A DNA stretch of 64,000 nt from an uncultured cyanobacterium (GTDB taxonomy: Bacteria > Cyanobacteriota > Cyanobacteriia > Cyanobacteriales > Cyanobacteriaceae): the NCBI GenBank assembly GCA_963710605.1, contig CAVQBA010000007.1, forward strand, positions 480,001 through 544,000, given 5' to 3'. Positions 1 to 64,000 of the stretch are shown in pieces. Numbering within the stretch: the first letter of the stretch is position 1; every line of letters starts with the position of its first letter. Below the pieces are notes generated by a model, which was not told where the DNA came from, ran no database searches, and saw only the letters and a program-made list of their open reading frames with translations. The position numbers were made by a program, and so were the translations under genes.

Positions 1-1
1 T

Positions 2-262
2 CATATTGGTAAACCTAACGAAAAAGTACCTCCAGATATAGATGTTTCAGGTTTTCCTCATTCACAAGTTGTTTCTCGTATTCATGCTGATATTATTCAC
101 AATGAAGATGATTTTTATTTAGAAGATACCCAAAGTGCTAATGGTACTTATATTAATCATACTCCTTTACCTAAGGGTAATCGTCATCGTTTAAAATCAG
201 GAGATAGAATCGCTTTTGGCAAAGAAGATAAAGTTAGTTTTATTTTTCAATTGAAAAGTTGA
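2..262 (+). CDS. FHA-domain protein, 3' part (FraH-like), truncated by the window start
   Basis: Manual translation HIGKPNEKVPPDIDVSGFPHSQVVSRIHADI...DTQSANGTYIN...LKSGDRIAFGKEDKVSFIFQLKS*; SRxH and SxNGT FHA motifs. Confidence 0.85.
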   Translation, partial: HIGKPNEKVPPDIDVSGFPHSQVVSRIHADIIHNEDDFYLEDTQSANGTYINHTPLPKGNRHRLKSGDRIAFGKEDKVSFIFQLKS

Positions 263-340
263 TTTGTTGATTATTGTTTGAAACAAAACACTAAAATCTT
301 TACCCACGATCGATTTACTAATTAAATATTTTTAAGCAAA

Positions 341-1384
341 TTGATGTCATTAGTAAACGTTATTTCTGTTCTAGAGAAATTGACAGCAAAATTAGAATTG
401 TCTTCAGTAGAAAATAAGCTATTACAAGAATATAGTTTAGATGATCCTGATCCTTTTAAATATCAAAAAAAAGATGATTTGTATCGGCAAAAAAAAGCTG
501 TATTTACAGAAGTTTATCCACTAGTTAATTCGTTATGTAAACAACTTATATTTAACAATAAAGAGCTAGTTTTACAAACTCTTTGGTTTTTTTGGTTACC
601 ACTGGCATTAGAACTCGTTCAGAAAAGACGACAGCAGGCTATTCCTTTGGTGTTCGCTATTCTTGGTGGACAGGGGACAGGAAAAACTACTTTAACTAAA
701 ATATTGCCCCTGATTTGGGATTATTGGAATATTAAAAGTGTCGCAATTTCGATCGATGATTTGTATAAAACTTATAGCCAAAGACAAGAATTGTTAAAAA
801 CCGATCCCCGTTTAATCTGGCGTGGTCCTCCTGCAACTCATGATGTAGATTTGGGAATCGAAATTATCGAGCAGTTACAACAAGAAAAAGAAAATGTTGA
901 GATTCCACGTTTTGATAAATCTGCTTATGAGGGTATGGGCGATCGGACACGGTCTGAGCAAGTAAATAAGGTGGATATAATCATCATTGAAGGGTGGTTT
1001 GTGGGAATTGTACCTGTAAACGAGAAAGTCTTTGATAAAGCCCCTTTTCCTCTAGTTACAGAAGACGATCGACAATTTGCTCGTGATAATAATGCCCGAT
1101 TAATTGAATACTTACCATTATGGGCAAAAATAGACTACTTAATGATTTTTAATCCTCAGCAGTATCAATATAGCTTACAATGGCGAAAACAAGCAGAACA
1201 TTTGATGATTTCTCAAGGTAAGACAGGGATGAGTGATGAGCAGATAGAACAATTTGTTTATTATTTTTGGCAAGCCTTACACCCAGAGATTTATCTTCCA
1301 CCTCTGCTTAGTGATGCCCAAAAAACTGATTTGGTGGTTGAGATTAATTTTGAACATAGCGTCGATCGTCTTTATCGTCCTTGA
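341..1384 (+). CDS. D-glycerate 3-kinase (plant GLYK-type P-loop kinase)
   Basis: GGQGTGKTT Walker A, SIDDLY, RGPPATHD, PRFDKS, EGWFVG and WRKQAE motifs. Confidence 0.8.
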   Translation: MMSLVNVISVLEKLTAKLELSSVENKLLQEYSLDDPDPFKYQKKDDLYRQKKAVFTEVYPLVNSLCKQLIFNNKELVLQTLWFFWLPLALELVQKRRQQAIPLVFAILGGQGTGKTTLTKILPLIWDYWNIKSVAISIDDLYKTYSQRQELLKTDPRLIWRGPPATHDVDLGIEIIEQLQQEKENVEIPRFDKSAYEGMGDRTRSEQVNKVDIIIIEGWFVGIVPVNEKVFDKAPFPLVTEDDRQFARDNNARLIEYLPLWAKIDYLMIFNPQQYQYSLQWRKQAEHLMISQGKTGMSDEQIEQFVYYFWQALHPEIYLPPLLSDAQKTDLVVEINFEHSVDRLYRP

Positions 1385-1404
1385 ATCTCGAATAATGATT
1401 AATT

Positions 1405-1773
1405 ATGTTTACAACTGAACTACCAGCGATAAATTATGTAACACAAAACAGTATCATAGAAGAACAAAGAATAGAACCAGAAAAAATCATGATACTTAAC
1501 GATAGTCAAGTTAGACAACAATTATCAGATATTCCTGAATGGTTCACAAGTGGGCAATACCTTAGTCATACTTATCAGTTTAGCGACTTTAGACAAGCAA
1601 TAAAATTTATTAATTCTCTAGTTGAACCCTCAGAAGCGATCGGACACCATCCTGACATCAGTATTTCTTACAATAAAGTGACAATTCATTTAACAACTCA
1701 CGATGCAGGAGGAATTACCCAAAAAGATATTGATTTAGCTAAACAGATTACTAGAATAGTAAAAAACTTTTAA
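1405..1773 (+). CDS. Pterin-4-alpha-carbinolamine dehydratase (4a-hydroxytetrahydrobiopterin dehydratase)
   Basis: HHPDI...YNKV...LTTHDAGGITQKDIDLA signature; the true start may be a downstream Met. Confidence 0.85.
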   Translation: MFTTELPAINYVTQNSIIEEQRIEPEKIMILNDSQVRQQLSDIPEWFTSGQYLSHTYQFSDFRQAIKFINSLVEPSEAIGHHPDISISYNKVTIHLTTHDAGGITQKDIDLAKQITRIVKNF

Positions 1774-1970
1774 AAGCTAATTACTAATGTTAATCTAATT
1801 ATTTTTTGGCTCAAGTTGTCAGTCATAATCTACTTATATAGCATTCGTTCATTAAGTAAAAATAATTAATTATTAGTTGTTTAGGCTAAATAGTCTCAAC
1901 TTTTGAGAATTCTCTTAATTCAGGTAAAATGTAAACGGAAATAATAGCAGAAAGTACCCCCAAAATAAAT

Positions 1971-2312
1971 ATGATTGAAGTTAATAATCAGAAAAACTTA
2001 GAAGCAATGAAAAATTTTGCTGAACAGTATGCGAATAGAAGTGATACTTATTTTTGTGCCGACCCTTCAGTGACAGCCGTCGTCATTCAAGGTTTAGCAC
2101 GTCATAAAGAAGAATTAGGTGCTCCTCTTTGTCCTTGTCGTTATTACGAAGATAAAGAAGCTGAGGTTAAAGATACATTTTGGAATTGTCCTTGTGTACC
2201 TATGCGTGAGAGAAAAGAATGTCATTGTATGTTGTTTCTCACACCTGATAATGAATTTGTGGGTGAGCAACAAGAAATTAGTTGGGATGATTTACAAGGA
2301 GATGGTAAGTAA
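1971..2312 (+). CDS. ftrC: Ferredoxin-thioredoxin reductase catalytic subunit
   Basis: CPC...CPC...CHC Fe-S/disulfide motifs (PLCPCR, WNCPCVPMRERKECHCMLF). Confidence 0.95.
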   Translation: MIEVNNQKNLEAMKNFAEQYANRSDTYFCADPSVTAVVIQGLARHKEELGAPLCPCRYYEDKEAEVKDTFWNCPCVPMRERKECHCMLFLTPDNEFVGEQQEISWDDLQGDGK

Positions 2313-2352
2313 TTAATTGATAATTACGGTTGTATCGATCGCAATCTAACTT

Positions 2353-2394
2353 ACTCAAGGTTACAACACATTTTTAGTAATCATAACCTTGAGT
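2353..2394. terminator. Inverted repeat between the convergent ftrC and psbN genes
   Basis: ACTCAAGGTTA...TAACCTTGAGT 11-bp stem. Confidence 0.5.
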
Positions 2395-2450
2395 GTTTGC
2401 TTATTTAATTGGTTATAAAGACAGAAAAAATAATATTACCCGACGTCTTT

Positions 2451-2582
2451 TTAGTCTTCATGATCTTCAAAAGGATCACCTAGTTCGGCTGATGGTGGAC
2501 CAAAAGCAGTATAAATAGAGTATCCTGTAATAGCTACCAAAACTGTAGCTACGCTAATGCCAATAATTGTTGCACTTTCCAT
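2451..2582 (-). CDS. psbN: Photosystem II assembly protein PsbN (43 aa, absent from the ORF track)
   Basis: Manual translation [43 protein letters not shown]; divergent from psbH as usual. Confidence 0.95.
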
Positions 2583-2669
2583 AATTCGTATTTTCTTTTC
2601 AATGATAGTCTTATTCTTATATAATATTACGACAGATAAAAAAAATTATTGTAATAGATAAAATTAAAT

Positions 2670-2873
2670 ATGTCACAACAAACTCGTTTAGGCGATCTTC
2701 TTAAACCTCTTAACTCAGAGTACGGTAAAGTTGTCCCAGGCTGGGGTACAACTGCTTTAATGGGCGTTTTTATGGCTTTATTCTTAGTATTTTTATTGAT
2801 TATTTTACAAATTTACAACTCTTCTATTTTGATAGAAGGAGTCGATGTTGATTGGAGAAGTTTAGGTCAATAA
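2670..2873 (+). CDS. psbH: Photosystem II protein PsbH
   Basis: [18 protein letters not shown] signature. Confidence 0.97.
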
Positions 2874-2992
2874 TCAAAACAAATAGATTATCGATCGCAA
2901 TTAGATTACCTACTTTTCTAATTTATTATACTTATTAGCTAATGAGTATAAACTAGAAATAATTACTAGAAAATACGAGCATATAATCTAAA

Positions 2993-3265
2993 ATGAATAT
3001 ATTTGGTATTGGACTACCAGAATTAGTTGTTATTTTTGGAGTGGCTTTATTAATTTTTGGTCCTAAAAAGTTACCTGAAATAGGTAAAACTTTGGGTAAA
3101 ACTTTAAAGGGTTTCCAACAGGCTTCTCAAGAATTTCAAGATGAATTCAAAAAAGAAGTCGATAAAATTGAAGAAACTGTATCTATGAATGCACAATTAG
3201 AGTCTGGTAAAGAAATGGAAGTAGAACCAACTGCTTCTGAAGAAAAAACTAAAACTAACAGCTAA
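2993..3265 (+). CDS. tatA: Twin-arginine translocase subunit TatA/E
   Basis: FGIGLPEL...LLIFGPKKLPEIGK; conserved psbH-tatA order. Confidence 0.93.
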   Translation: MNIFGIGLPELVVIFGVALLIFGPKKLPEIGKTLGKTLKGFQQASQEFQDEFKKEVDKIEETVSMNAQLESGKEMEVEPTASEEKTKTNS

Positions 3266-3544
3266 TTAATTATTAGAAACAAAACAATTAATTATTGATT
3301 ATGGATTACTAATTGTTTTTTAAATCAAATGTTTTAACTAACTATTTCTCTGTTTCAGCTTTGTTTTTGATTGATTAAGATCAATCGATATTTGATGAAG
3401 CTGAACTTTTTTTGTCTGCTTCCACAACTCATTTGCTGTAATTTAGATTGAAGATTATTTCTCAGAATAAAGTTTTCACGACAACAAACTAATCATCATA
3501 TTTATTTGTTAAAGTAAATTCACATAGTAGGAAATAAATCGTAT

Positions 3545-4063
3545 ATGAACTTAGGTAAAACAATTATAGCTTCAACATTATTATTAACCATGGGTTTGTT
3601 TACATCTAGTTGCACATCAAGACAAATAGTCGTTGCCGAGCCTGAATTAGTCTCTACATCTGTCAGTTATTCCGCCAGTGATTTAGAAAAATCAGTCCAT
3701 AAACAAATAAACAAATATCGTGCATCCAAAAATTTACCAAGACTAGAAATGGATGCTGTAATTAGCCAAGAAGCGAAAAATCATAGTTTAGCGATGGCAA
3801 ATAAAAAAACTCCTTTCTCTCATGACGGTTTTAAGCAAAGAGTAGATAATATCGGTAATCAAATTGTTTATCGTAGTGCCGCAGAAAACGTCGCTTTTAA
3901 TTACGGACATAAAAATCCTGTAGATAGTGCAGTTAAAGGCTGGTTAGAAAGTCCTGGACATTATAAAAATATAATTGGTAAATTTGATAAAACAGGTGTT
4001 GGTGTGGTGCAAAATGAAAAAGGAGAATATTATTTTACACAGATTTTTATTTTATCTAGGTAA
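3545..4063 (+). CDS. CAP/SCP-domain lipoprotein
   Basis: Signal peptide with lipobox-like Cys; HS..MA, AENVA, GWLESPGHYKNI, YFTQIF motifs. Confidence 0.85.
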   Translation: MNLGKTIIASTLLLTMGLFTSSCTSRQIVVAEPELVSTSVSYSASDLEKSVHKQINKYRASKNLPRLEMDAVISQEAKNHSLAMANKKTPFSHDGFKQRVDNIGNQIVYRSAAENVAFNYGHKNPVDSAVKGWLESPGHYKNIIGKFDKTGVGVVQNEKGEYYFTQIFILSR

Positions 4064-4067
4064 TTAA

Positions 4068-5039
4068 ATGAGATTTAAGAATAAATTCCTCAAAATTATA
4101 TTATCTGGATTATTAATCTTGACGATAATTCTTTCTATAGGTAGTTTATTTTGGAAAAGCTATCCTTTAGAGTTATTCTCTAATTTTAGAGTTTATTACC
4201 TTTTACTTTCTATTACGATTTTTGTTATTTATTTAATACTGCAAATTAGAGGATTAGAAACTAAATTATTCATCTATTTTTCCTTAGTATTAGTCATATT
4301 CAATGCTTTCTGGATTATTCCTTGGTATCTGCCCGATTCTAGATTGTCAGATGCAACTGATCAAGTTAGAGTTTTGACTTTTAATATTAATATTGGTAAT
4401 AATAATTGGGATACGATCGCTAATGATATCCAAAAATTAAAACCAAATCTTGTGTGTATTAGTGAGGGTAGTATTCGCTCAACAGAAGAATTATCGCAAC
4501 GATTAAAAAATTCTTTTCCTTATATTTATAGTATTCCAGATAGTAGTGAACTATCTATTTTTAGCCAATTTCCCTTGATTTCACCACACCGTGAAAAATT
4601 TGAGCACGGTACTATTTTGACTACTTCCTTAGAAATAAACAAAAAAACCATCAAAATAATTACGACTCACCCTTTTGCACCTGTTAATTTACAGCTTTTC
4701 GAGTCTCGCAATCAACTTTTAGAAGAAATAACCAATTATATTCAACAGCAAACAACTCCGATAATTTTTTTAGGAGACATGAATATTACGATTTGGTCAT
4801 CTTATTATTTACAATTAGTTAAAAATACGAATCTTTATAATACTCGTTTAGGATTTGGCATACAACCATCTTGGGTTGAATTGACAACTTATTTTGACAA
4901 ACCAAAATGGATAACTAATATAATTAAAATTCCGATCGATCATATTTTAGTGACTAATCAGATTGAGGTTTTAGATTGTCAAACAATTAAAGCAGGTAAT
5001 TCAGATCATCGAATACTTTGGAGTGATTTAATTATCTAA
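4068..5039 (+). CDS. Endonuclease/exonuclease/phosphatase family membrane protein
   Basis: N-terminal TM helices; LTFNI, GDMN, IDHIL and SDHR motifs. Confidence 0.85.
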   Translation: MRFKNKFLKIILSGLLILTIILSIGSLFWKSYPLELFSNFRVYYLLLSITIFVIYLILQIRGLETKLFIYFSLVLVIFNAFWIIPWYLPDSRLSDATDQVRVLTFNINIGNNNWDTIANDIQKLKPNLVCISEGSIRSTEELSQRLKNSFPYIYSIPDSSELSIFSQFPLISPHREKFEHGTILTTSLEINKKTIKIITTHPFAPVNLQLFESRNQLLEEITNYIQQQTTPIIFLGDMNITIWSSYYLQLVKNTNLYNTRLGFGIQPSWVELTTYFDKPKWITNIIKIPIDHILVTNQIEVLDCQTIKAGNSDHRILWSDLII

Positions 5040-5049
5040 ATCATATCTT

Positions 5050-6342
5050 TTAATTTTGTTGTAAATTAGCCAGAAAATAACCTAAAAGATAAAGTGAACC
5101 ACAAAGAACGATCGTTTGCTTCTCAGTATTTACTTTAGTCACTATCTGGTTTAAACCAACAAATAAATCGGCATATATTTTCACTTCTTCTAGATGAGGA
5201 TTAACATCACCAGCGATCGTTGCTAATTGAGATGGTGATGCGGTACTATGATCGGGTACAGGAACGAGATAAAGTCGATCGTTTGCCCGTAACAATTGAT
5301 TAAACACCCCATGATGATCTTTTGTCGCTAACATCCCCATTACCCATACAATTGGTTGATTAAGTGTATCGATATATTGTCGTAATGCTTTAGCCGCCTC
5401 TACATTATGCGCTCCATCAATTAATAATTTTGTTCCTTGCCATTGTATCCATTCCATTCTGCCCCGCCAACGAGCATTCTTCATTCCTTCGACAATAGCA
5501 GTTTGAGCGATTTGCCATCCTTGTTGTCGTAAGCTTTCGATAGTAGCAATAGCTAAGGCTGAATTTTGTAATTGGATATCACCTGCAAGGGCTAAAGGAT
5601 ATTCTATTTGGTTATAGTTTGCCCAATTATGACGATCGCGCAGCGCCGACAAGTGCCGATCGTCTTTACTAATTTTGGTGGCAGGTTTTACCCACGTAAT
5701 GGTAGAGTTTAATTGATTTGCTTTTTGAGCGATAACTTTTTGTGCTTCTGGTGGTAGTTGTCCGACAATTACAGGGCATGAAGGTTTAATTATTCCTGCT
5801 TTTTCAAAGGCAATTTTAGCTAATGTATCTCCTAATCTTTGCCAATGTTCTCGACTAATAGAAACAATTATACTAGCAAGGCATCGATCGCAGACATTCG
5901 TTGCGTCTAATCTACCACCTAAACCAACTTCCATCACCACTACATCAACTTCCTTTTGAGCAAAATAAAGCCAAGCGGCGGCAGTAATGATTTCAAATTG
6001 AGTTGGTATTTCACCTTGATAATTCTTAATTACCTTTTGTATTTGAATTAAAATCTTGATTAATTCTACTTGCTCGATCGGTTTTTCATTAATACAGATT
6101 CTTTCTCTCCAATCGATTAAATGAGGAGATGTATATCTACCTGTTTTGTAACCTGCTTGAGTTAAAACAGAGGATAAATAAGCACAAACAGAGCCTTTTC
6201 CATTCGTTCCTCCTACATGAATTAGAGATACTTTATTTTGAGGATTATCTAGTAAATTTAGTAATTTTTTAATTCTTTCTAATCCTAAGTTAATCCCGAA
6301 CTTTTTGAAAGGTTCTAATATTTCCTCAACTGTATTTAGCAT
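5050..6342 (-). CDS. folC: Dihydrofolate/folylpolyglutamate synthase
   Basis: HVGGTNGKGS, YTSPHL, EVGLGGRLDATNV, DGAHN, CGSLYL. Confidence 0.95.
   Translation of the reverse strand: MLNTVEEILEPFKKFGINLGLERIKKLLNLLDNPQNKVSLIHVGGTNGKGSVCAYLSSVLTQAGYKTGRYTSPHLIDWRERICINEKPIEQVELIKILIQIQKVIKNYQGEIPTQFEIITAAAWLYFAQKEVDVVVMEVGLGGRLDATNVCDRCLASIIVSISREHWQRLGDTLAKIAFEKAGIIKPSCPVIVGQLPPEAQKVIAQKANQLNSTITWVKPATKISKDDRHLSALRDRHNWANYNQIEYPLALAGDIQLQNSALAIATIESLRQQGWQIAQTAIVEGMKNARWRGRMEWIQWQGTKLLIDGAHNVEAAKALRQYIDTLNQPIVWVMGMLATKDHHGVFNQLLRANDRLYLVPVPDHSTASPSQLATIAGDVNPHLEEVKIYADLFVGLNQIVTKVNTEKQTIVLCGSLYLLGYFLANLQQN
5633..5662. repeat. 24-nt insertion flanked by duplicated CGATCG, in frame inside folC
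   Basis: CGATCG-CGCAGCGCCGACAAGTGC-CGATCG; a related copy sits at 17904-17933. Confidence 0.7.
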
Positions 6343-6710
6343 TTATTTGTAATAATAGAATTAATTTGATTCTCTAATTGTGGTTTTATTTATCATTATT
6401 TTATGATAATTTATTTTGCTAAATTTTAATCAAGAATTAATCAAGCTTTTACCATTATTTACTATAGCAGAGAACGAGTTGATTAAGACATGGTATAAGA
6501 ACGAAAGCTATACCATATGAGCATTTTAACTTTGCACGAGTGCCCTTTTGACCGCACAAAAAAAAGAGCCGATAATAGCCCTTTGGAAAATTATTTTTTA
6601 TAGTTATTGTCAATATAATTTTTTATCTTAATTTTATTTTTTACTATTCAAAATTAGACAAGTTGATTAAGACGAGTTAGTTTTGAAAATAAATAAACGC
6701 AATTAGTAAC

Positions 6711-7031
6711 CTAACTGATTGTAGTTAGAGAAGCGGTATTTCCTTTAACTTGAGGTTTAATCATTCTTAAACTAGGAAAAAGAAAATGATTTTCTTCAAC
6801 ATATTGAGCCCCAAATAATCCTTTTTCAGCCCAAAAGTATCGATCGGTGGTATGCTCATTTCGTTTAACGACTAACAAAGCAGGAGGCATAATATTGTTA
6901 GATCTAATATGTTTACGAGCGGCGGTCACTGGCTTGTCTTCGCCACTTTCGATATGAAAATGAGTTACTAATTCTAAGATTTTACGTCCCTCGAGGCGAC
7001 GACGACTTTTGCGTTTTCTTTTTCTCGCCAA
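6711..7031 (-). CDS. Conserved cyanobacterial protein (DUF3155-like)
   Basis: ARKRKRKSRRR.EGRKILE...TTDRYFWAEKGLFGAQY; TTG start. Confidence 0.8.
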   Translation of the reverse strand: MARKRKRKSRRRLEGRKILELVTHFHIESGEDKPVTAARKHIRSNNIMPPALLVVKRNEHTTDRYFWAEKGLFGAQYVEENHFLFPSLRMIKPQVKGNTASLTTIS

Positions 7032-7170
7032 TTTTACATCCTCCTTTATATAAGAAATGTTATTTTTATTACATTTGTTGAGTGATTATATAATTTTTTT
7101 ATCAGAAAGTCAATACCTAATCAGAATCTTTTTCAATAAACAAGCCAATTTACCGATAACGTGCGAACAG

Positions 7171-7265
7171 ATTAGGTTTTAGGGGTTAGGGATTAGGGAT
7201 TAGGGAATAGGGATTAGGGATTAGGGAATAGGGAATAGGGATTAGGGATTAGGGAATAGGGAATA
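7171..7265 (+). repeat. Heptamer tandem repeat (GGGATTA/GGGAATA)n, STRR type
   Basis: About 12 consecutive 7-nt units read directly. Confidence 0.9.
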
Positions 7266-7274
7266 AAAATAATT

Positions 7275-7405
7275 TACTTGTTACTTATTACTTATTACTC
7301 CTTACTTATTACTTCTTACTTCTTACTCTTTACTTCTTACTCCTTACTCCTTACTCTTTACTCATTACTCCTTACTCCTTACTTCTTACTTCTTACTCAT
7401 TACTT
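7275..7405 (+). repeat. Heptamer tandem repeat (TTACTCC/TTACTTC/TTACTTA)n
   Basis: Direct reading. Confidence 0.9.
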
Positions 7406-7513
7406 TCATTTTTAATGATTGTGTTTTAGCAATCGGGAACAAATTTGAGTATTATAGTAAAGGTTAATTAAAATTTAACAGTCAAAACTTATATTGTAAA
7501 TAGTTCAATTAAT

Positions 7514-7762
7514 ATGGTTAAGTTACGTTTAAAAAGATTAGGTAAGAAAAGAGAAGTAAGTTATCGTATTGTGGCGATGAATAGTCGTAATCGCCGTGAT
7601 GGTAGAGTATTAGAAGAATTAGGTTTTTATAATCCTAGAAATGATGATGTGAGATTAAATACACCTGCAATCATCGCTCGTCTAAAGCAAGGAGCGCAAC
7701 CTACTGAAACAGTACGTAGTCTTTTAAATAAAGCTAAAGTATTTGAACAAATAAATGGTTAA
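7514..7762 (+). CDS. rpsP: 30S ribosomal protein S16
   Basis: [12 protein letters not shown]...YRIVA...[14 protein letters not shown]. Confidence 0.97.
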
Positions 7763-8177
7763 TATCGAAACGAGCGTTACCAATAATCTTTGTACACCTG
7801 ATTATGACGGTTTAGTTCGTTTTTTAATTGAACCGTTACTTGAATCTCCGAGTTTGTTATCTTTTGATTGTGAACAAATATCTAGCACCAAAAGAGTTTG
7901 GATTCGCCTAGCCTTTGAGGATAACGATAAAGGCAAAATTTATGGTCGAGGTGGACGTAATATCCAAGCCGTAAGAAATGTATTACAAACTGCGGCACAA
8001 ACCGCAGGTGAAACTCTCTATTTAGAGATATATGATGAACAAGCAGTACGTGGTAGAATGAAACGATCGCATTCTGATTTTCGACCACCTCAACCGACGG
8101 GTAATCATTCAAAAGACAATTTTGATCGTCGTCCTCGTAAAAGGAGTGCAGCCCCAATTACTAAACCCCAAATCTAG
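7755..8177 (+). CDS. khpA: KH-domain RNA-binding protein (KhpA-like)
   Basis: [17 protein letters not shown] GxxG loop; overlaps rpsP stop. Confidence 0.85.
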
Positions 8178-8272
8178 CTTAGTATAGCAAATTTGAATAT
8201 ATAATCATCTAAACGTTACAACCACTTCAGTAGTAAATGATTGTAGCGTTTTTATTTATTCTGAATTAGATA

Positions 8273-9055
8273 ATGACAATGACAATGACAAAAATATTAG
8301 TTAGTGACTTTGATGGTGTAATTTGTAATGGTTTATCAGAATACTTTCATTCAAGTGAGTTAGTTTATCAACAGATTTGGTCTTCTAATGATGATCTAGC
8401 CTCTTTACGCTCAGAATTTAATCAATTACGCCCCGTTGTCGAAACAGGTTGGGAAATGCCTTTATTACTTAGAGCATTAATTTTAAATAAAGATATCACC
8501 TCAATGCTCAACCATTGGCATACAATCAAACAAGAGATGGTAAGCGAACTTCAAACACAAGGTATTACTGTTGCCGAGCTTACCCAACTCTTAGATCAAG
8601 TTAGACAACAACAAATTACTGAAAACTTGGATAAGTGGCTGAGTTTACATAGTTTTTATGATGGTGTAATTGATAAACTTAAACAATCAATCGAGCAAAA
8701 CATAACCTTATATATTATCACCACCAAAGAAGGTAGTTTTACCCGTACATTACTCGAACAACAAGGTGTCTTTTTGCCTGAAGATACTATTTTTGGTAAA
8801 GAAGTCAAACGCCCTAAATACGAAACTTTAAAATTGATTATCGATCGAGAACAAATATCACCCTCACAGATATATTTTATCGAAGATCGTTTACCTGCAT
8901 TAGAATTAGTTGCCCAGCAACCTGAATTAGAAAAAGTGAACTTATTATTTGCCAATTGGGGATACAATACTAAATCGGCAACTGAAAAAGCCGAAAAAAT
9001 TGCTAGAGTTAAAGTATTATCATTAGCTAATTTTACAGGTAATGATGTATTCTAA
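8273..9055 (+). CDS. HAD-family hydrolase
   Basis: DFDGVIC motif I, TTK, FIEDR, WGYN. Confidence 0.85.
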   Translation: MTMTMTKILVSDFDGVICNGLSEYFHSSELVYQQIWSSNDDLASLRSEFNQLRPVVETGWEMPLLLRALILNKDITSMLNHWHTIKQEMVSELQTQGITVAELTQLLDQVRQQQITENLDKWLSLHSFYDGVIDKLKQSIEQNITLYIITTKEGSFTRTLLEQQGVFLPEDTIFGKEVKRPKYETLKLIIDREQISPSQIYFIEDRLPALELVAQQPELEKVNLLFANWGYNTKSATEKAEKIARVKVLSLANFTGNDVF

Positions 9056-9092
9056 AATGGGTGGGGTGTTGTTTGAAACCTAATTTGCTTAT

Positions 9093-9680
9093 ATGAGTTA
9101 CACGACAGAAGAACTAATCAAATTTTTGGAGTTGGAATTAAGAGCTACGTGGGGGGGAAAAAGGTTAATTTTTAACGCTGAGGAAAAATTAGATAATCCC
9201 ATTGTAGCCAAAGCAATTGACTTAGATAAAATGAGTCGAGTGTTTGTTTTTCGTGATTTTCGTGAACAAATACATGACTATCAACAACAACATCAGGTTT
9301 CGGGTGTGGTGGGGCGAAACATCACGTTTAATGAGCAATCAATTACTTTTCCTGAAGTTTATAATCAATTAATTGCGATCGAAGGTGATAAAGAAATTTT
9401 AATGAGAGCGAAGAGTAAAGTACTCGATTTTTGGCGTAAAACTACTGTCGATATGAAATATTATCTCTCAAGCGATCGTGAATCGGTAATTAGTTCAGAT
9501 TTATTCGAGCAATTATGCTCAGAAGCCGAATGGGCAGAATTAGACGCAGGTAAAGAGGAAATCTATTTAGGATTATGTTGGGGAAACCCAAAAGAGTATA
9601 TCTATCAATGGGCAAAGCCTGACTCTGGTTTTTATCGCATCATAGCTAGTCATACTCAACCCAGTGCAATTAATATTTAA
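9093..9680 (+). CDS. Hypothetical protein (cyanobacterial)
   Basis: 195-aa ORF with host-like codon usage; no recognised motif. Confidence 0.65.
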   Translation: MSYTTEELIKFLELELRATWGGKRLIFNAEEKLDNPIVAKAIDLDKMSRVFVFRDFREQIHDYQQQHQVSGVVGRNITFNEQSITFPEVYNQLIAIEGDKEILMRAKSKVLDFWRKTTVDMKYYLSSDRESVISSDLFEQLCSEAEWAELDAGKEEIYLGLCWGNPKEYIYQWAKPDSGFYRIIASHTQPSAINI

Positions 9681-9737
9681 GACAATTAGCAATCAGTAAT
9701 ACTTCGGAAGTTCGCTCAGTATAAATTAACAATTAAA

Positions 9738-9833
9738 ACTTCTTACTTCTTACTCCTTACTTCTTACTCCTTACTCCTTACTCCTTACTTCTTACTCCTT
9801 ACTCCTTACTCCTTACTCCTTACTCCTTACTCA
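9738..9833 (+). repeat. Heptamer tandem repeat (TTACTCC/TTACTTC)n
   Basis: Direct reading, between convergent genes. Confidence 0.9.
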
Positions 9834-9859
9834 AAAAACTATTAACTATTAACTATTAA

Positions 9860-10036
9860 TTAATCCAGTCCCCATTGGTGTTTGAGAGTATCTTTATAAA
9901 TATTTTCTCTGACTAACATCTCTTTGTATAACTGTACCAAAAAGTCTTGTGCTTGTTCTCTATCCATTTTTACCACCTCATTGGCAAAAGAATGTAAACT
10001 AAATTGCTGTTCTAAAGATAATTTGTTGTTAGACAT
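9860..10036 (-). CDS. nblA: Phycobilisome degradation protein NblA (58 aa, absent from the ORF track)
   Basis: Manual translation MSNNKLSLEQQFSLHSFANEVVKMDREQAQDFLVQLYKEMLVRENIYKDTLKHQWGLD*; LSLEQQF and REQAQ motifs; AAGGAG RBS upstream. Confidence 0.92.
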   Translation of the reverse strand: MSNNKLSLEQQFSLHSFANEVVKMDREQAQDFLVQLYKEMLVRENIYKDTLKHQWGLD

Positions 10037-10324
10037 AATTTTTTTTGATTCTCCTTTACTTTAAAAGCAAGATAATTATTTTGGTTAAAACACATCTAAG
10101 TTTAAATGTCAAACCAAAGTTACTTTACTTAATAAATATCATAGCTATTTGAACAAAAATGTTTATCACGAACAATAAGTATAATTACTCATTGACATTG
10201 AAGATAAATAGACATATGAGAAAACAGCAAAATAATAAATAGTGATGAATTACAGCCAATATGCTCAAAATCAAAAGTAGATTAGATAAAAAAAACTAAT
10301 AGCGATGAATTGGATTAATCAAAT

Positions 10325-12772
10325 TTATTTGAGATTTTCAACTAACCAATAATCATTATATTTTTGGCTAAAAATAGAGATAGCTTCATCAGTGTTTACT
10401 TCTAAATCTGCTTGATTAATATCGACAATCATTTGATACAGTAGTTCAAAAAGAACACGCTCGTCACGATCGCTGATGATAAAATTACCATTATCAAGAT
10501 AGTTTAACTTTTTAATTTCTTGTCTTCCTACCTTTCCTGAAACTTCTCCTTCTCGATCGTCTCTGAGTAGATAAAATTTGGTTTTAGGGTAAGATAAAGC
10601 TAGTTGATTGAAATTTTTAATTCTGGAAGTAAAAGCTGAGCCTCCAATATTTAAAAATCCAACCACAAATTCAAGGTCATTTTTAGTTATAAGTAGATGA
10701 GGAGGTAATATTTTTTTACCTAATGCTAACTGATCTTTTTCAATAGAGGAATTGTCAATTTCAAATCCTTCAATGATAGTAACTAATTTGCCATAGTCAT
10801 CATCATCAGTAATAATATGGGGGTTATGATAGTTTTTGTCTAGTTGTTTTTGGTTGACTTGTAGATAATCATCAATGATGTTAGTATATGCGTCATCAAT
10901 CTGAGGAGAAACTGTTTGTTTTTCTTCTGGGAAGGAATTATCTTGAGTTATATTTTCAACTAAAGGAGTACAAATATTAATAATCTGTTGAAGTGCATTT
11001 TCTAATTTGCCTACTCTTTGCTCAATATCAAGAGTATTTTTCGGTTTGTATTCTTGAGGTAAAGCAATCTCGCAAACACGATAACGATAATAGTCAGATG
11101 CTTTATTAATTACTTTCCTGATTGACGATTGAGACAAAATAACTTTTAAATCATCATCAGTAAATAATTGGTTTAAATCACAACCTTTTTGTTGACATTT
11201 TAATTGTAATATTTGTGTTAATTCTTCTATTGAAGGGGTTTGAAGAGTAATTTGATTTAATGATAATCGATCGGTGACAGAATTATCCCAATAATTGCGG
11301 AAATGTTGCCAACGATCGGGAAAAAGATTGACTATAATCAAACTATTAGGTACAACAGTGATAATTTCTCTTACAGCATTACCAAAACTTTCGAGAATAG
11401 CTGGACGATTAATCAATGACTCTAACTGATCAAAAACAATAATTAATGGCTCATCTAAAGTAGATAACTGAGCAAATAAACGAATCGCTTCTAAGGCGAA
11501 ATCTTCCTTACTTAAATTGTCTTCTTGCCAATTGTTTAAACCTATTTCTTTAATGATAGGATCATCTGAGACTATTCCGGCTAACCATCTTCTTACTTTA
11601 TCTTTATAGTTAATACCTCTTGTTACATCATCCTTGTAACGACAGAATTTCAAAATCCCTTGAAGTATGTAAGGGCTGTAACCTCCTGTAGAATAGTTAC
11701 TTTCCCACCATTTTATTACTTTACTTTCAATATATTTCCAATTATCGGTATGTTTTGGACTACCTTGTTTTCCTAAACGTTTGTAAAGGATTAAGTTATC
11801 ATTTTCCAGTGCTTTGATGATACCACTTAATTTTTCAGTTTGCTCCTTTACTTGGATTAGTTTTAAAATACGGGTAAATGTACGGGCTAAGAGTAAATCT
11901 AATTGAGTAGTTTGGCTATCAGTCGGCTCAATTTTTTGGGCAAAAGATTCTAAAATACGTGAATAAATATGGTGCATCACCGATTCGGCGTTATTTGGTT
12001 GACGCACATACAACACACGATTAGTTTTTAAAGTTGCTTCGGTTAAACGCATCATTAAATGAGTCTTGCCATTTCCTGCTTCTGCAAGCACAACTGCGGC
12101 TTTACTTTGTTTTTCGATCGATGTATCACTTTTAATCTCTTCTATCAATAACTGAAGATGTTTAAATTGCTTTTGATAAGTAATCGGAAAATCCAAATGT
12201 TTTTGAAAAGGATTATCTACACGATTAGTGCTAAAAGGATTGGTAATAGAAGTGTTAATCACCATCGGCTTATTATTTGAATGAGCAGTTTTTGAGATAA
12301 GGTTTTGATACAATTTTAAAGTAAATTGAGCATCGTAATAAGCACTATGAGCTTTTTGTCTTTCAAAGAGGCGATGGTTAACTTTGAGGAATAATTTATG
12401 AGCCAGATTTTCTAAACTATAACTAGGTAATCGAAAATATTTTTGTTGTGCTAATTTTATTGTACAAACAAATTTTATCGGCGGAAAAGGTTGATGGCAT
12501 TTTTGAAAACTATTGCGAAGTATCTTAGCATCGTGTTGAGCGTTATGACAAACAACTATTTGATTGGCTAGAAGTTTGCTTAAATCTTTGATTATTTCGT
12601 CTAAGGGTTTGCTTTTAAGTTTAGGATTCTTTTTATTGTTTTGATAAATAAATGCTTCATAAATCAATTTTTCTTGATCATTAACGATCGCTATTTCTGT
12701 TAACGTATGACTTCCTTCTGTATCTAAAATCAAAATTATTTTTGAGTCAGTTTTTGTTTTTGAAAATGACAT
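10325..12772 (-). CDS. DEDDh 3'-5' exonuclease fused to a P-loop/AAA-type ATPase
   Basis: N-terminal LDTEG, HNAQHD, HSAYYDA; central AEAGNGKTHL (Walker A) and IIVFDQLE (Walker B). Confidence 0.8.
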   Translation of the reverse strand: MSFSKTKTDSKIILILDTEGSHTLTEIAIVNDQEKLIYEAFIYQNNKKNPKLKSKPLDEIIKDLSKLLANQIVVCHNAQHDAKILRNSFQKCHQPFPPIKFVCTIKLAQQKYFRLPSYSLENLAHKLFLKVNHRLFERQKAHSAYYDAQFTLKLYQNLISKTAHSNNKPMVINTSITNPFSTNRVDNPFQKHLDFPITYQKQFKHLQLLIEEIKSDTSIEKQSKAAVVLAEAGNGKTHLMMRLTEATLKTNRVLYVRQPNNAESVMHHIYSRILESFAQKIEPTDSQTTQLDLLLARTFTRILKLIQVKEQTEKLSGIIKALENDNLILYKRLGKQGSPKHTDNWKYIESKVIKWWESNYSTGGYSPYILQGILKFCRYKDDVTRGINYKDKVRRWLAGIVSDDPIIKEIGLNNWQEDNLSKEDFALEAIRLFAQLSTLDEPLIIVFDQLESLINRPAILESFGNAVREIITVVPNSLIIVNLFPDRWQHFRNYWDNSVTDRLSLNQITLQTPSIEELTQILQLKCQQKGCDLNQLFTDDDLKVILSQSSIRKVINKASDYYRYRVCEIALPQEYKPKNTLDIEQRVGKLENALQQIINICTPLVENITQDNSFPEEKQTVSPQIDDAYTNIIDDYLQVNQKQLDKNYHNPHIITDDDDYGKLVTIIEGFEIDNSSIEKDQLALGKKILPPHLLITKNDLEFVVGFLNIGGSAFTSRIKNFNQLALSYPKTKFYLLRDDREGEVSGKVGRQEIKKLNYLDNGNFIISDRDERVLFELLYQMIVDINQADLEVNTDEAISIFSQKYNDYWLVENLK

Positions 12773-12965
12773 ACTAAGCTAAAGTGAACTGTTGTGTTGT
12801 TATCAAAATTATTTGTGAAAATCTTATCTCATTTAATATTTCAACAACTGTAGTATTTATTATATTAAAAAAAATTTATTTAAATACTTTTTCTGGGAAA
12901 ACAAATTTTTTTTGCCTTCTGAATTTTTGTTAGTGATTGTTTACTATTGGAGTTGATTATTTATC

Positions 12966-13586
12966 ATGTCGTCATTTATCGGACATAGCTTGATCGGTTC
13001 GACTATATTTGTAGCTAGTAAAAACGATCGAAATCACCGTCTTTTGACCCCTTACTCTTACAGTAATTTAATTTGGTTAGGCTGGTTCATTGTTGTTGCG
13101 AATACACCAGACTTAGACTATATAATCCCTTTTTTACATCCTAGTTCAAACGATGGATTAAGAATAACTCATTCGCTTTTATTTAGTTTAATTTTACCCT
13201 TATCTACATTTGTTTACTTACAATTTAATCTTCAACATAAACAAAAATGGATTAAATATATTATTCCTTTAATATTTGCTGGTTTATCTCATCTGGTATT
13301 AGACTTGTTAGTGGGAGTTACACCCTTACCCTTACTTTTTCCTTTTACTGAAAATACATTTAAGTTACCCTTTGGTATTCTTCCGAGTGCGGGCAAAATA
13401 GATTTATCAAATTACTATTTTTATCATAATTTGGGTATTGAATTAGGAGTAATAATCCCATTGATTTGTATCTTGTTATTAACTAAAAAACAACCAAAAA
13501 TCGATCGTCAAAAATTAATTATCCTAGCTTTATTGTTCTTCATCTCAGTAATATGTATGTATTTAGCATTAAATCTAACCCGATAA
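12966..13586 (+). CDS. Membrane-bound metal-dependent hydrolase (YdjM/LexA-binding-like)
   Basis: GHSL, PDLD, THSL and SHLVLD motifs with TM segments. Confidence 0.8.
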   Translation: MSSFIGHSLIGSTIFVASKNDRNHRLLTPYSYSNLIWLGWFIVVANTPDLDYIIPFLHPSSNDGLRITHSLLFSLILPLSTFVYLQFNLQHKQKWIKYIIPLIFAGLSHLVLDLLVGVTPLPLLFPFTENTFKLPFGILPSAGKIDLSNYYFYHNLGIELGVIIPLICILLLTKKQPKIDRQKLIILALLFFISVICMYLALNLTR

Positions 13587-13670
13587 CAATGAACAATGAA
13601 TAATGAATAATGAATAATGAATAATTATCAACTGTTAACTTTTAACTGTTAACTATTAACTATTAACTAT
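13586..13670 (+). repeat. Heptamer repeats (AATGAAT)n and (TTAACTA/G)n
   Basis: Direct reading. Confidence 0.75.
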
Positions 13671-13674
13671 TGCC

Positions 13675-15033
13675 GTGTTCACAACTACTCGTAGGCGTTT
13701 AGCTATTTGGTACACTACCGTTACCGCTATTTTATTAATTATCTTCGCCACAGGAATTTATGCTTATGTATATAAAACCTTAATCGATCGAATTGATGAT
13801 ACTTTAAAACACGTGATTGAAATAGTTGAACCTTCTTTAGTCATCGAAAAAGTAGGCGTATCGCAGGGTAGATATAAAGTAAATTTAGATGCGAGTTTTT
13901 ATCAACATCCTCATACCACCAATCAAGTAGAAGATGATCATATTGATCTAGAATGGTTTAGCCCTAATGGTAAATTGTTGTGGCAAACATCAGAGCAAAT
14001 ATTACCCGTTGAGTTATCATTTAATTCTGGTGGTGATACTATTCGTATTTCTGATGATTATTTATTAAGACAAATAACAAAAAGAATCCAAAAAGGTCGA
14101 TATGTATTAGGTTATCTTCGGGTTAGTCATCCTCTATTTGATGTTATCAAACCAATTCGTCAATTAATAGTTGATTTGAGTATTGCCATTATTTTGTTAG
14201 TGATGGCGGTAGGAAGTATCGGTTGGTTTTTGTCAGGGATTGCGATTCGACCTGTTAAAGAATCTTACCAAAGTTTAAAGCAATTTACCGCAGATGCTTC
14301 TCATGAGTTACGTAATCCGATTGCGACAATCAAAATTAATATTGAAAGTTTATTGGCTTATCCACAACTAGATTTAAAGATTCAGCAACAACAATTTAAA
14401 ATTATCAATCGTCTAACTGATAGGCTGAATAGTTTGGTCAATGATTTATTGTTTTTAGCTCGTAATGATAGTGGTATTATCAATCATGATTTTCAACCGA
14501 TTCCTTTAGATGCTTTGTTGTTAGAGGTAGTTGAAGAGCAAAAAATTATTGCCGTTGAAAACAATGTCGATTTGGTTTTGATTATTAATGAGGAAGATAA
14601 TTTAACCACTGATATAGAAGACGATTTATATCTTGTTGATGGAGATTGGTTACAAATAAATCGTGTTTTTACCAATCTAATTAGTAATGCTATTTTACAC
14701 GGTCAAATAACAGGTGAAGATTCATCTAAACTAATTGTTAACGTCGTTTTGAAGACTGTGATCAAAAAACCACATAAAATTTTTTATGACATAACGATCG
14801 AGGATAATGGAGTAGGAATCTGTGAAAATGTTTTACCTCATTTATTCGATCGATTTTATCGGGGGGATAATGCACGGACTTACCAAGATAATAATTCTAG
14901 CACGGGTTTAGGTTTAGCGATCGTCAAAACGATCGTTGACAATCATCAAGGCAAAATCACAGTTGAAAGTAAACTCAACCAAGGTACAAAATTTATCGTT
15001 AGTTTACCCCAATCGGTAATGAGTAATAAGTAA
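13675..15033 (+). CDS. Two-component sensor histidine kinase (ManS/RppB-like)
   Basis: Two TM helices, FTADASHELRNP H-box, NLISNA N-box, DNGVG, FYRGD, TGLGLAIV. Confidence 0.9.
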   Translation: MFTTTRRRLAIWYTTVTAILLIIFATGIYAYVYKTLIDRIDDTLKHVIEIVEPSLVIEKVGVSQGRYKVNLDASFYQHPHTTNQVEDDHIDLEWFSPNGKLLWQTSEQILPVELSFNSGGDTIRISDDYLLRQITKRIQKGRYVLGYLRVSHPLFDVIKPIRQLIVDLSIAIILLVMAVGSIGWFLSGIAIRPVKESYQSLKQFTADASHELRNPIATIKINIESLLAYPQLDLKIQQQQFKIINRLTDRLNSLVNDLLFLARNDSGIINHDFQPIPLDALLLEVVEEQKIIAVENNVDLVLIINEEDNLTTDIEDDLYLVDGDWLQINRVFTNLISNAILHGQITGEDSSKLIVNVVLKTVIKKPHKIFYDITIEDNGVGICENVLPHLFDRFYRGDNARTYQDNNSSTGLGLAIVKTIVDNHQGKITVESKLNQGTKFIVSLPQSVMSNK

Positions 15034-15080
15034 TGAGTAATAAGTAAGAAGTAATAAGTAAGAAGTAAGAAGTAATGAGT
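15017..15080 (+). repeat. Heptamer repeat (AGTAATA/AGTAAGA/AGTAATG)n overlapping the kinase stop codon
   Basis: Direct reading; reverse complement of the TTACT.. family. Confidence 0.8.
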
Positions 15081-15329
15081 TATAGTCGTTTAAAATAACG
15101 ATGAAACAATTTTTGGGTTTGATTTGAGTTTAATTTATTAAACGGTATCTATTAGCCTTGTCAATTTATTGCAAGGCGGGTTTGAAGATTACATTTTCAC
15201 TATTATTTATACTGTCTTAAAGTTAATTTTAACAACTATATAAAGTATAAATAGATTCCCCTAAATCCCCCGAGTCCACGGGGGACTTGCAAATATAAAC
15301 CGTACCTGATAAATGTGAGATACGCTGTA

Positions 15330-17012
15330 TTAATTGTCAATTATTTCGTTGTTAATTCTTTCCCTCCACCATCGATCGTTTTTAACTAAAGTATGAGATT
15401 GCCAATCATCATCCACATGAGGATAATCAAGACGATAATGCCCTCCTCTGCTTTCGGTACGAAATTTGGCACTTTCTAGAATTAAGTAGCCGATATCAAG
15501 TAAATTTAACGTCTCTGCGGTTAATTTGAGTTGTTGCTCGATCGTTGGCGTTTTTAGTTGATAATTATCATTAGGCGATATATCTAAAATTAGTTTGACG
15601 ATCGATAATTGCTTAATTTGTTCACGCCATTGTTTAAACTGAGTAATTGCTTTTTGTAAACCTACTTCTGTACGACAGATACCCGCACCTTCCCACATCA
15701 CTACAGGTAGTTGTTGTCTAATCTGATTAACTACTGTCATCTCCTTGTCAAAATCTGTATCAATCAATTTATCTTCGGTTTTAATTGATGGTATTTCACT
15801 CAATGTAGGTAAAGACAAGTTACGAAAACTTTCACCAAAAACAATACATTCTAACAACGAATTACTCGCTAAACGATTAGCACCATGTACTCCTGTATTC
15901 GATGTTTCACCAATAGCGTACAAACCTGTAATCGAAGTTTGGTTATCTATATTAACTGCTATACCTCCCATCCAATAATGTGCGGCAGGAGAGACAGGTA
16001 TCGGTTGAGCAAATAAATCAACTCCCCATTGCTGACATTTTTTGATGATATTGGGAAAACGATATTTAATTCGATCACGATCGATCGCCCTTAAATCAAG
16101 ATATACTTTACCATCAGCGGGGTCATCACTAGTTTCTTGCAAATGACTATAAATCGCCCTACTGACTATATCACGAGGAGCAAGTTCACCTTGAGGATGA
16201 TAATCAAAAGCAAAACGTTTACCTTCCTCATCAATCAAATAAGCCCCTTCTCCACGCACAGCTTCACTAATTAAAAAACGAGGTGCATCAGCTACATTCA
16301 AAGCAGTAGGATGAAATTGAACAAATTCCAAATCTCTCAAAACAACTCCACTACGCCACCCTAAAGCGACTCCATCCCCTGTACTAACAGCAGGATTGGT
16401 TGTATGTGCAAAAACTTGTCCGCCTCCTCCTGTCGCTAAAATAACCGCCGAAGAGAACAACCATTTTATTTTTTGGTTATGTAGTAAGCATATACCCTGA
16501 CATTTATTTTGGCTTTCATCCATCCACAAATTTAAGGCATAAGCTTGTTCATAAACTTGAATATGTTCGCTTTTTAGTAATTGTTGTCGTAAGATAGAAA
16601 CGATCGCTCTTCCTGTTGTATCAGCGGCGTGAAGCACCCTAGGGAAAGAATGAGCGGCTTCTAATGTCATGGCTAATTGCCCATTATCTCGATCGAAATC
16701 TACCCCCATTTGAATTAAAGATTTAATCGACTCAGTAGCGTTTTCAACTAAATATTTAACAGCAGTAGGGTTACACAAACCAGCACCAGCTTTAATTGTG
16801 TCTTGTAAATGCGAAGCAGGAGAATCATTTTCATTAACCGCCGCCGCTATTCCTCCTTGCGCCCAATCACTTGCACCCCTTTTGAGTTTGTCTTTGGTAA
16901 TGACAGCAATTTGCAAATTAGTCGGTAAGGATAAAGCCGCATATAAACCAGCCGCACCTGAGCCAACTATAATAACATCAAAATTTACAACAGAAAAAGA
17001 TCGATCGTTCAA
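15330..17012 (-). CDS. nadB: L-aspartate oxidase
   Basis: GSGAAGL, SDWAQGGIAA, EAAHSFPRVLH, QFHPT, GVHGANRLASNSLLEC, ESRGGH. Confidence 0.95.
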   Translation of the reverse strand: MNDRSFSVVNFDVIIVGSGAAGLYAALSLPTNLQIAVITKDKLKRGASDWAQGGIAAAVNENDSPASHLQDTIKAGAGLCNPTAVKYLVENATESIKSLIQMGVDFDRDNGQLAMTLEAAHSFPRVLHAADTTGRAIVSILRQQLLKSEHIQVYEQAYALNLWMDESQNKCQGICLLHNQKIKWLFSSAVILATGGGGQVFAHTTNPAVSTGDGVALGWRSGVVLRDLEFVQFHPTALNVADAPRFLISEAVRGEGAYLIDEEGKRFAFDYHPQGELAPRDIVSRAIYSHLQETSDDPADGKVYLDLRAIDRDRIKYRFPNIIKKCQQWGVDLFAQPIPVSPAAHYWMGGIAVNIDNQTSITGLYAIGETSNTGVHGANRLASNSLLECIVFGESFRNLSLPTLSEIPSIKTEDKLIDTDFDKEMTVVNQIRQQLPVVMWEGAGICRTEVGLQKAITQFKQWREQIKQLSIVKLILDISPNDNYQLKTPTIEQQLKLTAETLNLLDIGYLILESAKFRTESRGGHYRLDYPHVDDDWQSHTLVKNDRWWRERINNEIIDN

Positions 17013-17155
17013 AATGTTGTTTACACTATCATTAATAGCGTTTTTTTATACTTTTGCTCATTTTACCTAATCTTAAACATTTTAAGCAATCGATCGATAA
17101 TTAATAATTAATACAGCGTTTCCCATCTTTATGAAGTATATTTCTAATTTACAAG

Positions 17156-17186
17156 TCCCCCTTACAAAGGGGGATTTAGGGGGATT
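17156..17186. repeat. REP-like GC-rich palindrome (CCCCCTT..AAGGGGGATTTAGGGGGAT family)
   Basis: Related copies near 15257, 17994, 31800, 41081, 59454 and 61380. Confidence 0.75.
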
Positions 17187-17353
17187 AATCTGTATCTTAT
17201 GAAACTGAGAATTGCTATAACTAACAATTGATAATCTTCTTACCGAAAGTAAACCTATAAATGAAGGGTAGCTTGTCTGTAGTTTTTATCTCAAACATAT
17301 TAAAAAAAGGCATTAATGAATTAATTTTTCACTAATACCTTTTTTGTTGATTA

Positions 17354-17740
17354 TGGAGCTGAGCAGAGTTGAACTGCTGTCCAAACCAGCTATTTACTTA
17401 TCGATCGTTCACAGGTTTAGCCTATCTAATCCTCAGGCGGGAACTATCACTTATCCCTGACAGTGGGATTTTCTCGTATTATCTTAATTTAAAAACTGAC
17501 AAGAAGCAGTCGTTAAAAGCATCCGTTATTTATTGCCTATAGTACTTAACGGAGTCACACTATAAGCGCTCGAACCAATTTTTTAGGTCTTAGGCTGCTA
17601 CTGGAGCTGCTTTACGAGCAAAAGGAACTATGTTGTTCGCAGTTACAATTTTTTTGAATCTTTGATTAATGAGAGGAGATTCACTCTCAACCTGTATCAC
17701 GGGTCAGCTTTCACAAGCCTGTCGAAACCTTTACAGCCCC
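17354..17740 (-). ncRNA. ssrA: tmRNA
   Basis: 5' GGGGCTGTAAAGGTTTCGAC, 3' GTTCAACTCTGCTCAGCTCCA; tag ORF (A)NNIVPFARKAAPVAA* at 17590-17640. Confidence 0.97.
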
Positions 17741-17844
17741 TTGTTTTCCCTTTCGGTATTTACCATCATAACTTATAATTTATTAGTTGACAACCCCCAA
17801 TCATGAGTAAGGAGTAAGGAGTAACAAGTAATGAGTAAGAAGTT

Positions 17845-19356
17845 TTAATTGTCCATTGTCAATTGTCGATCGTTCACTGCTGGATGTGCCTCCAATACAA
17901 ACTCGATCGGCTGAAGCCGGCGCTGCGCGATCGTCGAAGTGGGCTGTGCCGTAAGGAGATTTGAGGGGAATTGCCCGTCGAGATAAGTAGAAGAATCCCC
18001 CCTAGCCCCCCTTTGTAAGGGGGGAACAAGATCGTGGTCGTGGTTGTCAGTATGAGGTATCAGGGTATGATAAGTGTCTGTTTTTGTATTTTGAATTGCA
18101 TTGAGTATTAAGACGTTGATATCGGAAGGAAGTTTACGGATACCAGGGGCTATATGGTTCTTTAATAAGTCATAGGGGTGAGCTTGTTGGTCTAAATGTG
18201 AACCATCGTCCGAGAGGAAGGCAGTAAAGTTATCACCGACAAAGGTACGTCTGCCATTTTGATAACGAACATTTTTATCGAATTCTGAATAACCGTTGAT
18301 GAAGCCATAAAGGTGGGCAGTTTCATGGAGGATGGTGGTAAGCAGATCGTATTTACCATAGGCTTCTGAGTCAGGAGTTGCCAAAAATGCGAACTCCGAA
18401 TTCCGAATTGCGAACTCCAAATTCTCCATAGGAGTAGCGTCGATAAACCAGCCAACACCGTTAGCATCGTGGTCAATGGAGACGATACCAGCATTGGGTT
18501 TACCCTCTGAGTCAAAACCTGTGATAGTGGCTTCTGCTAGTTGTCCAGAGGGAAGATCTTTTATTTCATAGGTGATGTCGATGTTGGTTTGAGGTAAAAG
18601 GGTTGACCAGATATGGTTTACGCTATTATTGAGTTGGTTAATAGTTTGGAGATTTGAATTATGGATATCACTGCTGAGGAGTTGCTCAGAAGGTATAATG
18701 CTGGAGAAAGGGATTTCACTAATATATGTTTGCGTAGAATCAATCTTATCGATGTTGATTTGAGTGAGATTAATTTGAGTGGTGCTAGATTGGATAATAC
18801 TTGTTTGACCAGAGTAAATCTCGACCGATCTATTTTTGTTAATGTCTTTTTGGAAACCACTTTCTTTGATGAAGTTAGTTTGGAGAGAGCTAATTTGAGC
18901 GGGGTCAATTTGTACGGTTCTAGAATGAGACGGGTTAATCTCAAAAGGAGTAACTTGGAAAATATTATCTGGTATGAATCTTGGCTGGAAGATGTCGATC
19001 TTCGAGAGTCCAATCTGCGTGGTGCTGACATGGGAGAGATTTATCTTGTTGATTGCAACTTTCTTGGAGCTAGGATGGAGGAAATATCCTTTCTGCCTAT
19101 GAGAGAGAGAGTTATCATGCCAGACGGAACTATCATAACTGATGATTGGATTTTTACTAGTTAAATTCTCACCATACTGTGCATTTGTTTCTATTATTGA
19201 AAAATCGGCTAGAAGGTTAGAAGTCAATGGGGAACAAGAGACATGATTTTCATCTTCAATGATATTTTGAATTTCTTTTGGAAGATGAGAAAAGAAATTG
19301 TTACTTGTTAATTCTTCTAAATAGAGCTCGCTTGTAGGGTGCGTTCTATTAAACCG
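17845..19356 (-). CDS. Fragment of a large secreted-type protein: antisense pentapeptide-like variable region followed by an HExxH metallopeptidase-like domain (probably truncated)
   Basis: Frame open from 19356 to 17845 (ORF track start is TTG at 19227); DLPSGQLAEATITGFD...IDHDANGVGWFIDATP...YDLLTTILHETAHLYG. Confidence 0.65.
   Translation of the reverse strand, partial: RFNRTHPTSELYLEELTSNNFFSHLPKEIQNIIEDENHVSCSPLTSNLLADFSIIETNAQYGENLTSKNPIISYDSSVWHDNSLSHRQKGYFLHPSSKKVAINKINLSHVSTTQIGLSKIDIFQPRFIPDNIFQVTPFEINPSHSRTVQIDPAQISSLQTNFIKESGFQKDINKNRSVEIYSGQTSIIQSSTTQINLTQINIDKIDSTQTYISEIPFSSIIPSEQLLSSDIHNSNLQTINQLNNSVNHIWSTLLPQTNIDITYEIKDLPSGQLAEATITGFDSEGKPNAGIVSIDHDANGVGWFIDATPMENLEFAIRNSEFAFLATPDSEAYGKYDLLTTILHETAHLYGFINGYSEFDKNVRYQNGRRTFVGDNFTAFLSDDGSHLDQQAHPYDLLKNHIAPGIRKLPSDINVLILNAIQNTKTDTYHTLIPHTDNHDHDLVPPLQRGARGDSSTYLDGQFPSNLLTAQPTSTIAQRRLQPIEFVLEAHPAVNDRQLTMDN
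17904..17933. repeat. 24-nt insertion flanked by duplicated CGATCG (same family as the folC copy)
   Basis: Reverse complement CGATCG-CGCAGCGCCGGCTTCAGC-CGATCG. Confidence 0.7.
18661..19164 (+). CDS. Pentapeptide-repeat protein, copy 1 (nested antisense in the ORF at 17845-19356)
   Basis: ITAEELLRRYNAGERDF N-cap, INLSGARLD/ANLSGVNLY/SNLRGADM repeats, IMPDGTI C-terminal motif. Confidence 0.88.
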   Translation: MDITAEELLRRYNAGERDFTNICLRRINLIDVDLSEINLSGARLDNTCLTRVNLDRSIFVNVFLETTFFDEVSLERANLSGVNLYGSRMRRVNLKRSNLENIIWYESWLEDVDLRESNLRGADMGEIYLVDCNFLGARMEEISFLPMRERVIMPDGTIITDDWIFTS

Positions 19357-19527
19357 TTACATATTTAAGACCATCCCATATAATATAGAACGCACCACCC
19401 TTATTTATTCATTAACGATTTTTTGAGGTATTTGTGGTATGTTATTTAATTCCCAATCAGACGGATAAATTCCTCGAGCAATAAAGCACTAAGATATACG
19501 ATACATAAAATAAAAGCGAAACCCAAC
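19328..19527. repeat. About 200-bp direct repeat B (second copy 20290-20506) containing a REP-type GTAGGGTGCGTT...AACGCACC element
   Basis: Near-identical over the first ~130 bp and again over the final ACGATACATAAAAT.AAAGCGAAACCCAAC. Confidence 0.85.
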
Positions 19528-20307
19528 TGTATTGGTTATGGAGTATTCATTATTATCTAATGGTGTATCGTCGATAAACCAGCCGACACCGTTAGCATTG
19601 TGGTCAATGGAGACTATACCTGCGTTAGGTTTACCGAAAGAGTCAAACCCTGTGATAGTTGCTTCTGCTAGTTGTCTTGTTGGTAAGTCTTTTATTTCAT
19701 AGGTGATGTCAATGTCGGTTTGAGGTAAGAGGGTTGACCAGATATTGTTTACGCTATTATTTAGTTGGTTAAGTGTTTAGATCTTTTTTGAATTATGCCA
19801 AAAAGAAGGAAAATTACTGCTGATGAATTGATTCGACAATATAATAGGGGGAACAGAGATTTCCGTCGGATTCGTATATGGGATTGGAGAAATGATGTTT
19901 TCAATGGTGTCGATCTTAGGGGTATTAATCTTGAAGATACTTTTATCGATATCAATCTAAGTGGTGCTATTTTGAGAAATGCTAATTTCAAAAATTCTAT
20001 CTGGGTTAGTGGAGACTGGCAAAATATTGATTTTACTGATTCCAATATGATCGGTGTTTCCAATGTGGATAGTTTCATCTTTACCCGTTGCGATTTTAGT
20101 GGAACTGTTTGGAGTAACGTCAAATTTTTTCAGTCTACTTTCGTTGACTGCAATTTGAGCTTCACTGATTTTGATAACGCCAGTCTTGTCGAAGTTGATC
20201 TTTACGGTTGAATTGTTTGTATTAATTAATGTAATATTATTTGCTTGAGATAATTTTAATGGTTGAGCTAATATATTAGTGCGATCGTATCGCTTGTAGG
20301 GTGCGTT
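19528..20307 (-). pseudogene. Second, decayed copy of the metallopeptidase-associated host ORF
   Basis: IWSTLLPQTDIDITYEIKDLPTRQLAEATITGFDSFGKPNAGIVSIDHNANGVGWFIDDTP is nearly identical to copy 1; in-frame stops at 19777-19779 and 19957-19959; truncated before HExxH. Confidence 0.8.
19795..20211 (+). CDS. Pentapeptide-repeat protein, copy 2 (divergent)
   Basis: ITADELIRQYNRGNRDF N-cap; VDLRGINLE/INLSGAILRNANFK repeats. Confidence 0.85.
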   Translation: MPKRRKITADELIRQYNRGNRDFRRIRIWDWRNDVFNGVDLRGINLEDTFIDINLSGAILRNANFKNSIWVSGDWQNIDFTDSNMIGVSNVDSFIFTRCDFSGTVWSNVKFFQSTFVDCNLSFTDFDNASLVEVDLYG

Positions 20308-20506
20308 CTATTAAACCGTTACATATTTAAGACCATCCCATATCATATAAAACGCACCACCCTTATTTATTAACTAACGATTTCTTGAGGTATTTGTGGT
20401 ATGTTATCTAATCCCCAATTAGTGAGATAGAAGATATTGTAGGGAACGGTTAAGCCTCGCAAAGATTAATATACACACGATACATAAAATGAAAGCGAAA
20501 CCCAAC
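20290..20506. repeat. Direct repeat B, second copy
   Basis: Aligns by eye with 19328-19527. Confidence 0.85.
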
Positions 20507-20551
20507 AACCGACTATCTACTAGCTCGTAATGAGAATCGGGAATATAACGA

Positions 20552-21577
20552 TTAATTCTCTGTCGTCCATCGATCGAGAATATCATTAAAAAGTACTTCT
20601 TCAACTATTGTTTTAAAAACTACTGTCAACGGAAGTGCCAACAGCAAACCAAGTAAGCCAAAGGTACTCGCAAAAAAGATTTGGGCAAAAAGAGTAACCG
20701 CTGGTAATAAAGACACTTTTTCTTCCATTACTCTAGGTGTTAACCAATAACTTTCGATATTTTGAATAATAAAGTATAAGACAAAAATAGGTAGTATTTT
20801 CCAAGGATAATCAACTATCGCAATCATAATCGGGAAAACAATGCTGAGTGTCGGACCAATATTAGGGATAAAATTTAATAATCCTGCTAAAAGTGCATGA
20901 ACTAAAACAAACTTTACTTGTAATGCGAACAAACCGACACCGCTTAATAAACCAATGAAGAGCGAATTAATTACTGTTCCATTAAACCAACTAACGATCG
21001 CAATTTCACTTTTATCTAATATATTATCAATTCGATACCGATAAAAAGCAGGAAATAATTGTCGAAAATAATGACGATATTTCTGAGGATTAAGTAAAAA
21101 CATAATACTCAAAATTAAAATAAATATTCCTTGAAAAAGGATCACTAATACATTAGAAAAAAAAGTAATAAAATTATTCAATAAATTATCAGGAATAAAA
21201 TTATAATCTTCGATCGAAATATCTAATTCTTGGATGAATTTAAAATATTTATATCGATCGTAATCAAAGTTATTAATTAAATAATTTATTCTTTCAGGAA
21301 AATTTTGAAAAACATTTAATAATAATTGAAACTGTTCAATAAATGGAGGTAAAATAACTAAAAATAGTAAATTAAAAATAATAGTTATAAGAATGATGAT
21401 GATGACAATCGCAGTAGAACGAGTTAAATAAAATTGATTTAGTTTTATAACAAGACGGTTAAGAGCTACAGCTATAATAATAGCCAAGAAAATTAACAAC
21501 AAAAGTTGACGTATTTCCCATAAAATATAAAGAGAAATTAAAAAACTAAGAAATCCTAAAGATTGACCAAAATTCAT
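20552..21577 (-). CDS. AI-2E (PerM) family transporter
   Basis: Multi-TM; LAGLLNFIPNIGP, IQNIESYWLTPRVM, GLLGLLLALPL. Confidence 0.9.
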   Translation of the reverse strand: MNFGQSLGFLSFLISLYILWEIRQLLLLIFLAIIIAVALNRLVIKLNQFYLTRSTAIVIIIILITIIFNLLFLVILPPFIEQFQLLLNVFQNFPERINYLINNFDYDRYKYFKFIQELDISIEDYNFIPDNLLNNFITFFSNVLVILFQGIFILILSIMFLLNPQKYRHYFRQLFPAFYRYRIDNILDKSEIAIVSWFNGTVINSLFIGLLSGVGLFALQVKFVLVHALLAGLLNFIPNIGPTLSIVFPIMIAIVDYPWKILPIFVLYFIIQNIESYWLTPRVMEEKVSLLPAVTLFAQIFFASTFGLLGLLLALPLTVVFKTIVEEVLFNDILDRWTTEN

Positions 21578-21654
21578 ATTTACTTATCAACTAAAAATGT
21601 GCTAATTTGAAAATAAAAAATAAAAATAATTATAAAGATAGGAGTTAAAAAACA

Positions 21655-22224
21655 ATGCGAGAAGAAGTAATTGAATGGTTAAACAATAATGTACCTGCTA
21701 AAAGAGTTCAACATATTTTAGGGGTAGAACAAATGTCGATACATTTAGCCCAAAAACATGATTGTGATCTTGAATTAGCCCAAAAAGCAGGTTTAATGCA
21801 CGATTTAGCTAAGTTTTTTCCGCCACAAAAACTACTTCAAATAGCTAAAGATAATAATTTAAAATTAGATAATATTACTGAAAAAATTCCTCATTTAATT
21901 CATGCTGATGTAAGTTCGATCGTTGCTAAACAACAATTTGGTGTTAATAACGAGTCAATCTTAGAAGCTATTAGTAATCATACTTTAGGTAACCCACAAA
22001 TGAGTAAATTAAGTTGTATAGTTTTTATCGCTGATAAAATTGAGTGGAATCGTGGTGATACCGAGCAATTAAATCAACTTAGACAAATTAGTGATGAAAA
22101 TTTATATAAAGGTTTAGCATTTGTTTGTAACTATTCCCTCTCATATCTATTAAAATGTAATCAACTAATTCATCCACGGACGATTTTAACCCGTAATTGG
22201 GCGATATCGCACCAGAAAAATTGA
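21655..22224 (+). CDS. yqeK: HD-domain Ap4A hydrolase YqeK
   Basis: RVQHILGV, GLMHDLAK, HADVS, NHTLG, FIADKIE. Confidence 0.85.
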   Translation: MREEVIEWLNNNVPAKRVQHILGVEQMSIHLAQKHDCDLELAQKAGLMHDLAKFFPPQKLLQIAKDNNLKLDNITEKIPHLIHADVSSIVAKQQFGVNNESILEAISNHTLGNPQMSKLSCIVFIADKIEWNRGDTEQLNQLRQISDENLYKGLAFVCNYSLSYLLKCNQLIHPRTILTRNWAISHQKN

Positions 22225-22410
22225 CAACTGACCAAAGACAGTTGAAAATCACAATAAACCCAAAAAATTGCTATCTAATCTCAAAATAAGCTTGAACTAT
22301 TCAATCTAGATAATTTGAATAATCATCTGTTTTAAGAATTAAGATTAATAAAGGGTTACATATATACGATCGTTGTTTGATTAATAAATTTTTACTCCCC
22401 TTGATATGTT

Positions 22411-22599
22411 ATGTCAGATAAAAATACTCATAAACTATTGCCCGAAGTCTTTTTAAGTATTCTCACCCCAACGATGATGATTACCAAAATGTCGGGTGAA
22501 AATTTGGTTAATTTACTCGAAGAAATGGGTAAAGCTAGTGAAGAAATTTTTCGTGGTGAAAGATTACCGATTCTTAAAGATCACTATTTAGATTCTTAA
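22411..22599 (+). CDS. Small conserved cyanobacterial hypothetical protein
   Basis: LEEMGKASEEIFRGERLPIL C-terminal motif. Confidence 0.65.
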   Translation: MSDKNTHKLLPEVFLSILTPTMMITKMSGENLVNLLEEMGKASEEIFRGERLPILKDHYLDS

Positions 22600-22935
22600 T
22601 CATTATTTACTTTACTTCACTAATAAAATGTATCGCAGTAAACTATCTATGATCAAAAATCACTGCTAAGCTAACAAGAGTTAATAATCAGTAATTTAAT
22701 GATTCCTCAAATTGATAGTGGATTGTTATTCAAATATTCTAGTTTGATGAGCGTAATTTTACTCTGGGAACTAAATTAAGATTAATAAATAAATAAAATA
22801 AGCAAAAATAAAATGATTTTGATAGTTAGTGAAAAATAAAATAAGATTCATCAATGTATGATCAAATTGCTAGAAACCTGCTAATGAAGCTATTAGTTAT
22901 TTGCACAAGATAAAGATTAAATAAGATAAATAATT

Positions 22936-25900
22936 ATGACCACAGTGAGTACAAGTTATCAAGAAGAATTGAGTATTTATTCGAGTTCTGAGTTATTATT
23001 ACGTCATCGATTAAAATTAGTTGAGAATTTATGGGTTTCAGTACTAAAAAATGAATGTGGACAAGAGCTAATTGATTTATTAGATAAACTAAAATCAGCT
23101 TGCTCTCCTGAAGGGCAAACTACTGATATTGATCAAATTTCAGTTAGTAATTGGATTGAAAAATTAGAGTTAGATGAAGCGATACGGGCTGTTAGAGCAT
23201 TTGCTTTATATTTTCAACTAATTAATATTTTAGAACAACATTACGAACAAAGAACTCAAAAGCTGATTCGTCGTACTAGCACCGAAGCACAAGTAAATGC
23301 GATCGAAACTTCACCATCAAATTCGGCTCACGATAATGGTAAAGATAATAGTTATTTTAATCTGAAATCGACTCCTAGTGGAGGCGGTACATTTCATTGG
23401 CTTTTCCCTTATCTGAGAAATTTAAACGTACCACCTCAAAAAATACAACAATTAATTGCTCAACTAGATATTAACCTTGTTTTTACCGCTCACCCAACAG
23501 AAATTGTTCGTCACACTATTCGTAAAAAACAACGTCGTATTGCTTCTATTTTAGAAAAACTCGATTTGGCTGAAGAGTCTAACCGTAATATGAGTTTGAC
23601 TAATTCTTGGGAAGAAGAAAATTATCGCCAATTGTTACTCGAAGAAATTCGCTTATGGTGGCGTACTGATGAATTACATCAATTCAAACCAACTGTTTTA
23701 GATGAAGTTGATTACGCTTTACATTATTTTCAAGAAGTCTTATTTGATATCTTACCAGAATTATCTAATCGTTTAAAACAAGCATTAAACATGACTTTTC
23801 CCGGTTTAAAACCACCTGTGGAAAAATTCTGTTATTTCGGCTCTTGGGTAGGAGGCGATCGAGATGGAAACCCGTTTGTAACTCCAGAGGTTACTTGGTC
23901 AACGGCTTGTTATCAAAGAAATATAGTTTTAGAAAAATATATCGATTCAGTTCATCAACTTAATGATATTCTCAGTTTGTCATTACATTGGTGTAATGTA
24001 GAACCAGAATTATTAGATTCATTAGAACGCGATCGTATTGCGATGCCTGAAGTGTATGATCAGTTTTATGTCCGTTATCGTCAAGAGCCTTATCGTCTTA
24101 AACTAGCTTATATTGAAGAAAAACTAATTAATACTAAAGCTCGTAACCAAGCACTTTCTAATCCAGAAACCAGAAAATCAATCAAACTCGCTCAAAAAGC
24201 AGACAAAGTTTATCCTAGTAGTAACGACTTTTTACAAGACTTAAATCTAATTAAGGATAATCTGGAAAATACTAATATTCAGTGTCAAGAATTAGTCCGT
24301 CTAACTCGTCAATTAGATGTTTATGGTTTTCATCTTACCCCGCTTGATTTTCGTCAAGATTCTTCTCGTCATTCTGATGCCTTAAATGAAATTGCTGAAT
24401 ATTTAGGAGTACTAGACAAACCTTATAATGAATTATCCGAAGACGAAAAAACCCAGTGGTTAATTAAAGAATTACAAACTCGTCGCCCTTTAATTCCGAC
24501 AGAAGTAACTTTTTCTGACATTACGACAGAAACGATCGAGACATTTAAAGTACTTAGAGCATTACAATTAGAATTTAGCTTAGATATTTGTCAGACATAT
24601 ATCATCAGTATGACTAATTATGTCAGCGATGTCTTGGAAGTATTGTTACTAGCTAAAGAAGCAGGGTTATATGACCCCATCTTAGGTATGACAACCATTA
24701 GAATCGTACCTCTATTTGAAACAGTAGAAGATTTAAAAAGAGCACCCTCAGTAATGACAGAATTATTTGAGTTACCGCTTTATCGTGCTTGTTTATCAGG
24801 TGGTTATCAAAACTTAGACAAATCAGCATCTTATCTCAACCTACCTGTATTAAAACCCTATGATTTACAAGAAATCATGTTAGGTTACTCAGATAGTAAC
24901 AAAGACTCAGGTTTTGTTAGTAGTAACTGGGAAATACATAAAGCTCAGAAAAATCTGGCTAAAATCGGGACTAAATATGATCTTAATATCAAAATATTCC
25001 ACGGTAGAGGTGGTTCAGTCGGTAGAGGAGGAGGCCCCGCTTATGCGGCTATTTTGGCTCAACCTAGCTCAACAATCAACGGTAGAATTAAGATTACTGA
25101 GCAAGGAGAAGTACTCGCTTCTAAATATTCTTTACCCGAATTAGCTTTATATAACTTAGAAACAATTACCACCGCTACAATACAAGCCAGTTTACTCGGT
25201 AGTGGTTTTGATGATATTGAGCCATGGAATCAGATTATGGAAGAAATATCAGCGGCTTCTCGTAAAACTTATCGTCAACTTATTTATGAGCAACCAGACT
25301 TTTTAGACTTTTTTATGTCTGTGACTCCTGTAGAAGAAATCAGTAAGTTACAAATAAGTTCTCGTCCTGCTCGTCGTAGTTCGGGTAAAAAGGATATTTC
25401 ATCTTTAAGAGCAATTCCTTGGGTATTTAGTTGGACACAAAGCCGTTTTCTTCTCCCTGCTTGGTATGGTGTGGGTACTGCTTTACAAGACTTTTTAGAT
25501 CAAGAGCCTGAAGAAAACCTTAAACTATTACGTTCGTTTTATATTCGTTGGCCGTTTTTCAAGATGGTAATTTCTAAAGTAGAGATGACTTTGTCTAAAG
25601 TAGATTTACAAATGGCGAGTCATTATATTGAGGAGTTGTCTGATGAGAAAGACAAAGAGCGTTTTTATGCTTTGTTTGAGCAAATTAAGAAGGAATATAC
25701 TTTGAGTCGAGATGTTGTTTTGAAGATTAATGAACAAGAAAAATTACTTGATAATGATCCTGAACTGCAACGATCGGTACAATTAAGAAATGGAACGATC
25801 GTACCTTTAGGATTTTTACAAGTATCTTTAATTAAACGTCTAAGACAATACGCCAAACAAGACAGAGCGGGTTTAATCCATTTCCGTTATAGTAAAGAAG

Positions 25901-25965
25901 AATTGTTACGGGGTGCTTTACTCACTATTAATGGTATCGCCGCAGGTATGCGTAATACAGGCTAA
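22936..25965 (+). CDS. ppc: Phosphoenolpyruvate carboxylase
   Basis: [59 protein letters not shown]. Confidence 0.98.
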
Positions 25966-26006
25966 AAAATCAATGGACAATTGATAATTGATAATTGACA
26001 ATTAAT

Positions 26007-26029
26007 TGTAGGGTGGGCAATGCCCACCT
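26007..26029. repeat. REP-like palindrome GTAGGGTGGGCAATGCCCACC downstream of ppc
   Basis: GTAG-led hairpin followed by a T-tract; may also act as terminator. Confidence 0.7.
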
Positions 26030-26106
26030 CTTTTTTGTTTTGATTTGCCATGTACGATCGCTTTCTTTCTTCTATCCTTTTTTTAAGAAAGTAGCTACAT
26101 TTTATT

Positions 26107-26331
26107 TTATGTTGAAATTAATTTAACTTTATTTGTCAAAGGTTGCGGTAATGCTCGATTACGAGCTTGATAATCCTCAATTAAAAGTTCTAATACTTCT
26201 TGTCCATTTTTTAATGCTTCTTCATAACTATCACCATGAGTATGAGCGTAAGGACCAAATTCTGGCAAACTAGCAATATATTTTTGGTCTTCGTCACTCC
26301 ATCGAATCACTATTGAGTATTGATATTTCAT
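26107..26331 (-). CDS. hicB: HicB-family antitoxin
   Basis: YSIVIRWSDEDQKYIASLPEF...THGDSYEEALKNGQEVLELLI. Confidence 0.9.
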   Translation of the reverse strand: MKYQYSIVIRWSDEDQKYIASLPEFGPYAHTHGDSYEEALKNGQEVLELLIEDYQARNRALPQPLTNKVKLIST

Positions 26332-26333
26332 TA

Positions 26334-26550
26334 TTATTCTTCTTTCTTTAATTTATCTAAATCTTGGAGAGCATTCTTTATATCTCGCTCTTGATAACGA
26401 TCGGCATCTTTACCATCTTTGCCAGAAATAGTTAAACTATATATAGTCTAATAAAGGATGACTCCAAACTGTATTACTACCTTTGCCTGAACGACTAGCA
26501 AATCCTGCTTTTTTTAGCATTGATTTTAATTCTCTAATTTTTTTCGGCAC
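26334..26550 (-). pseudogene. hicA: HicA-family toxin, frameshifted
   Basis: GTG start, PKKIRELKSMLKKAGFASRSGKGSNTVWSHP; 4 extra nt in the TATATATA run at 26438-26445; continues SLTISGKDGKDADRYQERDIKNALQDL; the GSH motif reads GSN. Confidence 0.85.
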
Positions 26551-26929
26551 ATTAGAACTCGATCCTTTGGTTTAATTTTAACATCCGTAAAGGTGAATAT
26601 TGCCTACTCTACGCTCAATTATTCACTACAATCGATTTTTTCTAAATACTTATTTTTTAAAAATATTTAAAGAAAATTTTTCGATAATATTCACTGTCTA
26701 ACAATATTAAATAATGTAGTATAAGTCGTAACGCACCATTGGTATATTTTTGACCAGTAATAACCTTATAACTATTAATGGCTAAAGCCATTACTACAAA
26801 ACTTGTTCTATTTTAGGATTCATTATGATTAATTTAATTTTAGATATTGGTTTTTTAATGAATAGAACAAAATTTCAGAGGGTAAATTGTTACAATTTCA
26901 TTATTATTACCGACCGAAAGTAGGGGATT

Positions 26930-27154
26930 GTGATTTTGACAAAATTAGATAAAGTATTAGATGAAGTAATGGAGTTATCTTTAGAAGAAAAAGAAATTTT
27001 ATCTCAAATTCTTAAACAAAGAATTATTGAAAACAAACGAGAGCAAATTGCTTTAGATGCCCAAATATCTTTACAAGAATTCAAAGAAGGAAAATACCAA
27101 CTTTTAACCGCTCAAGAAGCTATCCAAAATTTACGAGAATATTTACAAAGTTAA
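26930..27154 (+). CDS. Putative type II antitoxin (small acidic helical protein)
   Basis: 74 aa, directly upstream of a RelE/YafQ-like fragment. Confidence 0.65.
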   Translation: MILTKLDKVLDEVMELSLEEKEILSQILKQRIIENKREQIALDAQISLQEFKEGKYQLLTAQEAIQNLREYLQS

Positions 27155-27161
27155 GTCAAAA

Positions 27162-27326
27162 ATGACTAAAATCGTTGTTACTAACAAATATAAAATATCT
27201 TTGAAAAAGTTTGTCCGTAATAATCCTAATCTACAAATAAAAATAGAAGAGACAATAGAATTAATGACTAACGATTTGTTTAGTCCTGAATTAGATATAC
27301 TTGACACTCCTCGCTCCTTTTTCTAA
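27162..27326 (+). pseudogene. RelE/YafQ-family toxin, N-terminal half only
   Basis: Manual translation MTKIVVTNKYKISLKKFVRNNPNLQIKIEETIELMTNDLFSPEL then diverges (DILDTPRSFF*), lacking the HKLxG and downstream catalytic half. Confidence 0.7.
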
Positions 27327-27383
27327 ATATTTTCTGTTATTATACTTGTACTCTCAATTATTTTAAAAATTCGCTTATATCAA

Positions 27384-27722
27384 TTAAGCATAAAAAAGAA
27401 AATATAAAAAAGTAAAAATTAAGAAAATTATTAGAGACTGGCGAAATATCTCTAAAAGTGATAGCTGAGATTTTTCTACTTCCCAATTAGAATAAAATTC
27501 AATTTCTAAAAAATAATCTTTAATCCAATAAAAAGCTAATTTTAGTAAATTGTTTTTAATTAGCAAAAAAAGTAAAAACAATATTATCTGTTTTTCTTTT
27601 GTTTTCTTTAAGCTATCAAAAATATTTAAATCGTATTTAGCAGTTATAAAAACAGATATCAAAGAGATAATATATAAAATTGTTAAATTTTTTAAGTCAG
27701 ATATTAAATATGGATACAGCAT
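27384..27722 (-). CDS. Hypothetical membrane protein
   Basis: 112-aa hydrophobic ORF in very AT-rich DNA. Confidence 0.4.
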   Translation of the reverse strand: MLYPYLISDLKNLTILYIISLISVFITAKYDLNIFDSLKKTKEKQIILFLLFLLIKNNLLKLAFYWIKDYFLEIEFYSNWEVEKSQLSLLEIFRQSLIIFLIFTFLYFLFYA

Positions 27723-27740
27723 TTTACTTTTATACTTAAC

Positions 27741-28031
27741 TCAGTTTGTATTCTTCGTTTCCCATTTTTGGTGAAGATTATAACCAAAGACAAAACCTCT
27801 ACGATACATATCATCGAGTGCACTCCCTGTGGGAAGATTTATTGACTCATTTTTCCTTATTTTTCTTTCTCTTTGATATTTTTCTTTCGTGTACGATTTG
27901 TCTTTTTTTTGCAACGAATACTTATTTGATTTTTGATTTGTAATGTGAGGACTAACTCTTGCACTTACAGGTGAAACTTGATGTAATGTGAAAATCACAA
28001 AAATAAATAAGGTGAGGATTATTTTTTTCAT
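27741..28031 (-). CDS. Hypothetical secreted basic protein
   Basis: MKKIILTLFIFVIFTLHQVSPVSA signal-peptide-like N-terminus. Confidence 0.5.
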   Translation of the reverse strand: MKKIILTLFIFVIFTLHQVSPVSARVSPHITNQKSNKYSLQKKDKSYTKEKYQRERKIRKNESINLPTGSALDDMYRRGFVFGYNLHQKWETKNTN

Positions 28032-28077
28032 AATTAGTAAATTTATTTAGCTATTGTTAAACTGAAAATTATTAAAA

Positions 28078-28185
28078 CTATGAATGATAACCAACCAATG
28101 CACCTATTATAAAGTAAACAGCAAAACTGCTAGCTATTCCTAAAATAGTTATTATAACTGCTGTTAGAATTGATTCAGAATTCAT
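28078..28185 (-). CDS. Possible 35-aa single-TM peptide
   Basis: Manual translation MNSESILTAVIITILGIASSFAVYFIIGALVGYHS*. Confidence 0.3.
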   Translation of the reverse strand: MNSESILTAVIITILGIASSFAVYFIIGALVGYHS

Positions 28186-28300
28186 TTTTTGCTTTATAAA
28201 TATAAAAATAAGTATATTGCTAATATAGTATCATTATTTCAATAAATCTAACGATTGCTCTTTTTTCAAGACTTATCTTTATATTAGTTATTTGTTATAC

Positions 28301-28320
28301 TTGTACTAACTTAAGTACAA
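28301..28320. promoter_or_regulatory. Palindromic operator for YefM/YoeB autoregulation
   Basis: TTGTACT-AACTTA-AGTACAA immediately upstream of the yefM start. Confidence 0.6.
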
Positions 28321-28331
28321 AAAATTAGGTT

Positions 28332-28586
28332 ATGGAAATAGTTAATTATTCTGAAGCAAGAAGAAACTTTAAACAGATTTTAGATTGTTTGAGTGAAGAC
28401 TGTGATACGACATTAATCAAAAGAAGAAATTGCGAAGATGTCGTATTAATATCAAAGAGTCATTACGATTCTATTATGGAGACATTATATTTAATGAAAT
28501 CTCCTGCTAATGCTCAACACTTAAACGAAGCTATCGCTAGAGACAAAGCAGGTAAAAGTGAATCTCATGATTTAATCGATGCGTGA
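28332..28586 (+). CDS. yefM: YefM/Phd-family antitoxin
   Basis: VNYSEARRNFKQILD...VVLIS..HYDSIMETLYLMKSPANAQHL. Confidence 0.93.
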   Translation: MEIVNYSEARRNFKQILDCLSEDCDTTLIKRRNCEDVVLISKSHYDSIMETLYLMKSPANAQHLNEAIARDKAGKSESHDLIDA

Positions 28587-28738
28587 ACTAGTTTGGGATA
28601 CAAAAGCTTGGCAAGATTACATTTATTGGCAAAGTCAAGACAAGAAAACTCTTAAAAGAATTAATCGACTAATCAAAGATAGTTTGGTTAATCCTTTTGA
28701 TGGAATCGGAAAACCTGAGCCTTTGAAAGAAAATTTAT

Positions 28739-30103
28739 CTAAGGAGCGTAAGACCCTCACGTCCCGTGAAGGGATGTAAGCGGATTTAGTTTTTACAATT
28801 TAAGTCTTTAGTTTGTAAAAAATGTGATAGAATCAGTATATCATACATCAAGCATGAAGTTGAAATGCTTAATCTGACGTACAACTACAAGCTACAGCCA
28901 ACGAAAAAACAAATAGGAATAATTGAACAGAATCTAGATGTTTGCCGCTCTGTTTGGAACTATGGGTTGTATGAAAGAAAGCTATGGTACAACTCCCGTC
29001 AATGTGAAATTAACAAATGTTCATTACACAGTGAACACATTGTTGAACCTTTTGAATATCCTAATTACCATCATCAATCTAAACAGTTAACTAAAGCTAA
29101 AAAAACTAATCCTTTCCTTAAATCAGGCAATGCTCAGGCTATGCAACAGACTCTAAGAAAGTTGGATAAAGCATTTAATGACATGAAAAACAAAGGCATG
29201 GGCTTTCCTAGGTACAAAAAGAAAATGAAATCTTTTAACCTAATTAGCAATAAAATTGAATTAAATGGTAATTATCTTAAGATGCCTCTGTTGAAAAACA
29301 TCAAAGTGAGAAAATCTAGAGATATTCCAGAAGGCTTTAAGATAAAACAAGCTCAAATCATTAAAAAAGCTAGTGGTTACTATGTTAATTTAATGATTGA
29401 GTTTGATGTTAATGTACCTTCACCTAGTCCACATGGTCACGCACTAGGATTAGATGCTGGTATTCAAAGTATGATAGCAACCTCTGATAATTTAACTATT
29501 CCTAGACCTAGGTTTTTAGACAAAGTATTACGTAAGATTAAATTACTACAAAGAAAACTTAGAAATAAAATCAAGGGTTCTAATAAATGGAAAAAGTTGA
29601 ATCATAGAATTGCTTTACTGCATGAAGCCGTAGCTAATAGACGAAAAGACTATCACTTTAAACTAGCTCACCAACTAGTACAAGAAAATGGAATGATATT
29701 TGTAGAAGATATTAACTTTAAGTCATGGTCTAAAGGGCTGTTTTGTAAGCAATCTTTAGATATGGGTTTAGGTCAATTCTTTACTAGACTAGAGTATATT
29801 TGCTCACAGACAGACACCTATTTTGCAAAGGTAAATAAAGATTTCACGTCTCAAATATGTCCTAACTGTAACACTCATACAGGAAAAAAAGAACTAAATG
29901 TAAGAATACATAAGTGTCCTGAGTGTGGGTATGAACAGGATAGAGATATTGCGGCGGCGGAAGTAGTAAGGAATCGAGGTTTAGAAAACACTGCGGTAGG
30001 AACTATCGTGGTTAAACAGCCCAGTAATGGCGATCTGACAGGGGCAATAGCCTAGTTAAGAGTCTATATGGGAATCCCCCGACTCTGTCGGCGGGAGGTT
30101 CAA
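28739..30103 (+). mobile_element. IS200/IS605-family, TnpB-only (IS1341-like) element
   Basis: Inserted 3' of TTTAT with no clear target duplication (2-nt CT ambiguity); left hairpin CCCTCACG..CGTGAAGGG; right hairpin CCCGAC..GTCGGCGGG ending GGTTCAA; no tnpA. Confidence 0.9.
28865..30055 (+). CDS. tnpB: RNA-guided endonuclease TnpB
   Basis: HTH start (YNYKLQPT), RuvC-I GLDAG, RuvC-II FVED, zinc finger CPNC/CPECG, RuvC-III DRDIAAA. Confidence 0.95.
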   Translation: MLNLTYNYKLQPTKKQIGIIEQNLDVCRSVWNYGLYERKLWYNSRQCEINKCSLHSEHIVEPFEYPNYHHQSKQLTKAKKTNPFLKSGNAQAMQQTLRKLDKAFNDMKNKGMGFPRYKKKMKSFNLISNKIELNGNYLKMPLLKNIKVRKSRDIPEGFKIKQAQIIKKASGYYVNLMIEFDVNVPSPSPHGHALGLDAGIQSMIATSDNLTIPRPRFLDKVLRKIKLLQRKLRNKIKGSNKWKKLNHRIALLHEAVANRRKDYHFKLAHQLVQENGMIFVEDINFKSWSKGLFCKQSLDMGLGQFFTRLEYICSQTDTYFAKVNKDFTSQICPNCNTHTGKKELNVRIHKCPECGYEQDRDIAAAEVVRNRGLENTAVGTIVVKQPSNGDLTGAIA

Positions 30104-30204
30104 CTGGTTATTGGTCGAGAAGAATTGATGAAACAAATCGATTAGTTTATCGAGTAGCAGAAGACTATATTAAAATTATCTCCTGCCGATACCACTACTA
30201 ACTC

Positions 30205-31713
30205 TTAACGCATATCATAACCAAATAAATTAGGATCGACTTCAGATAAACCAATATCGTCTAAACCGTATTCTGCCCAACGTTGGCTTACTTTTTCCGC
30301 CATATCAGGATCGGATTCTAATACTTCTCCCCATTCGTGATCTGTTTCAGGAGGGATTTTTGTTGTCGCATCGATCGCCATTCTACCGCCCAAGCCAATT
30401 TTTTCACTAGCAAAATCGAGAGTATCAAAAGGAGTTTCTTCTAAAATAAAGACATCTCGAACAGGATCGACTTTAGAACTTATTGCCCATACTATCTGAC
30501 GAGGGTCACGAATATTGATTTCTTTATCCACTACAATTACAAATTTAGTATAAGTAAATTGCGGTAAAGCACTCCAAAAAGCCATCGCCGCTCTTCTTGC
30601 TTGTCCAGGATACGCTTTATCGATCGAGATAATCGCCGCTTTATAACTTAATGCTTCCATCGGTAAAAAGAAATCGGTGATTTCCGATACTTGCTGACGC
30701 AAAATAGGTGTATAAATTCGGTTTAGAGCGATCGCCATCATTGCTTCTTCTTTTGGTGGACGACCACTAAAAGTAGTAAGATAAATCGGATCTTTGCGAT
30801 GAGTTAGGCAATGGAAACGAACTAAAGGCGAATCTTCCACACCGCCATAATAACCCATATGATCGCCAAACGGACCATCGGGGAGCATTTCATTGGGATC
30901 GATCGTTCCTTCTAAAACAAACTCTGAATCGGCGGGTACTTCCAGATCGACTGTTTTACATTTAGCCAGTTTTACCCCCGAACCACCATACAAACCAGCA
31001 AATAACCATTCGGATAAATCGACAGGAATAGGTGTAGCGGCGGCTAAAATGATTAACGGATCAACTCCTAAAGCGATCGCTATCTCTAGTTTTTTACCCA
31101 TTTGGGCGGCTTTCCTTAGATGTCTCGCTCCTCCCCTAACCGATAACCAATGGACTGTCATCGTCTTATCTGACTGTAATTGCAGACGATATACACCGAC
31201 ATTAGGAGTACCTGTTTCGCAATCTTTAGTAATTACTAAACCGAGGGTAATAATTTTACCTGCATCTTTGGGGTAAGGACGAATCAAAGGTATTTTGTTG
31301 AGATCTAATTCTTCTGATTCGATTACTACTTGATGACAAGGAGGGAAAAAATCTCGTCCGGGTTTAGCTTTAACTACATCAAACAATACTTTCCCGAAAT
31401 CGATCGCTTGTTGGACTTTTTTCGGTGGTTTGGGTTGTTGTAGCATACCCAATTTCTTACCTAATTCTTCTAATTCTAAAGGATGTTCCATTTTCATCGC
31501 CCAGCAAACTCTTTCTAATGTACCTAAAGAGTTAATTAGAATCGGAAAGGGCGAATCCTTCACATTTTCAAATAAAAGAGCAGGGCCACCGACTTGTAGC
31601 ATCCGATTAGAAATTTCTGCTATTTCCAAATCTGGATCGACTAAGGTTTTAATTCGTTTTAATTGTCCTCTTTTTTCTAGTAACTCAATAAATTGACGTA
31701 AATCCCTAGCCAT
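30205..31713 (-). CDS. ubiD: UbiD-family decarboxylase
   Basis: NVGVYRLQ, DGPFGDHMGYY, GRPPKEE, IDATTK. Confidence 0.93.
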   Translation of the reverse strand: MARDLRQFIELLEKRGQLKRIKTLVDPDLEIAEISNRMLQVGGPALLFENVKDSPFPILINSLGTLERVCWAMKMEHPLELEELGKKLGMLQQPKPPKKVQQAIDFGKVLFDVVKAKPGRDFFPPCHQVVIESEELDLNKIPLIRPYPKDAGKIITLGLVITKDCETGTPNVGVYRLQLQSDKTMTVHWLSVRGGARHLRKAAQMGKKLEIAIALGVDPLIILAAATPIPVDLSEWLFAGLYGGSGVKLAKCKTVDLEVPADSEFVLEGTIDPNEMLPDGPFGDHMGYYGGVEDSPLVRFHCLTHRKDPIYLTTFSGRPPKEEAMMAIALNRIYTPILRQQVSEITDFFLPMEALSYKAAIISIDKAYPGQARRAAMAFWSALPQFTYTKFVIVVDKEINIRDPRQIVWAISSKVDPVRDVFILEETPFDTLDFASEKIGLGGRMAIDATTKIPPETDHEWGEVLESDPDMAEKVSQRWAEYGLDDIGLSEVDPNLFGYDMR

Positions 31714-31989
31714 AGTTGGTAATTGATAATTTTAATGATTGATAATGACAAGAAGCTATTTATAGTACTAAACGAGTTAATTAAAACAGTTGAATCAAGT
31801 TCCCCTCCTCACTAAGGAGGGGTTAGGGGAGGTTGAACATCCGAATCAAATCGTTCTTTGCTATATTTTCATTTTTATCTCAAAAAGCAAGAAGATAAAG
31901 TATGAGGCTTCAACTGTCAATTTTACATTGTCAACTGTCTTTGCTATACCTTATCTTAATGATAATGTTCAAATTTTTTCGATGGTTAG

Positions 31990-33327
31990 TTAATTACTAC
32001 TTCCGAACTCCGAATTCCGAATTCCGAACTCTGAACTTTGTACTCCACCTTTAGCGATTTCTTGAGAGAGAATTTCGATCGCTTTACGATACTGAGCATC
32101 ATCTACTGTACCGATTTTGGTTCTATCTTGAATTAATACTTCTCTTTGCTCTTCTGACAATTCATAGACAACATCAGGAGTTATACCTTCTTTATTGATA
32201 TCTCTACCATCAGGAGTAAGGTATTTAGCAATTGTAACGGCTAAACCCGAACCATCTCCTAACCCTCTGACAGATTGAACTAAACCTTTACCGAAAGTTT
32301 GTGTACCGACAATAGTAGCTCGATGATAATCTTGCAGTGCACCTGAGAGTATTTCACTAGCACTAGCCGAGCCACCATCAACTAGAACGACAATTGGTTT
32401 TTCAGTCAAAGTTGAATTGTTAGCATTATGAGCATCAACTTCACCAACTCGATCGACTGTAGTCACAATTTTACCTCGATCGATAAACATACGAGCAATC
32501 TCGACACTAGAAAATAATAATCCACCTGGATTCGATCGTAAATCGAGAATATAACCACTAACGTTATCATCCTCACTTTGATTGATTGCGTCTTTCATTT
32601 CTTTAGCGGCGTTACCACTAAATTGAGTTAAACGAATATAACCAACTTTACCCACTTGAGCATCTTGAACGATACTAGCTTTGACAGGATGAATTTCAAT
32701 TTTAGCTCTGGTGATATTAAAATCAAGCATTCTACCATTTCTTTCAACAACAAGCTTAACATCAGTACCGGGTTTACCACGAATTAAGGAAACAACATCA
32801 TTTAGTTCCATTCCTTCGGTACTTTGCCCATCAATTTCACGAATAATATCCTTGGAGGCAACACCAATTTTAGAAGCTGGTGTATCTTCGATCGGTGCGA
32901 TGACAACAATGTTATTTGTTTCTTCTTCTTTAGTGATTTGAATACCTATCCCTGTTAATTCTCCTGAAGTGTCTATTTGCATAGTTCTAAACTCATCAGG
33001 ACTCATAAAGCGGGTGTAGGGGTCGTCTAGCTTTTTGAGCATCTCTCGGATAGCTTCGTATGCTTGTTCTTTATCACTATATTCTTTGTCTAAATATTCG
33101 CTTCTGATTTCTCGCCAATCTTCACCGTTGAAAGTAGCGTCAACATACCTGCGGTTAATTACTTGCCAAACTTCGTCAACTAATTCTTTAGGGTTATCTT
33201 GAAAATATGCTTGTGTTTGAGAAAAACGGAGTCCAAAACCTGTAATTGCAATACTAGAGACTGCTAAAGCAGTTGTCCCCAGAATTAGTCCTTGTTTAGT
33301 AATTTTCATATTCTGTTTTCTTTTCAA
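31990..33327 (-). CDS. Carboxyl-terminal processing protease (S41, Ctp family)
   Basis: LDDPYTRF, PDZ domain, DLRSNPGGLL, SASASEIL, TFGKGLVQ; the real start is probably MKITKQ. Confidence 0.93.
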   Translation of the reverse strand: MKRKQNMKITKQGLILGTTALAVSSIAITGFGLRFSQTQAYFQDNPKELVDEVWQVINRRYVDATFNGEDWREIRSEYLDKEYSDKEQAYEAIREMLKKLDDPYTRFMSPDEFRTMQIDTSGELTGIGIQITKEEETNNIVVIAPIEDTPASKIGVASKDIIREIDGQSTEGMELNDVVSLIRGKPGTDVKLVVERNGRMLDFNITRAKIEIHPVKASIVQDAQVGKVGYIRLTQFSGNAAKEMKDAINQSEDDNVSGYILDLRSNPGGLLFSSVEIARMFIDRGKIVTTVDRVGEVDAHNANNSTLTEKPIVVLVDGGSASASEILSGALQDYHRATIVGTQTFGKGLVQSVRGLGDGSGLAVTIAKYLTPDGRDINKEGITPDVVYELSEEQREVLIQDRTKIGTVDDAQYRKAIEILSQEIAKGGVQSSEFGIRNSEFGSSN

Positions 33328-33826
33328 TCGGTTTAAAGCAATCTTGGAGTAAAACTATTGTCTTGGAAAATAAAAATATTACTAACTAAAAATTAATCTT
33401 ATTCAATTTGATCAAAACACTTATTCATAAGACTTTTCTTAATTAGTGAAATAATTATTTTGTGGTTTATGTGTCAAAACAGACAATCAATTTTTACTCA
33501 AAGATGATGGTTCAATTCAGATACTAACATAATTTATCTGAATCGTAGTCGTTGAACTTACTTAGTTGATGTAAAGAAATAATAACCACCGTTTGATAGT
33601 TGATAGTTTTTACTTTTATTTTTCTAACTCCTGACTCCTTATCTTTTCTGGCGTTCACTATTAAATAAGGTGAGCTACTTTAGATTTTAGCCCACCTTAA
33701 AGATTACGTTGAATTTACACGATCGAATTATTAAAGATCAAGTAAATTAAATTAGCTATTTTTCAACTCTTAAAACTGAAAAACAATTAAGGGAATTTGA
33801 ATTTGAATCGTTCGTAATTACAATTA

Positions 33827-34078
33827 TTAATTGCTTTCACGAGGTTTAGCTTTATTAACTTTGATTTCTCTGCCCATCCACTGAGCACCATCTAGAGTTT
33901 CAATCGCTTTAGATTCTTCATCGTCACTATTCATTTCGACAAAACCGAAACCACGCTTTCTTTTAGTTTCTCGATCGACTGGTAAATAAACTCTTTTTAC
34001 TTCACCATAATCAGCAAAAACTGCTCGTAAATCGTCTTCTGTAACGTCGTAGGACAAATTCCCCACATATATGGACAT
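33827..34078 (-). CDS. RRM RNA-binding protein (Rbp family, no Gly-rich tail)
   Basis: IYVGNL RNP2 and RGFGFVEM RNP1. Confidence 0.93.
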   Translation of the reverse strand: MSIYVGNLSYDVTEDDLRAVFADYGEVKRVYLPVDRETKRKRGFGFVEMNSDDEESKAIETLDGAQWMGREIKVNKAKPRESN

Positions 34079-34350
34079 AAACTATTTCCTCAACTTTTTT
34101 TTAAAGTGTTAAATTATTGAGATAACGGACATTTAACTTTCATTCCTTGTGTGAGAAAAAATGAGCTTCAAAAATGGAATCAAACAATGTAACCGAAACA
34201 AATCTCAAATAAGTACTATTATTAACTTATCATAACTGGTAGATACATTTATAAAAAGCAATTGGATAAAAATATTGGACAATATCCAGACTGAGGTTAA
34301 AATGAAGTTTTGATTATCTAAAATCGCAGTCAATAACATCAGGAGAGAAG

Positions 34351-35775
34351 GTGGTGAGTGATAACTTGGACACAACTAAAAACACAGATATTACGGCAAT
34401 CAATTCTCGCCATGAGTTAAGAGATTTAGTTCGTTCTCAATTACAGCTACTTTTAGAAAAGAAAAATCTTGAAGGTGCAAAAGCATTATTAATACCCGTT
34501 CAACCTGTGGATATAGCAGAAGCCATCGAAGGATTACCTGAATCAGTACAAGCGATCGCTTTTAGATTATTAAGTAAAACAGAAGCCATTGATGTTTACG
34601 AGCATTTAGATTATAGTGTTCAACAATCATTAATCGAAGAATTTAAACGTCAAGAAGTACTCGATATCGTTGACAAAATGTCTCCAGACGATCGAGCTCG
34701 TTTATTTGATGAATTACCCGCTACCGTCGTTAGCCGAATTATTGCCCAACTTAGCCCTGAAGAAAGACAAGCTACTAGTTTACTTTTAGGTTATGAAGAA
34801 GATACCGCAGGGCGAATTATGACTCCTGAATATATAGCCCTCAAAGAAACCCTGACTGTTGCTCAAACGATCGAAAGAATACGCACACAAGGTAGTAACT
34901 CGGAGCTGATTTACTATCTTTATGTTACTGATGCTTCTCGTCATTTAACTGGTATTGTTTCTCTACGTGATTTGGTTTTAAATCCTCCTGAGCAAGTGTT
35001 AAGCGAATTTATGACTAAAGATGTCATTTATGTTAGTACTGATGTAGATCAAGAAGAAGTTGCCAGACTAATACAAAGATACGATCTCCTTGCTTTACCT
35101 GTAGTCGATCGAGAATTACGTTTAGTGGGAATTGTCACAGTCGATGACATGATTGATATTTTAGAACGAGAAGCAACTGAAGATATCTATGCTTTGGGTG
35201 GTGTACAATCTGAAGGTGATAACTACTTTCAAACCAACTTATTTACCGTTGCTCGTAGAAGGGTAGTTTGGTTATTAATTTTATTAGTTACTAATAGCGT
35301 TACTGGTAGTATTATCGGCTCTCAAGGTGATTTATTAGCCAAATTCACCGTCTTAGCCGCATTTATTCCTTTACTTACAGGCACCGGTGGTAACATTGGT
35401 ACACAATCATCTACAGTTGTCATTCGTGGATTGAATACAGGAGAAATAGCTGATTTAGGGGCGGCAAAAGTAGTTGTTAGAGAAGCGTTAGCTGGATTAT
35501 TACTTGGTTTAATTTTAGGTGTATTAGCCACAATTTGGGCTTATTTCCTACCGCAAACAGAACAAAATATAATCGTTGCTGTCTCAGTTGGAGCAAGTTT
35601 AGTCGCTATTTCTTTACTGGCATCTGTTTCTGGTTCGGCATTACCTTTTTTCTTCCGCTCTCTAGGATTAGATCCCGCTTTAATGTCTGCACCCTTTATT
35701 ACAACAGCAGTTGATGTCATTGGTGTTTTAATCTATTTTAATATCGTTCGTACGATGATTACGATGGGAATCTAA
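34351..35775 (+). CDS. mgtE: Magnesium transporter MgtE
   Basis: CBS pair, TAGRIMTPEY, GGNIGTQS, DPALMSAPFITTAVD. Confidence 0.95.
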   Translation: MVSDNLDTTKNTDITAINSRHELRDLVRSQLQLLLEKKNLEGAKALLIPVQPVDIAEAIEGLPESVQAIAFRLLSKTEAIDVYEHLDYSVQQSLIEEFKRQEVLDIVDKMSPDDRARLFDELPATVVSRIIAQLSPEERQATSLLLGYEEDTAGRIMTPEYIALKETLTVAQTIERIRTQGSNSELIYYLYVTDASRHLTGIVSLRDLVLNPPEQVLSEFMTKDVIYVSTDVDQEEVARLIQRYDLLALPVVDRELRLVGIVTVDDMIDILEREATEDIYALGGVQSEGDNYFQTNLFTVARRRVVWLLILLVTNSVTGSIIGSQGDLLAKFTVLAAFIPLLTGTGGNIGTQSSTVVIRGLNTGEIADLGAAKVVVREALAGLLLGLILGVLATIWAYFLPQTEQNIIVAVSVGASLVAISLLASVSGSALPFFFRSLGLDPALMSAPFITTAVDVIGVLIYFNIVRTMITMGI

Positions 35776-35954
35776 AATAATTCAAAATTAATCATTGACA
35801 ATTGACAACGAATAATATAGCATCTGTGGATTATCGATGAAGATGATCGTAGTGAGTGTTTGGTAGTGGCTTAACTATTTTAATCTCTATTATTTATTTT
35901 GATTTAGACGATGAATGAACACCATATTTGCCGAGAATATAATTAATAAATTGC

Positions 35955-37481
35955 ATGATAATTTTGATAATTAAAATTAAACTTGCTCTTCAATGGGCTG
36001 AATATATAAGTATCGCTTCAGCATTAGTATTTTTACTAATTTCTTCATTTACTTCTGCTGATTTTAATTCACTTTTATTTTTAAGTATTATTCTGGCTCT
36101 TATCTTTAATGTAGTCAATAACCGTTTACTGTTGAGAAAATATCCTCCTAATATTGCTCAAGAAATTGATTCAATTGAACAAAAAATAACTGAGCTTCAA
36201 CAAAAAATACTTAAAGACAACTTAGCGACGATTAATGGTGAACTATCTTTATCGGAAAATCAAGAAATTGCTTCGTTACAAGAAAGCGTCGAAAGTCTTC
36301 ATCAGTCTTTAGTAACTGTGATCAATTTTTTGAAAAAAAATAAACTTGATTTAAGAATTAAAAATTTAGAAACACTTTATCAGTCATTACAATCATCAGA
36401 AAATTATTTAAAAATTCAGAATAAAAAATCTTCGTTTAAAATCAAGTTACCTGACCAAAATATTTTAAAAAAACCCACTTTTGAAGAGTTAAATCTTAAC
36501 TTTCCTGAGAAAATAGCTTGGAAATGTATTCATGTTATCACCGCTCATCAAGAATCAGTTACGAGTTTAGCGATGACGATCGATCAAAAATACTTATTGA
36601 GTACTTCTTGGGATAATTATCTCAAATTATGGTCACTCACCCAAGGTAGTGAAATAAGTCAAATTAGAGCTTCAGAAGAAGGTATAACTAGTTTGGCATT
36701 AAACTCAAAAAATTATCTCGATCGAGGTATTCTCACAGGTGATTTAAATCAAAATATCAAAGTTTGGTCTTTAGATCAACAATCACAATCATTTTCTTTA
36801 GAAGAAACTTTATCCGAACATACAGGCTCAATTCATGGATTAGAAATTGCGTCTAAACGAAATATAGTAGTTAGTGGTAGTTTTGATCAATCTTTGAAAC
36901 AATGGGATTTATCTACAGGTAATCTTCTTTATGATTTAAAATCGGAAAATGGTTCAATCAATGCGATCGCAATTAATGAATCGATTAGTTTAATTGTAAC
37001 CGCAGGAGACGACGGTGTTATCTCAATGTGGGAATTAGAATCAGAAAATAAAGTTGGTTTGCTTTTAGGTAATACAAGCCCGATAGAATGTTTGGTAATT
37101 AGTCAATCAGGAGAATTAATCATCGCCGGGGGTGCAGATGGTTCAATTATTATGTGGCAATTACCAACCACAACTTGGAGTATATTTTTAGAAATTGTAC
37201 CTTATTTACAACTATCGGCTCATAATGGACAAGTGATGGATTTACTCTTAAGCAACGATGAACAACTTTTGTATAGTGCAGGAATTGATGGTTATATCAA
37301 AATTTGGCATTTAGCTAGTAGTAAAGAAATTGGACATTTAAAAATTAGTGACAACGATCGAGTTTTATCTTTAGCATTAAGTCAAGACGATCAAATTTTA
37401 GCCGCAGGTGGTGTCAACGGTATAATTAAAATTTGGCAACAAAACACGAAGAAAGTAAGTGAAAAAATTAATGGTCAATAA
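35955..37481 (+). CDS. WD40-repeat protein with N-terminal TM segments and a coiled coil
   Basis: Repeated H...S.S.D..IKxW units. Confidence 0.85.
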   Translation: MIILIIKIKLALQWAEYISIASALVFLLISSFTSADFNSLLFLSIILALIFNVVNNRLLLRKYPPNIAQEIDSIEQKITELQQKILKDNLATINGELSLSENQEIASLQESVESLHQSLVTVINFLKKNKLDLRIKNLETLYQSLQSSENYLKIQNKKSSFKIKLPDQNILKKPTFEELNLNFPEKIAWKCIHVITAHQESVTSLAMTIDQKYLLSTSWDNYLKLWSLTQGSEISQIRASEEGITSLALNSKNYLDRGILTGDLNQNIKVWSLDQQSQSFSLEETLSEHTGSIHGLEIASKRNIVVSGSFDQSLKQWDLSTGNLLYDLKSENGSINAIAINESISLIVTAGDDGVISMWELESENKVGLLLGNTSPIECLVISQSGELIIAGGADGSIIMWQLPTTTWSIFLEIVPYLQLSAHNGQVMDLLLSNDEQLLYSAGIDGYIKIWHLASSKEIGHLKISDNDRVLSLALSQDDQILAAGGVNGIIKIWQQNTKKVSEKINGQ

Positions 37482-37594
37482 TAGCCTCTAAAGTCTTTGA
37501 TTTCTAACTCTTAACTCTTAACCCTTAACTCTTAACTTAAAAAGTATTGCCAAAACTAGTATTTCTAGGTTACAATATCAAAGTGCTTACATCT

Positions 37595-37684
37595 GGAGAG
37601 ATGGCTGAGCGGTTGAAAGCGGCTTCCTGCTAAGAAGTTATGGGTTGTTAAAGCCTATCGAGGGTTCGAATCCCTCTCTCTCCG
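37595..37684 (+). tRNA. tRNA-Ser(GCT)
   Basis: GGAGAGA acceptor stem, anticodon loop CTGCTAA, long variable arm, GGTTCGAATCC; CCA not encoded. Confidence 0.95.
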
Positions 37685-37986
37685 TATTTGAACAAACTTT
37701 TTTCTTGATTCAATATTAAGGTTGAAAAAATCTTGATGCTTTGGTCTTAATTTGTTGGAAAAGATGCTCTATACATTTACTTTTGATTACGCATCAATTT
37801 TTTTGATTGTATAAGGGACGTTCGAGACTTAACTTACTTGAAGATAGTAATTTTAGTAAAGCGATCGTTTTATTGATTAATAAACTTTTGTTGCGAAATT
37901 TATCCTTTGTTACCCCCGTGGCTAAATAATAATAAATAGGTCTAGTTTGTTTTGCGATTCAGACGCTTAAATTAAGATGAGTTTGA

Positions 37987-39543
37987 TTAATTATTATTTG
38001 AGCTTGTATTATTAGTGTCTGTTTCCGCTATTTGTTGGATGGGCGAACCATCTCTTACTTGTAGAATACCTGCGGTTAAAATTCGATCGCCATTTTCCAA
38101 ACCTTCTAATACTTGATAACTATTCCCTTGAATATCTCCTAACTTAATTGCTTTTTGTTTGGCAACTAAACCTTCTGTGTCGGGATTCTCTTCAGCCGTA
38201 AAAACAAATGCTTGTCCGCCGATACGAAAAATTGAGCTAGTAGGGATTAAGATACCTCGATCGAGATTCCAAATAATCCGAGATTGAATAAACTGGCGAT
38301 TGAGTAATTGACGATCGAAATCACTATTATCAAAAACTGCTTTAACATTAATTAATTGTGAATCTGATGTAACATTTGGTTCAATAAAATTAATTTGCCC
38401 TGTAGCGATCGTTTTATTGTTATCATCTAAAAGTTGCACAGGTAAACCAATCTGTAAATCAACTGCTTTCTCGATCGGTATGGCAATATTTAACTCTAAA
38501 GCACTATTTTCAGTAATAGTAGTTAAGGTATCATCACTGTCAATATAATCGCCTATTTTAACAGGAATATTACTTATTTTGCCCGAAATTGGTGCTTTAA
38601 TCAAACTTTTGTCTAATAAAGTTCTAATTCTAGCTACATTCGCTCTCGCCTCTTGCACTTGTGCTGTCGCCTGAGCAATTTGTTCTTGTCTTGCACCATT
38701 TTGTAATAAAGTCAAGTTTTGTTTAGCTTCATCTAACGCCGCTTCTAGTTCAGCATTATTAGAAGTCGTACCTTGTCTTAATTCTTGTAATCTTTTTTGA
38801 GCTACATTAACTTGGGCTTGGCTTGTTTTCGCTTCAGTTAAAAAATTATCAAATTGATCTTGAGCGATCGCACCTTCGGTTAATAATAAACGATAACGTT
38901 TAACTTTTTGCTGTGCTAATTGTGCTTCGGCTTCAGCGGCTACTAACTGTGCTTGTGCCTGAGCAATTTCAGCTTGAGATGAGCCTTTACGGGAGTTATC
39001 TAAGCGAATCTGTGCTTGTCTTACTCTAGCTTGAGCGGCGGCAACATCTTCAATCCGACTACCTGTTTGTAATTCAGTTAATTGGGCAAGACGTGCATTA
39101 ACAGTAGCTGAGGCTTGATTTAATTCAGCATTAAGAGTATCACTTTCTAAACGAAATAAGCTATCTCCTCGGTTGACTATCTGTCCTTCAGAAATTAAAA
39201 TACCGACTAATCTACCTTCTAATTCTGAGTTAAGATTAACCGTTTGTTGTGCTTCGAGATTACCTAAAAAATTAGTAGATTCTTCGATCGTAGCACTAGT
39301 AAGAGTCTTGAGTTTAACTCCCGAAGGTGGTGGTGCTTGCTGTGCTTGTTGTGAAGCTTGACTCTGTTGACTTTGCCACCAATACCAACCTCCTGCGATT
39401 ATTCCTAACAGTAATAAGATAAGACCTATATTAAGCCATTTACGATCGGTTGACGTTTTTTGAATTTGATTACTCTCAACAGTGTTATCTGTTGCAGTTG
39501 GGTTATCGATCACTTTTTCTGATGGAGGATGATCTGTCGTCAT
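37987..39543 (-). CDS. RND/HlyD-family efflux periplasmic adaptor
   Basis: N-terminal TM, lipoyl halves (EGQIVNRGD, IKAPISG), long coiled coil, VLEGLENGD. Confidence 0.9.
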   Translation of the reverse strand: MTTDHPPSEKVIDNPTATDNTVESNQIQKTSTDRKWLNIGLILLLLGIIAGGWYWWQSQQSQASQQAQQAPPPSGVKLKTLTSATIEESTNFLGNLEAQQTVNLNSELEGRLVGILISEGQIVNRGDSLFRLESDTLNAELNQASATVNARLAQLTELQTGSRIEDVAAAQARVRQAQIRLDNSRKGSSQAEIAQAQAQLVAAEAEAQLAQQKVKRYRLLLTEGAIAQDQFDNFLTEAKTSQAQVNVAQKRLQELRQGTTSNNAELEAALDEAKQNLTLLQNGARQEQIAQATAQVQEARANVARIRTLLDKSLIKAPISGKISNIPVKIGDYIDSDDTLTTITENSALELNIAIPIEKAVDLQIGLPVQLLDDNNKTIATGQINFIEPNVTSDSQLINVKAVFDNSDFDRQLLNRQFIQSRIIWNLDRGILIPTSSIFRIGGQAFVFTAEENPDTEGLVAKQKAIKLGDIQGNSYQVLEGLENGDRILTAGILQVRDGSPIQQIAETDTNNTSSNNN

Positions 39544-39821
39544 TGGTCTAGCTTCTGATTAAAGTTATTTATATTATAAAACTTTATAATCAAATAAACA
39601 TCTCATAAGTAAGTAATTAAATTAAATCGCAAATAAGTTAATTAACTATAGATTATTTGTTATAATAGAAATCAAAATCATAGACTTAAGTCAATTTCAT
39701 ATTGGAATATTCGCCAAATAATAAATTATAATAATCCGAGTACTTATACTTACTAATCTGTAATTTTGTTTTTCGTTTTTTTAACCTCGTAATCACGGGG
39801 GTTTTTTCTGTCTATTATTAT

Positions 39822-40871
39822 TTATTCTTCAACTTCATACAAAAAACGAGTATCACCAATCAATTTACGATTATAAGAAGTACTTTGCACAAAGACACTA
39901 TATTTCTTTAAGTCAGTTGGTTTAATTCTCACTTTGGTTTTTTCAGGTAAGCCTAACATTTGTCTCACACAATTCCCTGCAAACAAATCACCTGTATCTT
40001 TTTCCATTAATAAAATTTCTTTATTAGCTTGAATAGTTTCTGTTTTAGTAAACTGATAAAAACCACGCCCTTTTTTAAAAGTTAAACCATTTTCTAAAAC
40101 AAAGTTTTTAATCGAAACATTATCTTCTACATCTAAAACTTGAAATCTACTTGGCGATACTGAATTCAAATTTTTATCATTAAATAAATCTCCACTGTCT
40201 CTTTTGAGCATAGTATTAAACATACTATAAAGACTACGATTCATTCTTCCTTCAGCAACGATTTCTGTTTCATAATCTTGTAATTGATTATTAGAAGACT
40301 GTTGATAACAAATAGCTAGAAAATAATCAGTGATATGTGCAAATTGATCTAAACTTAGATGATAACCACCCGATTTTTCAGCTAGTTCTTGATAAAATAA
40401 ATTAGCGTGCGATCGATTTAATGCTTGTACACCATAAACAGTTATATCTTGACTAATCAAAGTTTTTAATTCTGTACGCCAGTTTAATTTCTGAGGATTT
40501 CTAGCTGGTGCGTGAGGAATGTCATCACCAATCATTACTAAAGTTTTATGACTATCTTTACTCCAAGATAAAGATTGAGTTTGATGTAAAACTAATTCGT
40601 AACATTCGGGCGCATCACCTCCATATGTTGCTTCTACATTTTGAACAAAGTTACAAATTTCATCCACCTCACCTGATAAATCAAGTGTTTTGGTAACATA
40701 GGTTTTATTTTCGTCACAATAATCACCATGAGCGATTATGCCAATACGAATACCGGGTATTTCGTTAAGTAAGCGACTAACAGTTTCTTTTATTTTACGA
40801 CGTACTTGAGTTAAACAAGGATACATACTTCCTGTGGTATCAAAGCTAAAAACGATTTCAATATTTTTCAT
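39822..40871 (-). CDS. vWA-domain protein with an uncharacterised C-terminal domain
   Basis: FSFDTTGSM MIDAS, GDYCD, GGDAPECYE, IGDDIPH. Confidence 0.85.
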   Translation of the reverse strand: MKNIEIVFSFDTTGSMYPCLTQVRRKIKETVSRLLNEIPGIRIGIIAHGDYCDENKTYVTKTLDLSGEVDEICNFVQNVEATYGGDAPECYELVLHQTQSLSWSKDSHKTLVMIGDDIPHAPARNPQKLNWRTELKTLISQDITVYGVQALNRSHANLFYQELAEKSGGYHLSLDQFAHITDYFLAICYQQSSNNQLQDYETEIVAEGRMNRSLYSMFNTMLKRDSGDLFNDKNLNSVSPSRFQVLDVEDNVSIKNFVLENGLTFKKGRGFYQFTKTETIQANKEILLMEKDTGDLFAGNCVRQMLGLPEKTKVRIKPTDLKKYSVFVQSTSYNRKLIGDTRFLYEVEE

Positions 40872-41633
40872 GACGATTATTTCTTCTTGAGTTTGTGTTG
40901 GTTATTTATCCTTCCATTCGTTTTGATAAATTTATGCACTTTAAAGAAAAAATAATTTTATTTCTTGCAATTTAACTATTGTCGTTATGCCAATCAAAAT
41001 TTTATTATCTATAGTAGAATTCGTGAGTTATAGGTAAATGAAATTGTTTGATAGCATCTCTATATAGATACAATTTGAATCTCCCCTTATGAAGGAGATA
41101 TTTAAAGGGGTTGATGATACAGAAAAAAAATTTGAGTAATCATAAACTTATTTGGCTATAGTTGTTTAGCTCAAACTACTGTAAAACAAAGCTAATATTT
41201 GTACGTGTATTGAAATACTTTAGCTTTGATTGATATAGTAAATTTTTCGATAAATTAGTCGGTTTTAAGCACTTGTTTACAAATGAGGGAAAGAATGTTA
41301 CATTTTAAACACCACAGATATTAAAGTCGATCGTCTATTTTCTTCTTAATAAAAATCAAGATAATTGTTTTGGTTTCAATTTTAAATGATGCTTATTTAA
41401 AATACAGAAATAAAAAAATAGTTGTTCTAAAAATATAATTGAATCACTTTTTTTATGTAGCTTATTTTTATTAGTTAATAATAACTTATTTATTTAACTT
41501 ACACTAAATTATTTTACGTCAAATTTAGATCATAAAAATAAAAAAATCTTAAAATATAATTATAATTGACTACCTTTAACTAACTAATAAAATTATTCAG
41601 TAAGTAGCCAATATTGATTTTTTTTAGTATAGC

Positions 41634-41960
41634 TTACATTTTAGCAAGAGAAGATATTTTAGCCAGTTTATTTTTGGTTAAACCATCTAAATCTTGTAAT
41701 GTAATTACGTTTTCTTTAATTAATTGAGAAAGCGTAAAAATAAGCATTGATTCTCTTGAATCGTACTTACCGTCAAGATCATAACGTTTACTACTTAAAA
41801 AATCATGTACTTGCCAAAGTTCTTCTATATTAGTTAAATTAGTAACTTTTTGACGAACATGATTAATAGTTAAACTCACATCTCGATCGTATGCTTGTGC
41901 TAAAATATTTTCGACAATTTGTTTTTCTTCTGTTGACCATCCAGTATCAATTAGTGACAT
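41634..41960 (-). CDS. frp: Fluorescence recovery protein
   Basis: WS..EK, LWQVHDFLSSKRYDLDGKYD; downstream of ocp. Confidence 0.92.
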   Translation of the reverse strand: MSLIDTGWSTEEKQIVENILAQAYDRDVSLTINHVRQKVTNLTNIEELWQVHDFLSSKRYDLDGKYDSRESMLIFTLSQLIKENVITLQDLDGLTKNKLAKISSLAKM

Positions 41961-42223
41961 TGTTAAGTTGAATTTAAAGTTTATTATTACAGTGATAAAT
42001 TAAAATTAATCTGCTTTATTATTATATCAATTTATCTATAGATTTGGTAGATGAAAATCAATATAAAAAGAGTTCCTCTAAAAAGAGAAACTCCTAAATA
42101 ATCAGTAAATATTTAATTGCTAATTTATTACTAAGGAATAAAAACTAACATATTAATCATCATTATTCTAGTATAAAAAAGCTAATTACAACAAGTATTT
42201 GTTTACTAATGTCTTCTTTTGAT

Positions 42224-43178
42224 TTAACGCATCAAATTTAATAATTCTTTAGGAGATGCTAATAAATCGATCGCTACAAAAAAGATTTTGCCATCAGGGT
42301 TAAGAAGGAAACGCCAAGCAATATTCATACCGACATTACCACCAAACCAAGGAGTTTGCACTTTACCTGTTACCTTAACTTGAGTGTACCCATCTTCAGT
42401 CGGTTCAACAACACCTCTTTCTGGAGAAAGTTTTAAATTTTGACATTCTTCATTAAAAAAGCGTAAAATAGCTTCTTTACCGACAAGAGGACGTTTGAAT
42501 GGTGGTTGAAGAGCTCCATCCTCAGCAAATAATTCGATTAACGCATTAAAATCGTTAGCATTCAAATTATCCATGTATTGATAGCACTGTTTGGTTACTA
42601 ACACCTTCAATAGAAACATTGCTTCGTTTAGACATTTCGGTAGGAGGATTAACAGGCTCAGTTACTGTTTTTTGCTCTTTACCTTTTTCGTAACCCATAT
42701 CAACTACCATATTACGTAACACAGTAATTTGTTGACCTTGTTCTAATCCTTCAATGGTTAATAAAACAGCATTAGCATTAGCAGAAAGTTGATAACCATC
42801 AGGAATAGGTGCTATCTTACCTTGATTCATATATTCCCCTAATTGATACCAAAAACCTAATTTTAGGTTAGGAGTCCAACTTGCATAAGTTCTGCTGATC
42901 GGAGTATCTTCACGGTTAGCTAAGTCACACATTGCTTGAGATTGCTCTACTGGCTTCATCTTTAACATCTCATTTAATGTATTTTCAGCTAAAACCATAC
43001 TAGTTGCACCCGGTGCGGCTACTGTGATTGTCTTACCCATTTCTAGATAAGCAAACCAAATTAAGGCTAATTGGTCTTCCGCATTAAGTTGCTCAAAACG
43101 AGCAATCGTTGCAGGCACTGCATCAGCTGATTGAGTTTGAGGAAAAATACCACGAGCTGATTCAATTGTAAAAGGCAT
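42224..43178 (-). CDS. ocp: Orange carotenoid protein (one-base frameshift near 42578, probably an assembly error)
   Basis: MPFTIESARGIFP N-terminal domain plus NTF2-like C-terminal domain ending LLASPKELLNL; removing one base at VLS|YMD restores a continuous ORF. Confidence 0.92.
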
Positions 43179-43226
43179 ATATTATTTTTTGTTAGATATA
43201 CTTTATGTGCTTATTGTAACATTAGC

Positions 43227-43244
43227 AATGTTAACAAATGTAAC
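43227..43244 (-). promoter_or_regulatory. HLR1-like (RpaB-binding) direct repeat upstream of ocp
   Basis: Minus strand GTTACATT-TG-TTAACATT, one mismatch to (G/T)TTACA(T/A)(T/A)-N2 repeat. Confidence 0.5.
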
Positions 43245-43451
43245 GAAAATTTACTTTTTATCCGTACTCATATATACGGAAAACCGTAATTGTATTGTTA
43301 ATATGGCTTTCTAATTAAAAGATTAAATAATTGTTTAATTTTTTACTTCGGACTTTTTCATAGATCGATCAATTAAGTAGCTCAACCTAAATAAAAGAAA
43401 GTTGTAGTATAAGTAACGCTAATGATAGGGCAATCATAATCAATTAGTTAA

Positions 43452-44762
43452 TTAATTATATTTTTTTTTAGCTAAAGCAAAAGGTAAACCTTGGCTTAAA
43501 GTTGTGACTCTGATGAGCATAAAAATAGTTAAGGCTAACCATAATAAATGATTATTTTTCAGATACCAAGCAATCATAGCAGGAGTTAAAAATCCACCGA
43601 TACTAGCAATTAAACTAGATTTTCTGAGTAATGCACCTTGAGTCAAACCGAGAAAATAACCATCAAGCATATAAGCGATACTACCAAATCCTAAAATAGG
43701 AAATAGCCACCAAACATAGTTGTTAATTTCGTCAATGATATTCTGATGATTAGTTAATAGACTAAAAATGAAGCTAGAAAATAAGATAAATACAGTAGCA
43801 AATATCAAACCAAAAATTAGACTTAATATACCGGCAATTTTTAATACGGTTACTAACTGCTTTTTGTTACCTTCTCCATAGCTAATTCCTGCCAAACTTT
43901 CAGTTGCAAAAGCTAAACCATCAATAAAATAAGCTGATAAAGTCACCGCTTGTAACAGTAAACTGTTGGTGGCTAAAATTGATGTACCTAAATCTGAACT
44001 TAAATTAGTAAATAAAGCAAAGGTAGAAATTAAGGCAAAGGTACGAATTAAAATATCTCGGTTTAACAAAAATAATTTAATAATAGCTTCAGGTTGCCAA
44101 ATACTATCTCTTAACTGAGAAAGTTGAGCAATTTTAATTACTCTCAAAACCAAAATTATGCCCACTAAAGCAGTTAAATATTGACTAATAGCGGTTGCAC
44201 TACCCGCACCACTACTTTGCCATCCCCAACGAACAATAAAAATATAATCAAGAATAACATTTGTGCCTTTGTTAAGCAGAGATAATAAAAGTACGTTTTC
44301 GCTTTTTTCTAATCCTAAAAACCAACCGATTAAAACAAAATTCAATAAAGTGGCAGGTGCACCCCAAATCAAACTGTTATAGTAGCTGATACCACTCGCT
44401 TTAACTTCGTCTGTCGCTCTGAGTAAGTAAAAACCAATTTCTCGCAAAGGGTATTGTAATATTAGAATTATTAAACCGATCGATAAAGCAATAATTGTGT
44501 TTCGTAATAAAATTTTTTTTATTTCTTGCTGATTATCTTTTCCCTTGGCTTGGGCAGTTGTACCAGTTGTACCCATTCTTAAAAAACCAAAAGTCCAATA
44601 AAGGTAATTAAATAAAACTGAAGCGATAGAAACACCTGCTAAATGACTAATATCGTCTAAATGACCAAGAAAAGCCATATCAACTAAACTAGCAAGAGGC
44701 ACCATCAGATTAGAAAGAATATTGACAATTGCTAAACGAAAAAAACGACGAGAAAAAGACAT
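43452..44762 (-). CDS. MATE-family efflux transporter (DinF-like)
   Basis: SNLMVPLASLVD, FGFLRMGTTG, DGLAFATESL; about 12 TM helices. Confidence 0.9.
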   Translation of the reverse strand: MSFSRRFFRLAIVNILSNLMVPLASLVDMAFLGHLDDISHLAGVSIASVLFNYLYWTFGFLRMGTTGTTAQAKGKDNQQEIKKILLRNTIIALSIGLIILILQYPLREIGFYLLRATDEVKASGISYYNSLIWGAPATLLNFVLIGWFLGLEKSENVLLLSLLNKGTNVILDYIFIVRWGWQSSGAGSATAISQYLTALVGIILVLRVIKIAQLSQLRDSIWQPEAIIKLFLLNRDILIRTFALISTFALFTNLSSDLGTSILATNSLLLQAVTLSAYFIDGLAFATESLAGISYGEGNKKQLVTVLKIAGILSLIFGLIFATVFILFSSFIFSLLTNHQNIIDEINNYVWWLFPILGFGSIAYMLDGYFLGLTQGALLRKSSLIASIGGFLTPAMIAWYLKNNHLLWLALTIFMLIRVTTLSQGLPFALAKKKYN

Positions 44763-45074
44763 AGTAGTTGAATGAAGTTGTAATTGCGTAGTTGTATAGT
44801 TGTAGAGTTGATAGTTTATAATTTACAACGTGTCCGAAAACATTTATTTTTTCAAATTGATAATTTCGCTTTATAGTTATTAAGATAGTTATAGCATTTA
44901 AGGATTAAACATAGCGTTTAGGATAGAGCCTTTATTGAGATAGATACATTGTAACGAATTCGAAGCGATCATTTGAAAGCTTGTTTACCCAAAAAAAAAT
45001 GCTCATCCGCTACAATTAAGAGCAAATGAACAGTTTTTATTTATTTAGCTTAAAAAATAGAGAAAGTTAATAAC

Positions 45075-45425
45075 TTAAGAATTGACTGCTAATTCAACAA
45101 CTTTTTGGAATGCTTCCGCATCTTGAATTGCTAGTTGAGCGAGTACTTTACGATTTAAATTTATATTAGCTTTGTCTAATTTATTAATTAATTGACTATA
45201 ACTAATACCCTGCATTCTAGCGGCGGCATTAATACGGGTAATCCATAAACGACGAAAGTCTCTTTTTTTCTTACGACGATCACGATAAGCATTACGTAAT
45301 GCTTTCATTACTTGTTGGTTAGCCGTACGGAACAACTTAGAATGTGAACCACGGAAACCTTTAGCTAGTTTAAGAATTTTTTTACGTCTTTTGCGGGCGA
45401 CGTTACCTCTTTTTACTCTAGTCAT
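45075..45425 (-). CDS. rplT: 50S ribosomal protein L20
   Basis: [26 protein letters not shown]. Confidence 0.98.
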
Positions 45426-45486
45426 TTGATTAAAAAATATAAATGGTTATGGAGATAATTAAAACCGAAGTAGTAAGTTTTTTTAT

Positions 45487-45690
45487 TTAGCAATAAGGCA
45501 ACATTAAACGTACTTCTTTTTCATCAGATTCGTGTACTAAAGCTAAGTTACTTAAACGACGACGTCTTTGCTGTTTGCTTTTATGTTCTAATAAATGGTT
45601 TTTATTCGCTTTACGACGAACAATTTTTTTTCCACTTCCTGTAACACGAAAACGTTTAGCGGCAGATTTTTTGGTTTTTACTTTAGGCAT
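45487..45690 (-). CDS. rpmI: 50S ribosomal protein L35
   Basis: [14 protein letters not shown]...HLLEHK; start set at the MPK Met. Confidence 0.95.
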
Positions 45691-45796
45691 AATAAATGAA
45701 AATTTTGACACAATTTACTATTATATAACGTTTCTCATCGGTTATGAGTTACATTAATTGACTCGATCGATACTCTAGGTGCGATTAATAGTTAAT

Positions 45797-46114
45797 TTAC
45801 AGTTTGACTTCAATATCAACACCTGCGGGTAAATCTAATTTCATCAAAGCATCGATCGTTTTTGACGAAGGCTTGTAAATATCAATGACACGACGATGGG
45901 TACGAGTCTCAAAATGCTCTCGTGCATCCTTATCTACGTGGGGAGATGTTAAAACACAATATATTTTACGCTTAGTGGGTAAAGGAATCGGCCCCACTGG
46001 TTGAGCATTAGTACGATTAGCGGTTTCAACTATTTTAGTACAGGAAGTATCGAGTAAGCGACGATCGTATGCTTTGAGACGAATACGGATTTTTTGTTGT
46101 TCTACTGCAGCCAT
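45797..46114 (-). CDS. rpsJ: 30S ribosomal protein S10
   Basis: [10 protein letters not shown]...GPIPLPT...[13 protein letters not shown]. Confidence 0.98.
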
Positions 46115-46234
46115 AATATTTTACTTTTCTAATTTTCAAGGTACGGTTAATTGTTAATCGAGAGTTTCAAGACAGAAAAATAAGACGTACAAAGAACTTT
46201 GTCTTATGCACGCCTTAAATGTTATTAAATTGTT

Positions 46235-47464
46235 CTAGGCTAAAATTTTAGCTACAGCACCCGCTCCGATGGTACGTCCACCTTCACGAATAGCAAAACG
46301 CATTCCTTGTTCGATCGCAACAGGAGCAATTAATTCTACTGTCATTTTAATACGATCGCCGGGCATTACCATTTCTGCTGTACTTCCGTCATCGGCGGTA
46401 AAGTCATTGATACTTCCAGTTACGTCGGTTGTACGAACATAAAACTGAGGACGGTATCCGGGGAAGAAAGGAGTATGACGACCACCTTCTTCTTTTTTGA
46501 GTACGTAAACTTCGGCTTCAAATTTGGTGTGAGGAGTAATAGAACCCGGTTTAGCTAAAACCATACCACGTTCAATTTGTTCTTTTTGTACACCACGTAA
46601 GAGTACACCAACGTTGTCTCCTGCCATACCTTCATCTAATGTTTTTTGGAACATTTCAACACCAGTTACAGTTGTGCTACGAGTGTCTTTGATACCGATA
46701 ATTTCGATGGTTTCACCGACTTTGACGATACCACGTTCGATACGACCAGTTGCCACTGTACCACGACCACTGATAGAGAAAACATCTTCTACTGCCATCA
46801 AGAAAGGCTTGTCAACTTCACGCTCTGGAGTAGGAATATAGTTATCAACTTCATCCATTAAAGTCCAAATTTTGTCAGTCCACTCATTACTACCTTTTTG
46901 AGTGTTACCATCGCTAGTCATTTGTTCTACTGCTCTTAAAGCTGAACCAATAACGATGGGAATATTGTCACCATCAAAATCATATTCAGTTAAAAGTTCA
47001 CGAACTTCTAATTCAACTAATTCTAATAATTCTTCATCATCAACTTGGTCTTCTTTGTTAAGAAAAACAACTAAGTTAGGTACACCAACTTGTTTAGCCA
47101 AGAGAATATGTTCACGAGTCTGAGGCATAGGGCCATCAGCGGCGGATACAACTAAGATTGCTCCATCCATTTGAGCCGCACCAGTAATCATGTTTTTAAC
47201 ATAATCAGCGTGTCCTGGACAGTCAACGTGAGCGTAGTGACGATCGGGTGTTTCGTATTCTACGTGAGCTGTATTAATAGTAATACCACGTTCTTTTTCT
47301 TCAGGGGCTGCATCAATCTCATCATACTTACGAGCTTTAGCTTGTCCTGCCGCAGATAAAGTTAAAGTGATAGCTGCTGTTAATGTTGTTTTACCGTGGT
47401 CAACGTGACCGATAGTACCGATATTGACGTGAGGTTTATTTCTTTCAAATTTTGCGCGTGCCAT
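46235..47464 (-). CDS. tuf: Elongation factor Tu
   Basis: [24 protein letters not shown]. Confidence 0.99.
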
Positions 47465-47500
47465 TGTTGTTGTCTTTTCCTTTTTGTTTAGTTAATAAAT

Positions 47501-49575
47501 TTATAGAATTCCTCTATTTTTTGCAATAATGCCATTAGCAACATTGCGGGGTACTTCAGCATATTCGCTGAATTCCATGCTAAATATACCACGTCCTTGT
47601 GTTTTAGAACGAATGTCTGTGGCATATCCAAACATGGCTTCTAAGGGAACGTTAGCGGTAATTTTAGCTAAACCATCTTCTGTATTCATTCCTTCAATTG
47701 TACCTCGACGAGAGTTAAGATCACCTATAACATCCCCTAAGAAATTATCAGGAACTTCAACTTCAACTTTCATCATTGGTTCTAATAATACAGGATCGGC
47801 TTTTTGGGCACCATCTTGAACTGCGATCGAACCAGCGATTTTAAATGCCATCTCAGAAGAGTCCGTATCGTGATAAGAACCATTAATTAGTGTAACACGA
47901 ACATCAATTAGAGGATAACCAGCGACGATGCCAGAACCACAAGATTCTTCAATACCTTGTTCGATTGCACTAATAAATTCATTGGGAATTACACCCCCAA
48001 CTATTTTATTAGTAAAACTAAATCCTTTTCCTTCTTCTGCTGGTTCTAGTTCAATTACCACATGACCATATTGACCTTTTCCACCGCTTTGACGGATAAA
48101 TTTTCCTTCGGCGGTAACTTTTTTACGGATGGTTTCTCGGTAAGCTACTTGTGGTTGTCCCACGTTTGCTTCTACCTTGTATTCTCTCAACATTCTATCA
48201 ACTAAAATTTCTAAATGTAGTTCACCCATTCCCGCAATCATTGTTTGATTGGTTTCTGGATTAATACTGATTTGGAATGTTGGATCTTCATCTGATAAAA
48301 ATTTGAGTGCTTTACCCAGTTTGTCCATATCTTGTGTTGTTTTTGGTTCAACGGCGACGGAGATAACTGGTTCAGGAATAAATAAAGATTCTAAGAGAAT
48401 AGGGTTGTCTTCATCACATAATGTATCACCTGTTATGGTATTTTTTAAGCCGATAATTGCTCCTAAATCTCCAGATCGTAATTCATCAACCTCTATTCTG
48501 TCATTAGCTTTAAGAATAATTAAGCGAGAAATACGTTCTTTTTTTTGTTTAGTGGCATTATAGACATAATTACCTTTTACCAATACGCCTGAATAGACTC
48601 GCACAAAGGCTAAACGTCCAAAAGGGTCAGATGCTATCTTGAAAGCTAGAGCCGAAAAAGATTCTTCATCATCAGATTTACGTGTTCCTTCTTCACCATC
48701 AGGTAATATCCCTTTGATGGGCGGAACTTCTGTCGGTGCTGGTAGATAATCGACCACACCATCAAGTAATAGTTGTACTCCTTTGTTTTTAAATGCTGAA
48801 CCACAAAACATAGGTACTAACTTGCCTGAGATTGTTCCTTGACGGATAGCAGTTTTGATTTCTGCTTCAGTGATTTGGGTTTCTGATAAATATTTTTCCA
48901 GTAGGTTTTCGTCTAATTCAGCGATCGTTTCAACTAAGTAAGCTTTATATTCGTCAGCTAAATCTTGAACTTGTTTAGGAATATCAGTAATTGTGATCTT
49001 TTCCCCTAAATCATCTTCATAGATATGAGCTTTCATGGTTACTAAATCCACAATACCGCTAAAATCTTCTTCGTTACCTATAGGGATTTGTACCGCAATT
49101 GCTGGAGCTTTCAACTGCTTTTTTACTTGGTTATAAACTTTAAAAAAGTTGGCCCTGTACGATCCATTTTATTCACAAAGGCAATTCTAGGCACGTGATA
49201 ACGATCGGCTTGTCGCCAAACTGTTTCCGATTGAGGTTGTACTCCACCTACAGAACAAAATACCGCTATGACTCCGTCAAGTACTCGCATAGAGCGTTCG
49301 ACCTCGATCGTAAAATCGACGTGTCCGGGAGTATCAATTATATTAATATGATGCTCTTTCCAATCGGTACTGATGGCGGCAGCGGTAATTGTAATACCTC
49401 TTTCCTTTTCTATGTCCATCCAATCCGTGATGGCATTACCATCATGAACTTCCCCGATTTTGTGAACAATACCAGAGTAATATAATATTCTTTCTGTTGT
49501 TGTGGTTTTACCCGCATCTATATGAGCCGCAATTCCTATATTACGTACTTTTTCTAGCGGAATCGAACGTGCCAC
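47501..49575 (-). CDS. fusA: Elongation factor G (one-base frameshift at 49153-49155, probably an assembly error)
   Basis: [22 protein letters not shown]; adding one G restores [21 protein letters not shown] and joins the two ORFs. Confidence 0.95.
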
Positions 49576-49707
49576 AGTTTCCTCCTTTGATTTAAAACAG
49601 ATTTAGACGCTGTTTAAGTTTACACTTTTTGTTACAAAATTTACTATTATTTGTCAGTAAATAATGTTGAATACTTTTTTTAAAGATTATTCAGTCGAAA
49701 AAAAATC

Positions 49708-50178
49708 TTAGTAACGATAGTGAGCAAAGGCTTTATTTGCTTCTGCCATTCTATGAGTTTCTTCTCTTTTCTTGATTGCACTACCTGTTTCATTAGCCGC
49801 ATCCATAATTTCATTAGCTAATTTAATCGCCATGGTTTTACCACCTCTTTCACGAGAAAATCTAGCTAACCAACGTAATGCTAAGCTAGTACCACGGGAA
49901 GAACGAACTTCCATAGGAACTTGATAAGTAGCACCACCGACTCTTCTTGCTTTAACTTCTACTAATGGTGTTAGGTTTTTAATTGCTTTTTCGAATGTTT
50001 CCATCGGTTCAGCACTTGTTCTTTCACCAATAATGCTCATCGCATCATAAAATATTCTAGCCGCTAGAGATTTTTTACCATCCTTCATAATTCTACGGAT
50101 GGTCATATTTACCAACCTACTATTATAGACTGGATCTGGTGGAACTTCTACTGTTTTTGCTTTACTTCTACGAGACAT
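49708..50178 (-). CDS. rpsG: 30S ribosomal protein S7
   Basis: [25 protein letters not shown]. Confidence 0.98.
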
Positions 50179-50233
50179 TTTATATTCTTAAATTTACTAG
50201 TTTGTTTAGTTACTTATTACGGTAAAAAGAAGA

Positions 50234-50608
50234 TTATTCCTTAGGACGTTTTGCTCCGTATTTAGAGCGACTTTGTCTTCTATCTTTTACACCAGTTGCA
50301 TCAAGAGTACCTCTAACAATGTGATATCTAACACCCGGTAAATCTTTGACTCTTCCACCTCTAATTAACACTACAGAGTGTTCTTGAAGGTTATGCCCGA
50401 TTCCAGGAATATAAGCTGTAACTTCAAAACCTGAAGTTAAACGTACCCTAGCGACTTTTCTTAAAGCGGAGTTAGGTTTTTTTGGAGTTGTGGTATAAAC
50501 TCTTGTACAAACTCCACGACGCTGAGGACATTCCTTCAGTGCTGGTGATTTAGTTTTCTTCTGAATAGAGGAACGTTCATTCCTAATTAATTGCTGAATT
50601 GTTGGCAT
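50234..50608 (-). CDS. rpsL: 30S ribosomal protein S12
   Basis: [22 protein letters not shown]. Confidence 0.99.
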
Positions 50609-51548
50609 GAGATATATTTCTTACTACAGCCTTTATTTTGTATGTATATATAAATATAGATCGTCCCCAGTATGATTAACCAGTGACGATCTATAATCGT
50701 ATCCTATTTTTTTAGGTATTGTCAACAATTTATTTGGGCTTTTTCTTGAAGTCAAAATTGTCTTACTTCTGATTAAGATTAAGTTAAGATTTTTTTAAAG
50801 TAGCTTATACAAATATTGGTAAAGAAACCTTTTACAATACCGAAAAAGAGCAACTAGCCCAATTGAAGGCACTACATACTGATTGAGTTTTAACAAATCG
50901 TCGTTATTACTCTTTGAGTTGAACTTCCCCATTAAAAAATCGTTTTCTGTTATATCAATTACCATTCATCTGTTTTGTTAAACTTTAGTATTGATAACTT
51001 TCAAAGACTTCTTTTGATGGTTTCAAAATCGATCGTTTGTAACTGTATTGATTTGATTGAAATTGCCGACACATTAGAAAAATAAATATATCGATCGAAC
51101 TATCTCAAGTTTTTGACTAGTTTGAAGATTTGAGATAAGCAATTATACTCGATAGATTAAGATTTGTGGTGATATATTGGAAAAATATTTTTGTTTTTAA
51201 TTACGTAATATAAGTAATCTTAATGATTAAAATCAAGAAAAAGTCTTGTATTTAACAAAAAACGATCGTGAAAACTTACGTGATTAAAAATAGTTTTCAA
51301 CACCAGCCGACAAAAAAGCGTAATATTACACCGATCGTGGCGATAAAGTCAAGAAAATTAGATTAGTTAAATTAATCAAAATCAGAAATAATAATAATAA
51401 CAAATACATAAGAAAATGGTATAGAAAATGATCCTGTTCGTGATAAGATTGTTTCACGAAAAGCAAAATGCTAAAAATAAACTTCCGTTAAAGAAGTTGT
51501 TATAGATAAAGCTATAAAGAAAAATTATATATTTGGAGGAAACGACAT

Positions 51549-52965
51549 ATGGTAGCTGGATCCAAAGCTGGATTTAAGGCTGGTGTACAGGATTATCGTT
51601 TAACCTATTACACCCCCGATTACACACCTAAAGATACCGATTTACTCGCTTGTTTTAGAATGACTCCTCAAGCAGGTGTTCCCCCTGAAGAATGTGCGGC
51701 GGCTGTTGCGGCTGAGTCTTCTACAGGTACATGGACAACTGTATGGACTGATGGTTTAACCGACTTAGATCGTTACAAAGGTCGTTGTTACAATGTTGAA
51801 TCTGTACCTAACGAAGATAATCAATATTTTGTATTCGTTGCTTATCCTTTAGATTTATTTGAAGAAGGTTCAATCACCAACGTTTTAACTTCATTAGTTG
51901 GTAACGTATTCGGTTTTAAAGCTCTACGTGCATTACGTCTAGAAGATATTCGTTTCCCTGTTGCTTTAATCAAAACTTATCAAGGTTCCTCCTCACGGTA
52001 TTAACGTTGAGCGTGACTTACTAAACAAATACGGTCGTCCTCTATTAGGTTGTACCATTAAGCCTAAATTAGGTTTATCCGCTAAAAACTACGGACGTGC
52101 AGTTTATGAGTGTCTTCGTGGTGGTTTAGATTTCACCAAAGATGATGAAAACATTAACTCTCAACCATTCATGCGTTGGCGCGATCGTTTCTTGTTTGTT
52201 CAAGAAGCAATCGAAAAATCACAAGCTGAAACCAACGAAATGAAAGGTCACTACTTAAACGTGACTGCTGGTACTTGTGAAGAAATGATTAAACGTGCTG
52301 AATTCGCTAAAGAAATCGGTACACCTATCATTATGCACGATTTCTTTACTGGTGGTTTTACTGCTAACACTACCTTGGCTAAATGGTGTCGTGATAATGG
52401 TTTATTATTACACATTCACCGTGCGATGCACGCTGTAGTCGATCGTCAAAAAAATCATGGTATTCACTTCCGTGTACTAGCTAAATGTTTACGTTTATCT
52501 GGTGGTGATCACTTACACAGTGGTACTGTTGTAGGTAAATTAGAAGGTGACCGTGCGGTAACCTTAGGTTTCGTTGACTTAATGCGTGAAGATTACGTTG
52601 AAGAAGATCGCTCACGTGGTGTATTCTTCACACAAGATTACGCTTCACTACCTGGTGTAATGCCTGTTGCTTCTGGTGGTATCCACGTATGGCACATGCC
52701 TGCATTGGTTGAAATCTTTGGTGATGATTCTTGTTTACAATTCGGTGGTGGTACTTTAGGTCACCCTTGGGGTAACGCACCTGGTGCAACCGCTAACCGT
52801 GTAGCTTTAGAAGCTTGTGTACAAGCTCGTAATGAAGGTCGTTCTCTTGCCCGTGAAGGTAATGATGTACTTCGTGAAGCTTGTCGCTGGAGTCCTGAAT
52901 TAGCCGCGGCTTGTGAACTTTGGAAAGAAATCAAATTTGAATTCGATACCGTTGACACTTTATAA
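51549..52965 (+). CDS. rbcL: RuBisCO large subunit, form IB (extra T near 51987, probably an assembly error)
   Basis: AAESSTGTW, then after removing one T: QGPPHG...[10 protein letters not shown]...[20 protein letters not shown]. Confidence 0.97.
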
Positions 52966-53116
52966 GTTTTAGTTAGATTAATCAGCGATTCAGTCGTCAC
53001 AAAAAAATAAAATGTTCACCAATGTTACAGAATTTCTGGTTATAACGAGAATAATGAAAACATTGGTATAACAAAATTTGCGATAACTGAAAGCTGATTA
53101 TAGCTAATTGAAATAT

Positions 53117-53536
53117 ATGTCTTATAAACAAGTTGTTCAAGATACGGCAAAAGTTCTGCAAAGTTATCTAACTTATCAAGCAGTGATGGTTATTATTCAA
53201 CAACTCTCGGAAACTAATCCCCGTCAAGGTATTTGGCTTTCTGATTATAGCAATCGTCAAAAAGTTCAAGATAGTGATAATTATTTAGAGCAGTTGATTA
53301 CCGAAAATAAAGAGTTGGCATTAAGAATCCTTACTGTGAGAAAGGATTTAGCTGAGCAAGTATTAGAGTTTTTACCAGAAATGGTCAATAGCAATATTAG
53401 CCAATCTAATATGGAACATCGTCGTCGTCTTTTAGAACTGTTAACTCAAACCAAATCTTCTTCATTTACTTCATCAGATACAGATGAAGTCGATAAAGAA
53501 TCACAATCTAATCAATCAGAAAACAAGGAAGAATAA
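53117..53536 (+). CDS. rbcX: RuBisCO chaperone RbcX
   Basis: TAKVLQSYLTYQAV...QLSETNP; between rbcL and rbcS. Confidence 0.95.
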   Translation: MSYKQVVQDTAKVLQSYLTYQAVMVIIQQLSETNPRQGIWLSDYSNRQKVQDSDNYLEQLITENKELALRILTVRKDLAEQVLEFLPEMVNSNISQSNMEHRRRLLELLTQTKSSSFTSSDTDEVDKESQSNQSENKEE

Positions 53537-53539
53537 CAA

Positions 53540-53875
53540 ATGCAAACATTACCAAAAGAGCGTCGTTACGAAACTCTATCTTATTTACCACCTTTAACAG
53601 ATCAACAAATCGTTAAGCAAATTGCTTACATGATTGACCAAGGATTTATTCCTGCTGTAGAATTTGAAAAAGATCCTTTACCTAACGATCACCACTGGAC
53701 TCTTTGGAAATTACCTTTATTTAGTGTAAGTTCTCCTCAAGAAGTTTTAAATGAAGTTCGTGAATGTAAAAGTCAATATGCTGATTGTTACATCAGACTT
53801 ATTGGTTTTGACAACATCAGACAGTGTCAAACTATGAGTTTCATCGTTCATAAACCTAACAGCACTCGCTTCTAA
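53540..53875 (+). CDS. rbcS: RuBisCO small subunit
   Basis: [28 protein letters not shown]. Confidence 0.98.
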
Positions 53876-53910
53876 GTTTAAGTTCGATACTTAAAAATAA
53901 TCTATATTTT

Positions 53911-53956
53911 AATAGGGTAGGCTCGGTTAAACGATCGGGTTTATCCTATTTTTTTG
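53911..53956 (+). terminator. Rho-independent terminator after rbcS
   Basis: AATAGGGTAGGCTCG...CGGGTTTATCCTATT followed by a T-tract. Confidence 0.65.
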
Positions 53957-53965
53957 TATTATTTA

Positions 53966-54628
53966 TTAAAGTAAAGAGCGAAATCGCTCAAAGCCATGTA
54001 TTTTAATATAATCTTCCATGTATTTTTGCTTTAAAAAAGTTTCCAAGTTTAAATTATGTTTTAACCAAACCTTCTTATATTCATCTTCGTCTTCGTCATT
54101 TACCGTTGGCATACCATATTGACCAAAATGTATTATTTCTTGTTGATAACTCTCAAGTGTAGTTAAAACTATACTTGTAATACTACTAAAAAGACATATC
54201 ACAGAATAACAATCTTCTCCATCTACATATAATATAGGAGTATGATTGTCACTTTCACAATCAACAAAACGACAACCCATTTCATCATCATCAAACAGAG
54301 AAAATGAGTAACTCATCTTTTTGTCTTTTAAGAGATAATTTTCAATAAAACGAGTACGAGAATAATCTTCCTTAACATCTAATCTTATCGCTCTATCTAT
54401 AGGGAGATAGACTGGCTCAACTGTATATGCTGACCAAAATAATGGACGACAACCATTTCTCCATTCATATAATTCTTTAACTTCTTGTGGTAATTCAAAA
54501 TTAAGCTCTTGAGCAAATTTATCGATTTCTTCTTTTTCTAAGCCTAAAGGTAAACGATCGAAAACTTGTGGGTGATTTTTGGACAACCAATAATCAAGTA
54601 ATTCTAGTGCATCTGTTAATTCTGACAT
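53966..54628 (-). CDS. SMI1/KNR4 (SUKH) family protein
   Basis: WL..NHP...LPLGL..EEI......FELPQEVKELYEWRNG. Confidence 0.8.
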   Translation of the reverse strand: MSELTDALELLDYWLSKNHPQVFDRLPLGLEKEEIDKFAQELNFELPQEVKELYEWRNGCRPLFWSAYTVEPVYLPIDRAIRLDVKEDYSRTRFIENYLLKDKKMSYSFSLFDDDEMGCRFVDCESDNHTPILYVDGEDCYSVICLFSSITSIVLTTLESYQQEIIHFGQYGMPTVNDEDEDEYKKVWLKHNLNLETFLKQKYMEDYIKIHGFERFRSLL

Positions 54629-54676
54629 AGGGATAATATTGTAACGATCGATCGTCTTTTTAATTATAAAGAAGAA

Positions 54677-54700
54677 GGGTGCAAGCCTTGCACCCCTACA
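54677..54700. repeat. REP palindrome GGGTGCAAGCCTTGCACCCCTACA
   Basis: Perfect hairpin with GTAG on the minus strand; an inverted, interrupted copy lies at 54983-55060. Confidence 0.8.
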
Positions 54701-54726
54701 AGATGAATTTGTATTAATGTCATTGA

Positions 54727-55358
54727 TTAGAAAAGAAGATCGATCGTTATTTCCGACTGTATTACTTTTTCAGGATCGTCATCCCATTTTCGGGGATTAT
54801 TAATAATATATTGACGAATATTATCTAATTGTTTTTGGTCACGAATAATTGATTCATAATAATTTTTTTGCCAAACACGAATATTGCGATCGACACAAAT
54901 ACTTTTAATTTGTCTGGTGACGGCAGACTTAAAACCCGAAACAAACGTCGAAAGCGATTTCGGTTTACGTTGCCAACCCGACTGTAGGGGTGCAAGCGGT
55001 CAGAACCCGCTCAGGAGCGTAAGACGCAAGGGAACGCTGACCAAGACAGGTTTGCACCCTGATTATCTTTATCCTGATGAAGATTTCCATTATTATCAAT
55101 CACAACAATCCCATGAATATGATTAGGCATCACAACCCATTCGTCAAATTCAATTTCTTTTCTGATTTCACTTGAGTTTAACCATTCTTCCACAACCAAA
55201 TTACCTATTTGATTACGAATCATTTTTTCTTGAATAATTTCACCAAACAGACATTGTTTTTGGTAGGTACAAATAGTGACAAAATAATATCCAGACAGTG
55301 AATAATCATAGTTTGGTAAACGTATCGATCGACGATGATGATAATCTTGCAAATTCAT
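54727..55358 (-). pseudogene. REP-associated tyrosine transposase (RAYT, HUH/Y1), disrupted
   Basis: HRRSIRLPNYDYS..GYYFVTICT, VVMPNHIHGI (HUH); after a frameshift KSLSTFVSGFKSAVTR...WQKNYYESIIRD...IRQYIINNP.KW. Confidence 0.88.
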
Positions 55359-55545
55359 TATTTTACTCTCGATTAAGCATAAGCAAAAATTATATAATAG
55401 AAATTAAAGTTAAGTAAATCATGTAAAGTCTGTATTTTATTGCTTTACTTAAATATTAATCGTAATTAAAAATACCAAATATAGATCGATCAATCTAATT
55501 TCTTGCTACGATGAAGCATTAAATAAATAATTTAATAGTCAAGCG

Positions 55546-56391
55546 ATGGTTAATCTTAAAAGTAAATTAAGTTGGACAAATAAAATCGACAAACTGATGT
55601 TTGTTTTCGCTAGTTTGTATCTAATCACTACCTTAGGTTGGTTATGGAAACAACAACAACAATCCCAGATGTCAGCTAATACGATCGTTACTGAAGAAAA
55701 CATTACTACATCCACTGATATAGCATCTGATAATAATCAAGCTAGCGAATTACAACCATTGATACCCTTACCGACAATAGACGAAACATCGAACAACACT
55801 TTAATTGATTTAGCCAAAATCTCTCAGACAACAAATGCTACTCCGATTAATCTTCCGCCACCGTTACCACCACAACCCACCACTAATATTGTCGAAAATT
55901 TATCCCCTGTTGAAATAATCATTGAAGAAAAACCGCCAGCAAAAACAACCAAAAAAGTCTCATCACCTATTGCTAAGACTACCTCATCAACATCGCCTCA
56001 GAAAGTAAAAAAAGAAGTATCACCAAAAACTGTTTCTGCCCCCAAAAAACTTGCTCAAGTACCCACCATCGACAGTTTGCAATCATCAATTCAACAAGAA
56101 TCGAAAGTTCAGCAACAATCAACGGTTAATACTACTTCAGAATCTAAAACTGAAACGATTACGACAAATAACTTTAAACAATTAGATTATCAATACAGTT
56201 TAGTCGGTGTAGTACAATTACCCGAAGCTGAAAATTTTGCTTTGTTCAAGATAAATAGTTTAACCGAAAAAATATCTGTTGGGGCAGAAATTGGTACAAG
56301 TGGTTGGGTTTTGATGGGAGTCAACGGCACGCAAGCCACTATTAGCCGTCAAAATAAATCTCTCAATATTCGGGTAGGAGAAACTTTTTAA
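55546..56391 (+). CDS. Hypothetical membrane-anchored protein with a Pro/Thr-rich linker
   Basis: N-terminal TM; C-terminal LVGVVQL...ALF...GAEIGTSGW domain. Confidence 0.7.
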   Translation: MVNLKSKLSWTNKIDKLMFVFASLYLITTLGWLWKQQQQSQMSANTIVTEENITTSTDIASDNNQASELQPLIPLPTIDETSNNTLIDLAKISQTTNATPINLPPPLPPQPTTNIVENLSPVEIIIEEKPPAKTTKKVSSPIAKTTSSTSPQKVKKEVSPKTVSAPKKLAQVPTIDSLQSSIQQESKVQQQSTVNTTSESKTETITTNNFKQLDYQYSLVGVVQLPEAENFALFKINSLTEKISVGAEIGTSGWVLMGVNGTQATISRQNKSLNIRVGETF

Positions 56392-56529
56392 TCGATAGTT
56401 AGATGATAAGCTAATTTTTTTGGGGATTTAACTAGTTAAACATTATTAATTAAAGGTATATTGAAAACAAGAAGCGATCGTGCTTATCATTGAATATTAA
56501 CTACTATTTATTTATTTATAATTAATATT

Positions 56530-57078
56530 ATGGGCTTATTTGAAGATTTTGGAACTTTCTTAGAATCTCGTTTAGATGAATTTTTACAAAGTAATCCTGA
56601 GCTAAATTTAACACTTTTAGGTCAAGAAATTAAACAACAAAAAAAAGATACTTTACAACTAATTTCTAATTTAGAGTCACAGCAAAAAAACTTAGAAAGC
56701 AAAATTGTCTCTCTAGGTCAAGAAATTTCTGGTTGGCATAGTCGAATAGAAAAAGCTAAACAAGGACAAAGATTTGATTTGGCTCAAGAAGCAGAGAAAA
56801 GACAAGCATCTTTACTAAAAGACGGTAATCTTACTTGGCAAAAAATGGAAGAAGTCAAACAGAAAAATGTCCAAGCCAAAAAATTAATGGTTACCTTAGA
56901 AGAAAAACAAAGAGAGCTTAATTTGAAGATGGAACAACTTAAAAAAGAAACGAAAACTTATTCAGCACCAAATAAAACTGCTACTAATAAATATACTCCT
57001 GATAATGATTTAGAAATTAAATTCCAACAATGGGAAGTAGAACAAGAATTACAAAAAATGAAAGAAAATTTATCTTAA
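56530..57078 (+). CDS. TIGR04376-like coiled-coil protein (PspA/Vipp1-related)
   Basis: MGLFEDF..FLESRLDEFL..NP, W..RIEKAK...R.DLA.EA, LE.KFQQWE. Confidence 0.75.
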   Translation: MGLFEDFGTFLESRLDEFLQSNPELNLTLLGQEIKQQKKDTLQLISNLESQQKNLESKIVSLGQEISGWHSRIEKAKQGQRFDLAQEAEKRQASLLKDGNLTWQKMEEVKQKNVQAKKLMVTLEEKQRELNLKMEQLKKETKTYSAPNKTATNKYTPDNDLEIKFQQWEVEQELQKMKENLS

Positions 57079-57255
57079 AATAATACAAAAAATCAGTTTA
57101 ATTCTCTTGAAAAAAGAATAAGTAAAAGAATAAAAATCTTCAAATAATCACAAGCTTTTAACGATAATTTGTTTATTTTTTAATCTTAATAGGGCGATAA
57201 AACGCCCATATTATTTATTTTTTTTAATAATTATGAAATATCGTGAATTGAACTT

Positions 57256-57735
57256 TTATGACATTTTACCGATAATTTTTAGCACAATTTGCATACCACT
57301 TACAGCTTGCCAACCAAAAACTAATAACATACTCATATTAATGCCCACATGACTTAATCTGGCTAAATCATTACCTTTTTTCATGTAAGGAACTAATGAA
57401 GCAGAAACAGCTACCATAGACATCATTCCTAAGCCAGCAAGTAGGTGAGGTCCGACAAATAATTTACCGTTGTTAATGTAGGTAGCTGCCATACCACCAA
57501 CTGTACCTAAGACAACCAAAGCTAAAAAAATTGAGCCAACTTGATGATGACGCTCTTTGAAATTGCCTTTGATTAATTCTTTTCTGGTTTCTTTATCTGT
57601 CTCTGGTACACGAATTTTTTTAGCTTTAAGACCTAAATATAACGCATATATAGCCATACCAAATAATACCCACATCAAAATTGGATGGGTAAATTGTGAC
57701 CATGTTTTAATCGATTCGGGAATTTCAAAATTCAT
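57256..57735 (-). CDS. DUF4079-family membrane protein
   Basis: HPILMW, RHHQVGS, NNGKLFVGPHLLAGL. Confidence 0.8.
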   Translation of the reverse strand: MNFEIPESIKTWSQFTHPILMWVLFGMAIYALYLGLKAKKIRVPETDKETRKELIKGNFKERHHQVGSIFLALVVLGTVGGMAATYINNGKLFVGPHLLAGLGMMSMVAVSASLVPYMKKGNDLARLSHVGINMSMLLVFGWQAVSGMQIVLKIIGKMS

Positions 57736-58061
57736 TTTTATCTTATCCTATGATGAGCAAAAATTCAGATAACTTTACACAATAATATATCATTTAACAG
57801 TGCCAAGAGTGCCAAGAGTGAACAATTAACAATAAATAATTAACAGTAAATACTCCTGACTCCTGAAATTCTGAATTCTTATTTAATTCTTAATTATTAC
57901 CCATCGTGAATTAACAATACATTTAAACTACTTTATGTTGATTTGTGTAGCTCTCAATTAGAGAAAAAAAAGTAGAAGTAGAAGCAACCGTAATGCACAG
58001 AATCACAAGATTGTGTCACAATCAAAAGAAGAAATAAATAAGCACGATGTAGGAATAGAAG

Positions 58062-58748
58062 ATGAATTCACCAATTCAAGCGGTACAAGCACCCTATAGA
58101 GGAGATGCTTCATATCGTACACCACCACCTGATTTACCATCTTTACTGTTAAAAGAGAGAATTGTTTATTTAGGTTTACCCCTTGTATCTTCTGATGAAT
58201 ATAAAGATCAATTAGGGGTAGATGTAACTGAATTGATTATCGCTCAATTATTATACTTACAATTTGACGATCCTGAAAAACCAATTTTTCTTTATATTAA
58301 TTCTACAGGTACATCGTGGTATGGTGGAGATGCGATCGGTTTTGAAACAGAAGCCTTTGCTATTTGCGATACGATTAGCTACATAAAACCTCCGGTACAT
58401 ACTATCTGTTTAGGTCAAGCAATGGGTACAGCGGCGATGATTCTTGCTTCTGGTTCAAAAGGCTGTAGAGCAAGTTTACCCCATGCAACTATTATTCTTA
58501 ATCAAGCCCGACAAGGAGCGCAAGGACAGGCTACAGATATTCAAATTCGGGCAAGAGAAGTCATTGCGAATAAAAAAATGATGATTAATATACTCTCGGA
58601 AAAAACTGGACAAGCACCAGAACAAATTGAGAAAGATACCGATCGTATGTTTTATCTTAATCCTGAACAAGCAAAAGAATACGGTTTAATTGACAAAATT
58701 TTAGAAAGTACTACGCAATTACCTGTACCTGTACCTGGTGTTAGATAA
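58062..58748 (+). CDS. clpR: Non-catalytic Clp protease subunit ClpR
   Basis: RTPPPDLPSLLLKERIVYLG; catalytic Ser absent (GQAMGTAA). Confidence 0.9.
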   Translation: MNSPIQAVQAPYRGDASYRTPPPDLPSLLLKERIVYLGLPLVSSDEYKDQLGVDVTELIIAQLLYLQFDDPEKPIFLYINSTGTSWYGGDAIGFETEAFAICDTISYIKPPVHTICLGQAMGTAAMILASGSKGCRASLPHATIILNQARQGAQGQATDIQIRAREVIANKKMMINILSEKTGQAPEQIEKDTDRMFYLNPEQAKEYGLIDKILESTTQLPVPVPGVR

Positions 58749-58818
58749 CATTTGCATTTTACACCATTAAATTACTTTACCTTTTCACTAAATTTATCTT
58801 ACTGAGGAAATAAATAAA

Positions 58819-59418
58819 ATGCCTATTGGAGTACCAAGAGTACCATATCAATTACCCGGACAAGCATACAGCGACTGGGTTAATATTTACGATCGTCTTT
58901 ATCGAGAAAGAATTATCTTTCTAGGAAGAGGAGTAAATGACGGTATCGCCAATCAAATTATTGCCGTAATGCTCTATCTTGATTCAGAAGATAACACCAA
59001 ACCAATTTATCTTTACATCAACTCTCCAGGTGGTTCAGTCACCGCCGGTTTGGCTATCTATGACACTATACAACACATTAAATCTGACGTTGTTACCATT
59101 TGTGTCGGTTTAGCCGCTTCTATGGGTGCATTCTTACTCACTTCTGGAACGAAAGGTAAACGTTTGGCATTACCTCATTCTCGGATTATGATTCACCAAC
59201 CTTTAGGTGGTGTACAAGGGCGACGTCAAGCAACTGATATTGAAATTGAAGCTAAAGAAATTATTCGGATTAAAGGTGACTTGAACCAAATGATGGCTCA
59301 TCATACAGGTCAAACGATCGAAAAAATTGAAAAAGATACCGATCGTGATTACTTTATGTCTGCTCATGAAGCTAAAGAATATGGTCTTATTGATAAAGTG
59401 ATTGAAGATAGAGTTTAG
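58819..59418 (+). CDS. clpP: ATP-dependent Clp protease proteolytic subunit (ClpP3 type)
   Basis: [23 protein letters not shown]. Confidence 0.95.
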
Positions 59419-59895
59419 TCTAGTTGTCATTTTAATCATAGATTGCTTATAAATCCCCCTAATCTTCTTTAGGGGGCTATTTTATTGGAGATATTTAAAA
59501 GGATTAGAAAAGTTTTTTGTTAGCTAATCATCAGCTTGTTTTTGCTTTTACCATTAAGTTTTTTACTATTTCAGAACTATCACGAATAACCCGAATGCAA
59601 GTACGAGTAATATGAGCAAATAAATACGATCGTCTTTCTAATTCTTATCATAAAAGGTTAAAGATATTTAAGATTATCAGAGAAAAATATCGTCACAAAA
59701 GACGAGAAGATAAAAGAAGATATGCGATTAATACTAAGAATATACAATTACGAAAGATAATTTTTATAACATTAAGATACAGCGATCGATCGATATTTGT
59801 AAATGGTCAGTATAATCTACATATAGCGAGTATAATTTGGCAATAAATCTTTTGTTTAAGTACCGTTAATAAACTGATAATAAAAGCATAATTTT

Positions 59896-61461
59896 ATGAG
59901 TAAACTATTACTATTAGGTTTAGATGGTGGTGATATTAACTATATTCGATCTAGAGCATCTGTCTTACCTTGTTTTGCCAGTAAATTAAAGTCCGATCGA
60001 TTATTAATTTTAGACACACCCAAAGCATTAAGTGGTTCGGTATGGCCAACATTTTATAACGGTGTTAATCCCGCAGTGCATGGTGTTTATCAACATTTGG
60101 TTTGGGATGCTCAAAACATGGCGATTAGATTGATTGGAAATGATTGGTGTTACAATCGACCTTTTTGGCAAGAGATAGAAGACAAATTAAATAAAAAAGC
60201 AATGGTGTTAGATATTCCCTACAGCTTTGCTAACACCCTTAATCAAGGCGTACAAATTATCGATTGGGCTAGTCACGGACAAACTTTTCCTACTAATTGT
60301 AATTGTCCACAAGCTCAAGCTATTTTAAAGAAAATTGGCAAAAGCCCCATTAAAAGAGAAACTCCAATTGAAAAAAACCCTCATCAACTACAAAAGATCG
60401 AACAAAGTATCTTGAAAAGTGCTCAGTTGAAAGGAAAATTAATTCAAGAATTAGCAACCAAGATCGATTACGATTTGTTTATTGCCGTTTTTGCGGAAAC
60501 CCATCGAGGTGGACACGCATTTTTTGGTGATGAAGACGAACAAGACTTTAATGGTAATATCACACCTAATTTAAGAATATATCAGGCAGTCGATCGAGCT
60601 ATTGCCGAAATTATTGCTAATGTGGATGACGATACTCAAGTAGTTATATTTTCCGTTCATGGTATGGCAAGAGATTATTCTCAAGGACATATTACTCGCC
60701 CCGTGATGAAGAAAATTAATGAAGTATTTTTAGAAAAATATTGTCAGATTCCTCCTCGCCCTCAAGTCAAAGCTAATAGTATTGTGCCTTATTTACGAAA
60801 AGTTGTTCCTTCTCAGTTGCAATACTTTGTGGGTGCTAATTCCCCTGATTTTGTCAGACGATGGGTAGTAGAAAAAGAAATTATTGGTGGTTTGGATTGG
60901 AGTCGAACCCCTTGCTTTGTCTTACGATCGGATATTAGAACAGAATTAAGATACAATTTAATCGATCGAGAATCTCAAGGTTTTTTAGAAGCTAATAGCA
61001 CATTACATAAGCAATACACTAATTTTTGTCGAGAAGTACTTTTTAGTATAGAAGATGCTGAAACTCAAGAGAAACTAGTTGATGATTTAATTGATACTCG
61101 TCAAGAGTTTTCAGGTCAAAATAGCGATCGTTTACCCGATTTAGTGATTTGTTGGCAACGGGGTAAACCTCCAGTCAGATCGGTTTATTCACCACTAATA
61201 GGGCGTATTGAAGTCAAACCTTCAGGAGCTAGAACAGGTGATCACCCTGACACAGATAGTGGTTTTATTATTATTCCTCCTGAATTAGAAAACCTCTCTC
61301 CTTTAAATAAAGTTGAAGATTTTGCTGGTTTTTGCCATAATTTTTTCAATAAGGACATTTCCCTGAAAAAAAGTACCAACCCCTCTCCAGCACTTTTACC
61401 TCACTCCCAGCCCCTCTCCTCTCAGGAGAGGGGAGTTAGAATTAAAAAAAACTTATGGTAA
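59896..61461 (+). CDS. Alkaline-phosphatase superfamily (type I phosphodiesterase/nucleotide pyrophosphatase-like) protein
   Basis: LLLGLDGG, VWPTFYNG.NP..HG, ETHRGGH, FSVHGM, TGDH. Confidence 0.8.
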   Translation: MSKLLLLGLDGGDINYIRSRASVLPCFASKLKSDRLLILDTPKALSGSVWPTFYNGVNPAVHGVYQHLVWDAQNMAIRLIGNDWCYNRPFWQEIEDKLNKKAMVLDIPYSFANTLNQGVQIIDWASHGQTFPTNCNCPQAQAILKKIGKSPIKRETPIEKNPHQLQKIEQSILKSAQLKGKLIQELATKIDYDLFIAVFAETHRGGHAFFGDEDEQDFNGNITPNLRIYQAVDRAIAEIIANVDDDTQVVIFSVHGMARDYSQGHITRPVMKKINEVFLEKYCQIPPRPQVKANSIVPYLRKVVPSQLQYFVGANSPDFVRRWVVEKEIIGGLDWSRTPCFVLRSDIRTELRYNLIDRESQGFLEANSTLHKQYTNFCREVLFSIEDAETQEKLVDDLIDTRQEFSGQNSDRLPDLVICWQRGKPPVRSVYSPLIGRIEVKPSGARTGDHPDTDSGFIIIPPELENLSPLNKVEDFAGFCHNFFNKDISLKKSTNPSPALLPHSQPLSSQERGVRIKKNLW

Positions 61462-61566
61462 TCACTTCTGGTATTTTTATTAGTAGAAATTACCCTAACT
61501 TTTAACTTTTAACTTTATTTTGCCTCTTGCCTCTTTTCACTAGTAAACTTAGATGCGAACTAGCTT

Positions 61567-62610
61567 ATGATTTATAAAAATCCGCTACGTTACCTGCAAA
61601 GTATTTATCGTCAATTTTTACCCCTTACTCAAACCGTTGGAGGAGTAATTGACGATCGACAATCGGTAGAAATGGCTTACAGTACTCTTGGTAGAACTAA
61701 TCTAAAAATTAGTGTCATGTCTTTAGGCTGTGGTGGACATAGTCGTTTAGGATTACGATCGGGAAAAAGTAAAAAGGAAGTAAAAGTATTAATAAAACGG
61801 GCTTTGGATTTAGGGATTAATTGTATTGACACTGCTAACGATTATGGTACAGAACTTTTTATTGGTAATTTTATCCAAGATATACCCAGAGATAAATTGA
61901 TTCTTTCTAGTAAGATTCGTAGTCGCAATTTATTTAAACAGCAGATTAGTGAAAAAATGTTGACTAAATCTCTCGAAAAATCCTTACGAGATTTACAAAC
62001 TGATTATATAGATATTTATCATTTAGCTTCGGTTTCTCCTCAAGACTACAGTTATGTGCAACAAGAATTAATCCCCTGTTTACAAAAGCACCAACAAGCA
62101 GGAAAAATACGTTATTTGGGTATCACCGAACAATTTAACCGAGATACTAGTCATCAAATGCTCCAATTAGCATTAAAAGATGATTGTTGGGATGTAATGA
62201 TGGTAGGTTTCAATCTTTTTAATCAATCTGCTCGTGATTTAGTTTTTCCCCTTACTCAAGACAAAAATATTGGTGTGATGGTGATGTATGCAGTGCGTAA
62301 AGCCTTAAAATCAGCAGAGCAATTTCAAGAAGCAGTCAAAACGTTACAAGAATCAGGGAATTTAACCACCGATAAAACAACTCAAGAAATTCTGGGGGAG
62401 TTACTGGGTAATTCTCATCAAACTATCCAAGACATAGCTTATCGTTATTGCCGTCATCAACAAGGAGTCAACACCGTACTTTCTGGCACTGGTAGTTTAA
62501 CTCACTTAGAAGAAAATATCCTTTCTTTAAATCGCCCCTGTTTACCATCGAATAAATTAGAAACGATCGAGGATTTATTTCGTAATGTTAAAGATTTTTC
62601 GGGAAATTAA
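61567..62610 (+). CDS. Aldo/keto reductase
   Basis: LGRTNLKIS..SLG, GINCIDTA..YG.E, SLRDLQTDYIDIYHL, GKIRYLG; probable start at MAYSTLG. Confidence 0.88.
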   Translation: MIYKNPLRYLQSIYRQFLPLTQTVGGVIDDRQSVEMAYSTLGRTNLKISVMSLGCGGHSRLGLRSGKSKKEVKVLIKRALDLGINCIDTANDYGTELFIGNFIQDIPRDKLILSSKIRSRNLFKQQISEKMLTKSLEKSLRDLQTDYIDIYHLASVSPQDYSYVQQELIPCLQKHQQAGKIRYLGITEQFNRDTSHQMLQLALKDDCWDVMMVGFNLFNQSARDLVFPLTQDKNIGVMVMYAVRKALKSAEQFQEAVKTLQESGNLTTDKTTQEILGELLGNSHQTIQDIAYRYCRHQQGVNTVLSGTGSLTHLEENILSLNRPCLPSNKLETIEDLFRNVKDFSGN

Positions 62611-62808
62611 ACACATCGAGAGAAAGTGAATTACCATAAACAGATTAAAGTGTTTCAAGTCTGTCATCAAGAGCGAAAACTAAACCGAAAAAATTCTGTA
62701 AATTCAATCGTTCTGTTCTATTGAGATAAAAACATTAAAGGATTATTGACCGAAGAAGCGATCGTTTCAAAAATTTCAGATATTGTTTATTCAATTTAAA
62801 GATTAATT

Positions 62809-64000
62809 ATGGTCACAGCAAATGAGCATCGTGTTTTAATGTTAGGTCTTGATTCAGCCGAAATTAGCTTTATAAAAAAGCATTTAGATCAATTTCCTAA
62901 TCTATATCAGCTAAGTCAACAAGGATGTTTTCAAGGTTTAAAAAATTACTCTGATTATATGAGTGCCTGTGTTTGGTCAACATTTTACACGGGTTTGCCT
63001 CCAGGGGAGCATGGATTTTATTACCCTATGCAATGGAATCCTGAAACTATGCAACTACGTAGAGTTTTACAAGATTGGTTTTATCTTGAGCCTTTTTGGT
63101 ACGAACTAGCTAGAGAAGGTTATCCTGTCACCGCCGTGGATATACAAACCCAGTTTCCTAGTCGTACTCCTTTAGGTAAAGAGATTACTAATTGGGGTTC
63201 GCAATCGTATTTAGGAGGTAGTAGCAATCCCCCTGAGTTAATTAGGGAAGTCAATAAAAAATTTGGTAAGCATCCTATGGGGCATGATGTGGTGCTACCA
63301 AAAAATGAGCGACAAAGTAAAAAAATACTCCAAGAAATTTTTGCAGGATTGCAGACACGGGGACAATTATTCAGCTACATGATGACTGAGACTGATTGGA
63401 AGTTATTTTTAGGTGTCTTTACTGAAACCCATCGAGGGGGACATTATTTTTGGCCTTACGATGAAGATGATACCCGTTTATTATCGATTGTCCAAGCTGT
63501 TGATGCGGAAATTGGTAAGTTACTCAAGTTAGTGGATATGGATAAAACTACAGTCATAATTTTTTCTCTTCATGGTATGAGTGAAAACAGAACTCAAATG
63601 CACTTTTTACCCCAAATAATGGATAGGATTAACATTGCTTTTTCTCATGAAGACAAAACCTATCCAGATAACCATCAAAATTCTTTAACTTCTAAAGGTT
63701 TGATGCGAACTCTGCGAGAAAATTTACCCACAAATATTCAATATTTGATTGCCGATAACACTCCCGACTCAGTTCGAGATTGGGTAGTCAACCGTCAGTT
63801 TATTGGTGCTTTAGATTGGAGTAAAACCAGAGGATTTGTCATGCCTTCGGGAAGTGAAGGTTATATTAGACTGAATTTGAAAGGGCGAGAGCGTGATGGT
63901 TGTTTAACCTATGGAAGTGAGGAATATCAACAATATTGTGATTTTATTGTCAAATGTTTTAATTCCCTGAAAGTTGATGAAACTGGAGAATCTGTAGTTG
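62809..64000 (+). CDS. Second alkaline-phosphatase superfamily paralog (runs off the window end; absent from the ORF track)
   Basis: Manual translation MVTANEHRVLMLGLDSAE...VWSTFYTGLPPGEHG...ETHRGGHYFW...FSLHGM...LDWSKTRGF, collinear with 59896-61461. Confidence 0.85.
   Translation, partial: MVTANEHRVLMLGLDSAEISFIKKHLDQFPNLYQLSQQGCFQGLKNYSDYMSACVWSTFYTGLPPGEHGFYYPMQWNPETMQLRRVLQDWFYLEPFWYELAREGYPVTAVDIQTQFPSRTPLGKEITNWGSQSYLGGSSNPPELIREVNKKFGKHPMGHDVVLPKNERQSKKILQEIFAGLQTRGQLFSYMMTETDWKLFLGVFTETHRGGHYFWPYDEDDTRLLSIVQAVDAEIGKLLKLVDMDKTTVIIFSLHGMSENRTQMHFLPQIMDRINIAFSHEDKTYPDNHQNSLTSKGLMRTLRENLPTNIQYLIADNTPDSVRDWVVNRQFIGALDWSKTRGFVMPSGSEGYIRLNLKGRERDGCLTYGSEEYQQYCDFIVKCFNSLKVDETGESVV

Follow-up and report, generated by a model that had tools for sequence, protein, structure and literature searches.

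NucA of Anabaena-type cyanobacteria is a secreted, sugar-non-specific nuclease, and NuiA is its protein inhibitor. The loci described here resemble the NucA/NuiA pair (PF01223/PF07924) in that an Endonuclease_NS nuclease is joined by a small opposite-strand gene immediately downstream, but differ in that the partner is a pentapeptide-repeat protein (PRP), for which nuclease inhibition is a proposal, in that the nuclease is one domain of a very large protein, and in that, in one third of the PRP-bearing cases, the large gene reads through the antisense strand of its partner. In the operons of pore-forming colicins, the toxin gene is likewise followed downstream by an immunity gene on the other strand, and transcription of the toxin operon crosses this gene in antisense; there, transcription alone crosses the immunity gene, whereas here the reading frame of the large protein crosses the PRP gene.

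Polymorphic toxins with a Tox-NucA domain, as far as the accessible text of their survey describes them (Zhang et al. 2012, PMC3482391), share with the present loci large multidomain exported proteins, a NucA-clade domain, a small neighbor gene, processing peptidases, and arrays of orphan partners. The differences are that the partner here is on the opposite strand, that the nuclease of the nested layout is internal rather than C-terminal, and that a role in inter-bacterial conflict is, for the present loci, no more than possible. The immunity proteins named for Tox-NucA are Imm36, Imm-SUKH, and Imm-NTF2; in the accessible text of the survey, cyanobacteria are not listed in the domain's spread, the term “pentapeptide repeat” does not occur, and operons are counted from same-strand genes only (PMC3482391).

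DNA-mimic PRPs of the MfpA/Qnr kind (PMC7980463, PMC3089455, PMC8145042) offer a structural likeness: a quadrilateral beta-helix, right-handed and acidic on its surface, occupies a DNA-binding enzyme. Their target, however, is DNA gyrase, and a nuclease target is what we propose here. In excerpts of the respective sources, the biochemical functions of cyanobacterial PRPs are called almost completely unknown (2021 review, PMC8145042), PRP genes adjoin GH-E His-Me nuclease toxins that have no annotated immunity gene (PMC5714182), and a T7SS antitoxin is annotated as a PRP (bioRxiv 10.64898/2026.07.13.738213). A complete open reading frame (ORF) embedded antisense in a coding gene is described for pop, opposite ompA of E. 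coli O157:H7 (PMC7103648, accessible text). That pair has expression evidence, whereas the present one is a candidate from sequence; it differs in that the gene embedded here comes from a large family of known structure, the pairing is found again in other genera, the codon signature is quantified in both frames, and the host segment is a predicted disordered linker. Our literature search, which covered article text rather than supplementary neighborhood tables (e.g., those of PMC3482391 and PMC5714182), turned up no account of a PRP gene lying within a giant gene or of one paired with a NucA-type domain.

The PRP gene and the frame opposite it

The window (the whole stretch of 64,000 nucleotides that was analyzed, from an uncultured cyanobacterium) contains two PRP genes of one family, the first of which, PRP1, lies opposite a long minus-strand frame (Table 1). 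The initial annotation had called PRP1 a canonical pentapeptide gene, and so it proves: an N-terminal cap helix (AEELLRRYNAGERDF) is followed by repeats, in which the family profile detects an unbroken run of about eight or more A(D/N)LXX-type pentapeptides, and by a C-terminal IMPDGT motif, with Pfam matches to PF00805 (E 3e-23, 3 stretches), PF13599 (E 1.5e-12), and PF13576 (E 4.7e-8). Its AlphaFold2 model (mean pLDDT 92.4, pTM 0.86) has a helix at residues 5-13 and, past it, short strands every ~5 residues that form a predicted right-handed quadrilateral beta-helix. As judged from this model, PRP1 is a genuine, foldable PRP.

Table 1. Features of the locus, by position in the window
Feature	Coordinates	Strand	Basis
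PRP1, complete PRP gene, 167 aa	18661..19164	+	Pfam PF00805 E 3e-23, AlphaFold2 model, codon count
Candidate PRP1 expression signals, within minus-strand coding sequence	18603..18651	+	Suggested by conservation among family copies
Minus open frame, 503 codons between stops; 460 aa counted from TTG at 19227	17845..19356	-	ORF listing, homologues
Linker segment, in-register antisense of PRP1	18661..19164	-	Composition, predicted disorder
HExxH domain, metzincin-like, at 460-aa ORF residues 190-382; HETAH at 18313-18327	18082..18660	-	pLDDT 85-96, Foldseek
Putative Endonuclease_NS (NucA-type) domain remnant, last ~34 residues (..NNFFSHLPKEIQNIIED..)	19228..19329	-	Likeness to the domain end in P0009 and giant genes, by eye, unscored
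Small G/C palindromic element, in-frame insert in the minus ORF, reads ..PPLQRGARGD..	17989..18023	.	Paralogue comparison, including P0002
Dispersed repeat with hairpin, upstream bound of the minus frame	19328..19527	.	Nucleotide identity between copies, blastn
Truncated second HExxH copy, first ~78 codons, tandem duplicate	19552..19786	-	85% nucleotide identity to 18421-18655
PRP2, second family PRP gene, of the tandem duplicate, 138 aa	19795..20211	+	Pfam PF13599 E 1e-15, PF00805 E 1.8e-14

The candidate expression signals of PRP1 comprise TTGACC (18603-18608) and, after 15 nt, TATTAT (18624-18629), with GGAG (18648-18651) 9 nt ahead of the ATG. They are kept in most of 15 family copies, and a similar T(A/T)GAC(C/G)-N15-TAT(C/T)(T/A)T is present at loci L022, L024, and L033. 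The promoter is a guess, its spacer being unusual at 15 nt; because of this spacer, a consensus scan for promoters and terminators (positions 17600 to 20600) was blank above shuffles for PRP1, with nine promoter-like sites against 9.6 expected and none ahead of the gene.

PRP1 and the minus frame have their codon boundaries in common (18661 - 17845 = 816 = 3 x 272), and the frame is open in register for about 1.5 kb into an HExxH motif, as had been claimed. The 460-aa ORF occupies 17845-19227, and the frame continues open to 19356. It has 163 homologues at E<=1e-3, many of which cover 70-83% of the query and therefore reach into the antisense-PRP part. In 51 homologues, H301, E302, and H305 of the HETAH motif (residues 301-305), an HExxH zinc-binding motif, are at least 90% conserved, as is His189, the antisense of the PRP ATG; the third-ligand region reads HExxHxxGxx(N/D/E), with N in the window and D, N, or E in homologues. 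A profile search matched the domain to no Pfam family, and none of its Foldseek matches reaches E<=1e-3: the best is leishmanolysin (1lml, E 3e-3, probability 1.00, 194 columns), followed by MMP-11 (E 6e-2) and by karilysin and MMP-12 (E >1). In the genomes of 41 relatives, a search for this domain gave only two weak matches outside the source genome and no close orthologues of the window locus.

Across PRP1, the minus product is rich in Ser, Thr, Ile, and Gln, poor in Tyr, Cys, and Trp, and predicted to be disordered (pLDDT 23-38 over residues 10-190). The proposal that this DNA specifies two different repeat proteins thus gives way to that of a repeat protein opposite a predicted disordered linker. 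The 5-residue periodicity reported for the antisense product is real but is a mirror effect, arising automatically when a pentapeptide gene is read backwards in register, and hence is no independent evidence.

The putative nuclease remnant is cut off upstream by the dispersed repeat at ~19328, and there is no ATG, GTG, or TTG start between the TTG at 19227 and a Met inside the HExxH domain. Past the palindromic element, the window copy is without ~190 codons of the C6 paralogue, and matching sequence resumes in another frame. The minus ORF is without a nuclease domain, a convincing start, or a ribosome-binding site, and its 3′ part is broken; from these sequence features, it appears to be what truncation has left of a large multidomain exoprotein gene. 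Its description as a variable region of a large, probably exported protein fits the exoprotein gene of other cyanobacteria but not the window gene, a fragment that has lost the nuclease and the C-terminal part. The dispersed repeat has a second copy at 20290-20506 (D2 and D3 are 92% and 97% identical between copies) and 22 blastn matches in the genome, of which 3 reach 150 nt or more, and its translations flank other family copies. PRP2 contains one CTA, and one stop falls within its ORF in the in-register antisense frame.

Codon avoidance in PRP1 and its family

The codons TTA, CTA, and TCA would each be a stop on the opposite strand, and the earlier count of them in PRP1 was exact: on recount, the 21 Leu codons are TTG (11), CTT (4), CTC (3), and CTG (3), with no TTA or CTA, and none of the 11 Ser codons is TCA. 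In the long ORFs of the source genome (33% GC; 670,082 codons), TTA and CTA make up 58% and 9% of Leu codons and TCA 18% of Ser codons. The other 35 PRP ORFs of the genome, which serve as the non-nested control, use the three codons freely (645 TTA [53%] and 85 CTA among 1215 Leu; 79 TCA among 616 Ser) and thus do not avoid them; equal avoidance would have told against the initial annotation. The probability of PRP1 having none of the three is 6e-12 with genome usage and 9e-10 with the usage of these 35 ORFs.

The avoidance extends to a family of 16 PRP genes defined by adjacency to the same minus-strand sequence, each of which carries zero or one such codon (pooled, TTA/CTA at 6 of 256 Leu and TCA at 0 of 194 Ser). 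With four more PRPs, added for the feature itself (total 20), the family has 0.23 in-register antisense stops per 100 codons, whereas background ORFs have 8.5 and a set of 26 ordinary PRPs has 10.7. Codons that read Tyr, Cys, or Trp in antisense are also rarer in the family than in background ORFs and ordinary PRPs, respectively: ATA, 0.08 versus 0.19 and 0.25; GTA, 0.04 versus 0.30 and 0.24; ACA, 0.04 versus 0.29 and 0.28; and GCA, 0.03 versus 0.27 and 0.20. Avoidance of TTA, CTA, and TCA is specific to the family.

That the open antisense frame reflects chance, a by-product of PRP composition, or a foreign GC-rich origin is an account to which we give next to no credence. A second antisense frame of PRP1 (18618-19031) is also open, over 137 codons, and in PRPs as a whole this frame has relatively few stops (4.7 per 100 codons), as a composition effect would have it; the probabilities computed for PRP1, the stop density of ordinary PRPs in the in-register frame, and the recurrence of the arrangement in other genera all argue against it. 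A foreign-GC effect is excluded because two-fold codons in family PRPs keep the AT-rich usage of the genome (AAT 0.78, GAT 0.80, AAA 0.84). Chance, composition, and foreign origin are accordingly rejected, contradicted by the antisense-stop, codon-usage, and convergent-PRP controls.

Nuclease domains and the nested layout in other cyanobacteria

Homologues of the HExxH gene could have begun downstream of the PRP region, which would have told against the initial annotation. They do not: at all seven close HExxH-domain loci in five other genomes, the gene reads in frame through the antisense of a complete PRP ORF, and at the same loci the antisense frame is stop-ridden outside the PRP stretch. 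The open giant frames reach 10,437 codons, and the giant exoprotein genes are ordered NucA-type nuclease domain, antisense-PRP linker, metzincin-like domain.

Across the order, an antisense PRP lies just downstream of 31 of the 37 nuclease domains found in long ORFs. Twenty of the 31 are convergent with no read-through, 10 are read through by the large gene (all 10 in register), and one is ambiguous; at least one of the six loci that have no PRP, L056, may be a miss due to window size. Stand-alone nuclease genes provide the control: a PRP follows 0 of 20, and 10 of the 20 have a convergent NuiA-like gene, which was sought at 38 long-ORF loci and found at none. In the source genome, NucA and NuiA are themselves encoded convergently and overlap by 4 nt at their 3′ ends. 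PRP-nuclease adjacency is thus conserved across loci (31/37 versus 0/20) but not in the window, where ~34 nuclease residues are left.

Catalytic positions of the embedded nuclease domains are kept: R107, G108, and H109 (RGH) and N131 are invariant in five aligned sequences. Genome G132 has two such domains (PF01223, E 2.7e-37 and 8.8e-29), both followed by a PRP, with the HExxH-domain query matching only after the second. The nuclease link, which the initial annotation did not contain, probably explains why PRP and large gene are paired.

Evidence of coding constraint on both strands

Both frames of the giant genes of 10,437, 8,564, and 4,970 codons are without codons that would place a stop in the other. 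Computed from each gene's own usage, with segment limits that are off by 1-18 codons at one end, the probability of no such codon ranges from 4e-3 to 2.5e-6 in the PRP frame and from 3.5e-6 to 2.5e-10 in the giant frame. The in-register frame is the one used in 17 of 17 read-through cases. Convergent PRPs (20 loci) contain 226 TTA, CTA, or TCA in 4,892 codons, with at least one in each. The lack of these codons in the read-through layout is circular, since that layout is defined by an open giant frame; the depletion of codons with Tyr, Cys, or Trp in antisense (which recurs in other genomes, at 1.08 per 100 codons in nested versus 4.39 in non-nested PRPs) is not. Openness by itself is unexceptional in genomes of ~45% GC because stop-free antisense runs of 80-276 codons arise elsewhere in their giant genes too.

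Substitution patterns were compared among paralogues of the source genome. A pooled codon-position analysis of 40 diverged pairs gave a PRP-frame conservation of 0.446 versus 0.334, an excess mostly lost on reciprocal alignment: with the same pairs aligned on minus-frame proteins, the values were 0.382 versus 0.357 (PRP higher in 24 of 40; outer codon positions 2971 versus 2940). As such, the pooled analysis was dropped as evidence, since the reciprocal alignment had revealed alignment bias. The closest paralogue pair alone is unambiguous for a purifying pattern in the PRP frame (rough dN/dS ~0.5): nucleotide differences at PRP codon positions 1, 2, and 3 number 14, 15, and 38, and 22 single changes leave the PRP protein as it is while altering the minus product, against 4 of the reverse kind.

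These data bear on whether the minus strand alone might code, the PRP-like ORF being the mirror image of a 5-residue-periodic linker and yielding no protein. Constraint on xSQIx repeats would automatically keep (D/N)L(T/A/R/G) in the other frame, and the outer codon positions of the diverged pairs vary equally. Nonetheless, we consider this very improbable: the same PRP subfamily is free-standing at the 20 convergent loci, nested PRP ORFs carry a C-terminal MPDG motif and a stop and, at 8 of 9 complete nested loci, have an ATG just ahead of the N-cap, and the PRP frame is open where 4.7-10.8 stops would be expected from the usage of the giant frame itself. Furthermore, PRP1 is modeled at pLDDT 92 opposite a disordered minus product, and PRP third positions change most in the close pair.

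Two long opposite-strand ORFs beyond chance expectation are present in the window, in the family, and in other genomes. Because non-nested PRPs do not avoid the codons and homologues read through, selection on both frames, as first suggested for this locus, is well supported for the family (stop-codon avoidance in both frames, Tyr/Cys/Trp depletion, the close pair). In the window, where the large gene is a fragment, selection may no longer act on the minus frame.

Remnant copies in the source genome

The window holds one of ~16-20 module remnants in the source genome, and how far these remnants are still functional is where the readings diverge. That the PRP gene alone is alive in the window, the minus ORF being a dead fragment, left from a once-nested giant gene, that is gradually losing its inherited open frame and codon signature, falls just short of probable in our estimation. 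The nuclease cut by the repeat, the broken 3′ part, and the want of a good start codon speak for decay, as do the findings that no more than 30-50 HExxH-domain codons are left in most of the 16 family copies, that 5 of the 16 have one antisense stop, and that the source genome (assembly 85% complete) yielded no embedded nuclease domain, only stand-alone NucA. Decay is harder to reconcile with 503 stop-free codons in a genome of 33% GC, in which TTG to TTA is a favored silent change, with an intact HExxH domain (pLDDT 85-96), with a pair duplicated after truncation in which both copies are still open, and with 11 of 16 copies fully open that are only ~30-50% identical as proteins. The one informative post-truncation pair, with 10 TTG codons unchanged (P ~0.16), has no power. 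The openness of the window's minus frame may be inherited rather than currently selected.

Alternatively, the truncated copies could be silent cassettes, with recombination at conserved flanks (on one side the HExxH domain's first ~150 nt, on the other the dispersed repeat) swapping hypervariable PRP/linker modules, formerly also nuclease ones, into expressed genes and so keeping both frames open in copies that are not expressed, in the manner of polymorphic toxin or antigenic-variation systems. Copies are found in tandem arrays, and a flank 70-90% identical adjoins PRP parts 30-50% identical. A DNA search for the PRP part of G132 in five same-genus genomes gave no match; in G500 and G488 (same genus), the flank alone matches at the DNA level (8 and 4 places, 72-80%), and the PRP part has no DNA match. 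However, the source genome yielded no intact, nuclease-bearing expression locus, and the flank varies chiefly at minus-frame third positions, like ordinary coding sequence, so that we regard such exchange as unlikely.

Discussion

Overall, the explanation that we hold with good confidence is that these PRPs are partnered with NucA-type exoprotein domains, that the nested in-register copies are codon-constrained, and that the window holds a remnant of such a module. In this reading, the PRP1 subfamily is a regular partner of NucA-type (Endonuclease_NS) domains on large cyanobacterial exoproteins, in a layout that is at base convergent: the large gene stops just past its nuclease, with the PRP gene directed back toward it. 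At some loci, the large gene instead continues through the opposite-strand PRP, always sharing its codon boundaries, a frame in which a synonymous PRP change can remove every antisense stop (TTA, CTA, TCA). The stretch read backwards becomes a predicted disordered Ser/Thr/Ile/Gln-rich linker from the nuclease to the metzincin-like HExxH domain and to Ig, cadherin, and PKD domains. PRP codons are therefore constrained by the other strand, with no TTA, CTA, or TCA and few codons that read Tyr, Cys, or Trp in antisense. In the window copy, the PRP gene is intact, and the large gene, minus its nuclease and downstream domains, is still open for 503 codons.

By analogy with NuiA and the DNA-mimic PRPs, we propose that the PRP is an inhibitor of the neighboring nuclease, an acidic DNA-mimic immunity protein that would shield the producer from the nuclease domain of its own large protein. 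These PRPs are acidic (median pI 4.4-4.7), which, with other PRPs at a median pI of 5.18, is only mildly distinctive. The remnants would then be orphan immunity-type genes. In its full form, the proposal is that the subfamily consists of immunity proteins for NucA-type domains of giant secreted proteins, that in many lineages the antidote gene lies antisense inside the toxin-bearing gene, and that the ~16-20 nuclease-less copies form an orphan immunity repertoire, possibly exchangeable via conserved flanks; we offer this tentatively, as a possibility.

Claims of antisense dual coding in bacteria are disputed because, for the most part, each rests on one locus; here, there is a strong internal control (33% GC, with TTA at 58% of Leu) together with recurrence across genera. 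Use of the in-register frame in every read-through case fits a simple rule, since it is the sole antisense frame in which all stops can be silently removed in the nested gene. Gene callers predict just one of the two genes per such locus, and nested PRPs or giant genes are therefore likely to be under-annotated. The PRP subfamily is placed where NuiA sits beside stand-alone nucleases, which gives it a directly testable function, that of nuclease inhibitor. If the immunity reading is true, one stretch of DNA would be translated both ways, into a folded inhibitor on one strand and a disordered linker on the other.

A pentapeptide-repeat gene in register with an antisense frame

The gene PRP1, which encodes a pentapeptide-repeat protein (PRP), and the minus-strand open reading frame (ORF) across it have common codon boundaries (18661 - 17845 = 816 = 3 x 272), and the coordinates, shared register, and HETAH motif reported in the initial annotation are correct. 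The PRP1 gene is real and its product foldable; the PRP1 model is confident (pLDDT 92.4, pTM 0.86), with a predicted N-terminal helix and beta-helix. A second antisense frame, one base off the in-register frame, is open for 137 codons over PRP1 (18618–19031, minus strand), and the same offset frame is open for 120 codons over a second PRP gene, PRP2 (19761–20123, minus strand); stops are comparatively few in this frame of all PRPs (4.7 per 100 codons in ordinary PRPs and 2.5 in the family described below). Directly past the minus-ORF stop, at 17790–17845, lie heptanucleotide-like tandem units (gagtaag/gagtaac/aagtaat).

Features of the window (G000:C7:480001-544000) and of locus L046 (G000:C5:274686-278291), from the same genome (G000)
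Feature	Position	Strand	Remarks
PRP1	18661–19164	+	167 aa; Pfam Pentapeptide PF00805, E 3e-23
Minus ORF	TTG 19227 to stop 17845	-	460 aa; frame without a stop over 503 codons, up to 19356
HETAH motif	18313–18327	-	Inside minus frame
Nuclease-domain end, ~34 residues	19228–19329	-	All that the window's minus frame keeps of the nuclease domain of intact loci
Dispersed repeat, ~200 nt with hairpin (GGGTGCGTTCTAT...ATAGAACGCACC)	19328–19527; second copy 20290–20506		Bounds minus frame upstream
CCCCCC...GGGGGG palindromic element	17989–18023; inverted partner 17157–17191		In frame in minus ORF, downstream of HExxH domain; reads PPLQRGARGD
PRP2	19795–20211	+	One in-register antisense stop inside
Shortened copy of first ~78 codons of HExxH domain	19552–19786	-	85% identical to 18421–18655
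Candidate PRP promoter	18603–18629	+	TTGACC-15 nt-TATTAT; spacer atypical; site not flagged by consensus scan
Candidate PRP ribosome-binding motif GGAG	18648–18651	+	
NucA-type nuclease, lipoprotein-like N terminus	L046, 1390–2151	+	3′ end overlaps NuiA by 4 nt
NuiA inhibitor gene	L046, 2148–2504	-	Convergent with NucA

Codon choice in the nested family

In-register antisense stops can arise only from the PRP codons TTA, CTA, and TCA, and PRP1 contains none of the three, as the initial annotation had counted: its 21 Leu codons are TTG (11), CTT (4), CTC (3), and CTG (3), and TCA is absent from its 11 Ser codons. In the genome as a whole (GC content, ~33%; 670,082 codons from long ORFs), TTA and CTA make up 58% and 9% of Leu codons and TCA 18% of Ser codons; the probability of finding none of them in PRP1 is 6e-12 under this usage and 9e-10 under that of the remaining PRP ORFs in the genome.

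This avoidance is specific to one family of PRP genes. A jackhmmer search over all G000 ORFs of at least 60 aa recovered 51 PRP ORFs, 16 of which abut, at their start codon, the first 30 to 50 codons of the same minus-strand HExxH-domain sequence, which begins at 18 places in the genome (16 of 18 with an abutting PRP). Each of these adjacency-defined PRPs has zero or one TTA, CTA, or TCA codon (expected, 5 to 24). Pooled, TTA and CTA account for 6/256 Leu codons and TCA for 0/194 Ser codons, versus 730/1,215 and 79/616 in the other 35 PRP ORFs, a contrast that is conservative because the latter group still holds about 8 family-like genes with shorter flank remnants. The rate of in-register antisense stops per 100 codons is 0.23 for 20 family PRPs (4 of them added on the basis of the feature itself), compared with 8.5 for background ORFs and 10.7 for 26 ordinary PRPs.

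A foreign origin of these genes does not account for the codon pattern, since two-fold codons in the family retain the AT-rich usage of the genome (AAT, 0.78; GAT, 0.80; AAA, 0.84). Codons whose antisense specifies Tyr, Cys, or Trp are depleted in the family (ATA, 0.08; GTA, 0.04; ACA, 0.04; GCA, 0.03; CCA, 0.16; elsewhere, 0.16 to 0.30), those with antisense Ser or Pro (GGA, AGA, AGG, and GGG) are enriched, and those with antisense Phe or Leu-TTG are unchanged; the depletion and enrichment indicate that the composition of the minus-strand product, beyond the mere absence of stops, was under selection.

Nested arrangement in other cyanobacteria

The HExxH domain is patchily distributed: 3 of 41 relatives' genomes have it, as do, at E ≤1e-10, 11 of 401 phylum genomes (G000 counted). 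Close matches sit in open frames of 8,564, 4,970, and 10,437 codons and in shorter frames. At all seven close loci (L022 to L026, L033, and L034; GC content, 43 to 48%), the stretch that immediately precedes the domain in frame reads, in register on the opposite strand, as a complete PRP ORF, with Met, N-cap, repeats, T(I/T)MP(D/S)G motif, and stop, and beyond the PRP limits the antisense frame is dense with stops. No antisense PRP accompanies the four distant domain matches, which have different upstream domains.

We compared four nested segments in three giant genes (the very large exoprotein genes that are counterparts of the minus frame) with each gene's own codon usage, segment limits being off by 1 to 18 codons at one end. 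Codons that would stop the PRP frame number 0 (expected, 4.7 to 10.8; P of 0, 4e-3 to 2.5e-6), as do codons that would stop the giant frame (expected, 9.4 to 15.8; P of 0, 3.5e-6 to 2.5e-10). Openness alone is unexceptional at the ~45% GC of these genes, because other antisense stop-free runs of 80 to 276 codons occur there (in Calx/PKD repeats); among such runs, only those of the PRPs yield a recognizable protein. Both frames are held open across the family. The dual coding proposed in the initial annotation has support for the family, where it is conserved across genera, whereas in the window the large gene is a remnant and both products are predicted ones.

In two further genomes, G500 and G488 (same genus as G132, the source of the 8,564-codon frame), the opening part of the HExxH domain is present at 8 and 4 places (L105, L106, L109, L110, and L112; 72 to 80% nucleotide identity); no DNA-level match exists for the adjoining PRP part, which is therefore hypervariable beside a conserved flank.

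The window copy and its duplicates

Comparison with intact loci indicates that the large gene in the window is a remnant, and most of the 16 G000 copies share this kind of truncation; the genome (assembly 85% complete) yielded no embedded nuclease domain. The dispersed repeat has 22 blastn matches in G000, 3 of them of at least 150 nt, and its translations flank many family copies on either side, so that these copies may have been truncated or duplicated through the repeat. The palindromic element has 15 matches; the same in-frame insert is present in a paralogue on contig C6 (P0002, 788 aa), and similar inserts follow the HExxH domain in homologues from other species. Past this insert, the window copy lacks ~190 codons of P0002, and the match resumes in another frame. 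Between TTG 19227 and a Met inside the HExxH domain, the minus frame contains no ATG, GTG, or TTG. The PRP/HExxH-domain unit is tandemly duplicated in the window (19552–20506). Elsewhere on the contig, a paralogue (G000:C7:75043-76257) presents the opposite of the usual decay pattern: its HExxH domain is intact (83% identity, 330-codon open frame) and its PRP is broken, the remainder being only a 70-aa ORF, 325 nt away.

Association of PRPs with nuclease domains

The 8,564-codon frame (L042 and L043; G132:C83:1-25695) spans its whole contig, is cut at both ends, and encodes CARDB, He_PIG, Big_9, cadherin, dockerin, RHS repeat, and PKD domains, along with two Endonuclease_NS domains (residues 2979–3208 and ~7067–7387). 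A nested antisense PRP lies within a few tens of codons after each nuclease domain, whereas the HExxH-domain query has one match, after the second only, indicating that the PRP goes with the nuclease.

In 251 genomes of the order, matches to PF01223 fell into two groups: stand-alone nucleases, in open frames of ~260 to 450 aa, and domains in long open frames. Forty of the latter were listed (≥600 aa); 2 were already known and 38 were taken with 1.5 kb downstream, of which 37 were analyzed (L051, with no tblastn match, was left out). An antisense PRP-like frame lies just downstream in 31 of the 37 (E 1e-21 to 1e-98, with a profile from G000 PRPs); the other 6 have no PRP within 1.5 kb, a limit that may account for at least L056. 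At 20 loci, the long ORF ends 3 to 60 codons past the nuclease domain and the PRP is convergent without read-through (4 in register, 16 in another frame); at 10, the long frame continues through the PRP, in register every time; and L067 is ambiguous. The convergent PRPs contain 226 TTA, CTA, or TCA codons in 4,892 (at least 1 in each), and the read-through PRPs 0 in 1,575, which is circular by definition of the class; not circular is the rate of Tyr/Cys/Trp-making codons, at 1.08 versus 4.39 per 100 in read-through and convergent PRPs, respectively.

Stand-alone nucleases served as a control: none of 20 has a PRP downstream, and 10 of 20, a lower bound from single-sequence phmmer, have a convergent NuiA-like gene, which the same kind of search found at 0 of 38 long-ORF loci. 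The stand-alone NucA of G000 (PF01223, E 1.2e-58) is itself convergent with NuiA (PF07924, E 4.6e-29). The PRP is thus a regular convergent neighbor of the nuclease domain and, occurring at long-ORF nucleases as NuiA does at stand-alone ones, holds the position of the known inhibitor. The nuclease domains retain the RGH and Asn positions; the PRPs are acidic (median pI, 4.4 to 4.7), other PRPs being little less so (5.18).

The minus-strand product

Database proteins of 253 to 805 aa include 163 homologues of the 460-aa ORF (E ≤1e-3), many covering 70 to 83% of the query and therefore extending into the antisense-PRP part. Several carry cadherin, Ig, or PKD domains, and Endonuclease_NS (PF01223) is present in 14 among the 120 matches listed. 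We inspected 14 homologue sequences by eye (sources including Leptolyngbya, Crocosphaera, Xenococcus, Chamaesiphon, Cronbergia, and Nostoc): 12 read as xSQIx-type five-residue repeats, or their end, followed by K(V/I)SFSSxIxSxQFxSSH, the antisense of the PRP N-cap ELLxxYxxGERDF, and then the conserved HExxH domain; one exception, P0046, has no repeat part at all.

AlphaFold2 with 51 homologues gives pLDDT values of 23 to 38 for residues 10–190, exactly the antisense-PRP part, and 85 to 96 for residues 190–382, the HExxH domain. Rather than the second repeat protein initially suggested for the minus strand, the prediction thus shows a disordered linker, set within a very large multidomain protein that includes domains of extracellular type (CARDB, PKD, cadherin, He_PIG, and dockerin). 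The HExxH domain matches no Pfam family; for the model, Foldseek ranks leishmanolysin (E 3e-3, probability 1.00) first, ahead of MMP-11 and karilysin, and we call its predicted fold metzincin-like, without claiming metzincin membership. Conservation in the 51 homologues is ≥90% at His189, which is read antisense to the PRP ATG.

Constraint on the two frames

The closest paralogue pair, C6_565282 and C6_566065, has the same truncation junction in both members and therefore duplicated after truncation. Their differences at PRP codon positions 1, 2, and 3 number 14, 15, and 38 nt, identity is 82% in the PRP frame and 71% in the minus frame, and 22 single changes are silent in the PRP frame only versus 4 in the minus frame only. 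Of 167 codons, 22 differ synonymously and 30 with an amino acid change. The pair thus reveals purifying selection of no great strength on the PRP; it has no power on minus-frame selection, and 5 of the 16 G000 copies have one antisense stop. Across 40 more diverged pairs, a first alignment gave 0.446 for the PRP frame versus 0.334 for the minus frame, an excess that is largely alignment bias: aligned on minus-frame proteins, the values are 0.382 versus 0.357, 24 of 40 pairs favor the PRP frame, and the outer codon positions are equal (2,971 versus 2,940). Upstream of the PRP start, variation in the flank falls mainly at third positions of the minus frame (top-base fraction, 0.70 versus 0.82 and 0.82).

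Proposed origin and function

The ancestral layout may have been a large protein with a terminal nuclease domain and a convergent PRP gene, across which the large gene would have extended in register on the antisense strand, since no other frame lets silent PRP changes remove every stop. This rule fits 10/10 read-through loci in the order and 7/7 close HExxH loci. Candidate PRP expression signals would lie within the first helix of the HExxH domain; most of 15 copies retain them, and look-alikes are present in L022, L024, and L033.

A search of main-text literature turned up no account of PRP genes that are nested in other genes or that pair with NucA-type nucleases. Related cases include GH-E His-Me nuclease toxins lacking an annotated immunity gene, which often adjoin PRP genes (PMC5714182), and a T7SS antitoxin described in a preprint as bearing a PRP annotation (bioRxiv 10.64898/2026.07.13.738213). 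In a polymorphic-toxin survey, which counted same-strand operons only, Tox-NucA is given other immunity families and cyanobacteria are not listed for it (PMC3482391). Antisense nested genes and nuclease-inhibitor pairs are kinds already known. Cyanobacterial PRP functions are described as almost completely unknown in a 2021 review (PMC8145042); for this family, gene position makes nuclease inhibition a well-placed hypothesis, under which the PRP would be a DNA mimic that shields the producer from its nuclease.

What the first reader, a model, noticed from the sequence alone, without database searches (positions are those of the whole stretch)
18430..20506. Tandem cassette array: constant flanks, swapped pentapeptide cassettes, junction at the ATG
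Seen: the module [flank A]-[pentapeptide gene]-[flank B] occurs twice. A at about 18435-18663 matches 19565-19797, and B at 19328-19527 matches 20290-20506, both highly similar. The two pentapeptide genes (167 and 138 aa) are very divergent. Similarity ends at TTTGAATT-ATG, the pentapeptide start codon (His-Asn-Ser on the host strand). In copy 2 the host frame has two stops (19777, 19957) and is cut off before HExxH, yet its pentapeptide gene is intact and still has only one antisense-stop codon in 138. Inference: this resembles the orphan-module arrays of polymorphic toxin or antigenic-variation loci, where conserved flanks allow recombinational exchange of a variable segment. Here a single swap would change both the exported variable domain and its antisense partner, which could be an immunity or self-recognition protein kept after the host frame decays.
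Basis: partly seen in the sequence, partly recalled or inferred. Interest (0 to 1): 0.85.

Follow-up and report, generated by a model that had tools for sequence, protein, structure and literature searches.

The report
Antisense-nested pentapeptide gene cassette array
Two neighbouring copies of a repeated module in which a complete pentapeptide-repeat protein gene is written backwards, codon for codon, inside the linker of a decayed giant secreted-protein gene; other cyanobacteria keep the same nesting intact inside giant genes, so one stretch of DNA seems to be read in both directions.

Summary
Flank A (18421-18655 / 19552-19786, 85%) and flank B (19328-19467 / 20290-20429, 92%) bracket two very different pentapeptide-repeat (PRP) genes.

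It is not a two-copy oddity. The genome has 22 flank-A matches, and 17 of the 18 PRP ORFs beside one have 0-2 TTA/CTA/TCA codons. Ordinary PRPs here use them in 8-16% of codons. This keeps the codon-aligned antisense frame open.

In six other cyanobacterial genomes, 7 of 8 loci carrying the host domain hold a complete PRP gene antisense inside one open host frame, up to 10,437 codons long, between a NUC1 nuclease domain and an HExxH domain. Three further loci from relatives of one of them, in three more genomes, also carry nested PRPs.

Substitutions fall on PRP third positions, so the PRP frame is under selection. The host frame is only kept free of stops, and its product is predicted disordered.

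Flank A is conserved host coding sequence. Flank B is young dispersed repeats. The cassettes are far older than the flanks, and one congeneric comparison places a recombination junction in the 89 nt around the PRP start.

Here the host genes are eroded, so programmed switching is unsupported. PRP function (nuclease inhibitor?) is untested. The scan earlier noted genes nested in giant ORFs of other phyla, but not this family.

The parts
17782..20564 (.). Whole segment (host-gene remnant plus two modules). It is missing in a related organism.
   Evidence: One metagenome contig (run X2, 857 nt, depth 60) joins window 17781 to 20565 with 94 other letters between. Its two arms match 17347-17781 and 20565-20894.
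17845..19356 (-). Host-gene remnant: 503 stop-free codons (TTG start at 19227 gives 460 aa). Order: NUC1 tail, 'SQI' linker, HExxH domain. Cut at both ends.
   Evidence: 163 homologs, mostly 'large repetitive', Ig-like, cadherin, PKD or NUC1 proteins of cyanobacteria. The sequence after 'RGARGDSS' departs from paralog P0002.
19252..19329 (-). Relic of the C-terminal end of a NUC1 (Endonuclease_NS) domain: 'ELYLEELTSNNFFSHLPKEIQNIIED'.
   Evidence: Read. Compare P0009 'LERLTDYNFFSNIPAEIQKAIED' and the genome's own nuclease '...IEALTGYNFFSKLPNDTQKQLE'. Likeness judged by eye, not scored.
17968..18660 (-). Conserved HExxH domain of the host (HETAH at 18313-18327), zincin-like.
   Evidence: Model residues 188-382 have pLDDT 85-96. 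Foldseek is weak: leishmanolysin E 1.1e-3, MMP catalytic domains. No Pfam family. NCBIfam NF038122 only E 0.004. No PDB sequence match.
18421..18660 (.). Flank A, copy 1. It is the first ~78 codons of the HExxH domain on the minus strand and the upstream region of PRP1 on the plus strand. GGAG lies at 18648-18651. Possible TTGACC (18603-18608), 15 nt, TATTAT (18624-18629).
   Evidence: Shine-Dalgarno-like GGAG or GAGG and the 'TGACCAGAT..CGCTATTATT' block recur upstream of nested PRPs in other genera. The promoter was read by eye and was not reported by the scan.
18661..19164 (+). PRP1, a complete pentapeptide-repeat gene (167 aa) nested codon-aligned antisense in the host linker.
   Evidence: Pfam E 3e-23. 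Model pLDDT 93.2, beta-helix. Foldseek HetL 3du1 E 5e-11, Rfr23 2o6w TM 0.76. Zero TTA/CTA/TCA codons.
19328..19467 (.). Flank B part 1 (B1), copy 1: 12-bp inverted repeat GGTGCGTTCTAT...ATAGAACGCACC plus about 70 nt. It cuts off the host frame on its 5' side.
   Evidence: All 6 B1 matches in the genome lie beside modules.
19498..19527 (.). Flank B part 2, copy 1: right half of a ~75-nt palindromic dispersed repeat.
   Evidence: 31 copies with at most 6 mismatches in the genome, many away from modules.
19489..19794 (.). Flank A, copy 2 (high similarity 19552-19786). It is a fragment of the HExxH domain (95-codon open piece 19489-19776) that ends at the dispersed repeat before HExxH. Stop at 19777.
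   Evidence: Against copy 1: 73 codons, 16 synonymous and 9 non-synonymous changes, differences at host positions 8/2/20.
19795..20211 (+). PRP2, an intact pentapeptide-repeat ORF (138 aa). It lacks the family's C-terminal TIMPDG motif, and its upstream GGAG is changed.
   Evidence: Pfam E 1.8e-14. One CTA. Alignment. Upstream sequence.
20290..20429 (.). B1, copy 2.
   Evidence: 92% to copy 1.
20435..20506 (.). Palindromic dispersed repeat, copy 2 (whole element, variant left arm GTAGGGAACGGTT).

Best explanation
The stretch holds two adjacent members of a genome-wide family of 'PRP modules'. Each module is a complete pentapeptide-repeat protein gene. In other cyanobacteria that gene still lies nested, codon for codon and antisense, inside one giant secreted-protein gene. 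There it occupies the segment that links a NUC1-type nuclease domain to a zincin-like HExxH domain.

Shown:
- The PRP frame is the one under purifying selection.
- The host frame across it is kept free of stops by excluding TTA, CTA and TCA from the PRP codons.
- That host frame reads as a disordered 'S-Q-I-x-x' linker, which is the mirror image of A(D/N)LXX.
- The PRP start codon appears in the host protein as a nearly invariant His, directly before the conserved domain. This is why the constant and variable parts meet at the ATG.

In this genome the giant genes have eroded. Copy 1 keeps 503 open host codons (nuclease tail, linker, HExxH domain). Copy 2 keeps only the first ~75 codons of the domain. 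Both PRP ORFs survive.

Flank A is conserved host coding sequence that also carries the PRP ribosome-binding site and probably its promoter. Flank B is a young hairpin element plus a palindromic dispersed repeat.

Inferred:
- The three parts have different ages because recombination in the conserved block around the PRP start reassorts cassettes and host domains over evolutionary time.
- The array is an eroded relic and not an active switch.
- The PRPs work on their own. The most likely role is as DNA-mimic inhibitors of the adjoining nuclease type; this last step is the least secure.
For: 1. Family size. Flank A has 22 matches and flank B 36 in the genome. Among 51 PRP ORFs, 17 of the 18 that lie within 150 nt of a flank-A hit have 0-2 antisense-stop codons. 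Ordinary PRPs have 8-16%. Genome usage is TTA 59% and CTA 9% of Leu, TCA 18% of Ser.

2. Conserved nesting. In 7 of 8 loci from 6 other genomes that carry the host domain, the codon-aligned antisense of the linker is a complete PRP ORF (M..EELLxRYxxGERDF ... TIMPDGS, then stop), with many stops outside it. G125's giant ORF has two NUC1 domains, each followed within about 100 nt by a nested PRP. In G420 one 845-codon host frame runs through three tandem PRP ORFs. Thirteen foreign nested PRPs have 1 antisense-stop codon against 132 expected.

3. Start codon footprint. H189, the antisense of the PRP1 ATG, is nearly invariant in 67 host homologs.

4. Selection.
- C6 pair: differences at PRP positions 14/14/37; 22 of 51 changed codons synonymous in the PRP frame, 4 of 51 in the host frame.
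- G125/G425 pair, both inside intact hosts: 21/16/55; 42 of 71 against 6 of 71.

5. Structure. PRP1 models as a beta-helix with pLDDT 93 and matches HetL and Rfr23. Host residues 1-187 have pLDDT 30-36.

6. Flank A is coding. A against A' shows 16 synonymous and 9 non-synonymous changes, at host positions 8/2/20. The three full paralogs behave alike.

7. Mosaic.
- G000 PRPs are 31-50% identical to their best paralog, apart from the 81% C6 pair and a 52% match over only 40 residues. They are equally far from foreign PRPs.
- One is 61% identical to a PRP of another family but only 32% to its best paralog.
- Flank A is always closest within the genome.
- G425:C5 matches G125 unit 1 (nuclease plus PRP, 86.6%) and G125 unit 2 (HExxH domain, 77.2%). 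The two matches overlap only in 89 nt at the PRP 5' end.

8. Erosion. There is no open frame of this family over 817 codons in G000. The NUC1 tail is a relic. A relative lacks the whole segment.
Against: - No expression data for either strand could be obtained.
- In this genome every host gene is truncated, so reading in both directions cannot be shown here. The lack of TTA in the orphan PRPs may be a relic.
- Host-frame selection is inferred only from stop avoidance and from in-frame domains on both sides, not from amino-acid conservation.
- The recombination junction rests on one comparison of two congeneric genomes, where paralogy could mislead.
- Much of flank A's similarity needs no recombination, since purifying selection on the domain explains it.
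- The group of 23 'low-stop' modules (10 observed against 301 expected) was chosen by the feature counted. The flank-A criterion is the fair count, and one flank-A neighbour (C6:115698) has 10 such codons.
- PRP2 lacks the C-terminal motif and the GGAG, so it may be decaying.
- The proposed promoter has a 15-nt spacer and was not found by the scan.
Confidence: 0.78

Rival explanations
1. Active cassette-switching locus. Orphan modules recombine through flank A with an expressed host gene. This changes an exported variable domain and its antisense partner together, as in polymorphic-toxin orphan arrays or antigenic variation.
For: - Arrays of truncated modules lie 5' of a fuller copy, here and in G420.
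- A and A' share 87% identity over about 220 nt.
- The similarity boundary is fixed near the ATG in another genus, and one recombinant junction lies there.
- The G125 host carries RHS_repeat and DUF6531 hits.
Against: - The host gene here has no intact 5' end. A B1 element replaces the nuclease domain, and the 3' end is also cut.
- The host-frame 'variable domain' evolves without amino-acid constraint and is predicted disordered.
- A and A' differ at 27% of third positions, so they have not been homogenised recently.
- No recombinase or variant junction was identified. Joints seen in metagenome contigs are ambiguous paralog matches.
Confidence: 0.08
2. The modules are passengers of a mobile element or island. 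The 2.8-kb segment was inserted, and the family spread by transposition or by repeat-mediated capture involving the palindromic dispersed repeat and B1. Adjacency of two units reflects insertion next to each other.
For: - A related organism lacks the whole segment between the tmRNA gene and the permease gene.
- 0 of 30 nearest relatives have the host domain at E <= 1e-10, and the same-genus genome has only a degraded fragment.
- Modules are scattered over 6 of the 7 contigs, and most end in the dispersed repeat.
- Flank B is young, about 8% diverged.
Against: - No transposase, integrase or target-site duplication was seen at the borders (sequence). I did not search for them systematically.
- The dispersed repeat also occurs far from modules.
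- The distal ends of flank A are scattered, and the sequence after the repeat differs between arrays.
- PRP cassettes are too divergent for a recent burst of copying.
Confidence: 0.15
3. The PRP ORFs are non-functional shadows. The real coding strand is the host's 'SQIxx' repeat, whose mirror image merely looks like a pentapeptide-repeat protein.
For: - Gene callers chose the host ORF: P0001 is in the protein collection, while PRP1 is not.
- The antisense of S-Q-I-G-x is by the code A/T-N/D-L-x-x (my own reading of the code).
Against: - Substitutions concentrate on PRP third positions (37 of 65 and 55 of 92 differences) and are mostly non-synonymous for the host.
- The PRP ORFs run from an ATG at the family's N-terminal motif to a stop after the family's C-terminal motif in many genomes.
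- A Shine-Dalgarno-like site is conserved.
- The beta-helix model is confident, against a disordered host segment.
- PRP ORFs stay intact where the host frame is broken.
Confidence: 0.03
4. Ordinary old tandem duplication with uniform divergence, or host-frame openness that is incidental (odd codon usage of acquired PRP genes), with no read-through of the linker.
For: The two units are adjacent and share the same order of parts. GC3 of the module PRPs (0.32) differs from the genome's (0.23).
Against: - Divergence is not uniform: 28% protein identity in the cassette, 85% DNA identity in A and 92% in B.
- There are at least 18 copies.
- Stop avoidance holds in 13 PRPs of 8 other genomes with different composition, 1 against 132 expected. 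There the nuclease and HExxH domains lie in one frame on both sides.
Confidence: 0.03

Closest known systems
Embedded antisense overlapping genes of bacteria: olg1/olg2 of Pseudomonas aeruginosa (PMC8850804) and E. coli O157:H7 examples such as pop, laoB, ano (PMC7103648, PMC5810103, PMC5960689, PMC9927249). Seen as search listings and abstracts only.
   Same: A long ORF lies wholly inside, and antisense to, another protein-coding frame. Gene callers drop one of the two. The evidence is argued from conservation and selection.
   Different: - Here the embedded gene belongs to an old, structurally solved family and is the frame under purifying selection. The outer frame is only kept open as a linker.
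- The pairing recurs across several cyanobacterial families, up to three in tandem in one host.
- It survives as multi-copy orphan modules.
Polymorphic toxin systems with orphan modules (Rhs, CDI). The defining features are recalled from my own knowledge (Zhang et al. 2012, not read here).
   Same: - Giant secreted multi-domain proteins with a nuclease domain; RHS_repeat and DUF6531 hits in the G125 host.
- Arrays of truncated modules that share a homology block with a fuller copy.
- A small gene tightly linked to each variable part.
   Different: - The small gene is antisense inside the big one, not downstream.
- The variable part is a linker, not the toxin domain.
- The orphans lie 5' of the fuller copy.
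- No intact main gene is present in this genome.
- Immunity is not shown.
Cyanobacterial pentapeptide-repeat proteins HetL, Rfr23, Np275/276, and the DNA-mimic PRPs Qnr, MfpA, AlbG.
   Same: Pfam PF00805 hits. NCBIfam HetL and Alr5209 models align from the N-terminus. The predicted right-handed beta-helix matches 3du1, 2o6w, 2j8k.
   Different: - All NCBIfam scores are far below the cut-offs, so these are not HetL or Qnr equivalogs.
- This subfamily has its own N-terminal helix motif and a C-terminal TIMPDG motif. The N-terminal motif is found in 12 of 23 low-stop PRPs and 0 of 28 ordinary PRPs of this genome.
- It is written antisense in a host frame.
YjbI-like pentapeptide genes beside GH-E His-Me finger nuclease toxins of Rhs systems (Jablonska et al. 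2017, PMC5714182; one passage read).
   Same: A pentapeptide-repeat gene is tightly linked to a secreted His-Me finger nuclease for which no immunity gene is annotated.
   Different: That is a different nuclease group and neighbouring genes, not nested ones. No function is shown there either.
Earlier notes of this scan on genes nested antisense in giant ORFs of Omnitrophota-type and chlamydia-like bacteria (e1-1086494, e1-792252; AI notes, not checked by me).
   Same: Small independent genes lie backwards inside a giant ORF whose frame is kept open by their codon choice.
   Different: Other phyla and other gene families (coiled-coil and small membrane proteins). No orphan arrays were reported there. 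No sequence likeness to this window was found.

Membership tests
Pentapeptide repeat proteins (Pfam PF00805) | Score above the curated cut-off for tandem A(D/N)LXX repeats | tested here: met
   PRP1 81.4 bits and PRP2 53.4 bits, against a cut-off of 20.2.
Pentapeptide repeat proteins (Pfam PF00805) | Right-handed quadrilateral beta-helix fold | tested here: met
   PRP1 model pLDDT 93.2, pTM 0.86. Foldseek HetL E 5e-11; Rfr23 TM 0.76, rmsd 1.5. PRP2 was not modelled.
Antisense overlapping (dual-coding) gene pair | Both frames open over the overlap far beyond chance | tested here: met
   PRP1 and host: P about 10^-11.3 and 10^-6.4. Thirteen foreign PRPs: 1 antisense-stop codon against 132 expected.
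Antisense overlapping (dual-coding) gene pair | Arrangement conserved across lineages | tested here: met
   7 of 8 host-domain loci in 6 other genomes, plus L066, L067 and L069.
Antisense overlapping (dual-coding) gene pair | Purifying selection on both protein sequences | tested here: not met
   The PRP frame is selected (22 of 51 and 42 of 71 changed codons synonymous). In the host frame only 4 of 51 and 6 of 71 are synonymous. The host shows only stop avoidance.
Antisense overlapping (dual-coding) gene pair | Transcription and translation of both strands | not testable with these tools
   No RNA run is listed for this DNA.
Polymorphic toxin locus with orphan modules | Intact full-length toxin gene in the locus or genome | tested here: not met
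   The longest open frame of the family in G000 is 817 codons. The window copy is cut at both ends. The genome is 85% complete, so a copy could be unassembled.
Polymorphic toxin locus with orphan modules | Orphans share a homology block with the main gene | tested here: met
   A' against A: 87% over about 220 nt.
Polymorphic toxin locus with orphan modules | Variable C-terminal toxin domain followed by a cognate immunity gene | tested here: not met
   The variable part is a disordered linker between conserved domains, and the small gene is antisense inside it. The immunity function was not tested.
Zincin / metzincin metallopeptidases (host domain) | HExxH motif in a zincin fold | tested here: inconclusive
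   HETAH is present, and H301, E302 and H305 are nearly invariant. Foldseek gives only E 1.1e-3 (leishmanolysin) and weaker MMP hits. No Pfam or PDB sequence match.
Integron cassette array (attC sites) | Cassettes bounded by attC (inverse core RYYYAAC ... core GTTRRRY, as recalled) next to an integrase | tested here: not met
   The palindromic repeat reads GTTGGGT...ACCCAAC, the reverse order. It also occurs away from cassettes. No integrase search was made.

The most novel reading that the evidence does not exclude
The nested pentapeptide-repeat protein is the built-in antidote of the giant protein. As a DNA-mimic beta-helix, it would block the adjoining NUC1 nuclease domain inside the producer cell. 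It is written backwards inside the toxin gene's own linker, so weapon and antidote cannot be separated by recombination, and their messages are mutually antisense. The arrays of orphan modules in this genome would then be a repertoire of retained antidotes against neighbours' nucleases, left after the weapons decayed. If so, part of the long-unexplained crowd of cyanobacterial pentapeptide proteins would be immunity genes hidden from annotation.
Probability: 0.22. Interest if true: 0.92.

Novelty: new variant of a known kind. Interest (0 to 1): 0.8.

Why it matters
1. It is an unusually clean natural case of two-strand coding. A 400-650-nt gene of a well-known family sits fully inside another gene's frame. 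The arrangement is conserved across cyanobacterial families, and there is a measurable signature showing which frame is selected and how the other is kept open (by codon choice).

2. Gene callers keep only one strand. The protein collection holds the 460-aa host ORF but not PRP1. Members of this PRP subfamily, and perhaps other nested genes, may therefore be missed systematically.

3. It links the unexplained abundance of cyanobacterial pentapeptide proteins to giant nuclease-bearing exoproteins. This gives a direct bench test: does the PRP inhibit the nuclease?

4. It shows how a nested gene outlives its host. Here the orphans remain under purifying selection while the giant genes erode.

In four searches of the held library I found no paper that joins pentapeptide repeats with antisense or nested coding. 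Subscription journals and supplementary files were not searchable.

Tried and rejected
- Complex prediction, NUC1 domain (L061:902-1702) with its nested PRP (L061:1727-2380, minus strand): no answer, score 0.00. No conclusion either way.
- The look-up of sequencing runs: no RNA holder listed, so expression is untested.
- Read laying. Apart from the 17781-to-20565 joint, other joints (18369 to 19556, 18664 to 19906, 19692 to 18618, 20510 to 18655) are single metagenome contigs at 80% likeness with short sides. They may be paralogs of other organisms, so I did not use them. Parts of the window without cover mean nothing.
- The first identity matrix used free end gaps and gave false 100% values for flank A. 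It was replaced by BLAST-based values.
- The ungapped codon comparison of flank A failed for copy 2 because of a one-codon shift. It was redone in register.
- attC or integron reading of the 30-nt motif: rejected.
- B1 and the dispersed repeat as structured RNAs or terminators: z-scores from -0.6 to -2.2, no Rfam family, and one weak terminator-like site at 20286-20305. Their role is left open.
- PDB sequence search of the HExxH domain: 0 hits.
- PRP1 has no close relative in the protein collection: 3 hits at E <= 1e-10, best 37%. Selection on PRP1 itself could therefore not be measured.
- Earlier-findings look-ups by place and by sequence: nothing.

Full report
**1. The observation**

The repeat finder gives three paired stretches:
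- 18421-18655 against 19552-19786 (235 nt, 85%)
- 19328-19467 against 20290-20429 (140 nt, 92%)
- 19498-19527 against 20477-20506 (30 nt, 97%)

Between them lie two plus-strand ORFs, 18661-19164 (167 aa) and 19795-20211 (138 aa). Both pass Pfam's pentapeptide model. They are 28% identical in the family alignment.

The minus-strand ORF 17845-19227 (460 aa; 503 codons stop to stop, reaching 19356) carries HETAH. Its triplets are in register with those of PRP1. In copy 2 the same frame has stops at 19777 and 19957 and ends before any HExxH.

In 30-nt windows, identity between the copies is 77-93% up to about 18650. It is 60-67% for the first 60 nt of the PRP, then background. On the 3' side it rises again only from 19328. 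The one correction is that the 5' boundary is a short slope through the PRP's conserved N-terminal motif, not a sharp edge.

**2. It is a family, not a pair**

The window is C7:480001-544000 of a 3.93-Mb, 33% G+C assembly in 7 contigs, 85% complete.

- Flank A has 22 matches in it and flank B 36.
- Other tandem arrays lie at C6:258308-260211 and C6:565196-566785.
- The 30-nt part of flank B is the right half of a ~75-nt palindromic dispersed repeat (GTAGGTTGGGTT ... AAACCCAAC). It has 31 copies with at most 6 mismatches, many of them far from any module.
- The other part, B1, has a 12-bp inverted repeat, and all 6 of its matches lie beside modules.
- Neither part matches an Rfam family.

**3. 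An unusual codon usage marks the module PRPs**

A jackhmmer search of all ORFs of 80 codons or more found 51 PRP ORFs. In 1,084 long ORFs of this genome, TTA makes 59% of Leu codons, CTA 9%, and TCA 18% of Ser codons. These three codons are the ones that read as stops on the codon-aligned opposite strand.

- Ordinary PRPs have them in 8-16% of codons.
- Of the 18 PRP ORFs within 150 nt of a flank-A match, 17 have 0-2. The exception, C6:115698, has 10.
- For PRP1, the chance of having none, given its amino acids, is about 10^-11.3.
- For the host frame over the same stretch, the chance of having none (which keeps PRP1 open) is about 10^-6.4.
- The figure of 10 observed against 301 expected for 23 modules was computed on a group chosen by the feature itself. 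It is descriptive only.

**4. What the host is**

The 460-aa ORF has 163 homologs, of which I saw the best 120. They are mostly cyanobacterial 'large repetitive', Ig-like, cadherin, PKD or NUC1-endonuclease proteins.

The eight sequences I read share the conserved HExxH domain. Seven of them show, just before it, a five-residue repeat of the type S-Q-I-G-x. All eight carry a motif such as KV(S/T)(F/L)PSSIxxQQFFSSH.

By the genetic code these are the codon-aligned mirror images of the pentapeptide consensus A(D/N)LXX and of the PRP N-terminal motif EELLxRYxxGERDF.

The window's host frame, read upstream to 19356, still carries 'LEELTSNNFFSHLPKEIQNIIED'. This resembles the end of the nuclease domain in P0009 and in the genome's own stand-alone nuclease (judged by eye). 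It is then cut off by B1. Its 3' end also departs from paralog P0002 after a palindromic element. The window copy is therefore a remnant cut at both ends.

Five loci in the genome keep parts of the HExxH domain, and the longest open frame is 817 codons.

**5. The nesting is conserved elsewhere**

- None of 30 nearest relatives has the domain at E <= 1e-10. The same-genus genome has only a degraded fragment.
- In a sample of 400 other genomes of the phylum, 6 have it, in open frames of up to 8,564, 4,970 and 10,437 codons.
- In 7 of the 8 loci from those genomes, the aligned antisense of the linker is a complete PRP ORF, from Met at the N-terminal motif to a stop after TIMPDGS. There are no internal stops and many stops outside. 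The eighth locus is a distant match without it.
- In G125's giant frame there are two NUC1 domains, each followed within about 100 nt by a nested PRP. The protein also has He_PIG, Big_9, cadherin, PKD, dockerin, RHS_repeat and DUF6531 hits.
- In G420, one 845-codon host frame runs through three PRP ORFs in tandem before the HExxH domain.
- Thirteen such PRPs from 8 genomes hold 1 antisense-stop codon, where 132 are expected from the giant genes' own codon usage.
- His189 of the window ORF, the mirror of the PRP1 ATG, is nearly invariant in an alignment of 67 host homologs.
- A GGAG or GAGG about 9 nt upstream of the ATG, and a 'TGACCAGAT..CGCTATTATT' block, recur upstream of nested PRPs in two genera.

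**6. Which frame is selected**

Two pairs were compared:
- The tandem C6 pair, both orphans. Over 166 codons, differences fall 14/14/37 on PRP codon positions 1/2/3. Of 51 changed codons, 22 are synonymous in the PRP frame and 4 in the host frame.
- A pair nested in intact giant frames of two congeneric genomes. Over 218 codons the counts are 21/16/55, with 42 of 71 synonymous in the PRP frame and 6 of 71 in the host frame.

The PRP protein is therefore under purifying selection. The host segment is free to change, as long as it has no stop.

The models agree. PRP1 folds as a beta-helix (pLDDT 93.2) and matches HetL and Rfr23. Host residues 1-187 have pLDDT 30-36 with no secondary structure, while the HExxH domain (188-382) scores 85-96. 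That domain matches leishmanolysin and MMP catalytic domains only weakly.

In this genome the N-terminal motif, by my regular expression, is in 12 of 23 low-stop PRPs and 0 of 28 ordinary PRPs. The nested type is thus a distinct subfamily.

**7. Why the flanks are constant and the cassette variable**

Flank A is coding sequence of a conserved domain.
- A against A' (73 codons) has 16 synonymous and 9 non-synonymous changes, with differences at host positions 8/2/20.
- The three full paralogs behave alike.
- A' was therefore part of a working host gene for most of its history, and its truncation is recent.

The three parts have different ages.
- Third-position divergence of A against A' is 27%, about the same as in the congeneric PRP pair (25%), whose proteins are 87% identical. 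PRP1 and PRP2 are nevertheless only ~28% identical.
- Flank B differs by only about 8%.
- So the PRP cassettes are very old, flank A is of intermediate age, and flank B is young.

Across modules the same discordance holds.
- PRPs are 31-50% identical to their best paralog. The exceptions are the C6 pair at 81% and one 52% match over only 40 residues. They are just as close to PRPs of other genera.
- One PRP is 61% identical to a G420 PRP but only 32% to its best paralog.
- Flank A is always closest within the genome (75-93% against 67-74%, with two short foreign matches, 29 and 50 nt, at 82-90%).

In the genus of G125:
- DNA similarity to the host starts at the same place, about 55 nt inside the PRP, in at least 8 hits.
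- G425:C5 matches G125's first unit (nuclease plus PRP, 86.6%) and its second unit (HExxH domain onward, 77.2%). The two matches overlap only in 89 nt that include the PRP start.

I read this as recombination in the conserved block at the PRP 5' end. Paralogy could mimic it, and it is one comparison.

**8. The locus in context**

A tmRNA gene lies at 17354-17740 on the minus strand. A permease-like gene ends at 20552. One metagenome contig from a related organism joins 17781 to 20565 with 94 other letters between, so that organism lacks the whole segment. This fits either insertion here or deletion there.

**9. How it most likely works**

Shown:
- A complete PRP gene and a stop-free host frame share the same DNA.
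- The PRP is the selected product.
- The arrangement is conserved.
- In this genome the hosts are eroded, while the PRP ORFs persist and at least one pair is still under selection.

Inferred:
- The host ribosome reads through the mirror image of the PRP as a flexible linker.
- The PRP is expressed from signals inside flank A.
- Cassettes and host domains are reassorted by recombination at the conserved PRP start.
- The window's array is a relic of longer genes or of a multi-unit gene, later invaded by B1 and the dispersed repeat.

Guessed:
- The PRP inhibits the adjoining nuclease type. The guess rests on the strict placement next to NUC1 domains, on the DNA-mimic nature of solved PRPs (recalled), and on the reported linkage of YjbI-like PRPs to His-Me nuclease toxins (one passage of PMC5714182).

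**10. Novelty**

Four full-text searches found no paper that joins pentapeptide repeats with antisense, nested or overlapping coding. Antisense embedded genes as such are known from E. coli and Pseudomonas (listings and abstracts only). This scan has noted genes nested in giant ORFs of other phyla (unchecked AI notes).

I therefore rate it a new variant of a known kind, with high interest. Its mechanism, however, is conserved two-strand gene architecture plus erosion, and the evidence does not show an active cassette switch.

Noticed in passing
window 17354-17740 (-): A tmRNA (ssrA) gene (Rfam E 2.7e-44; ARAGORN tag peptide ANNIVPFARKAAPVAA) lies 41 nt from the left border of the segment that a relative lacks. 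The segment sits on the 5' side of the gene, not at the 3' end where islands usually integrate (the latter point is recalled).
   Followed up: partly
window 17157-17191 and 17989-18023: These are two arms of a C5/G5-rich palindromic dispersed element. The second arm lies in frame inside the host ORF and encodes 'VPPLQRGARGD'. Paralog P0002 has the same insert, and P0027 of another cyanobacterium has a variant at the same place. Short matches to it are scattered in relatives G002, G004 and G005.
   Followed up: partly
G000 genome-wide; window 20435-20506: A ~75-nt palindromic dispersed repeat (stem GTTGGGTT/AACCCAAC, AT-rich loop) has 31 copies. It is often preceded by a GCGATCG-like site. Many copies are unrelated to PRP modules. 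How it moves is unknown.
   Followed up: partly
window 17806-17843: A run of heptamer repeats of the type GAGTAAG lies just inside the left border of the segment. Similar runs lie beside several copies of the dispersed repeat elsewhere.
   Followed up: no
L067 (G420:C41) 96-1559: Three complete PRP ORFs stand stop to stop in tandem on one strand. All three are read through by a single 845-codon host frame on the other strand.
   Followed up: partly
L060 (G000:C5:276186-276791): This is the genome's only NUC1 nuclease, a stand-alone 253-aa lipoprotein-like gene. A convergent 118-aa ORF overlaps its stop and might be a nuclease inhibitor. I did not test this.
   Followed up: no
window 20419-20604 (-): A 61-codon ORF overlaps the 3' end of the permease-like gene. 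Its hydrophobic stretch 'LGFAFILCIV' is simply the dispersed repeat read in one frame. The same repeat reads differently in other copies, so the ORF is probably spurious.
   Followed up: partly
window 18661-19164: The public protein collection holds the 460-aa host ORF as a called protein but not PRP1. Annotation pipelines hide the nested gene.
   Followed up: yes
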